Assembly: GCF_001194135.2 (NCBI RefSeq)
Contig: NC_068982.1
Location: forward strand, 179,324,969 to 179,370,092
Length of the DNA stretch: 45,124 nt
Source of the DNA: Octopus bimaculoides
Taxonomy: Eukaryota
Direction: 5' to 3'
Made by a program: the position numbers and the translations under genes. The notes beneath the pieces were generated by a model. The model did not search any database. It saw nothing but the letters and a program-made list of their open reading frames with translations, and was not told the origin of the DNA. This document shows, one piece after another, positions 1 through 45,124 of this stretch (its first letter is position 1; each line of letters starts with the position of its first letter).

Positions 1-38
1 GCAAAAAAAAAACAACAAAAGTCTTAACAAAAACTTAC

Positions 39-150
39 TCGTCGCTAGAAAGGAACTTAACTCCTGTTTGTAAACAATTGTGATCTCTCCGACTTGAAAA
101 TTGTTAAAAGTTTTGGTTGAAAATTTATTTTTACTGCTACTCGCTGGTGC
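39..150 (-). CDS. Candidate internal exon (112 nt) of an unidentified host gene
   Basis: Minus strand reads: branch point CCCTAAC (181-187), pyrimidine tract and acceptor TTATTTTTCCCATAG, then a frame-0 ORF APASSSKNKFSTKTFNNFQVGEITIVYKQELSSFLAT (the other two frames have stops), then donor GA|GTAAGT (33-38). Product not recognised. Confidence 0.5.
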
Positions 151-306
151 CTATGGGAAAAATAAGTTGACGAAAATACAGTTAGGGTCATGACAAATGT
201 CCTCCTAAAAGTGGAGCGACATGCGTGCTAATTTGTGGACGAGCATAAATTACATTTACGTACACACACATACGCACACACACATCCAGCCTTTTATACA
301 TACAAA

Positions 307-450
<144 letters not shown>

Positions 451-664
451 TACATGTGCATATATATCTCTTCAAATGCAGAGCCGTAAAATACTTAAAA
501 ATGTTTTTCACACATTATAAACATTTCGAATAGAATTTGATTCAATCATGAATAGCTCATGCCAAGTCAAAACTCAGGGGAGAATGAGAACTTATAATAT
601 GTGTGAGCACGTTGTGTATGTTTATGTGTAGAACACACATTCACACATACAAACGTACATACAG

Positions 665-1025
665 ACGGGTTCATTATTTTCTGAATATCTTGCTGCGAGT
701 AAGCCACATGGTGACAATCATCAGTGTATAACAAAGCAGATAGAGTTATAAAGGTCTTCGATTTAGCTTTGAAACGATTACAATTTGAAAGTTTACTTAG
801 TGTGATAACGGACAATAATGCCTAGGTCACAGTCTCGAAATGTATCAGTAGTAAAGGCTTAAAGTAAAAGAACAATACAAGTAAATCGCTCCGCTTAACA
901 TCATTGTCCACAGAAATAGGTTCCAGCAAAGTATCATTTGAGTTGAATGTAGTTAGACAAATATATCAGCAAACTTAGATAATTATCCCAATCTCTCAGT
1001 AATCTCCTTAGTGCATTTCTAATTG
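665..1025 (-). mobile_element. Decayed RTE-clade (BovB-like) LINE reverse-transcriptase fragment
   Basis: With frameshifts: EPISVDNDVKRS (~EPF.V.NGVKQG), GIIVRYHT, KLSNCNRFKAKSKT (~KLFNLRRF.AKTK), LLYTDDCHHVAYSQQDIQKIMN (~LLFADDCALVAHS..DLQ.IMD). Confidence 0.65.
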
Positions 1026-1239
1026 CCACATCAGAAGTTATCTATAGATCAAAAATAATAATAATGATAAAAGTGAGAGTCTCTGTGTTAAGAACTTAAT
1101 TCTCTTACAAATTTTGGGCGTTAAAAATGATGTCCCCGATGCTTCTATCGTATTTGATTCTACATTGAGTATCTGCGACAGTAATGGTGAACATATTTTC
1201 TTAAAAAATTTTCAATAACAACTTAGCAAATATCTTACC

Positions 1240-1470
1240 AACTATTATAAATGAAGAAATATCAGGGAAGCTAGTTATAGTTTACTCTTTTTCCTTGTAC
1301 AGGGAAATCAGTGTTGCATATTGCCAGTTTTGTGAAACTCTTAATCCTTTCTACGTGTTGACAATTAATGTGTTCACAAAATCAGCCATTATATCCCAGC
1401 TATGCTTAATAACCTTAGATGGTATACCATAAATCTCAAGGATCTTACATGAGTTCATCTGTTAAATGAC
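1240..1470 (-). mobile_element. Possible older RTE-like RT remnant
   Basis: KILEIYGIPSKVIK resembles the RT motif IL..YGIP.K.I; the downstream match is weak. Confidence 0.3.
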
Positions 1471-1949
1471 GATTTTGACTTCCTCTTTCTATAATGTAGC
1501 ACTTCAGAAGGTAGAAAAAAATTGTAAAATGGTCTAATGATTCAAAGTACCTTCAATATCTGGAGAAAAGCGAATATCTATTTTAAAAGTTGTACGTTGC
1601 TTTAGAGTCGTTGAAGCAATATCTGTGATTGCGTGATCTAAATATATTGGCAAAGTTGAGATTAACATCTTGTTTTAAATCTGGCTGTAAACTATCGGGC
1701 GTTAAGTTTTTCCAAAACCTTAGGAAAAAGCCCAGATGTTATAAAATCTTGTATATTGTTAAACATCGAGCGTTTCGGAATCTTCGTGTTATTTATTGCA
1801 AGCTTCTTCTTTCGAGCTCAGATGATCCGTTCGCTCCACATGATCAATAACGTCATGTTTGCCTATCATAAGAAAGTCAATAAGGTAACCTCGTTTCTAC
1901 CGATCATGCGTCACGCGGACATATGCATTGAGACACACATACACACAAT

Positions 1950-2545
1950 GTGCTTTAGAAAGCCCGTACAATGCCAATTGAAAAGCTGAGAATGAAAGAT
2001 AATAAACCAAAATAAATTTCTCGTTTGGAGAAGCCTAATTTCTCAAGATTGGTATTTAGGCAATGTGTTACCTATCTCAGAGCCCCAATAATTACAGGCA
2101 TAAACCTGAACTTGTAATCTGGATAGAGTAACAGCAGATTTCGCAATAGTTCATCATAGGTGTTCTCTTTTTCACTGATCTTCAGCTTTATGTTAACATC
2201 CGCTGGGCAGCTAATTTCCACAACTGTGAACAGTTTCTCTTCTCTGTCCCAAATCTTTACATCAGGTTTGTTGTGCTCACATTTTATTGAGGTCTTCACT
2301 GGTACATTCCGGTTTTCCTATCAATAACTTGAATCTCATCAAGCGTCCAGTCAAGCAGCCCAAATGTTAGTATGAGTACTGGCACTGCAAACACATTGTG
2401 AGCCACTGAATGTAGAGAGTTCTTAGGTCCAAAGTTTCGTTATTCGGCTGTATTGTTCTTTAGTAACACGTGTTTTGTTACAGTTGCCATTGTAAGATAT
2501 ATTTTCACCCACCCCTAGATACTTGTAACATTCCTCATCAGATGT
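1950..2545 (-). mobile_element. R4/Dong/NeSL-type RLE non-LTR retrotransposon fragment, internally deleted
   Basis: EECYKYLGVGENI and AHNVFAVPVLILTFGLLDWTLDEIQVIDRKT (RT thumb) are joined directly to NVPVKTSIKCEHNKPDVKIWDREEKLFTVVEISCPAD...PVIIGAL (restriction-like endonuclease, PD..D..E motif). Confidence 0.8.
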
Positions 2546-2690
2546 ATGGATGTATGTATGTATGTATGTATGTATGTATGTATGTCATTATTCAGTTTTA
2601 TTTCAAAATTTCTTGCCAATAGAGAAAGGGCCGGTTTCTAACCTAGATCTAAGGCTCCTTCACTGAAATTTCAACATCAAAAACAGGGTG
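2545..2690 (-). mobile_element. Short retroposon 3' end with (ATAC)n tail
   Basis: About 100 bp of complex sequence ending ...GAAATAAAACTGAATAATGAC, then (ATAC)n on the minus strand; it abuts the RLE LINE fragment. Family assignment is from pattern only. Confidence 0.4.
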
Positions 2691-3414
2691 TTTTGTATGC
2701 ATGTATGTATATGTGCAGACTTCTATGTTTTATTTTATGTACGTCTTCTCATGTACGTATGTATGTATGTATGTATGTATGTATATTTGTAAATATGCAT
2801 GTGAAACTGTTTTGTTTCTAAATGCTTGAAAGAACAAAGTTGTATCAGTAATTAACATACTAGTGTATTTTAAAACTAAATGATACATTAAACACAAATC
2901 TTAAAACGACAGTAAGTTAACACAGTCAGCTATGGATGAATTTCATATCTTTCTGACTATATCAAGCTAAGGAGAGCTACTGAAGTACCATGTACGAATG
3001 AAAATAAGGGGGTTGGATATCAACTACAGACAGTTAAATAATAGAATTACGACAACAAAAGTGAAATATGAAAATCAGTCCTAAGCTGTAGTTATTTATC
3101 TAGGAGCTATCTCAAGTATAAAGTATAAAATACAAATTGAACACACGAAGGAAAAAAAAAATCGATGAACATTTTACAAGGGTGCTGAGAGTTACTTCGA
3201 TCAGGAAGTAGAATGGTATTTAGCAACAATGGAATAGCTTTAATATTTTCACACGACTGTGATTATCCTTGGAGCAAAATAAGTTGGAAAGTTATGTAGT
3301 TCGTCACCCCGACTGAGCATAAAATAGTTTATGCCAATAATTCTTGACACATCATTATTGATGTCAGGTGAGTTCACAGAGACGTTCAACTCGTACAGAT
3401 TCTGATAAACACTC

Positions 3415-3558
3415 ACTCACACACACACACGCGCGCGCGCGCACACACAGATATATGAGTATATGTGTAGATACATATATGCATGTATGTATACATGTGT
3501 ACATATGTATGCATGTACGTATTTACGTATACGTGTATATACATATATATATATATGT

Positions 3559-3629
<71 letters not shown>

Positions 3630-3755
3630 TGGGTGTGTGTATAATATGCATAATATGGAGAAAGTGAGAGAAATAGATGAGTACATACATATTTACATAT
3701 ACACCAATATACCATACATACATTTGCAATCATGAATACATAGAAAAGGAAAGAG

Positions 3756-3798
<43 letters not shown>

Positions 3799-3850
3799 GA
3801 GAGAGACAGAGAGATAGAGAGAGAGAGAGAGATATATAGAGAGAGATGAA
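3415..3850. repeat. Compound microsatellite block (CA, CG, TA, GA)
   Basis: Seen directly; it explains the YI/SL-repeat ORFs. Confidence 0.95.
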
Positions 3851-5340
3851 GACAAATATAGATATATATGCACCTAAATTGCAAAGAATTCCCCATTTAC
3901 ATTTCATATTACTACGGCTTCCTGCTATGAAAATCTCGCAAAGTTGTCAAGAGCAAACCTTATAAGTTTGAAATGTAATAATGAGTTAAATTGAGTGTAA
4001 ACTTAACTAAAAATAGATATTTTGTGACTCAAAAATGTCTAAAAAATATATTTTCATAAATATTCTATGTTCAAATATTTCCGAAAGAAACAAAACAGAA
4101 GCGTAGATTAAATGGTTTTTAAGAGGTGATACGAAATTAATGTTCTTTAAGTATTAATGTTTTTTTGAGTATCATTTGGAAACATGAAAGAAAGATCACT
4201 ATGTTTATATGTAAATAAAATACCTCTAGTATTATTTTTTAGGTATTTGTCCTCTCACATAAAGTGAATCTTTAATTCAACTTCTTGCCAGACTTCAAAG
4301 AATATCTGGGAAGCAGCGGAGTGTCAGAAACGACACACAGGAAGACTAATGTAGATCGTTCTTTTATAATTTGAGATAATTTTTTTCCTTTTATCACCTT
4401 GGGGTTTATAAAATTAATACCAGCCTTGAGCAGTGGCTTATTCACTCCTCTATATGCTTCCTGTAAAACAGTGTGGTGTTGTGCCAATCAAGTAAATCAA
4501 TATTTACCGTATTCCATCTTTTACGACACAACATAGACACGCACCAATGGAAACTATCACAGGTTACATTCGATTGTACTATAAACTGCACTTTCACTGA
4601 AATATATTGCTGTAACAGTAGATTACTTGAAATTCTAGAAATCAGACCATTTAGAAGAAATAAGTTTGATCCAAATGCATGCTGAGAACTTCTAAGTGCC
4701 TGTGTCGAATGATACGTAAATTGGTTAATGCATTCTTTCAAAAGAATGGTGGTTCCAGCTAGACATTATTATTCTCAGATCAAAGAGTGGCCTATCTTAC
4801 CGCTGTCAAAGTAATCAAAAAGCATAAAACTTGAAATGCATACGTCAACTGAATTTGTTTCATCTGAACAGCATATTCAAGGTAATAACTATATAGCTAT
4901 TTCATTTCTATGTATGCTTAACAGTTGAAGCACACTTTCCAGAATAAATTACTCGGTGCCATTATATAATGGTGATGATGAAAGGGCCAACATCCACTTT
5001 TCTTGTTTTATGTTTAGTTTCAGAGACAAAAGATTTTAGATCTAAATTGCATTTAAATTGCGTAATATAACTCTTTAATCCTTATCGCGAAAATAAGTCA
5101 GTGGTTGAGATGTATTATTTTATTTTATTTATGTACTTGCCTTGACACATACTGTATGACTAAAATATAATAGAATACAAAAAAAAATCAAAAGCGCTTG
5201 ATATGTCTCTCTTTGACACCAATAGTAGTGGAATTCGGTCGAGCATTAAATTAGTTTAAACCTCCTACTGACATAGACCCCTAACCCTACTATACCCTTC
5301 TGAATTCTAATGTCTCGTCCAGTATATCTAATCTACGATA

Positions 5341-5530
5341 TTTTACTTGTTTCAGTCATTGGACTACGACCATGCTGGGGCGCCGCCTTGAAGGGTTTTT
5401 AGTCAAACGAATCAAAGCTAATACTTACTTTTAAATCTGGTACTTATACTATAGGTAACATAAACAAGCCAGAACCGATTCTCAAGAGACGGAAGGGGAT
5501 AAACACAAGTACACAGACACATACACACAA
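5341..5530 (-). mobile_element. SINE (family B here) 3' part
   Basis: Tail AAGGCGGCGCCCCAGCATGGTCGTAGTCCAATGACTGAAACAAGTAAAA on the minus strand; aligns with 12540-12915 and 38670-38875. Confidence 0.75.
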
Positions 5531-5585
5531 ATGAATATATACATACTTACATACATATATATATGTACATATATATATAATGTTC

Positions 5586-6066
5586 AATAAGAATAATGTC
5601 CGTCTGTCGTTTCCGTCGATGACCAGGGCATCACATGGGAAAAGAAGACGGGTCACGGTGCGACCACTTGTAGGTGATCAGGAGGCCGATCCGAGCTCGG
5701 AAGGTTCTGTTGCAGGCCGGACACTGGTGGCCTTCTGGGAATGAAGGCAAGTTTCTTCGTGTTCCTGCGATCCTATTCTGTTCGTAGGAGGCGGCACCTC
5801 CTTTGGTACAGCTACACCAGGGAGGACGGTCCTGTGCCTGCATTCCCAAGTGTCAGGCTAAATAGTTTCCAGATGAACTGTCTGAGAGCATTGCTTAAAA
5901 TTACCTGACAAGGCAATGCCCCAGACACGGAGGTCCTCCCACGAGCTGATCTGCCAAGCATTTATACTCTGCCGATGTGAGCGCAGGTCAGGTTGGGAGG
6001 CGACCTTGTTCGAATGCCTGACACACGACTACCCAAAATCTGTTTTACAATGAATTGGCAGAAGGT
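5586..6066. mobile_element. RTE-clade LINE 3' copy with an inverted 5' segment
   Basis: Minus 5857-5598: PDTWE.AQDR..W...YEQNR...CPACNRTFRARIGL plus 3' UTR and ATT-type tail. Plus 5855-6066: RLNSF.MNCLRALLKIT*Q..PDTEVL.RADLPSIYTL...VRMPDTRLPK.LFYNELAEG, which lies upstream in RTE ORF2. Confidence 0.85.
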
Positions 6067-6594
6067 ATATANNNNNNNNNNNNNNNNNNNNNNNNNNNNN
6101 NNNNNNNNNNNNNNNNNNNNNNNNNNNNNNNNNNNNNNNNNNNNNNNNNNNNNNNNNNNNNNNNNNNNNNNNNNNATATATATATATATATATATATAAT
6201 AGCCCAAATATAAGGTTAAAGAATTAAGGTTAAGACAATACGTGTTAAACACATTATCGAAACCTTATTTCAGGGTAAGTCCCAGATTGTGTGTCCATGG
6301 GGCATGTTCACCACTTATTGCTACCAGGCATCATCTACGATACTTAGCAGACATTGTTGTAATAATTCCACAAATTCCAGGATGGACGTTGGGTATGTAT
6401 TAAAGATAAAAAGAGAAGACGTAATGTATCAACAAAAAAATTTATATTACCATCTTCAAGATGCACTGCTCCCTTGTGGGAGTGGAACGACGCAATAACA
6501 CCAGATACAACGCACAGTGCATAGAAGACTCCTCATGTGGGACAATAAGGTTTTAAGCTGGGAGATTTACATTTGACTTTATATATTTATACAT

Positions 6595-6730
6595 GACGGA
6601 CTTTCAGTTTTTGCCAACCAAATCCACTCACAAGGTTTTGATCTACTCGGGGCTATAGTCGAAAACACTTGCTCAAGGGCTGGAGCTGGAACCAAGTGTT
6701 TGGGAAACAAATTTCTTACCAACACAGACA
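6595..6730 (-). mobile_element. SINE family B 5' part (degenerate)
   Basis: Its reverse complement aligns with the head of 12540-12680 (GCAAGTGTTTTCGACTATAGCC...CCTTGTGAGTGGATTTGG...CTGAAAG). Confidence 0.6.
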
Positions 6731-7367
6731 CTCCTGCACCTATATCTTATTTATTCATTTATTCATTCATTTATTGTTAAGACCTTGTGCTTGCCCTCAT
6801 GAATAATCCACTTCACTCCCTATTCCCATCCCTTACAATATTTTGTATATATCCTTGCTCTTCAAAAGTAGCGAAGTGTAGGCTAGATACTGACTGCTGT
6901 TTCTATAATGTCGAGGGATCACTTAGAAAAACTATGCAATCGGAATAGATTGAGAAATTTTTAACATACTGCGTTGACACTTGCCGCTAATTTGCTAGCA
7001 GCATAATTTCCAGTGATTTGGAAAACAGAGTCTGTTATCACAGTGGCATATATAATGTAAAGAAATAGACAAAACAAAAGTGCCGAGCGAACTTTTGTTA
7101 ATCCTTTGTATTCATCAATATGACTACGGCGCTGCTATTACAGAGAGTGCAGTTTAAGATTTAGAAGCTGGGGTTAAGAAGTTTCTCTTCCACCTGAGTA
7201 GATTAACTTTCGACAAGTGATTTTATGGTTTATTTTTGGGACAACTAACAATACAGTATAAAATAATAAATATACTAGGATATATAATGGTACAGAGCAC
7301 TCAGCCGGAGTTTGAGAAGTCCAGCGTTCGATTTTCTGTGGAGGTTTGCTAGCCACTTTTTTTTTAA

Positions 7368-7418
7368 CAGCGGTGCCCCAGCATGAACGCAGCTTTCGAG
7401 CTGAAACTAGTTAAAGAA
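7368..7418 (+). mobile_element. Isolated CR1/SINE-type 3' tail
   Basis: GCGGTGCCCCAGCATGAACGCAG...GCTGAAACTAGTTAAAGAAT matches the tail shared by the CR1-like and SINE B copies. Confidence 0.55.
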
Positions 7419-7657
7419 TTAAATAATTATACACTGCAAAATATCAAATATACAAAATAAAATACTTAATATGTAATACATGGTGCTAAACATGCAATAC
7501 AGTTTACTAAATATACAACAAGCCTCTAATTCTACGAAATATTAATATGCAATATAGAGGATAAATATTTAATTAAAAGATATATGTTTAGGGTAATAAA
7601 TATAAATCATAATATATTATATTTAGAGTACTAAATATAAATCATAATATATTAAGT

Positions 7658-8265
7658 ATGTGCAATCGTTCAGCTACGCATAACTTGCATCTCTTTCAGC
7701 CATTTATATATGGCATAGATTTCCCCCACGATTCTCCACTTGATAGTATGTGGTATGCAATTAGTCTTCAGATCCGATACATGGCTAACCAATAGCTTTA
7801 CTTTAATCAATGTGCTTCCTAAAACATTAAACCACAAATGCAGGAAGATTTTTAATAGACGCGTGATAAAATATCGTACAACTCCAACTCCAATATAAAT
7901 GATATTATAATTCGCAAGTTACACCAAGAACCCACTCTCAGATAAAACTGTTGTGACTGTGAAGTTTGGCCGCTTGATGGGATGTGTTTGATAAAGGCTG
8001 TAAGGTGAGGTTACAGCAGTGGTTCAGAGCAACGTAATCTAGAAGAAAAATGACGTCATTGTATGCAAAGATAAGTTTAAAAGCCGTTATGCAAATCACC
8101 ACTCTTCTTTCTGACACATTCATAAAAATAAAGCCACTAAGTTGGCTAGCCATGTATGAGATCTGAAGACCAACGGCATATCACGTACAATCAAAGAGAT
8201 AATCGTGGAGAATATATAAATGGCTGAAAGAGACGCAAGTTATGCGTAGCTGAACGATCGCACAT
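7658..8265. mobile_element. MITE/fold-back element with ~130-bp terminal inverted repeats
   Basis: 7658-7710 is the reverse complement of 8213-8265 at 51/53 nt. Weaker inverted similarity continues inward (about 7722-7790 vs 8140-8212). No clear TSD. Confidence 0.75.
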
Positions 8266-9064
8266 TCTTTGTAGTTTCAAGAACTTCACATTGCTTAATT
8301 CTTTAGCAAATGCAAGCTCATAGACAAGATTTTAAAAATTATTTTTATCAAAGTGGAGGACACCTATCTCTCCGAATTGAGCAGATATTTCACAGACCTT
8401 GGCCTCTTCTCTGTTATATCATTCCACACCAGCTAGATTGATTATGATTTCTACAGACAAAAGTGAGGAAGATGTTGGATTTCTTGTTTTCCTTTCCTCT
8501 CGTTCCACTTTTTGCATTAACATTCTTCGCATTTATATTCCCGTTATATATATATGGAACAAATCAACGAACTATGAGAGATTTTTTGTGATAGATTCTA
8601 TTCATAACACATCTAATACTCAGCTTATTGCATATTTTTTAAACAGGAAATTTCTCCTGTGTGTGTGTGTATGTGTGTACATGTGCGCGCGTGTAGTTTG
8701 TGCGTGCACGTTTTACATTCTGAGATAGAAAATTCGAAAGACCATGAGATCCATCTCCGTTTCGTAATTGAATATTTTCTGAAATGCATATCTTCAGTGT
8801 TCCAAAATATATATTTTATAATTTCATCTTATTTCAATCAGTCATTCGCTTAAGATAATTTTTCGCAAAGTGATTTCTAGTTTTGAATAATTTCTAAGGT
8901 TTCTTCCAGTTCTGAATACTGATTTAATGATCCAATCACGTCTTCTGCCAAATTATTGAATAATTTACGAACTATGACATAAAGGTAAGTATAGCTATAC
9001 CTGAAAATAGAAAATTCATCAAATTTCCATTGGTATTTCATTTTGCAATTACTTTTTCTTATTA

Positions 9065-9388
9065 TCACTCTCTCTCTATCTTTCTCTCTCTCTCTGCTTC
9101 TGCTTCTCTCTCCCTACTTCTTTCTCTGTGTCTGTTTTTATGTTTCTCTCTCTCTCCTCCTACCACCTCTTTCTCTCTTTCTCCAATACACACGCAGTGT
9201 CACTCGATTGTAGCTGACAAAAGAAACTGTACCGAAGTATATATACATATACAAATAGATATGTATGCGTGCGTTTGTGTGTGTGCGCTTTTCTGTGCGT
9301 TTGAGTGTATGTATGTATGTATGTATGTATGTTCGTAAATGCATACCTATATATACATATGTGTATGTGTGTGTATGAACACAAACTC

Positions 9389-9427
<39 letters not shown>
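9065..9427. repeat. Compound CT/TG/TATG/TA microsatellite region
   Basis: Seen directly; ends at an N gap. Confidence 0.9.
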
Positions 9428-10002
9428 NNNNNNNNNNNNNNNNNNNNNNNNNNNNNNNNNNNNNNNNNNNNNNNNNNNNNNNNNNNNNNNNNNNNNNNNN
9501 NNNNNNNNNNNNNNNNNNNNNNNNNNNNNNNNNNNNNNNNNNNNNNNNNNNNNNNNNNNNNNNNNNNNNNNNNNNNNNNNNNNNNNNNNNNNNNNNNNNN
9601 NNNNNNNNNNNNNNNNNNNNNNNNNNNNNNNNNNNNNNNNNNNNNNNNNNNNNNNNNNNNNNNNNNNNNNNNNNNNNNNNNNNNNNNNNNNNNNNNNNNN
9701 NNNNNNNNNNNNNNNNNNNNNNNNNNNNNNNNNNNNNNNNNNNNNNNNNNNNNNNNNNNNNNNNNNNNNNNNNNNNNNNNNNNNNNNNNNNNNNNNNNNN
9801 NNNNNNNNNNNNNNNNNNNNNNNNNNNNNNNNNNNNNNNNNNNNNNNNNNNNNNNNNNNNNNNNNNNNNNNNNNNNNNNNNNNNNNNNNNNNNNNNNNNN
9901 NNNNNNNNNNNNNNNNNNNNNNNNNNNNNNNNNNNNNNNNNNNNNNNNNNNNNNNNNNNNNNNNNNNNNNNNNNNNNNNNNNNNNNNNNNNNNNNNNNNN
10001 NN

Positions 10003-10048
<46 letters not shown>

Positions 10049-12539
10049 GTGTTGACGGTTGGGAAAAAGAGCTGTTAATCCAATAATAGTGATTTAATAC
10101 TATTTTATTTCGAGTCTGTCGCTTGCTTCAGAGATTCACCAGTAAATACACAGATCTCCAAACAAGTTGTGAGACGACAAAAATACAATAATAGCAATAC
10201 TTACGGCAACTTTTTAACCGGGCTAATACACTTAATATTAGCTTGCAATAACTTAATGTAAAATTATTCAGATGAAGCAATTTTTTAATTATGGAGTCCC
10301 TTTAGCTTATATTACGGCGTTTGCTTGATTAGGTATAAATTTCATTCATTTAACAATGACAGACTGATTCATGTTGTCCAATCTCCGTTGCATGAAACTA
10401 AAAATCAGGTTTTTGTGCCACCTATTCAGAGATATGATTCTACGAGTTTCTTCTTTTCCAAGCTTGTGGTAACTTGCAACTTGTTCTATGACATAAGAAC
10501 CCATATTCTTGGAAAGGTATGTTCTTCATATCAATTCCTACATTGCAATGGGTAATTGATATTTTCATGTGGTTGACAATATTTTGAGCCTTTTGATTAT
10601 ATGTTCTGATTTTTCTGACGTCCAAACTGCTCCCCTGTTTCTCCATGTTTAGCAGTTCTTAGCAAATAAATTCTGTTGGTTCAATTTTGTTGTGTCAAAT
10701 TCCGTTGTTTCAATTTTGTTGTGTCACATGCGTATTTGTCTTGTACAGGAAAACTAGTAGAATTTGCTTTCGTCATACCATGTTATTAAACTACAAATCT
10801 TGTTTTGTTGCCGAACCCCTTAGCCCAGTTTTAAGATTTTGGTCATATTAGCTTTTAAAATCATTTCATAACTTTTTGTTCAAATCCAAAGTGACATATT
10901 CATAAAATTTTGCAATTTCTAACAATTGCAAAATCTCAATTGCCCACCTTTTCCCCTCTCAGAAACTTTCTCCAAATGATGACAGCGGCCTACCACTGAC
11001 GTCACTCGGAGATAAGCTCGATATCTTTGAGTAAACAATGTCTATAAAGAGAATATTTTTATCCGAGTTAAAATCCCAGAGCAAATACCTTTCATTATGA
11101 TGCTCTCTTTATTGCTACACGCCTGAACGTTTCCTACACGCACACACACACAACGTTCTAAAGAAAAACAAACTGTGGCAAAACATTTAATTTAGAACAA
11201 GTTCTCTACTGTTGATTTAGATTGCATCATTTATGCTATGCACCACCAGTAGTAACCACAGAGGTACTACTTTGAAGATAAAATGTAAAATAAAACCAAG
11301 ACAAATTTTCTTAGTCTGATTAACCATTCGGTATGAAAGTTTGATAAAATATTATCATGGCAACTCCTTTCTATGTAATAATATATATTATGTAATGTAA
11401 GAAATCTTTAGTGAAGTCGAAATCTATTGCTCGCTCTCACTACCACGAAGCTATTTTTGTACACAGTTAAATTTATACCTTGTTTATTTAGAAAGAAATA
11501 TTTACCCTGAATCGGCGTCTCTTTTGGAGTAGGAAGTAAGTAAAAAACACATCAATCAATGCCATAAGATAAATTATTTTCTTAGATGAATACCTTACGT
11601 TCTTTGACATTATCCATTGACCTATATATTCTTTGAAATCTAACTTTTGAAATTTAATACATAAATGTGTTGAGTACTCAGAACACATCAGAGAAAAGTT
11701 AAATGCTGTCTTGTCATTTCGACGCACTAATATGTAGTGTTGTTAATCTGCTGTAAATCTTTATTAAATTAGACACCATAGAAAATATATTGCTGCAGAA
11801 ATCAAATCTTGTAAACATAAATGGTTTAGTCGGTCTGTTGTATCAGAATCATTTAAAAGTACCTAAACATTATTTCTTCTAATAATGAGGAAATTCTATT
11901 ATAAACAATAGGCAAGCGATGTAAATATCTGTTTCAAAGCCTGCCCAAAAGTTAATCTAAACAGAACAATTGATTCTATTCAACATTTTACCAGCTGTTA
12001 TGTCTATCATAAACATACTCAATCCTAATGTATTCTTTTTTCGTTCTTATAAATTCTTCTACAATGTTACATTTCTTGAAAAATATATTACCTTTAAGTG
12101 TTGCTTAAGTATTGAAACCTGCTTCCCAACTGATTTTCTCTCTCACAGACACATATACTAACATATATACTACAACTTACCTAATAGGTAAGTGCCACTT
12201 ACCCATTTGGAAGAATTATGTACTTGAAATATAAACTCTTGCATCACGTCACACATATACATACTTACACAAACATACTGTTGCATATACGAATATACTT
12301 ACCCTCCAAGAAAACGAAGCAGAAATCACGTGGTCACTTCACTTACAAGAAATAACAGTTAAACCTATCTAAAAACACTCTTTAGAACTTAAAAGAGGGG
12401 AAATGCGTTGGATAATGTAGTTCCAGATACAGTTTGTCTGAAAACCACATAAGCAGTGATGTTCATGAGTGAGATATTTTTCATCATAGGCTAGGAATTT
12501 TAGAGTTAACTCAGACTAAACAGAAAAACAGCTAATTTA

Positions 12540-12915
12540 AGGCAAAAGCTGTGTGCTTAAGAAACTAGCTTTGCGACTACATGGTTTCAGGTTCAGTCCC
12601 GCTGCGTGGCATCTTGAGAAAGTGTCTTCTACTATAGTCCTGAGCTGACCAATCTTGTGAATGAATTTGGCTGAAAGAAGATATGTGGAAGTACGTCGTA
12701 TGTGTATATGTTTGTGTTTGTGTACGCTCTCCACCGCTGGACAGCAGATGTTTGTTAATGTCCTCATAACCTAGCAGTTCGGCAAATGAAACCAAAAGAA
12801 TAAATACTAGGTTTAAATGACAAGACCTTGAGTTCATTTGTTCGATTAAACCGTTGAAGTTGATACCCTAGCATGACCGCAGTCGAAGGAGTGATTAAGT
12901 AAAAGAAATATAAAA
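12540..12915 (+). mobile_element. Near full-length tRNA-derived SINE (family B)
   Basis: Degenerate Pol III-like head (GCTGTGTGCTTAAG...GGTTCAGTCCC), central TG-rich part, and 3' tail CCCTAGCATGACCGCAGTC...AAGTAAAAG; matches partial copies elsewhere in the window. Confidence 0.75.
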
Positions 12916-12956
12916 GATAAATCAGTAAGAGTAAACCTTTTACACGGGACGCTTAC

Positions 12957-13154
12957 AAAACAGCACATTATTAAAACAACGCATTATCAAAAGAACACAC
13001 TATTGAAACAATACACTATTGAATTAATACACTATTTCGACAATGTTCTATTAAAATAGTACACCATTAAAACAGTGCCTCATTAAATCAGTACGCCATT
13101 TAAACAATGAATTATTAAAATTGTTCTATTAAACTCGAACGCCATTAAAACAGT
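12957..13154. repeat. Diverged 16-bp minisatellite (~12.5 units)
   Basis: Units such as AAAACAGCACATTATT, GAAACAATACACTATT, AAAATAGTACACCATT, AAATCAGTACGCCATT; period 16 with one 14-nt unit. Confidence 0.8.
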
Positions 13155-15528
13155 CAGTTTCACTTATTCGATGAACTGAATTGCTCGGTTAAATTAACGT
13201 GTAGTTAGATGAGTATTCGATTGACACGTGGCACATACTTCGAGCAAGATCAAAGTGACACGATATGCGATAAAGCTGAATGTTTCAGTTACATGTACAA
13301 CCAATTCGGCGGACATCTACCCAATTTTCGTCTTCTTAATTTTACTCAAAATATTTGGTAAATATGAGATTATAGAAGAAGACACTGGCCCAAGATGCTA
13401 TATTGTGAGATCAAAAGCCTGGATCTTCTGATTGCAAAGTAATCTTTTCAACGACTTTGTCATGTCTGGATCCAACGTGGTATACATCAATTATCAACTA
13501 CTCCTATTTTTCCTCTTTTTCTTCGGTCTACCACAAATGAATCTCATTCTTAAATAATATTTTAAAGTATTGTCTGTTTCTTCGTCATGAGGAACTGGAA
13601 GATCCACCATTAAAATACAATCTTACTAAATCATTATTTTATGGCACATTTGAAGAAGTAGGATCTGTGCCCATAATATAGTTTGGCTTTCCCAGATTGG
13701 TCAAATTGATGCGATTGTTATATATCTTTAACATATGGCTGACTTAGATAGAAAAAAACGTAGGCTGGAACGGAAACTGAAAAGCATTGTTGCTATAGAA
13801 AAAGTGGATTGGGCAATGCTTTTTATACGGATGACAATGATGGAGAGATATTGTCATGGAGTGCTACGTGGAGAGAGATTTCAATATCTAGTTTAGAAGA
13901 ACAGAGTCTGATAGTGTAACAATAGATTGGCAATAGAAAAAAACGGTGCCTGACATGGATATTTTAGTGTATTGATAAATTAATCATTGTCAATAATCGA
14001 GAGGCAATACTATCTCAAGTGTGACAGGTATATATCAAGGGAGGTAATATTTCAGTTTTGTAAAAGGTCGGCAACGGATGAGTGCTGAAGTATTTTCTGG
14101 TGCTTAACTGTATTTGAAATGAAATTGTTGTTGCCAGTATATGTAGTAATTTTATACCAATACGATAACACAAGTCTACAATAATGTTGCTTTTTGTGAA
14201 GGTGAAGAAAATTTTAGGGGAAGTTTGGCACTCGGATTTCTAATACAACACTTTTATCTAACACGTCGACTTTAATCACTAAGCACCACAGGTCAGGAGC
14301 ACGAAATTATCCACTTTTGGCATTTTAGGAAATATACCGGTGGTTTTAATTCTTTGTTTCAAAGCATTCTTTTAATTCAAATTTGAAGTAGCACCTGCAA
14401 GACATTTTACGATGAAATCAAGTTAATTTCTTATAAAGCCAGTATGCCACATATACCTAGTGGATATATTACAAGATTGTAACAAGGGAACGAGATTGTA
14501 AAGTAATGAGCCAATAAAAGACAGATATTTAACCTAACCTCGCTTTCAAGCTGTCAATGAAAATTGCCATTTGTCTTATTCGCATTCACATCACATTGCA
14601 TTAACGTTATAACATTAAACAAAGTCATCTTCCATATGTTGACAAAAATATGTTGTCATCAGAGTTACATTTATTCGTCTTTGACCTTGAAAATACTATT
14701 GAGACCTTTGTAAGATTTAATTCGAGGCCAAAATCATCTAATTTAAACTGAGTGAATGAGTTCGGTAAGCTTGAATCACCCGGTGACTTATACTAGAATA
14801 TAGCCCAATAAAAACATTCTCCAGATTAACTGTCTGAAATAGAATATTTTTCTATATTATTTGGGAAATACCTAGAACCTGAGAATATTAGTAAATACCT
14901 TTTATTACTTTAGGGTCTATTTTCATTAAAAACTACAGCTCTGTTAGAGAATATGATATCGATTTCAACTGATGACGTTACCTCAATGATTGGAAGGCAA
15001 AATGCCCTGTAGCATTAAAATTATATCTTGAAATTATGGCGTTGCATTAAAATGTTCATAATTACAATCTAGGAGTAAAACCATGGGACCATGAGACTTA
15101 TTTTCAAACATTCACATGGTAAAGATATTACAACAATGAAATAAAATCACGTAGTAAATGCGATCACCTATTCAGGATCATTTTTCTCTGAACATTATAA
15201 ACAATATATATAAACAAATATATAAGACTGCTCTTTCATATGAAAGTCTGATGGCTCTCCAGTGGAAATTGCTTAGCAAGAGTTATAAAACTTTTTACAC
15301 CATAGTTATCACTCTAGGATACGAAGGGTATTAAGATATTAGTAAAGAAATTTGAAAGCTTAAAAATAACTTATTATCTAGCTTCGATATTTCGAAAGTT
15401 TAATGAGGTATGACATCAACTTCAAGGAAAAATCAATACGCTGATTGGTTGTAAAAATCTTTTGAAAGGATTTACTGAACAACTGGAAAAATTTCAAGTC
15501 AGTTTACTTCAGAAAAATATTTCCCAGC

Positions 15529-15542
15529 ATACTTCAACTATA
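15529..15542 (+). repeat. Target-site duplication, left copy (ATACTTCAACTATA)
   Basis: Identical 14-mer at 15977-15990. Confidence 0.9.
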
Positions 15543-15622
15543 CAGTTCTATATTTAAGAGATGAAGAATTATGTTACATTATTTACATTTGACGGATATT
15601 TGTCCTCATCTTGCTGGTTGTT

Positions 15623-15668
15623 AACACAACGTTTCGGCTGATATACCCTCCAGCCATCATCAGGTGTC
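15623..15668 (-). ncRNA. Minimal type I hammerhead ribozyme motif
   Basis: Minus strand GACAC-CUGAUGA-U-GGCUG(GAGGGUAUAU)CAGCC-GAAAC-GUU-GUGUU. Stem I GACAC/GUGUU, intact CUGAUGA and GAAA cores, 5-bp stem II, loopless palindromic helix III (ACGU), predicted cleavage after GUU. Confidence 0.8.
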
Positions 15669-15716
15669 TTGGGGAAATTTCGAATCTGGGTTCTCATGCC
15701 TAAGGTATTTTTTCGA

Positions 15717-15747
<31 letters not shown>

Positions 15748-15786
15748 GTTGTTGTTGTTGTTGTTGTTGTTGAATCTGTTGTTGTT

Positions 15787-15861
15787 CAGGTCACTGCCTG
15801 GAATCGAACTCGGAATCTTGGGGTTAGTAGCCCGCGCTCTTAACCACTACGCCATATGCCC
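15787..15861 (-). promoter_or_regulatory. tRNA-derived head with Pol III A and B boxes (not a functional tRNA)
   Basis: A box TGGCGTAGTGG, anticodon-like arm GCGGG-CTACTAA-CCC, B box GAGTTCGATTCC; the acceptor stem does not close properly. Confidence 0.8.
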
Positions 15862-15976
15862 ACAGACATGTGGCGTAGTGGTTAAGAGCGCGGGCTACTA
15901 ACCCCAGCCGAAACGTTGTATTAACAACAAACAAGATGAGGGCAGATATTCGTCAAATGTAAATTATGTAAATAAT

Positions 15977-15990
15977 ATACTTCAACTATA
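15977..15990 (+). repeat. Target-site duplication, right copy
   Basis: Identical to 15529-15542. Confidence 0.9.
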
Positions 15991-16574
15991 TTTTTCACTT
16001 TACAAAACAGATCCTGAAGCGTATTCTGGATTCCTGTTATCGTTAAAAACTGATATGAACAAATGCGTCTCAGATTTGTTTTCCTTTGAAGTACAGCTAT
16101 AGAGGATAAATCCATTAAATTGTGACGTTTCTTCCGGTGAAGAATAATAAATTCCATAACAATATTCAAAACGAATAAATTCCATAACGATATTATTATG
16201 AATTAAAAAAGATGTATGATAAAGTTGGTAAAACTGAATTTTGGTCATTAAAATACTGTAAAACACTATATCTAAGAGCATAGACCAAAACTGCCAAAAT
16301 TATTATTTGTTCTTCGAATGTATATAGAGTTGAAACTGGAGTGAGTGTAGAGAAGAAATTAATAAATTAAGAAATAGATTATATGCAAAAGGGGTGATAT
16401 AAAAAATTTAGCTCGGTGTTACTGAACTGACCATTGCATATTCGGAAAGGAAAAAACAAAAAACAAACCAAAACACCTATCGCAAGGATCTCATTAAATA
16501 TAATATTCATCTATAAAATTTTTATATTACTTTCTATTTGAGCAGGATGGACTACTCGATCTGAAAAAATTTCT

Positions 16575-16750
16575 AACTGGACCCCACCTGCAATGTTATG
16601 TGTTGTTTATCTTGATATGAGATCACCACGTCGCGCACATGTGTTCGTACCTGGAGTAGTCGTATCAGACGGGTAGTAATGATGGGTATATTGGGCTTTG
16701 TATATTTGTACCTCAGTGTCACTTTGATGGCATACGTTGTTCTCTCACTC
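16575..16750 (+). mobile_element. Probable retroposon 3' end that supplies the (AAT)n tail
   Basis: Complex, relatively GC-rich segment running directly into (AAT)n; family not determined. Confidence 0.35.
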
Positions 16751-16769
16751 AATACTAATAATAATAATG

Positions 16770-16854
<85 letters not shown>

Positions 16855-16873
16855 TAATAATAATAATAATAAT
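16751..16873. repeat. (AAT)n microsatellite
   Basis: Seen directly. Confidence 0.98.
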
Positions 16874-17821
16874 AGGACTCAAAGCAGAGACTGAAGGATT
16901 TTTAATTGCTGCACAAGACCAGAGCCTCCCCACCAGAAATTACCAAAAACACATAATGAAAAGAAATATAACAAGTAACTGCAGAATATGTGGAGATCGA
17001 CAAGAAACAATAAATCATNNNNNNNNNNNNNNNNNNNNNNNNNNNNNNNNNNNNNNNNNNNNNNNNNNNNNNNNNNNNNNNNNNNNNNNNNNNNNNNNNN
17101 NNNNNNNNNNNNNNNNNNNNNNNNNNNNNNNNNNNNNNNNNNNNNNNNNNNNNNNNNNNNNNNNNNNNNNNNNNNNNNNNNNNNNNNNNNNNNNNNNNNN
17201 NNNNNNNNNNNNNNNNNNNNNNNNNNNNNNNNNNNNNNNNNNNNNNNNNNNNNNNNNNNNNNNNNNNNNNNNNNNNNNNNNNNNNNNNNNNNNNNNNNNN
17301 NNNNNNNNNNNNNNNNNNNNNNNNNNNNNNNNNNNNNNNNNNNNNNNNNNNNNNNNNNNNNNNNNNNNNNNNNNNNNNNNNNNNNNNNNNNNNNNNNNNN
17401 NNNNNNNNNNNNNNNNNNNNNNNNNNNNNNNNNNNNNNNNNNNNNNNNNNNNNNNNNNNNNNNNNNNNNNNNNNNNNNNNNNNNNNNNNNNNNNNNNNNN
17501 NNNNNNNNNNNNNNNNNNNNNNNNNNNNNNNNNNNNNNNNNNNNNNNNNNNNNNNNNNNNNNNNNNNNNNNNNNNNNNNNNNNNNNNNNNNNNNNNNNNN
17601 NNNNNNNNNNNNNNNNNNNNNNNNNNNNNNNNNNNCAGGACTTACAAATATATATAACATACAGAAAATTGCACTACTGGGTACTGCACACATTCTACGC
17701 AAAACACTTTCATTACAGTAAACATAAGAGCACCACAACAAACCACAGCACATACCCAAGGCGCACAGAGCTGCGCTCGGTAGTGAAGTGAAAGCACGTT
17801 ATAAAAATAAAACTACTGAAC
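16874..17821 (+). mobile_element. 5'-truncated R4/Dong-like RLE LINE between (AAT)n arrays
   Basis: GLKAETEGFLIAAQDQSLPTRNYQKHIMK...CRICGDRQETINH (zinc knuckle start), N gap, then GLTNIYNIQKIALLGTAHILRKTLSLQ*, a 3' UTR with hairpin GCGCA-CAGAGC-TGCGC, and an (AAT)n tail. Confidence 0.9.

Positions 17822-17889
<68 letters not shown>
17822..17889. repeat. (AAT)n tail / target array
   Basis: Seen directly. Confidence 0.97.
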
Positions 17890-20110
17890 GCCACTGCTGA
17901 GAACCGCTCGAATACTACTAATAATATTAATAATAAAACGACAACAATACATAAATAAGTAAAAGTTTTGAAATTCCCAACAGATGTATACCATTATAAA
18001 TAACACAGTTAAAAATAAATCTACCATTCAAATATTAAATATTAAGTGAAATATATATCTATACCGTTCAAAGATCGAGGTACTGCACGCAACACGAACC
18101 GATCTCTCTCTATTTCTCTCTTTCTCTCTCTGTCTCTCACTATATATATATATATATATATATNNNNNNNNNNNNNNNNNNNNNNNNNNNTATATAAACA
18201 ATTAAAATATACTTATGCGGTTATATCTCGAACGAACTACTCTTGAATAGCAAATGGCGTCTTGACTACTTAATATATTGATTTAAGTTAAAGTAATAGT
18301 AGTAGCAGCTGCAACAGCAGTTGTAATATTATTAGTAATGTTAATATAGGTAAGATGATAGATGATACAAATATGTATTAATGAATAATGTATGTATATA
18401 TGTGTGTGTATATGTGTGTGTGCGTACATGTATGTATTGTGTGTAAGTTTGTGTTTGTGTGTGTGTGTATATGTGTGTGTATGCATGTGTGAGTGTGATT
18501 GCGTGTGTGTGTGTATTTACTACAGTTATTGCAACTATTAAAATATTTACTTCTAACGATGAAACACGCGAAAGTGTTAATCTAATCTTCCTAACAATTA
18601 ATTCAGTTTCAAAGAAAGCAGTAGATTTATTTGCCTTAAAATTTCAATGATGCTGTCCAGTCTGTGTCAAATTTAATCGCTGCAAATGATTAATAAATAC
18701 CACGAGTAATCGTTATGGATTACATATAATAGGGTGAAAGAGGTAGTAACTTGATGAAAGTAACGTAGTTAATGCACAGTTTAATTTTTTATAACTCGCA
18801 AAGCCTTCAATCGTGTCTTCCTAAGTTGTCTTTCTATGGTGCTGTCTCATAGGAATTACTGGGGGGTGCTGCGACTGAATACAACAGCTACAACTCAACG
18901 GAAGTGGTTTTATGCGGTCACTTGACTAAGAGTAGCCAAGTCTCCTTAAAATCACACTTCTCTTTTGAATTAAGACACATTAGATAACGTAGTCTTGAGT
19001 TTCATAGTCATAAGGAAAAGAACTGTTTCATTATAATTTTTTTTTCCTAATGTGTTTATAATTTCGAATTGGATATTGGAGTGTCGTCTAGCAGTGTATG
19101 CATCAAACCCGTGCCTCATGTTTGTCATCTAGAACTCACAAAACTTTAGGGTCATCTACGAGAAATATGAAGACCTGACGACAGAATTAGAGAAATATAT
19201 GTTTCGAAACGATAAGCATTGAATGTATTGTCTCTTAAGATGAGTGTGAAGTTAAGACTCGAAAGTAGGAAAAATGTTATATTTTACTGTTCTAGTCAGT
19301 TTTCGTTCTCTGCTTTGTTTTAGCCAAGCTAAATCCATGCTGTAACACCACATAATAGAATAGATTTGAGGGCTGCAATCAGGAATTGAAACTACATGGA
19401 AAGTTTGGCTGACCAGGCGTGATTCAACCTCTACTCTCTCGACTTTAGCTATAAATATGATGAGTTATTAATTTCACTCAGATAAAGTAAATATAGCGAA
19501 ACACCAAATGTCTAAATTTTATACTTGATTTTCCGTAATCTGTTTATTTATAAATGGATGATTAATGTTATGTACTTCAAAGAGAGAAATCAGAGTGTTC
19601 ATATCTTTAAGTATTGCAAGGTCATAAAAAGATTTAAAGCTTTCAAATGGGAAACGAAAATGACTGTTGGACGCGATTCATCTGGAAACATTACGACAAC
19701 TTTCGTTTTCCAACTGATTTCTTATACACATTTTATTGTTATTTATCTAATGTCAATTCCATGTAGTCGTCTTCATGAAAGAAAAACGTCAAATCATTTT
19801 GTTATTTTCAAGTTATAAATGAAATCATTCGGTTTAAACATTTAAACATCTTTTTCTCTAAATAAAAATACGTAACATTCTAAATGCATAAAATCTCATC
19901 TGCTCATAAATTGTTGTCCCTGCATATACCAAACCGGGTCATGTGAAGTATATGAGAAAATTATTTTTATTTTCAATTTAATTTAGTTTAGTTTATCGGA
20001 GTTTGTACGAAATAGAGTTGCGGGCATAAATAGAGACAAGTGCACAGAGACATATGTATTCACTAACTGGAACGCTCTCTCCTCCTATCAACATCTCCTT
20101 CTCCTTCATC

Positions 20111-20146
<36 letters not shown>

Positions 20147-20174
20147 ATACACATATATATGTATCTGTTGGTGA

Positions 20175-20345
20175 GGATAATAATAATAACAATAACAACA
20201 ACAACAACAACAATAATAACAATAATAACAACAATAATAATGATAAAGTTTTCAAATTTTGGCACAAGGCCAGTAAATTCGAGGGCAAAGTAAGTCGATT
20301 GGATTGACTCCAGGGTACAAATGGGATGAAAGGATGAAAGGCATG
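20175..20345 (-). mobile_element. SINE family A 3' fragment with (TTA/TTG)n tail
   Basis: TTTCAAATTTTGGCACAAGGCCAG...AAGTCGAT...GACTCCAG...GAAAGGATGAAAGGC matches 22212-22320 and 38162-38290. Confidence 0.65.
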
Positions 20346-20369
20346 ATACTTAGTGAGACAAGAATAAAA

Positions 20370-22180
20370 AAATATCTTAGCTGTTTGCTAGACAGACTAT
20401 AAGAAAGTGTAGGACAATGTTCTACAGTGTTGGTTCTTAATAGTGCCTGAGGACTTTCGGGGCCCATGTGAAGATAAAGATGTTTTTGGAAGAAGCAATG
20501 CGGTGATGTGGAGTAGAATTAACATGCAGAAACGAATCATAAGGAAACGTGGAAATATGCAGGGAGATATTCCAGGGAAACTCGGTCTCGCCATTATTTT
20601 TCATCGTTGTCTTAATCCTCCTGCCAAGTATACTGAGGAAATCCATGCCTGCCTATGAACTTGTCAAATCGATGGGGAAAATATAAAGCATGCTCTATAA
20701 GGATGTCCACAAACTGTATATACAAACTGAAAAACACTTTGATTCTCTAAATTAAACAATAAGAATATCTCGCATGGAGTTTTAGGTAAGTATGTGTGCA
20801 ATTTTTATGCACACATAACTGCCTCATTATAAAGAGAGGATGAAAGATCAATTTACAGAGAAAAAATTACGAGACGGTGTCATCAGATTGCTGAGGAACA
20901 ATGAGGAATACTAGTGCGAAGGGGTGTTACAGGACGATAGAGTAATGGAAATAGAAAGTCTCCAAAGAGATCAAGACAGACATTTGGAATGTTTCCTAAA
21001 CAAAATAATTGGAGGAAATATGAAAGCTACAAATACTTGAGCCATGAGAGTATTAAGAAAGTCTTCTTTTTTTTTAAATGGACACGTACAGAGCTTCAGG
21101 AACAGGAAGAACTAGACAGTTGCTAACAATACACAGCGCGCAATACTTTAACAGTAATAGCGACGTGTTCTACTTACCAAGACAGGAAGTGGAGCAGAGG
21201 CTTGTTAAATGCAAAGGGCAGCTTTAGTACTGTGATATTGGGTTTGAAAAACTATCGAACGTGTTTAATAAGAGATACTGTCTGCGGCTTGAAATATTCA
21301 GAACTTACTGAAATAGAGAAGAATGTAAGATCATAAGAACGCTAGGTCAAATAGTTGGGAAGAAAAGAATACAGCTTATCCAGAGAGTTGAAGAAATTGT
21401 GGAAGACAAAGGCGATAACTATTTCTGTGCACTTGTCACAACACCCAAACTACTACCTTGGAGGTTGAAGCGAGAGACAATGACGTTAATGGTAGCCGCT
21501 CAGAAAGAAGCCTTGAGAACAAATCTGATAAAGCAAAGATCGATAAAACTCATTTAGGCAGCAAATATAGAACCTGCAGGCAAGGAGATGAGAGTATCAA
21601 ACAAATTTTGAGTGTGTACAGTATACTTACACAAAAGGAGTATAAGCGCAGACATGACTGAGTAGGCAAAAAGTGCATTGGAATGTTACTCGTGTATGTG
21701 ACTTCAAAACAATAGAAAAGTGGTATGAACGTGAAACAGAGACTATACTACTAAATGAGAATTACAAGATCTTGTGGGTCATAAATACTGAACATACTAT
21801 TGAGGCAAGAATAACAGACATGATTATAGAGGACAAAATAAACAAACAGTATATCATAGACTTTGCATTCTCAATGATAGTAGAGTTGATATCAAAGAAA
21901 TGAGAAAAAATGGGGAATATTAGGATTTAGCGAGATATCAAAGGAGACTGTGGAAGACCAAAGCAACAATTATTCTTGTAGTAATTGGTGCAACTGACTT
22001 CATACATAATGCTACTTAAAACAACCCTAATGCTACTTAAAAGACTGAAAGAATTTGGAACTGAAACTCGCATTACTCAGCAGAAGAATAGCACCATCCT
22101 GTATTCATCAAGAATCCTAAGAAAAATTCTTGAGATTTGACGAGACTTGCTGTCATCAATCCTCGAAATAAAATACCTTC
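20370..22180 (+). mobile_element. Decayed R4/Dong-like RLE LINE (~1.8 kb; RT, thumb, zinc knuckle, endonuclease)
   Basis: With stops and frameshifts: DYKKV*DNV..CW, VEICREIFQGNSVSPLFFIVVL, LYKDVHKLY, GGNMKATNT*AMRVLR, KWTRTELQ, YLPRQE..RGL, KYRTCRQGDESIKQIL..KEYKRRHD*VGKKVHW, KILW...TEHTIEARITDMII, VVIGA, RILRKILEI*. Confidence 0.85.
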
Positions 22181-22211
22181 TAACTAAATCAGTATTCACT
22201 TTACATAATAA

Positions 22212-22330
22212 CTGTTTCAAATTTTGGCACAAAGCCAGCAATTCTAAGGCGAGGGGGCAAGTCGATTACATCGACTCCAGTCCTTGATTGGTGCTTATTT
22301 GAGTCAATCTCGAGAGGATTTGAAATCGGA
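22212..22330 (-). mobile_element. SINE family A 3' fragment
   Basis: Same tail as 20246-20345. Confidence 0.65.
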
Positions 22331-23266
22331 AAAAATGCCGATAGAAAGAGAATTGACGAGAACGCTTATACTTTCATCCTGAGTCAATATCTATTTTAGT
22401 GTAGAAAGAACTGTAAAAGTATTATCACAGGCATGCATTGGTGACATTAGAACTTTGAAGAAAAATGGTAAAAGACACCAAGGAGAGATGTAAGAAAAAG
22501 GAAATAAAAGGATAATGAAGTAGACGCATGAAGAGAGAGAGAATTGTTTTTTTTCTCACGGAGAGAGAAAAAAAGGCCATTATTAGAGTTGGTATGTAAA
22601 TGAAATGTACTGATGAAAGTTGATTATTTCAAACAGAGCGCTGTATTTTACCAAAGCTTCGTTTGGTGCCATATATAAATATGATTTTAGATTTGATGCA
22701 CTTAGAAGCGATATTTTCAAAGACCTAATCAATATTACAGCTGAATAACTTGAGAATAATAAACAATTAATACATGAATAATAGAGTAATATTTCAGGCT
22801 ACTGTTTTCCTCTCCGAGAGTATTATATTTTTATTTGCAACATTTAAAAAAATATATAGATCTGCTTTATTGCTCTCCATAAAGATTTCTGGAAACGCAA
22901 CAAAAATGGAAGTACCGATGAGAGGCTGCAAAATTTTATTGCCTGTTTTGTCCAACAAGTAATTTCTGAGTGCCATATTGACAAATATTGCTAGTTTTAC
23001 ATTGCTTTTTGTTCGAAATCATTAGCTTAGCCACTCTACGATCTTTTCCTCTCTTCTGAAATGATCTTTGCTACTTTAAGAATTGCCATAAAATTCTCCA
23101 CAAAATAGATTCTCCCCAATATGAAACCAAGGAAATTGATTGTGTATGCATTGTTGATAACTACTCTTCACCATTATTTTTACTTCCACTCAGCATCTCC
23201 CCGTCTCTTCCATACTCACTCATACTCTCACAAACATACACCCGAACAAAAGCATACACACATACA

Positions 23267-23339
<73 letters not shown>

Positions 23340-24974
23340 NNNNNNNNNNNNNNNNNNNNNNNNNNNNNNNNNNNNNNNNNNNNNNNNNNNNNNNNNNNNN
23401 NNNNNNNNNNNNNNNNNNNNNNNNNNNNNNNNNNNNNNNNNNNNNNNNNNNNNNNNNNNNNNNNNNNNNNNNNNNNNNNNNNNNNNNNNNNNNNNNNNNN
23501 NNNNNNNNNNNNNNNNNNNNNNNNNNNNNNNNNNNNNNNNNNNNNNNNNNNNNNNNNNNNNNNNNNNNNNNNNNNNNNNNNNNNNNNNNNNNNNNNNNNN
23601 NNNNNNNNNNNNNNNNNNNNNNNNNNNNNNNNNNNNNNNNNNNNNNNNNNNNNNNNNNNNNNNNNNNNNNNNNNNNNNNNNNNNNNNNNNNNNNNNNNNN
23701 NNNNNNNNNNNNNNNNNNNNNNNNNNNNNNNNNNNNNNNNNNNNNNNNNNNNNNNNNNNNNNNNNNNNNNNNNNNNNNNNNNNNNNNNNNNNNNNNNNNN
23801 NNNNNNNNNNNNNNNNNNNNNNNNNNNNNNNNNNNNNNNNNNNNNNNNNNNNNNNNNNNNNNNNNNNNNNNNNNNNNNNNNNNNNNNNNNNNNNNNNNNN
23901 NNNNNNNNNNNNNNNNNNNNNNNNNNNNNNNNNNNNNNNNNNNNNNNNNNNNNNNNNNNNNNNNNNNNNNNNNNNNNNNNNNNNNNNNNNNNNNNNNNNN
24001 NNNNNNNNNNNNNNNNNNNNNNNNNNNNNNNNNNNNNNNNNNNNNNNNNNNNNNNNNNNNNNNNNNNNNNNNNNNNNNNNNNNNNNNNNNNNNNNNNNNN
24101 NNNNNNNNNNNNNNNNNNNNNNNNNNNNNNNNNNNNNNNNNNGTGTGCATGTGAGTTTGAACTATTTGTGTTGGTGTAAGTAGACAACCGCAATATTTTT
24201 TTTAGACATCTCTTTCTCTCTGTCTTGTTATATATACACGTACATATATATACGCATCCATCCTTATATACATACGCACACACACACACACATACTTACA
24301 TATATGCATTTATCTATGCAAGTATATACGTAAACACACAGACACACATATGAAATTTATATAGATGAAATGTATTTGCATACATATGGTTTTATGTGCG
24401 TATGCGTATGTGTGAAACTGCATCTAATGCTCTTTGTGTAATCGTGTGATGTTGTGTGTTACTAAAGATAATATATTGAATAAAATGATATCAGTTATAG
24501 CGACATAAAGGAGTAACGAGAGAAATAAAACGGTATAGAGACTCACTTATAAATATACATGATCTTCCGTTACTAGCTTCAGTTTTCGCTAAACTTTTAT
24601 GTACAAAGAAATCTATTTTATGATTCAACTGTTATCTAAATTTCCCGTATCATGTCCATGCTACTAGACATTATTTGCCCAAGATGTTAATGTTGCTGGA
24701 AGTTGTCTCCCTTGATAAATGGTGCCCGACATAATCTTCGTCTAACTGTCAAACACAAAATAGATGTGACCTGATTGTTTTCTGCTTTCTGATTATATTC
24801 CTATACTATGTTCGACCCATATGTAATAATAATCTTCGCGCACAAAATTAACACATAATTCGCCGGAATATACCCAACTAAGGGAACAGCATGGATAAAA
24901 ATCTCATCCCTTATATTTGTGTATATATGCATCCAAACATATCCATATATATCCATGCATACGTATTCATTCTA

Positions 24975-25180
24975 CTATAAGCAAAGGTCTGAGTTTTCTG
25001 AGGTAGGGGAGAGTTGATTACATCCACTCCAATACTCAACTGATGACTATTTTATCGACCTCAAGAGTAGGAAAGGCGAAGACAAACTCCATGGAATTTA
25101 AACCCAGAACGCAAAGAACGAAATGCCGTTAAGTATTTTGCCACGCGTGTTAAGGATTCTGCCTGCTCAACACCTTATCG
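24975..25180 (-). mobile_element. Degenerate tRNA-derived SINE (family A)
   Basis: Aligns with 38162-38594, including a B-box remnant (plus-strand GGAATTTAAACCC) and the head. Confidence 0.7.
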
Positions 25181-25359
25181 ACATACATATGAAGTGTGAC
25201 AATGGTTGTTTTTGTCATTTTAACCCTAGGTCAGTTCTAACTAAGCAGCACTATGACTTTTTCCTAGACGGTAACGTTTGGAAACTATATTTGGTAGATC
25301 GAACGAGCATGTGATGGCATTTTTGTTCATTGAAGAGAATTGTTGCTGTTGTGGAGTGT

Positions 25360-25402
<43 letters not shown>

Positions 25403-25412
25403 NNNNNNNNNN

Positions 25413-25456
<44 letters not shown>

Positions 25457-25643
25457 ATGTAAGCGTGTGAGTTTGTGTGTGCGTGCATATGTGAAAGAAA
25501 CAGACAAATTACTTTAAATACACAAAAAATATAATTGAGATTTTCGGCGGTCATTCCTCGGCTTAGTGTATCTTTTGTATAACTGGAATAAATGTATGGT
25601 AAGAAGTGTCTAGACAATTGTTCTTTGTTACATGTTCTTTTTA

Positions 25644-26927
25644 TTAGGTTGTCAAGAAAGGTCTTGCTGTTTTTAACCTTTAAATTCAGATGTACATATC
25701 TCGGCTGAAACAAAACTTTATTAATCGAAATAAACACCATCAGAATCAACACACTTTTGCCAATGCAAAACAAGTTTATTTATGCCAGTAACGTAAAAAT
25801 CCTGCGTTCTGGTGGCGATGAAGTCGTTGAAGGCGTGTTTGGCATCGTCTTGGTTTTTGAAGCATTTCTCATGCAGGAAGTTGTCGAGATGCTTGAAAAA
25901 ATGGTAGTCGGTAGGCGAGAGGTCTGGTGAATATGACGGATGAGGCAGGGTTTCGTAGCCCAATTCGTTCAACTTCTGCTGGGTCAGTTGTGCGACGTGC
26001 GGCCGAGCGTTGTCGTGAAGAAGAATTGGTCCTTTTCTATTGACCAATGCTGGCTGTTGTCGGAGTTTCTTATGCATTTCATCCATTTACTGACCGTACT
26101 TCACCGTAATGGTTTCGCCTGGATCCAAAAAAGCTGTGATAGATGAGACCGGCCGCAGACTACCAAACAGTCACCATGACCTTCTTTTGGTGCAAATTTG
26201 GCTTCGAGAAGTTCCGTGGAGCTTCGTCGGTGTCTAACCACTGAGCTGAGCGTCGCCGGTAATCGTAAAGAATCCACTTTTCATCGTAAGTCAAAATCTG
26301 GTTGAGAAACGGGTCGTTCTTGTTGCGTAAAAGAAGGGAAGACGACACTTCAAAACGGCGTTTTTTTTTTTGTAATCGTTCAATTCGTGCGGCACCCATT
26401 TCTCAAGTATTTTTGTTTTTCTAATCTCTTTCAAGTGGTTGAAAATTATCGTATACGTTACGTCTAATTCAGAAGCAAGCTCTCGAACAGTTGTGCGTGG
26501 ATCGGCTTCCACTAAGGCTCTTAGTTGATCGTTGTCAACATCCGATGGCCGACCACTACACTTATCATCTTCAAGACTCTTGTCACCGCTACGAAATTTC
26601 TTGAACCACTATTGTGCTGTACGTTCATTAGTGGTTCCTGTGCCAAACGCATCGTTGATATCGCGAGATGTTTCAGGAGCTTTTCGGCCTAGCTGAACTG
26701 GAATAAGAAAACGATCGTCGATTTGCTTTTTCTCTATGTTGTATTCAAAATTCCGGGAAAAAATGGCCTAATTATTCAAAAAGAAAAAGAGCAACACGAT
26801 TAAATAGAGTGAAAAACGGGCTTTAAATTGATATATGAAGTCAAACTAATTTAACGAAAATTAATTTGAAAATACATCATTTAAACCCAAAATTAAAAAT
26901 TCCGCAAGAACTTTCTTGACAACCTAA
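25644..26927 (-). mobile_element. Full-length (1284 bp) mariner transposon, cecropia/Hsmar1-like
   Basis: TIRs TTAGGTTGTCAAGAAAG(G/T)TCTTGC at both ends, TA dinucleotide on each side (25642-25643, 26928-26929), and a transposase remnant inside. Confidence 0.95.
25721..26737 (-). pseudogene. Disrupted mariner DD34D transposase
   Basis: HTH region WFKKFRSGD.SLED..SGRP, WVPHEL, TYDEKWILYD, HDNARPH, YSPDLSPTDYHFF. Start appears mutated to ATA; in-frame TAG near 26610; several frameshifts. Confidence 0.93.
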
Positions 26928-28455
26928 TAACATAGCTCTATGCAACAACCATATGTTTCTGCTTATAATTAAACAAATTGCATTTCATACCATATATGGA
27001 AGAAATTGCAATATATAGTCGCGAAGCATTTTATCAGCCTTATCAATAAGTTGTGTATTAATCATATTCTCTTTGTTTACTGATTTAATTTCATGTTTTC
27101 ATCTATTAAAATATGCGAACTAGCATATTAACATTAAAGAAGTGGGCTACATGTTTTTATAACTTTTCATATTCAGTCTCGGGAGAAATTATTTTCAAAT
27201 GAACATTCTAGTCCCTATGTACTAGAGATATTGTTTTAATGTATATTCAGTTTAAATTTATGTAGACTGAGCTCTTGATGAACCGGCTGGGGATGAGGGA
27301 TGAATGAATAGCAGAGGGCTGCTGGAATTCTTAAGAGAATAAACAAAGCAAGGAGACAAGTGAGGATATGGAGCAAAACACAGTAATAGTGTCGACATGA
27401 TGTGTGTATAGATAGAAAAAAGGGTTTTGTCGTTTGGTACTTCAAAATAGTAGAGACTATTAAAAGTAGTAGCAGAAAAATGAAAGGTACGTTTTTGTGC
27501 CAATGTTAAACCTGTTGAATTGGCGGCGGAGATTAAGTCAAGATTTACTGGCTAATAGGGTGCCACTCAGGACTACCACTGTATCAGTGGATATTCGTTG
27601 CAATATTCGTTTTTATGTGCTACAGAGGATGATCCTGATACTAAAATCTGTAGCTCATTATCTGAAGAGTTGAGATTCCCCTTAAACAAATTCACGCCGT
27701 TGTCAATTCGTGCAACAAATAGTCTTCAACAGTTAAAAACTGAAAATCTCGGCTATGAGTGATGTCCGTCGATAATAATGTGTATGTGTCTTTGTATATG
27801 TTTGTGTGCGTGTCTCATATGTATATATATGTACATGCATATGTGGATATACATACATATATGTATATATATATANNNNNNNNNNNNNNNNNNNNNNNNN
27901 NNNNNNNNNNNNNNNNNNNNNNNNNNNNNNNNNNNNNNNNNNNNNNNNNNNNNNNNNNNNNNNNNNNNNNNNNNNNNNNNNNNNNNNNNNNNNNNNNNNN
28001 NNNNNNNNNNNNNNNNNNNNNNNNNNNNNNNNNNNNNNNNNNNNNNNNNNNNNNNNNNNNNNNNNNNNNNNNNNNNNNNNNNNNNNNNNNNNNNNNNNNN
28101 NNNNNNNNNNNNNNNNNNNNNNNNNNNNNNNNNNNNNNNNNNNNNNNNNNNNNNNNNNNNNNNNNNNNNNNNNNNNNNNNNNNNNNNNNNNNNNNNNNNN
28201 NNNNNNNNNNNNNNNNNNNNNNNNNNNNNNNNNNNNNNNNNNNNNNNNNNNNNNNNNNNNNNNNNNNNNNNNNNNNNNNNNNNNNNNNNNNNNNNNNNNN
28301 NNNNNNNNNNNNNNNNNNNNNNNNNNNNNNNNNNNNNNNNNNNNNNNNNNNNNNNNNNNNNNNNNNNNNNNNNNNNNNNNNNNNNNNNNNNNNNNNNNNN
28401 NNNNNNNNNNNNNNNNNNNNNNNNNNNNNNNNNNNNNNNNNNNNNNNNNNNNNNN

Positions 28456-28498
<43 letters not shown>

Positions 28499-29164
28499 AT
28501 ATACATATATATATGTATGTATGCATATCCGTATGTGTCTATATATCTACATCACGATGTTATAGTTTATGTATGTTGAATATAGGCAAGCAGATAGCAT
28601 TGTAAATGTCTTAACTACAAATAGTTGCATCTTGTAATGGTACACTCAAAATTATTATTGAATGTTCTAAACCTTGGTATTGTTAGTAACGATAATAAAT
28701 AGGAAAATATATATCGTGCAATAAGCTCTCTCAATAGATTTCACAAAGTTCCAATAATCCCCTTGGTAGTATTGTGATTTAAAATAGGAGATACGTGCAA
28801 TTTTTGTTAGACAATTACTTTGTTATCTACACGTCTGACTATCTTGAAACACGAAGGGACAATAAAGTAGCAATTTGTCAACTCCTTCTAACACTAAATG
28901 AGAAAATATTTCAATATATCGGCTATAAAAAGTAAACCATAAAAATGATTGTCTTTTAACGCAGCTGAGTGGAAACATAGCTATGGTAACTCATTTGAAA
29001 CCACTGAAATTATGAAACTCTCCAGTGACATACAAACATTAAATATGAACCTTATGAAGTTTTCAATAAACAGTGATGTCTGGGATGTCGGACTTCTCAC
29101 CTATTTATCACTGTATATTAACGTATCCTAATTTCTGAAATTCGTTCAGTATATATATACATTT

Positions 29165-29207
<43 letters not shown>

Positions 29208-30171
29208 NNNNNNNNNNNNNNNNNNNNNNNNNNNNNNNNNNNNNNNNNNNNNNNNNNNNNNNNNNNNNNNNNNNNNNNNNNNNNNNNNNNNNNNNNNNNN
29301 NNNNNNNNNNNNNNNNNNNNNNNNNNNNNNNNNNNNNNNNNNNNNNNNNNNNNNNNNNNNNNNNNNNNNNNNNNNNNNNNNNNNNNNNNNNNNNNNNNNN
29401 NNNNNNNNNNNNNNNNNNNNNNNNNNNNNNNNNNNNNNNNNNNNNNNNNNNNNNNNNNNNNNNNNNNNNNNNNNNNNNNNNNNNNNNNNNNNNNNNNNNN
29501 NNNNNNNNNNNNNNNNNNNNNNNNNNNNNNNNNNNNNNNNNNNNNNNNNNNNNNNNNNNNNNNNNNNNNNNNNNNNNNNNNNNNNNNNNNNNNNNNNNNN
29601 NNNNNNNNNNNNNNNNNNNNNNNNNNNNNNNNNNNNNNNNNNNNNNNNNNNNNNNNNNNNNNNNNNNNNNNNNNNNNNNNNNNNNNNNNNNNNNNNNNNN
29701 NNNNNNNNNNNNNNNNNNNNNNNNNNNNNNNNNNNNNNNNNNNNNNNNNNNNNNNNNNNNNNNNNNNNNNNNNNNNNNNNNNNNNNNNNNNNNNNNNNNN
29801 NNNNNNNNNNNNNNNNNNNNNNNNNNNNNNNNNNNNNNNNNNNNNNNNNNNNNNNNNNNNNNNNNNNNNNNNNNNNNNNNNNNNNNNNNNNNNNNNNNNN
29901 NNNNNNNNNNNNNNNNNNNNNNNNNNNNNNNNNNNNNNNNNNNNNNNNNNNNNNNNNNNNNNNNNNNNNNNNNNNNNNNNNNNNNNNNNNNNNNNNNNNN
30001 NNNNNNNNNNNNNNNNNNNNNNNNNNNNNNNNNNNNNNNNNNNNNNNNNNNNNNNNNNNNNNNNNNNNNNNNNNNNNNNNNNNNNNNNNNNNNNNNNNNN
30101 NNNNNNNNNNNNNNNNNNNNNNNNNNNNNNNNNNNNNNNNNNNNNNNNNNNNNNNNNNNNNNNNNNNNNNN

Positions 30172-30246
<75 letters not shown>

Positions 30247-30985
30247 CACATACACACATATACATGTACACACATACACATACACGTATATATGCATCTA
30301 CGCCTATAAACATACATATACACACACATATATATNNNNNNNNNNNNNNNNNNNNNNNNNNNNNNNNNNNNNNNNNNNNNNNNNNNNNNNNNNNNNNNNN
30401 NNNNNNNNNNNNNNNNNNNNNNNNNNNNNNNNNNNCGTGTTTTTCTCCTTGTTTTCTCCGTATTCTTTCTGTTGAAGAGCGTAGTGATTAATTGAATGTT
30501 TTGGGGTTTACCAAAGTCATGCCTTTGTAGGAATTCAGACAAAGGTGTTCGCCAATAAAGCTGTCTGCGAGACACGTTTTTCCCCATGTAAACAACAAGT
30601 ATATGATGCATGTGTTTATTGAAAATGCATGCAGACATGCAGCATATCCTGTGCATACATTCTAGTAATGGTGGTGTAGCACTCATCAATAGATGTGTAG
30701 TGCTCGATATAAAAAGGTGTTTTACTATAAGCACCGAGCATTCCATTCATTATAAGCACCAACCATCCACCTACAGAGCAAGCTACAGTAAGGTAGCCAC
30801 ACAATTTTGTAACAGTGTTATTTCTACGTACAGGATAAATCGGTACCATGACCCACAAATGTTGTCCTGTTGTAAGTGAAATACTAGGGTCAACTTTTAT
30901 ACGGGTCTATGGAAAATTTCCAATTTCTTGGCTGAAAATAGGGTGTCGACTTTTACATGAAATCGACTATTACTCGTGTATATAC

Positions 30986-31032
<47 letters not shown>

Positions 31033-31843
31033 NNNNNNNNNNNNNNNNNNNNNNNNNNNNNNNNNNNNNNNNNNNNNNNNNNNNNNNNNNNNNNNNNNNN
31101 NNNNNNNNNNNNNNNNNNNNNNNNNNNNNNNNNNNNNNNNNNNNNNNNNNNNNNNNNNNNNNNNNNNNNNNNNNNNNNNNNNNNNNNNNNNNNNNNNNNN
31201 NNNNNNNNNNNNNNNNNNNNNNNNNNNNNNNNNNNNNNNNNNNNNNNNNNNNNNNNNNNNNNNNNNNNNNNNNNNNNNNNNNNNNNNNNNNNNNNNNNNN
31301 NNNNNNNNNNNNNNNNNNNNNNNNNNNNNNNNNNNNNNNNNNNNNNNNNNNNNNNNNNNNNNNNNNNNNNNNNNNNNNNNNNNNNNNNNNNNNNNNNNNN
31401 NNNNNNNNNNNNNNNNNNNNNNNNNNNNNNNNNNNNNNNNNNNNNNNNNNNNNNNNNNNNNNNNNNNNNNNNNNNNNNNNNNNNNNNNNNNNNNNNNNNN
31501 NNNNNNNNNNNNNNNNNNNNNNNNNNNNNNNNNNNNNNNNNNNNNNNNNNNNNNNNNNNNNNNNNNNNNNNNNNNNNNNNNNNNNNNNNNNNNNNNNNNN
31601 NNNNNNNNNNNNNNNNNNNNNNNNNNNNNNNNNNNNNNNNNNNNNNNNNNNNNNNNNNNNNNNNNNNNNNNNNNNNNNNNNNNNNNNNNNNNNNNNNNNN
31701 NNNNNNNNNNNNNNNNNNNNNNNNNNNNNNNNNNNNNNNNNNNNNNNNNNNNNNNNNNNNNNNNNNNNNNNNNNNNNNNNNNNNNTTATATTACATTAAT
31801 CTTAATCTTATTTCGGCCAGAGTTCTTTCGTCACACTTCTGTG

Positions 31844-31914
<71 letters not shown>

Positions 31915-32039
31915 CTAAGTAACCTATGAACTATGCAAAATAAAATTCATGATGCAAGAAACAAATACTAAACGTGAGAATGGAAGGCTCGAGCAATCAG
32001 CACATAATAATATAATGACCACATAAAACTGGTCAAGAG

Positions 32040-32110
32040 TAACAAAAGTTAAAATGCTTGTAATCATGGACAGAGAAGCATACATTGCAAAAGTCAACAA
32101 TTTTTCAGTG
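32040..32110 (+). mobile_element. Possible Penelope-like pre-RT remnant
   Basis: LVIMDREAYIAKVNNF resembles the PLE motif (ADKG..)VIMD...Y..K; single motif only. Confidence 0.3.
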
Positions 32111-32489
32111 ATAAAAGGAATTTTAAACAAATACAAAATAACACCAAGCCAAAATCAAATTAAGTAAAATATTCATAGCAATAAGCGCACAAGCAGGATT
32201 CCGTAAATTTCAAATATAGAAAGAGAATTCATATTTATGAAAAAGTAAATATACACCACATTCGCGTTTCAATACCATACATGTCTATGGTCACGTGTGT
32301 GGGCGTGTGTGTGTGCGTGTGTGTGTGCATATGTGAGTGTGCGTGTGCGTGCACGAGAGAAAGAATATGTGTGCTTGGTATGTATGATATGTATGTGTGG
32401 GTGTGTCTGTATCCTTTAGCTGGGAAGTTTGCATTACATATGGACAGTTATAGGGTCTCCAAAACTGACGGTATGTAGGGAGAAAGATA

Positions 32490-33090
32490 TCATCAAACTA
32501 AAAAAACCTAAACAGAATGCTTGGAGCAAGATGAACTCCGCTAAAAGACCCAAGGTGCCAGTTGGTGGTGTCAAACCGAAAGACGAGTGAAGCCTACCAC
32601 ATATGCATGCCATGACGGAATGTGAAATCAGAACCCGAAAAATCGGAAACATTAGCGCAAAGCATCCGGATATATATATATATAGTAGTGCTGGAAAGAC
32701 TTGTCCAAATTTTTGGTGTTGAAATTTATACAAATGTAAGAGCAGAGTACCATTTTATGGTGCCTAAAATCCATCCGCTGTAGTCAAAATACAGAATACA
32801 GATGCTGCAATAGTTTGGGACTCAGTGACCAACAGTTTTTCAATACCGCCACGAATGAGCTAAGAGACCTGCAGTGTGTAGATGTCGACATCTTCAGGGC
32901 TGAACTGAATCTCCTACTGTAAGAATTCCAGATGAACCAGCTTTACAGTAGGAAGCGGGAATGAAGTCAGCATTATCAAACTTCCTTATTTATTCCCCAA
33001 ATGCCAACTATCAAAGGAAGATTAATTAACGTGTGGCAGCATCAGTTGGTGGTACCCCAGCATGATCACAGTCATTCAGCAGAAACTATA
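32490..33090 (+). mobile_element. Decayed CR1-like LINE 3' end
   Basis: FNTATNELRDLQCVDVDIFRAELNLLL..IPDEP parallels 40960-41070; ends in the shared tail GGTGGTACCCCAGCATGATCACAGTC...GAAACTA. Confidence 0.7.
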
Positions 33091-34439
33091 CACATACACA
33101 CATATGTATATATATATANNNNNNNNNNNNNNNNNNNNNNNNNNNNNNNNNNNNNNNNNNNNNNNNNNNNNNNNNNNNNNNNNNNNNNNNNNNNNNNNNN
33201 NNNNNNNNNNNNNNNNNNNNNNNNNNNNNNNNNNNNNNNNNNNNNNNNNNNNNNNNNNNNNNNNNNNNNNNNNNNNNNNNNNNNNNNNNNNNNNNNNNNN
33301 NNNNNNNNNNNNNNNNNNNNNNNNNNNNNNNNNNNNNNNNNNNNNNNNNNNNNNNNNNNNNNNNNNNNNNNNNNNNNNNNNNNNNNNNNNNNNNNNNNNN
33401 NNNNNNNNNNNNNNNNNNNNNNNNNNNNNNNNNNNNNNNNNNNNNNNNNNNNNNNNNNNNNNNNNNNNNNNNNNNATATGTATGTATATATATACATGTG
33501 TGTATGGATGGGTGTCTGTGCACGTACAAATGTATATTCTCTTCTGCTTAGCAGATAAACTATTTCTGTTGGCTACTGCATCATGTTAAATGTCTAATTA
33601 GTAAATAAACATAATTTTCGCGTAAAGTACGCTGTTATTGCTTAGAGACATTCATTTAATGAAGCAAGCCGGAACTTACTGTTTCATATTGATCAAAGTT
33701 CGTAGAAGGCCGCCGTTAATGTCGGCTGAACGAACAATGGTGGCTTGTGTAAATATTTGGATGCTGTAGTAAGAAAAATATCAGCTTGATTTAATTAAAA
33801 GCAGTTATTGCTGTAGATATTGAAACTCTCTTGTGAAATATAGTATACAGATAGTGAATCAATTTAACTGAATTGAAAGAAGTAAACATGTTCTGATATT
33901 TGCTATAGTTTGAACTCTTTTTGTAATAACAGCAGAGGTGTTCAAAATATTAATAGAGTCTACTTGATAAAGTTTTCTTCTTCAAATTCGGGAATAATTC
34001 TAATAAAGTAACTTAAATTTAATATTTCAATTCAGTTATTTAGAAAAATGTTTTTCTATAATAAAAATATTTCTGGATGAAATACGAACTTCAATTTCCG
34101 TTGATATTTCCAATATGAAAATATATGACTAACTTCTCTTAGAGGATTTTAATCAATCCGATTCATATCTTCTACTTACGTCGTAGCATAGAATGTCTTA
34201 AAATACCATCATATTTTCTTAGATATTTACTTAGATATTTATACTTTTAGCTGGATGATTCAATAGAAATCTTATATTTACTATATTTACATTATAGTCA
34301 GATGTGAAATAAATCAACAGATAATCACACTTTCTCCTGTTAGGATTAAACGTTTTCATCGATATTTTGTCCAATAGATTTAATTGTCCTCAACAGTGAA
34401 AATACAATTCATTTGATTCATGCCTTGAACTTAGAAATA

Positions 34440-34680
34440 GACGAGATATAAATGTGTTCAAACCTGGATGTGTTCAAAGAACAATTCGACATATTTGATC
34501 TAATATACCAGACGATCAACATCATGGGATGAAAGGCAAATAAGAACAGCTGTCTCTACGACTGGCAACTACCGGGACCGATTTCGGAGAGAGGACCAGG
34601 AAGTGAGTCTAAAACAAACAAGCAATAGCGCTACGGGTCGTGCCCCAGCATGGCCACAAACACTGGCTGAAACTGTTATC
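34440..34680 (+). mobile_element. CR1-like LINE 3' fragment
   Basis: LDVFKEQFDIF.SNIPD remnant followed ~125 nt later by GTGCCCCAGCATGGCCACA...GGCTGAAACT. Confidence 0.6.
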
Positions 34681-35065
34681 AAATTAACAGAATATTTTTG
34701 ACGCTGGGATAGAATACACAGAAAAAAAATCCAAAGCTATGATGCTACAATATATTTTTCTTAGATTTTCAACAGCCCTCTCGCGTTGAACGAAATCATT
34801 TAAAAAAAGAAACTAGATTTCGAAAGGTAGGTAAGGTAAAGAAAGATTGTGATTTCAAGTATATTTTAAATATGTTACCCCGCTGTAACCTTATTCTTCA
34901 TACATACTGAATAAACATTTATACAGCTAATATTATAGAAAAAACGATTTGTTTCCTTAATCTTCTTCAAACCAATTAATTTTGTATTGAATAGAAATAT
35001 TCTCCGTGAGATATCAGGAAGAACCATAAAAAAAAAATATTTATATATATATATATATATATATG

Positions 35066-35811
35066 ATACAAAATGGGACAAGAACGCAAAACATCCAGGA
35101 AGTTAGGTGATACAAAAAAGGGACAACAAAACATCTAGATAGACGATACAAAGAAAATAAGGACGGGTCATTCGGAGCTTTCTTTCTTCAGTAGAGTTCC
35201 AGATTATCTTTGCAATTTCGGCTGGTTATACTCGAGATTGCTCCAATCTGGCCATTTCCAAGGAAAAACTAAGCTAAGAGCATTAGATTCCTTGGAAGAA
35301 AGCAGCGAATGTATACGAAAACAAGGACGGAAAAAGACGGAGAATGTTACACAAACACAAATAAAAGGACATAACAACAGGTTCCTTTCGACTAAGGATG
35401 AATGAAATTAAGCTGGCGTTTGTGGAAATAAAGCTTTACGGCAGGGATACAAGATTTCACAGGCACAAGGAAGAATATAGATGTTGCACGGACGACGGCC
35501 GAACCAAGAAAGAAAGGTCAGGCTTGGCCGAACACCAGTCACGTGGGGAGAGAAGAGAGAGAGGTAGAGGCAGAGAGACAGAGAAATTAAGGAGGGGCGA
35601 GAAAAATGACAGGGACACAGTGAAGTGAAAAGAGGAGGGAAAGTGAGCAAGAAGAGAAGGCAAGGAAATGGGAACGAGGGGGAACGAAAGAACGAAGAGT
35701 GAAATGAACGAATAAGCGAGAAAGGGCTGATAGAAACAAAGAATAGAGTCGTACAAGATTTAGATAAATAAATACTTACAACTAAGAGACCAAAGTGTAC
35801 GTACGCCGCTA

Positions 35812-35848
<37 letters not shown>

Positions 35849-35978
35849 CAAAACGGGACAAGAGCGCAAAGCATCCAGACAGTTAGGTGATATAAAAAAG
35901 GGACAACAAAATATCCAGATAGACGATACAAAGAAAACAAGGAATTTTCTTTCCTCAGTCGAGTTCCAGATTATCTTT
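35066..35978 (-). mobile_element. Penelope-like partial-tandem repeat (two ~140-bp direct repeats, each next to (TA)n)
   Basis: 35066-35211 and 35846-35978 are direct repeats, each carrying CTGANGA on the minus strand; a GA-rich body lies between them. The PLE assignment rests on architecture only. Confidence 0.5.
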
Positions 35979-36025
35979 AGGACAATCAGTAATTTGTCAT
36001 AATAGACTTCAGTGTNNNNNNNNNN

Positions 36026-36064
<39 letters not shown>

Positions 36065-36894
36065 CACTTCGCACTGTTTTGGCCTTGCCATGATCCTTTA
36101 TAGAATATACTCTACACAATTCTTCATAGTAATTATTCTATTATATTATGTATACACACACACATATACATACACACACACAGACACGCAATCAGATATA
36201 CACACACACGCATATACATATGTATGCAAGACACATTTATTAATGCATGCAATATAATTAATTGGTATGATTTCTGGATTTCATTTAAAATTCTAATTGT
36301 TGCATTCCTTAATCAACCTTAATTAATAGTCATGTTTCTTAATTAATTTTGATTAGTCCTAATTAATTGCATCTATCTCTTAGTATTTTCCTGTAAAGAT
36401 AGTATAGCTTCTCTGATTATTTGAAGCTTTCACTGTATAAATGAACTCATAAGTTCATCGTTTAATTCTAGTTCAACTATATTCACAAAGCTATGAAATA
36501 AAACACAGAATATTCCTGATTAATTGGATTCTATTTTAACAACATACGCCCTTGAATTTGGTAGAGTGGGGATTTTTGAAGTCATGAGTTAATACTATTA
36601 GATTTCACTTAGATATCTAGTACTCTTACAAAGTTCATAAACATCATCACATATTATCTTACTTAGTAGCGTTTAAACGTGTATGTTTATAAACGAATAT
36701 ACTTAATAAAACAAATATGTATGATATAGAAATATGGTTGGTATGAATGGGTTTGTATGTGAAAACCAGCAAAAGTAAGATTGAAAGAGATTAGAAATAT
36801 ATCATGACTATATATTCTATTTACAAATGCAAAACAAAATGTACCAACTAATGGTGAACTACAGTCAAACCATCAGGCAAGAGCATGTATTCCT

Positions 36895-37135
36895 TACTCT
36901 TTTACTCTTTCAATAGTTTCAGCTCAATGTATGTGGCTATGCTGGAAACCGCTAACTGGTGTTTTCATACCATCTATTAATCATCGTTTAAATGTTGACG
37001 TTTTGGGAATGACAGAGTTTGATACTGCTGCTCTTGTCCCACTTCCTATTGTGAAGTTGACTCATCTGGGACTTTTGACTGCAAGTGATACAGTTTAGCT
37101 TTGAAGATATCTGCATCCACACGAATGAATTCAAG
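36895..37135 (-). mobile_element. CR1-like LINE 3' fragment
   Basis: VDADIFKAKLYHLQSKVPDES...RAAVSNSV, then tail GCGGTTTCCAGCATAGCCACA...GCTGAAACTA. Confidence 0.75.
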
Positions 37136-37138
37136 GTC

Positions 37139-37222
37139 TTACATACATACATGCATACATACATACTTACATGCATGCATACATATATACATACATACAT
37201 GCATGCATACATACACACACGT

Positions 37223-37289
<67 letters not shown>

Positions 37290-37290
37290 T
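37139..37290. repeat. (ATAC)n and (GATA)n tetranucleotide arrays
   Basis: Seen directly. Confidence 0.95.
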
Positions 37291-38161
37291 AGTAAACAAA
37301 GAAGAAATTAGAATAATGGTATTACATTTCTGAAACAGTGACGATCGTTTCAATGACCTGTAGAATTTTTTACATCAAACAACATGATGCTATAGAAACA
37401 GCTTATGCAGATCCATGCGATATTAAATGTATGCCGCTCTACTTATAATATTTTCTTATTTTATTTTTTAGACTAAGTTACAAAGATATTATTTTCATAA
37501 TAGAATTTAGCGCATTAAATATGAAAAGGAGTGAATGCTATAGAATACGAGGGGATAGAGAAATTGTCTTATTCGCTCCCCATAGAGGGCCACAGATAGG
37601 GCTACAGACAGTGACAAGATAGGAACCGGCTAGTTTATTGTTAGGAGGAAGATATAAGTAGATATGAAGAAAAGCGGAAAGTTTATAGTAGTGCCTTCAA
37701 CTGGATGATAAAGATATAAAGAAAAAATAACAAGATAAAAATGATACAAAAATATAGATGAAAACAATGCACTAAAATAAGGTAGAGGATATAGTTTATG
37801 AGATCAATATAATTATAATCAAAGAGACTTAAATTACATAGATTCGAACTAAATAGATTAGTTATGCGAGAAACTAATAAAGAGGAAATCTTCGCTATAT
37901 GGAAGGTAGATTCACCTGTGATAAAGCTAATGTTAACGCTAAGCATAAGAACACTATCCTTAACACAATTTAATTCAAATGAGTAAGTTAATTAGAAATG
38001 TAATTCCCCCATCTTCATACCTTTGCTTATTTTATACTTTATGATGAATATACCAGCCTTATAATTGGTTCTTTTCCCAGTAGTTACAGTTTGTATGGAA
38101 CATCATTTGGATCAAAGAAATGCTTACTTTTTCTGATTTCGTTATCTGTACATTAATACAT

Positions 38162-38361
38162 TAATCTTTTCTACTCTAGGTACAAGGCCCGAAATTTTGA
38201 GGGGAGGGGCCAGTCAATTAGATCAACTCCAGTACGCAGCTGGTACTTAATTTATCGACGCCAAAAGGATGAAACGCAAAGTCGACCTCGGCAGAGTTTG
38301 AACTCAGAACGTAAAGACAGACGAAACACCGCTAAGCATTTCGCCCGGCGTGCTAACGTTT
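38162..38361 (-). mobile_element. SINE family A, downstream monomer of a tandem (head clipped)
   Basis: Begins AAACGTTAGCACGCCGGGCGAAATGC, B box GAGTTCAAACT, tail ...CGGGCCTTGTACCTAGAGTAGAAAAG. Confidence 0.85.
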
Positions 38362-38594
38362 GTTATTTCTTTACTGACCACAAGGGGCTAAACATAGAGG
38401 GGACAAACAAAGACAGACAAATGGATTAAGTCGATTGTATCAAACCTAGTGCATAGCCGGTACTTATTTAATCAACCCCGAAAGGATGAAAGGCAAAGTC
38501 GTCCTCGGCGGAATTTGAACTCAGAACGTAGTGGCAGACGAAATACTGCTAAGCATTTCGCTCGGCGTGCTAACGTTTCTGCCAGCTCGCCGCC
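38362..38594 (-). mobile_element. SINE family A, complete head, alternative tail
   Basis: Head GGCGGCGAGCTGGCAGAAACGTTAGC, B box GAGTTCAAATTCC (38510-38522), tail ...GTTTAGCCCCTTGTGGTCAGTAAAGAAATAA. Confidence 0.88.
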
Positions 38595-38669
38595 TTATAT
38601 TAGTAAATTAATACAATAATATAGCCAGAATCTCGTAAATAGTACTGACTTGGTATTTGCGTGAATATT

Positions 38670-38875
38670 CTCTTACTTGTTACAATCATTTGACTGTGGC
38701 CATGCTGGTGCACCGCCTTGTAGTCGAAGAAATTGACCCCTGGACTTATTCTTTGCAAGCGTAATGCTTATTCTATCGGTCTCATTTGCCGAAATGCTAG
38801 TTTACTGGGACGTACTCACACCAACATCGGTTGTCAAGCAATGGTTGTGGGGACAAACACAAACGCACACACTTA
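38670..38875 (-). mobile_element. SINE family B 3' half
   Basis: Aligns with 12715-12905; tail CAAGGCGGTGCACCAGCATGGCCACAGTC. Confidence 0.85.
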
Positions 38876-39629
38876 AATATATACATATGTGTGTGTATAT
38901 GTATATATATATATATATATGTATATGTATATGTATATGTATATATATATGTATATGTATGTATANNNNNNNNNNNNNNNNNNNNNNNNNNNNNNNNNNN
39001 NNNNNNNNNNNNNNNNNNNNNNNNNNNNNNNNNNNNNNNNNNNNNNNNNNNNNNNNNNNNNNNNNNNNNNNNNNNNNNNNNNNNNNNNNNNNNNNNNNNN
39101 NNNNNNNNNNNNNNNNNNNNNNNNNNNNNNNNNNNNNNNNNNNNNNNNNNNNNNNNNNNNNNNNNNNNNNNNNNNNNNNNNNNNNNNNNNNNNNNNNNNN
39201 NNNNNNNNNNNNNNNNNNNNNNNNNNNNNNNNNNNNNNNNNNNNNNNNNNNNNNNNNNNNNNNNNNNNNNNNNNNNNNNNNNNNNNNNNNNNNNNNNNNN
39301 NNNNNNNNNNNNNNNNNNNNNNNNNNNNNNNNNNNNNNNNNNNNNNNNNNNNNNNNNNNNNNNNNNNNNNNNNNNNNNNNNNNNNNNNNNNNNNNNNNNN
39401 NNNNNNNNNNNNNNNNNNNNNNNNNNNNNNNNNNNNNNNNNNNNNNNNNNNNNNNNNNNNNNNNNNNNNNNNNNNNNNNNNNNNNNNNNNNNNNNNNNNN
39501 NNNNNNNNNNNNNNNNNNNNNNNNNNNNNNNNNNNNNNNNNNNNNNNNTATATATATATATATATATATATATTATTTGACTGAACGCAACGCATCTATT
39601 TCCAAATAAGTTTATCTTAATCTTTTTAA

Positions 39630-40177
39630 TGCGACTCTACCCTATACTGTTCTCTACCCCTATCATTTTCTCGCTCACCCTTTCTCTAATTCCTCTTTTT
39701 CTCACCTTCACCGTTTTCTATCTGTCTCTTTCTTCCCTCTTTCTCCTTTATTCTCTCTCTCGTTGCTCACACATGACCATCGTCCATCTTTCCTTTCTTT
39801 CAGGGCTGTCCTAGAGGTTGGACATATCCTATCTATCTCTTTCTTCTATCTTTTCACTTGTCAAAGAAAATATTTCTCCAGTGTTCACTATTTTACCCTC
39901 GTTCTGGTCTAACAACCCTCCATCTTTGTTTTCATTCGGTTTCCTTGTATACGTCCACTATCCTGTTTTTGTTCCTAACTTTGACCCTCCATAAATCCCA
40001 AATTTAATTTTGGTATTTTTGTCGTTGAATGCTCGAAATTAGAAGAAGATAGGCTGCCGACAACTGATGAAGGGTCGTTCTTTATGTTACTTGTCCTGTT
40101 TCCCTTTTGTTTCTCTCGTTGTTTGCGTATTGTTTTCGTATTTCATGGCGTTTCCCGTTTGGGATGTCCTCTACCCA

Positions 40178-40180
<3 letters not shown>
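39630..40180 (+). mobile_element. Possible second Penelope-like terminal repeat family member
   Basis: Same order as the minus strand of 35066-35800: CT-rich tract, CTGATGAAGGG (40064), T-rich segment, then (TA)n. Direct sequence identity is low. Confidence 0.3.
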
Positions 40181-40243
<63 letters not shown>

Positions 40244-40246
<3 letters not shown>

Positions 40247-41215
40247 AGCTATGGAGACGATACAAAAGTCTCTCAGAGGATACAGAACTCTGGAGACGCT
40301 GCACATCTGCAACGTGAGTTGGACGCAGTATACAGATTGGTTGAGGAAAATAACATGCAGTATAATGTTGAGAAATTCCAAGCCCTGCGCTATCAACACA
40401 TGCAGCTCAATAAAAAGCAGATAGGATACACTGGCCCAGGAGGGATTGCAATCCCTGAATCAAAATCAGTGTGTGACCTGGACATCGAATGAGTAATGAT
40501 GCATCTTTCCAGGTGCATATTACCAACTGGACAATAAAATGCAGACGCTTGGCTGAATGAATCCTTTGAACTTTGAAAACGAGAGAGAAGGAAACCATGA
40601 TGCTCCTTTGGAGGACTTTCGTCCTCAGCCGTCTGGGTTACTGGTCCCAACTATGATCACCAAGCAGTGTAAAATTAACGTCAGAACTCGAAGCGATTCA
40701 ACGAAGCTACACAAAGACGATCAACACAATGCGACATACCAGCTTCTGAGAGAGACTGAAGTAGTTAAACTCTGCTTCTTAGAACGAAGGTGGGAAAGAT
40801 ACGCAGTAATATCATCTGGAAAATCCCAGTAAAACTTTATTAAACTTTGGCATAGTCATTTACACTAACAGCAGGACGGGGTACTTCTGCATCCCAACAT
40901 TGCCATTAGGATACAACACCAAATACTGCAACAACTTGGGCTTCAAGGGCCCACTGATCTTCAATACCCTCCCACAAAGCTTAAGAAACCTGCGTGGCGT
41001 GGATGTAGGTGTTTTCAAAGCAAAACATGATCTCTTTCTGTCAAGAGTTCCGGATGAACCTACCTGAAGGTAAGAAACACAGATGAAGGCAGCAACGTCA
41101 AACTCCCTCATCCATCAAATGTCACATATCACAGGAGGTTTAGTGAAAGTGAATCAAGGCGGTGCCCAGCATGGCCACAGTCCTCGGACTGAAACTAAAA
41201 GAATAAAGTAAAATA
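40244..41215 (+). mobile_element. 5'-truncated CR1-clade LINE (RT catalytic motif to 3' tail)
   Basis: SYGDDTK (~YADDTK), ENNMQYNVEKFQALRY, MLLWRTFVLSRL.YWSQL, ERRWERY, FKGPLIFNTLPQSLRNL...RVPDEP, RAATSNSLIHQ; stops and frameshifts; tail at 41155-41210. Confidence 0.92.
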
Positions 41216-41887
41216 TGTATGTATGCATATGTGTGTGTGAGTATATATATATTTCTGTAAGCTGTTTTAAAATAATAATCTTAATTTAATGTATATACAT
41301 GTTATATGCGCGTATGTGTGCCTGTGTGTGCGTGTATATGTATATGCATATATGAGTATAAGGGGAGTGAACCTCAAATATATCTGATAAAGAAACTACG
41401 TAATATTTAGCACATATGTCTAGGTAAGTCGTCAAATATTCACCGCTTCAGCCGCTGGTTAATCGTTTCACCACAATGTACAACAGCTGAGAGTTGAGGT
41501 AGTTACCTATATTAGAACAGTAGTTAAGATACGTTAAGTGTGCTCTACTGAAGGAATATAAGTTGTCAGAGACTAGTTAGATCGTATATCAACGCCCTTG
41601 AAGCTAAGTAGTACAGTATTACTTAATCTAAGTTAAATATTTAATCCACCGACAACTGACCAAGTTATTGCTGATATACCTCTTTGTGTATATCAGTTTC
41701 ACTAGCATGAAGAATGGTCTTCAGATATACCACATATAGAAAATTTAAATATTTACCATAAATTACCTCGCTGTACAGCTAAATGTTTTTGTGACTATCC
41801 TCCTCATCAGCTAATTACAAACTACAGGTAGTTACTCGCTTAGTTACATTTAGCTACACTTTATATGTGTGTATGTATGCATGCAGG

Positions 41888-41940
<53 letters not shown>

Positions 41941-44729
41941 GGCGAGAGAGGTACATGTAGATATGGATCTATACATGTTTATATATATACGTATAGATGT
42001 ACATACGTATGTTCGCATGTGTGTATATACATACATACATATTCTGTAGCTATATGGTTAACAAGAAATAACAGCTTTATTGAAAGGATAATGAAAAAGA
42101 ACTTCTGCAAGTAATTTTGTGAAGATACAATATGTCGGAATATGTAAGTCAGCCTCAAATTAGTCAATCCTGTTTACTTGAGGCCTTAGTAAAAGAGTAT
42201 TTATAAACAATATCACTGCTGACGGTATCTCTGCCGACTTGTCTGTATGTTTCTCCTTTTTCTGTTCACGAAGGTATTATATATAAAATCAGGGTATTTA
42301 CTTTTGCCTATTCATACATTGTTAGCTAAAGATATATTCTGCAGTGCAATATATTATTAAAACAAAACAGTGATTTATATATGTGGGTTTGTTCCTCCGT
42401 TCAACAAATTGATATTTCAAGTCAACTAACAGGGCACTGCTTTGTCTTTTTATGAGAATATGTTGCCAAAAATTATTTTTGACCTTTTAACAATAACGTC
42501 TCTGCGACGACAAAGGAGGTTGTTAGCTCCTATGCTCATGAAATTCCCCTCTCTCTCTCTTTCTCTCTCTTGCTCTCTCTTTCTCTCTCACTGTCTCCCT
42601 CTCGCTTTCTTTCTTTCTCTCAAAACCTATTTCCTTCTCTCAGGTGTAGCCGCCTATCTGGTGTCTCTAAGTTGCATCTCATATTTCTGTTTGTTATTGG
42701 TTGGCGCTAGCATCTACACTGCCACCACCATCAAACGACTACGCCCCGTTACCCATAGACTTCCATTTACATTAATATGCAGTTCACGGTTAAATCTCTA
42801 ATGACAACCATCACCCTCATATTGCTAACTTATATATTATCTTTTCTAGAATGTCAAAGTGGTGTTGGGTTTTGAATATATTCATGTCACAGAAGGAAGG
42901 AGCAACAAAAGGTGTTTTGTACATGTAAATTCTAAAATGTAAGTATTTGTTTATGTCTACTTCTTTTAGTAGCGTCAATAGCAAACGAACGGGTATAAGG
43001 AAACGTTTAAAATGCGTGTTTAAAACATATTGTCTGCAGTTATGCTGACTTGACTCAACCAGAATAATAATTGATTTATGTTTCTGTTACAAAACAAGAA
43101 AAACACCTTTTACCATCAATAATTTTGCGTTTTTCAGAAGAGAATATAAAAATAAAGTAATGCTTTTTAACTCAAGGGATTTCAGTTTTACGATCATGAC
43201 GGATATTCATTACAGCAGCACAAAAAGTACTATCAACTTTCTGAGCCAAGTATTTTTCTTCATTTGGCTTTTCCGGTTAAATCAAGATCTACCGTGGTTT
43301 TATGGGAAATTCCATAAAAACTTCCGAATGATTATCGCGGCTAGAATTCTTTCACAATAGATCTGCCGGGAATATACGACAGCAGCAACTATAATTTTTT
43401 TTAAACCAACGAAGTATCATGTATGTCAATGATTCTCAAGCTTTCTTTTGTTATTACATATTCGATTTGATGAGGTCAAAAGTATACCGTTTTACTACCA
43501 TGTAAAAAAAATATACACAGTAAATAATCTCTATACCAATGTTGAAGGGTGATGATTTGAATGCCGGACGCAAAATTTTCTTCTTCAGAAGAAAAAAATC
43601 CAGTGGCATTTGGTAGCGGTTATGAAAGAAAAAGGGGCATGATTCCAAGAACTTAGGAGCTTGCTTGCAAAAGATATATACCATTACGGGGAAAAGAGCC
43701 CATGCCACTACTAAAATGTTATATTAAAGATAGATTGATAGCACTACTTATCCAATTAATATTTCTACACATTAACCTGCTGGTAGCTTCACTAGACATT
43801 TCACCAACTTATAACGAAACTATGTTTCCGTTGACAATGCTCAGTGTAGCAGGAACATATGAAATTAGTGTTGGCATTTTTAATAGTTATAACATTAAAA
43901 ATGCTAACTAGAAATAATTACAATACGCTGCGGGTAAAAAGCAATAGTATTCAATGACTAGTAATTTCATTATTATCATTATTTCGATAGATATAGATGA
44001 GAACTGCTGGCATATAGGGTTCGATCTTAGTATCCTCTCATGACTTCATCAGAGAATTATAGCCTCCACTGTACTTGCCAAACTGCTAATGGAAGAATTA
44101 CTAAGTAAATTTACAATATTATACACTGGCTTGTGTAGAAAATTAGAATTGTTTAGAATATAATAACGCCTCAAATAACTTTCCATACAGATGGTATCTC
44201 TGTTATTTATTCCAAGAAAATGAGAAAATAATAATAGCTATTTTTCTGTCATCGTGTATTTGTTCCTACTTTAGCTTTTTAATGGTCCATGCATTAAAAA
44301 CTGTTTCACCAACTTAAATAATATTTATCATGTAGCTGGCGTCTAAGAATTATCATATTTATCAGCTTTGAAGTGAAATACAAGTTAGTTAGATAACAAA
44401 ATACTCTGTTTTAAATTAAAAGAAGAAGAATGAATTTATAGTGAAAACAAGTTTCAGACAATTTGTTCGGCATTCCATAGAATTTATAGCTGTTGTATTC
44501 CGTTTTATTCATTTATTATTATTTATTTATTTTGTTAAATTACTAGATTTGTATTTCACAATGGTTATGGCTAAGAATGTCTAATTCTTCGAGTAACTTT
44601 ATTGTCAATGACACTTCAGTTTACAATAACGCATTATTCGCATAACCATAGACGTCGCAGCTAAAACAGACTTAACAGGAAAAAAAAACTCATAAAACAT
44701 TCATGTGTAAATAGTGCAGCATGTTTTTT

Positions 44730-45124
44730 TTATTATTATTATTGTTCAGTAGTTTTATTTTTATAACGTGCTTTCACTTCACTACCGAGCGCAGCTCTGT
44801 GCGCCTTGGGTATGTGCTGTGGTTTGCTGTGGTGCTCTTATGGTTACTGTATTGAAAGTGTTTTGCGTAGGATGTGTGCAGTGCCCAGCAGTGCAATTTT
44901 CTGTATGTTATATATATTTGTAAGTCCTGCTATTTTTGTTATGTATTTGTCTGAATATTTTTTTATTATACCTAAGGCACCTACTATGATAGGAATTGTT
45001 TCTGTTTTTAGATTCCACATTCGAGTTACCTCTATTTCCAGGTCTTTGTATTTTGAAAGTTTTTCCATTTCTTTTAGAGAAACGTTGTCATCTGCTGGTA
45101 TTGATACATCAATTAGAAAGCATT
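44730..45124 (-). mobile_element. Young R4/Dong-like RLE LINE 3' end (runs off the window)
   Basis: Open frame EKLSKYKDLEIEVTRMWNLKTETIPIIVGALG...LLGTAHILRKTLSIQ*; ~97% identical (6 differences in ~188 nt) to 17636-17825; short (AAT)n tail. Confidence 0.93.

Follow-up and report, generated by a model that had tools for sequence, protein, structure and literature searches.

Dependence on a LINE partner is what defines a SINE, and the non-autonomous elements that bear hammerhead ribozymes (retrozymes, Sm-alpha) and the Penelope-like elements (PLEs) have mostly been treated separately. The hammerheads of PLEs have no helix III hairpin; their presumed active form is a dimer made via the palindromic positions 15.1-16.1 (Cervera and de la Pena 2014, PMC4209133); in Schistosoma PLEs, dual hammerheads are found close by on opposite strands (PMC4209133; PMC11167929). 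PLE insertions are 5′-truncated, often with an inverted 5′-truncated copy immediately at the 5′ end, and they have a tail of 30-40 bp, often at one end only, and a target duplication of variable length (Craig et al. 2021, PMC8557442). PLEs are also reported to prefer microsatellite targets. Work on an Anolis PLE (Frangieh et al. 2024, PMC11167929) showed an enzyme that cuts both strands of the DNA and extends each of them, and two internal start sites of reverse transcription, which have the tail between them and lie 111-118 nt into an ORF beginning 29 nt before the hammerhead cut, i.e. 82-89 nt past the cut; cleavage by the hammerhead is dispensable for insertion, and in the case of a Drosophila PLE enzyme the tail sequence is needed for recognition of the DNA target (all PMC11167929). 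Metazoan non-LTR retrozymes and short non-autonomous PLE derivatives are thought to use PLE enzymes (PMC7229834; bioRxiv 10.64898/2026.07.22.740005; PMC6685494). The schistosome Sm-alpha and Sj-alpha are, in the available descriptions, short non-coding SINE-like retroposons that combine a tRNA-derived Pol III promoter with a hammerhead (Ferbeyre 1998; Laha 2000; via PMC6765202, PMC2770079). The separate pieces discussed below (PLE minimal hammerheads, inverted insertions and tails, hammerhead-bearing non-autonomous elements, schistosome promoter-hammerhead SINEs) are already known. The papers searched contain no description, for cephalopods or elsewhere (Repbase and Dfam aside), of an element that combines a Pol III head of tRNA type with the 3′ module of a PLE and was inserted in the PLE manner.

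The window, by which we mean the whole stretch of 45,124 nt analysed, is AT-rich (30% GC), rich in microsatellites and, as draft sequence, interrupted by gaps (5483 N); a host gene could not be recognised in it. At its positions 15529-15990 lies a retro-insertion, which we regard as real and as most likely that of a PLE-mobilised SINE. The insertion is bracketed by an exact 14-bp direct repeat, ATACTTCAACTATA (15529..15542 and 15977..15990), which is found exactly twice in the window, both copies directly adjoining the outer ends of two arms. The left arm (15543..15866, sense on the minus strand, 15866->15543) is a full-length element of 324 nt that starts 11 nt upstream of an A box and ends at the duplication. 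The right arm (15867..15976, plus strand, 110 nt) is an inverted, 5′-truncated and internally deleted copy that adjoins the 5′ end of the left arm, so placed that the arms diverge from a centre at about 15862. It is composed of sense positions 9-42 and about 225-299 of the left arm, joined at CCCC/AG/CCGAAAC with a 2-nt microhomology (CA). Neither B box nor microsatellite nor body is present in it, and of the hammerhead it lacks the 5′ half. The exact duplication, the lack of coding capacity (ORFs are at most 61 aa, mostly of low complexity) and the order of the left arm (A box, B box, (AAC)n(AAT)n, a stretch put at about 55 nt, hammerhead, a tail of about 80 nt) had all been claimed in the first-pass annotation and stand, except that the stretch before the hammerhead is 50 nt. 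Its claim of two diverging tRNA-like heads needs to be restricted: the centre is where it was placed, but the right arm is partial and has no B box, and the head is tRNA-related by its promoter boxes only.

On comparing the arms, we obtained two inverted repeats. The inner one (15819-15858 / 15867-15906; 40 nt, 98% complementary, centre of 8 nt) belongs to the head, and the outer one (15574-15640 / 15905-15971; 67 nt, 90% complementary) to the 3′ region. Over about 107 aligned nt the arms show 8 substitutions and a single 1-nt indel, a divergence of about 8%. It is here that a derivative of a DNA transposon (MITE or fold-back element), or a false palindrome of the draft assembly, has to be weighed, as long inverted repeats are present and the window is gapped. 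The outer termini, however, are not inverted repeats of each other: the right arm stops 25 nt short of the 3′ end of the left arm, which leaves 25 unmatched nt at the left end, and a deletion of 178 nt separates the arms. Also, a divergence of about 8% together with an asymmetric palindrome is unlike artefactual palindromes. Both forms of this explanation are effectively refuted by the arm comparison, and we give them almost no weight. We know of no transposase family that a 14-bp duplication would fit. The earlier reading of the locus as a retro-insertion and not a transposase-type insertion is therefore upheld, the termini not being inverted repeats and the duplication being 14 bp. As plus-strand RNA, the whole unit is predicted to fold into a long hairpin (-209 kcal/mol against -105 +/- 5.6 kcal/mol for shuffled sequences, z -18.6), in line with the long double-stranded transcript that had been anticipated.

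The 3′ ends of the two arms are what brings the insertion close to PLEs. The left arm alone carries a 25-nt tail, TCTTCATCTCTTAAATATAGAACTG (15543..15567, minus strand), next to a 3′ region common to both arms (15568..15622, minus strand) whose block AAGATGAGGACAA is also conserved in the L004, L006 and L007 homologues described below. Measured from the predicted hammerhead cut site, the left arm ends 85 nt and the right arm 60 nt past it, a distance similar to that of the internal reverse-transcription start in Anolis Poseidon (PMC11167929). The inverted 5′-truncated copy at the 5′ end, the tail on one arm and a duplication length within the variable PLE range are likewise as in PLE insertions, though the tail, at 25 nt, is somewhat shorter than the published 30-40. 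A Penelope-like mode of insertion, already suggested from the first look at the locus, thus agrees with the published anatomy in its head-to-head layout, one-sided 3′ tail and duplication length (PMC8557442, PMC11167929). The duplicated target ATACTTCAACTATA itself is similar to a block in the first part of the tail, ATTCTTCA(T/A)CT, which the window and L007 have in common (the tail starts as ATTCTTCATCT in the window and ATTCTTCAACTAGTT in L007); by a rough, post hoc estimate such a likeness would arise by chance with a probability of about 0.004.

These ends also bear on whether a LINE could have mobilised the element as a SINE, with twin priming of the L1 type producing the inversion and the hammerhead-like module being an inert relic. 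Twin priming of L1 was reportedly described by Ostertag and Kazazian in 2001. In it both target strands prime, the inverted segment lies inside one pair of duplications, and microhomology is found at the junctions. A 14-bp duplication without terminal inverted repeats would fit any target-primed reverse transcription, and microhomology between target and RNA, which twin priming uses, is seen here. Moreover, two ORFs elsewhere in the window (40043-40489 and 44847-45122) look like remnants of non-LTR retrotransposons, although they have no Pfam match (among the LINE-like ORFs of the window, Pfam recognised the mariner fragment alone). Against this, neither 3′ end has poly(A) or a microsatellite. 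In L1 the second primer pairs with the RNA at a point further upstream, so that the classical inverted segment comes from a more 5′ part and the two segments represent different parts of the RNA, whereas here the start of either arm lies within one and the same 3′ module. Specific PLE traits are seen, in addition, in the tail confined to one side, in the conservation of the PLE-type hammerhead and in the recurrence of head-to-head pairs (see below). We therefore consider LINE mobilisation with twin priming to be very improbable.

The 5′ part of the element is not a PLE but a putative Pol III promoter of tRNA type followed by a microsatellite. The head (15787..15866, minus strand) has an A box, TGGCGTAGTGG, at 15854->15844 with a match of 11/11 and a B box, AGTTCGATTCC, at 15810->15800 with a match of 10/11, the starts of the two boxes being 44 nt apart. 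No other A+B pair is present in the window, and none occurred in 300 shuffles; the only other A box in the window is that of the right arm (15871), where there is no B box. ARAGORN gave no tRNA at default or relaxed thresholds, save one dubious intron-containing call at the 80% setting, and the tRNA family was not among the Rfam matches, either at gathering thresholds or at E<=10, so that the head can be called tRNA-related through its promoter boxes only. Rfam matches to microRNA precursors on the 40-nt head palindrome were judged to be false positives. Downstream of the head is the internal microsatellite (15719..15786, minus strand; Tandem Repeats Finder), which reads (AAC)n(AAT)n in the sense direction, i.e. 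(TTA)n and (TTG)n on the plus strand. TTTT is absent from the sense strand of both arms. The first T5 run downstream of the full-length copy (15513..15517, minus strand, 15517->15513) lies 26-30 nt past the left arm and is a candidate Pol III terminator in the flank, which agrees with the earlier statement that no T4 run occurs until just past the element; another T5 (15991-15995) directly follows the right duplication. The element has several features of a tRNA-derived SINE (SINE2), namely A and B boxes at tRNA-like spacing, a length of 324 nt, no coding capacity and a target-site duplication. As a separate observation, the head and an unrelated tRNA-SINE in locus L008 are alike in the region of the B box.

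Between the microsatellite and the hammerhead is a body of 50 nt (15669..15718, minus strand), in which AGATTCGAAATTTCC is similar to a stretch, GGTTCGAAGTTCC, that precedes the L004 hammerhead. The hammerhead that follows (15623..15668, minus strand, 15668->15623) is a PLE-type minimal motif of 46 nt, identified by descriptor scan, covariance model and homologues. Its layout is GACAC-CUGAUGA-U-GGCUGG-(8 nt)-UCAGCC-GAA-ACGU-U/GUGUU, the slash marking the predicted cut. Helix I consists of 5 pairs (GACAC/GUGUU), the core has CUGAUGA at 15663->15657 and later GAAACGUU, which agree with the conserved CUGANGA and GAAA with U16.1, and helix II consists of 6 pairs (GGCUGG/UCAGCC; 7-8 are typical in Schistosoma), the first of which is G-C, as expected of the G10.1-C11.1 closing pair. 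Position H17 is U (15628) and not G, as required, and the predicted cut falls between 15628 and 15627. A helix III hairpin is absent; in its place is the palindrome ACGU at 15.1-16.1, which would allow a dimer. The descriptor of the PLE minimal hammerhead gave a single match in the window and none in 300 shuffles, so that the window holds one complete hammerhead, and the covariance model scored it at 66.6 bits. It may be noted that Rfam hammerhead families gave no match at E<=10 on 15400-16100 or on L006, and none at gathering thresholds. This silence we ascribe to the models expecting a helix III hairpin. In practice, annotation that relies on Rfam misses the whole class of PLE-type minimal hammerheads. 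A verdict of no hammerhead, reached when helix III could not be drawn, was rejected, since the motif is of the hairpin-less PLE type.

To this motif we could add nine homologues, in loci L004, L006, L007 and L008, which come from two sources other than the window. L004, L006 and L008 were found by BLAST and belong to ENA assembly ERZ21867824, while L007 is an AT-rich contig filed under a Rubritalea MAG, the sole match of an exact-pattern scan of the GTDB genomes, and is probably eukaryotic contamination of that MAG. A covariance model trained on seven of the hammerheads finds ten in all, and the three outside the training set score 54-56 bits. Across the ten, 91.7% of the helix II cells are paired, while controls with slid partners give 14-44%, and the positions of the ACGU palindrome pair in 95% of cells. 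Two pairs of helix II change on both sides (17-31 and 18-30, C-G/U-A and G-C/A-U), and two others, 19-29 and 14-34, change on one side and stay paired (G-U to A-U; G-C to G-U), while variation is free at N7, at the bulged base and in loop 2. The comparison, which is of ten related sequences, lends modest but consistent support to a conserved RNA structure. With these structure-preserving changes added to the descriptor match, the link of the hammerhead with the minimal Penelope type, drawn at the outset, is supported. The unpaired U at 15656 has its counterpart in all ten hammerheads, each with one extra nucleotide at that place. The possibility that A9-U-G10.1 supplies an AUG start codon of the PLE, as in Anolis Poseidon, was dropped, as only 2 of the 10 have U there.

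The similarity to the homologues is not confined to the ribozyme. Downstream of it the blocks AACAA, AAGATGAGGACAA and ATTCTTCA-CT are common to the window and the homologues, and all five loci holding these hammerheads (L004, L006, L007 and L008 besides the window) have head-to-head, i.e. diverging, pairs. In L006 the full copy has a 119-nt 5′ unit, a body, the hammerhead and 71 nt of 3′ sequence; an inverted 5′-truncated copy adjoins the 5′ end of the full copy and extends about 65 nt further at its own 3′ end, and a decayed 11-bp duplication is possibly present. L006, which is from another genome, thus displays the architecture of the window element independently, with a different 5′ unit. 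The hammerhead units of L004, L007 and L008 are about 200 nt long. In L007 they form an array with a period of about 290 nt and both tandem and inverted units, which looks like the retrozyme or short non-autonomous PLE class.

The 5′ unit that precedes the common 3′ module is a different one in L004/L008, in L006 and in the window, and the 3′ module is for that reason clearly modular. Such modularity fits the way SINEs evolve, and it also fits a chimera made once by template switching, in which reverse transcription of a short PLE-derived hammerhead element switched onto the RNA of a tRNA-SINE ending in (AAC)n(AAT)n, so that the combination would exist at a single locus. The microsatellite is located exactly where the 3′ tail of a SINE is expected, the PLE preference for microsatellite targets would suit such an origin, and so would the likeness of the B-box region to the unrelated SINE of L008. 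Further, no other copy of head plus hammerhead was found in the DNA searched. A second copy is missing from the 45-kb window and 20 kb of Octopus bimaculoides, an octopus sample so small that the absence says little, and from the scan of GTDB prokaryote genomes. Exact-pattern scans of viral contigs and JGI metagenomes gave none either, and the head and body, used as six-frame pseudo-proteins against a collection of 5.8 billion proteins, matched nothing. A chimera has to account, however, for the presence of head and 3′ module in both arms, which needs either two independent jumps to one SINE RNA within one event or the fold-back of a cDNA that was already chimeric. Also, the left arm starts at the distance from the A box that is expected of a Pol III start, as a full-length composite transcript would. 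Because both arms hold the head and the 3′ module, we rate a one-off chimera as unlikely, though it deserves to be kept in mind. Against a PLE-mobilised SINE tell the missing second copy, the negative search for PLE ORFs and GIY-YIG motifs in the window and L001-L003, the silence of the Rfam hammerhead models, a head that does not fold as a tRNA and the shortness of the tail. In addition, the internal microsatellite looks like an ordinary SINE 3′ tail, so that the composite could be a one-off, and the related hammerhead loci belong to other organisms.

On balance we find it reasonably probable that the locus records one retrotransposition event of a short non-autonomous, SINE-like element mobilised by a PLE and consisting of the head, the (AAC)n(AAT)n tract and a PLE-homologous 3′ module. 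From the arrangement of the parts we infer transcription by Pol III, a PLE enzyme as mobiliser and the following order of events. Pol III would start about 11 nt upstream of the A box, read through the element, which lacks T4, and stop at the T5 in the flank. A PLE reverse transcriptase/GIY-YIG endonuclease supplied in trans would recognise the PLE-derived 3′ module and nick both strands of the AT-rich, tail-like target 14 bp apart. From both DNA ends cDNA would then be primed, internally and at two places separated by about 25 nt (85 and 60 nt beyond the cut). One cDNA would have reached the 5′ end of the RNA and given the left arm; the other may have stalled or jumped at helix II of the hammerhead and resumed in the head, giving the right arm. 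Joining of the two 5′ ends would leave the head-to-head palindrome between the 14-bp duplications. The first-pass annotation had proposed that the family integrates as a palindrome. The head-to-head pair is indeed present, but its fold-back form most probably arose in passing, through integration of the PLE type with both strands priming, and is not a property of the element sequence.

Both arms keep sequence across the predicted cut, from which it follows that the RNA template was uncleaved. Self-cleavage would therefore have been at best dispensable for this insertion, and the hammerhead is more likely to be kept as part of the RNA region that the enzyme recognises than for cleavage.

The element differs from each of the described systems in some respect. 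In PLEs the hammerhead lies in the pseudo-LTR of an element that encodes RT/GIY-YIG, whereas the window element has neither ORF nor pseudo-LTR nor tandem copy; no direct repeat of element sequence (partial tandem copy or pseudo-LTR) was found in or around 15400-16100. With retrozymes it shares being non-autonomous, hammerhead-bearing and AT-rich with a duplication of more than 4 bp, but these have tandem units, classical type I hammerheads and circular RNAs, with no Pol III head described, as against a single unit with a Pol III head here. Sm-alpha, known to us by description only, has a canonical type I hammerhead that is seen by Rfam-type searches, in contrast to the PLE-type minimal hammerhead in a 3′ module; as described, it is often tandem, with the promoter 3′ of the cut in processed units, while the window element is not tandem and forms an inverted pair.

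If the preferred reading of a PLE-mobilised SINE is true, the concept of a SINE would come to include the third class of retrotransposons, by way of an element with a Pol III head and a PLE 3′ module, and a locus of 450 bp would be a compact record of PLE integration, with both priming events, both start sites and the target. It would be a natural illustration of the PLE mechanism and not a new principle. The long, near-perfect hairpin would matter for the sensing of double-stranded RNA and for A-to-I editing in cephalopods, provided that the locus lies in transcribed DNA. More tentatively, and with somewhat less than an even chance in our estimate, there may be a multi-copy SINE family with a tRNA promoter in cephalopods and other molluscs that depends on PLEs and not on LINEs. 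Its copies would be footprints of dual-strand priming, two internal starts and tail-guided targeting, hitherto observed in vitro only and with one lizard PLE, and the hammerhead would serve as an RNA handle.

As regards an autonomous partner, no PLE ORF, GIY-YIG or YxDD motif was found in the window or in loci L001-L003, and no PLE-like ORF near the L004 hammerhead. L001, reached through matches to mariner transposase, is the sole Octopus bimaculoides locus among those fetched. The other fetched loci, from two ENA assemblies, have no other repeat family in common with the window, save for one isolated match in L011. With L001, several other repeat families are common to the window; these, together with the best protein match of its mariner fragment, make it most likely that the window is octopod DNA. 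That match is to an Octopus bimaculoides annotation, with 86% identity.

Both in L008, a locus of ENA assembly ERZ21867824 (15189-15283, minus strand; GCTGAAAC), and in the window (15905, plus strand; CAGCCGAAAC), the truncated arm of the pair starts at hammerhead helix II, either within its 3′ strand or immediately ahead of it. That the truncated arms of both loci start there suggests a tendency of reverse transcription to stall at the helix II stem or to jump there. In L007, an AT-rich contig (CBDHDV010000339.1), four hammerhead units of the Penelope-like element (PLE) type lie in tandem and inverted order with a period of about 290 nt. Here an inverted hammerhead copy (3652-3692, plus strand) ends 0-2 nt from the predicted self-cleavage site, which follows GAAACGTT, and is fused at 3690-3693 to the unit next to it, at that unit's A-rich 3′ end. 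The junction could be the footprint of an RNA template that was cut by the ribozyme in vivo. It may be noted that the contig is filed under a Rubritalea sp. MAG and that the GC content of the stretch is 23-38%; by its looks the DNA is eukaryotic, from an invertebrate host, and was assigned to a bacterial MAG during binning. In L008 two diverging hammerhead units enclose a tRNA-derived SINE of 246 nt (15460-15705, region 15446-15719), which is flanked by an exact 14-bp duplication, TACTCTTGTGGATT. Its B-box region (GGGTTCAATCCCAGGTAGTGAC) is similar to that of the window head (GAGTTCGATTCCAGGCAGTGAC).

On the minus strand of the window, a 25-codon ORF (MMAGGYISRNVVLTTSKMRTNIRQM, 15583-15660) starts within the hammerhead core. 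A second ATG lies within AAGATGAGGACAA, a conserved block; 6 of the 7 aligned homologues retain this ATG, which might be the parental PLE start codon. The 40-nt head palindrome (15818-15907) gave sub-threshold matches to the Rfam microRNA-precursor models MIR5380, mir-885 and mir-571; microRNA genes were rejected here, the matches being hairpin look-alikes.

Elsewhere in the window, ORF fragments at 2075-2317 and 44847-45122 (minus strand) and at 40043-40489 and about 16900-17020 (plus strand), none of which was recognised by Pfam, look like remnants of non-LTR retrotransposon proteins (e.g. ...IPIIVGALG...LLGTAHILRKTL and ...YGDDTK...). No more than 5 kb from the element there are three more long (AAT)n-type arrays (16751-16874, 17822-17889 and 20177-20246), which are matched only by its microsatellite part. 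The short interspersed repeats at 5341-5456, 6579-6752, 12548-12906 and 38664-38956 belong to abundant octopus repeat families and have no relation to the hammerhead element; each has several matches at 67-80% identity in L001, a 20-kb locus of O. bimaculoides. Also, the minus strand carries a fragment of a mariner-type transposon (25642-26929) in which HTH and DDE_3 domains are present; it is about 86% identical at the DNA level to copies in L001 and in ERZ21867824.
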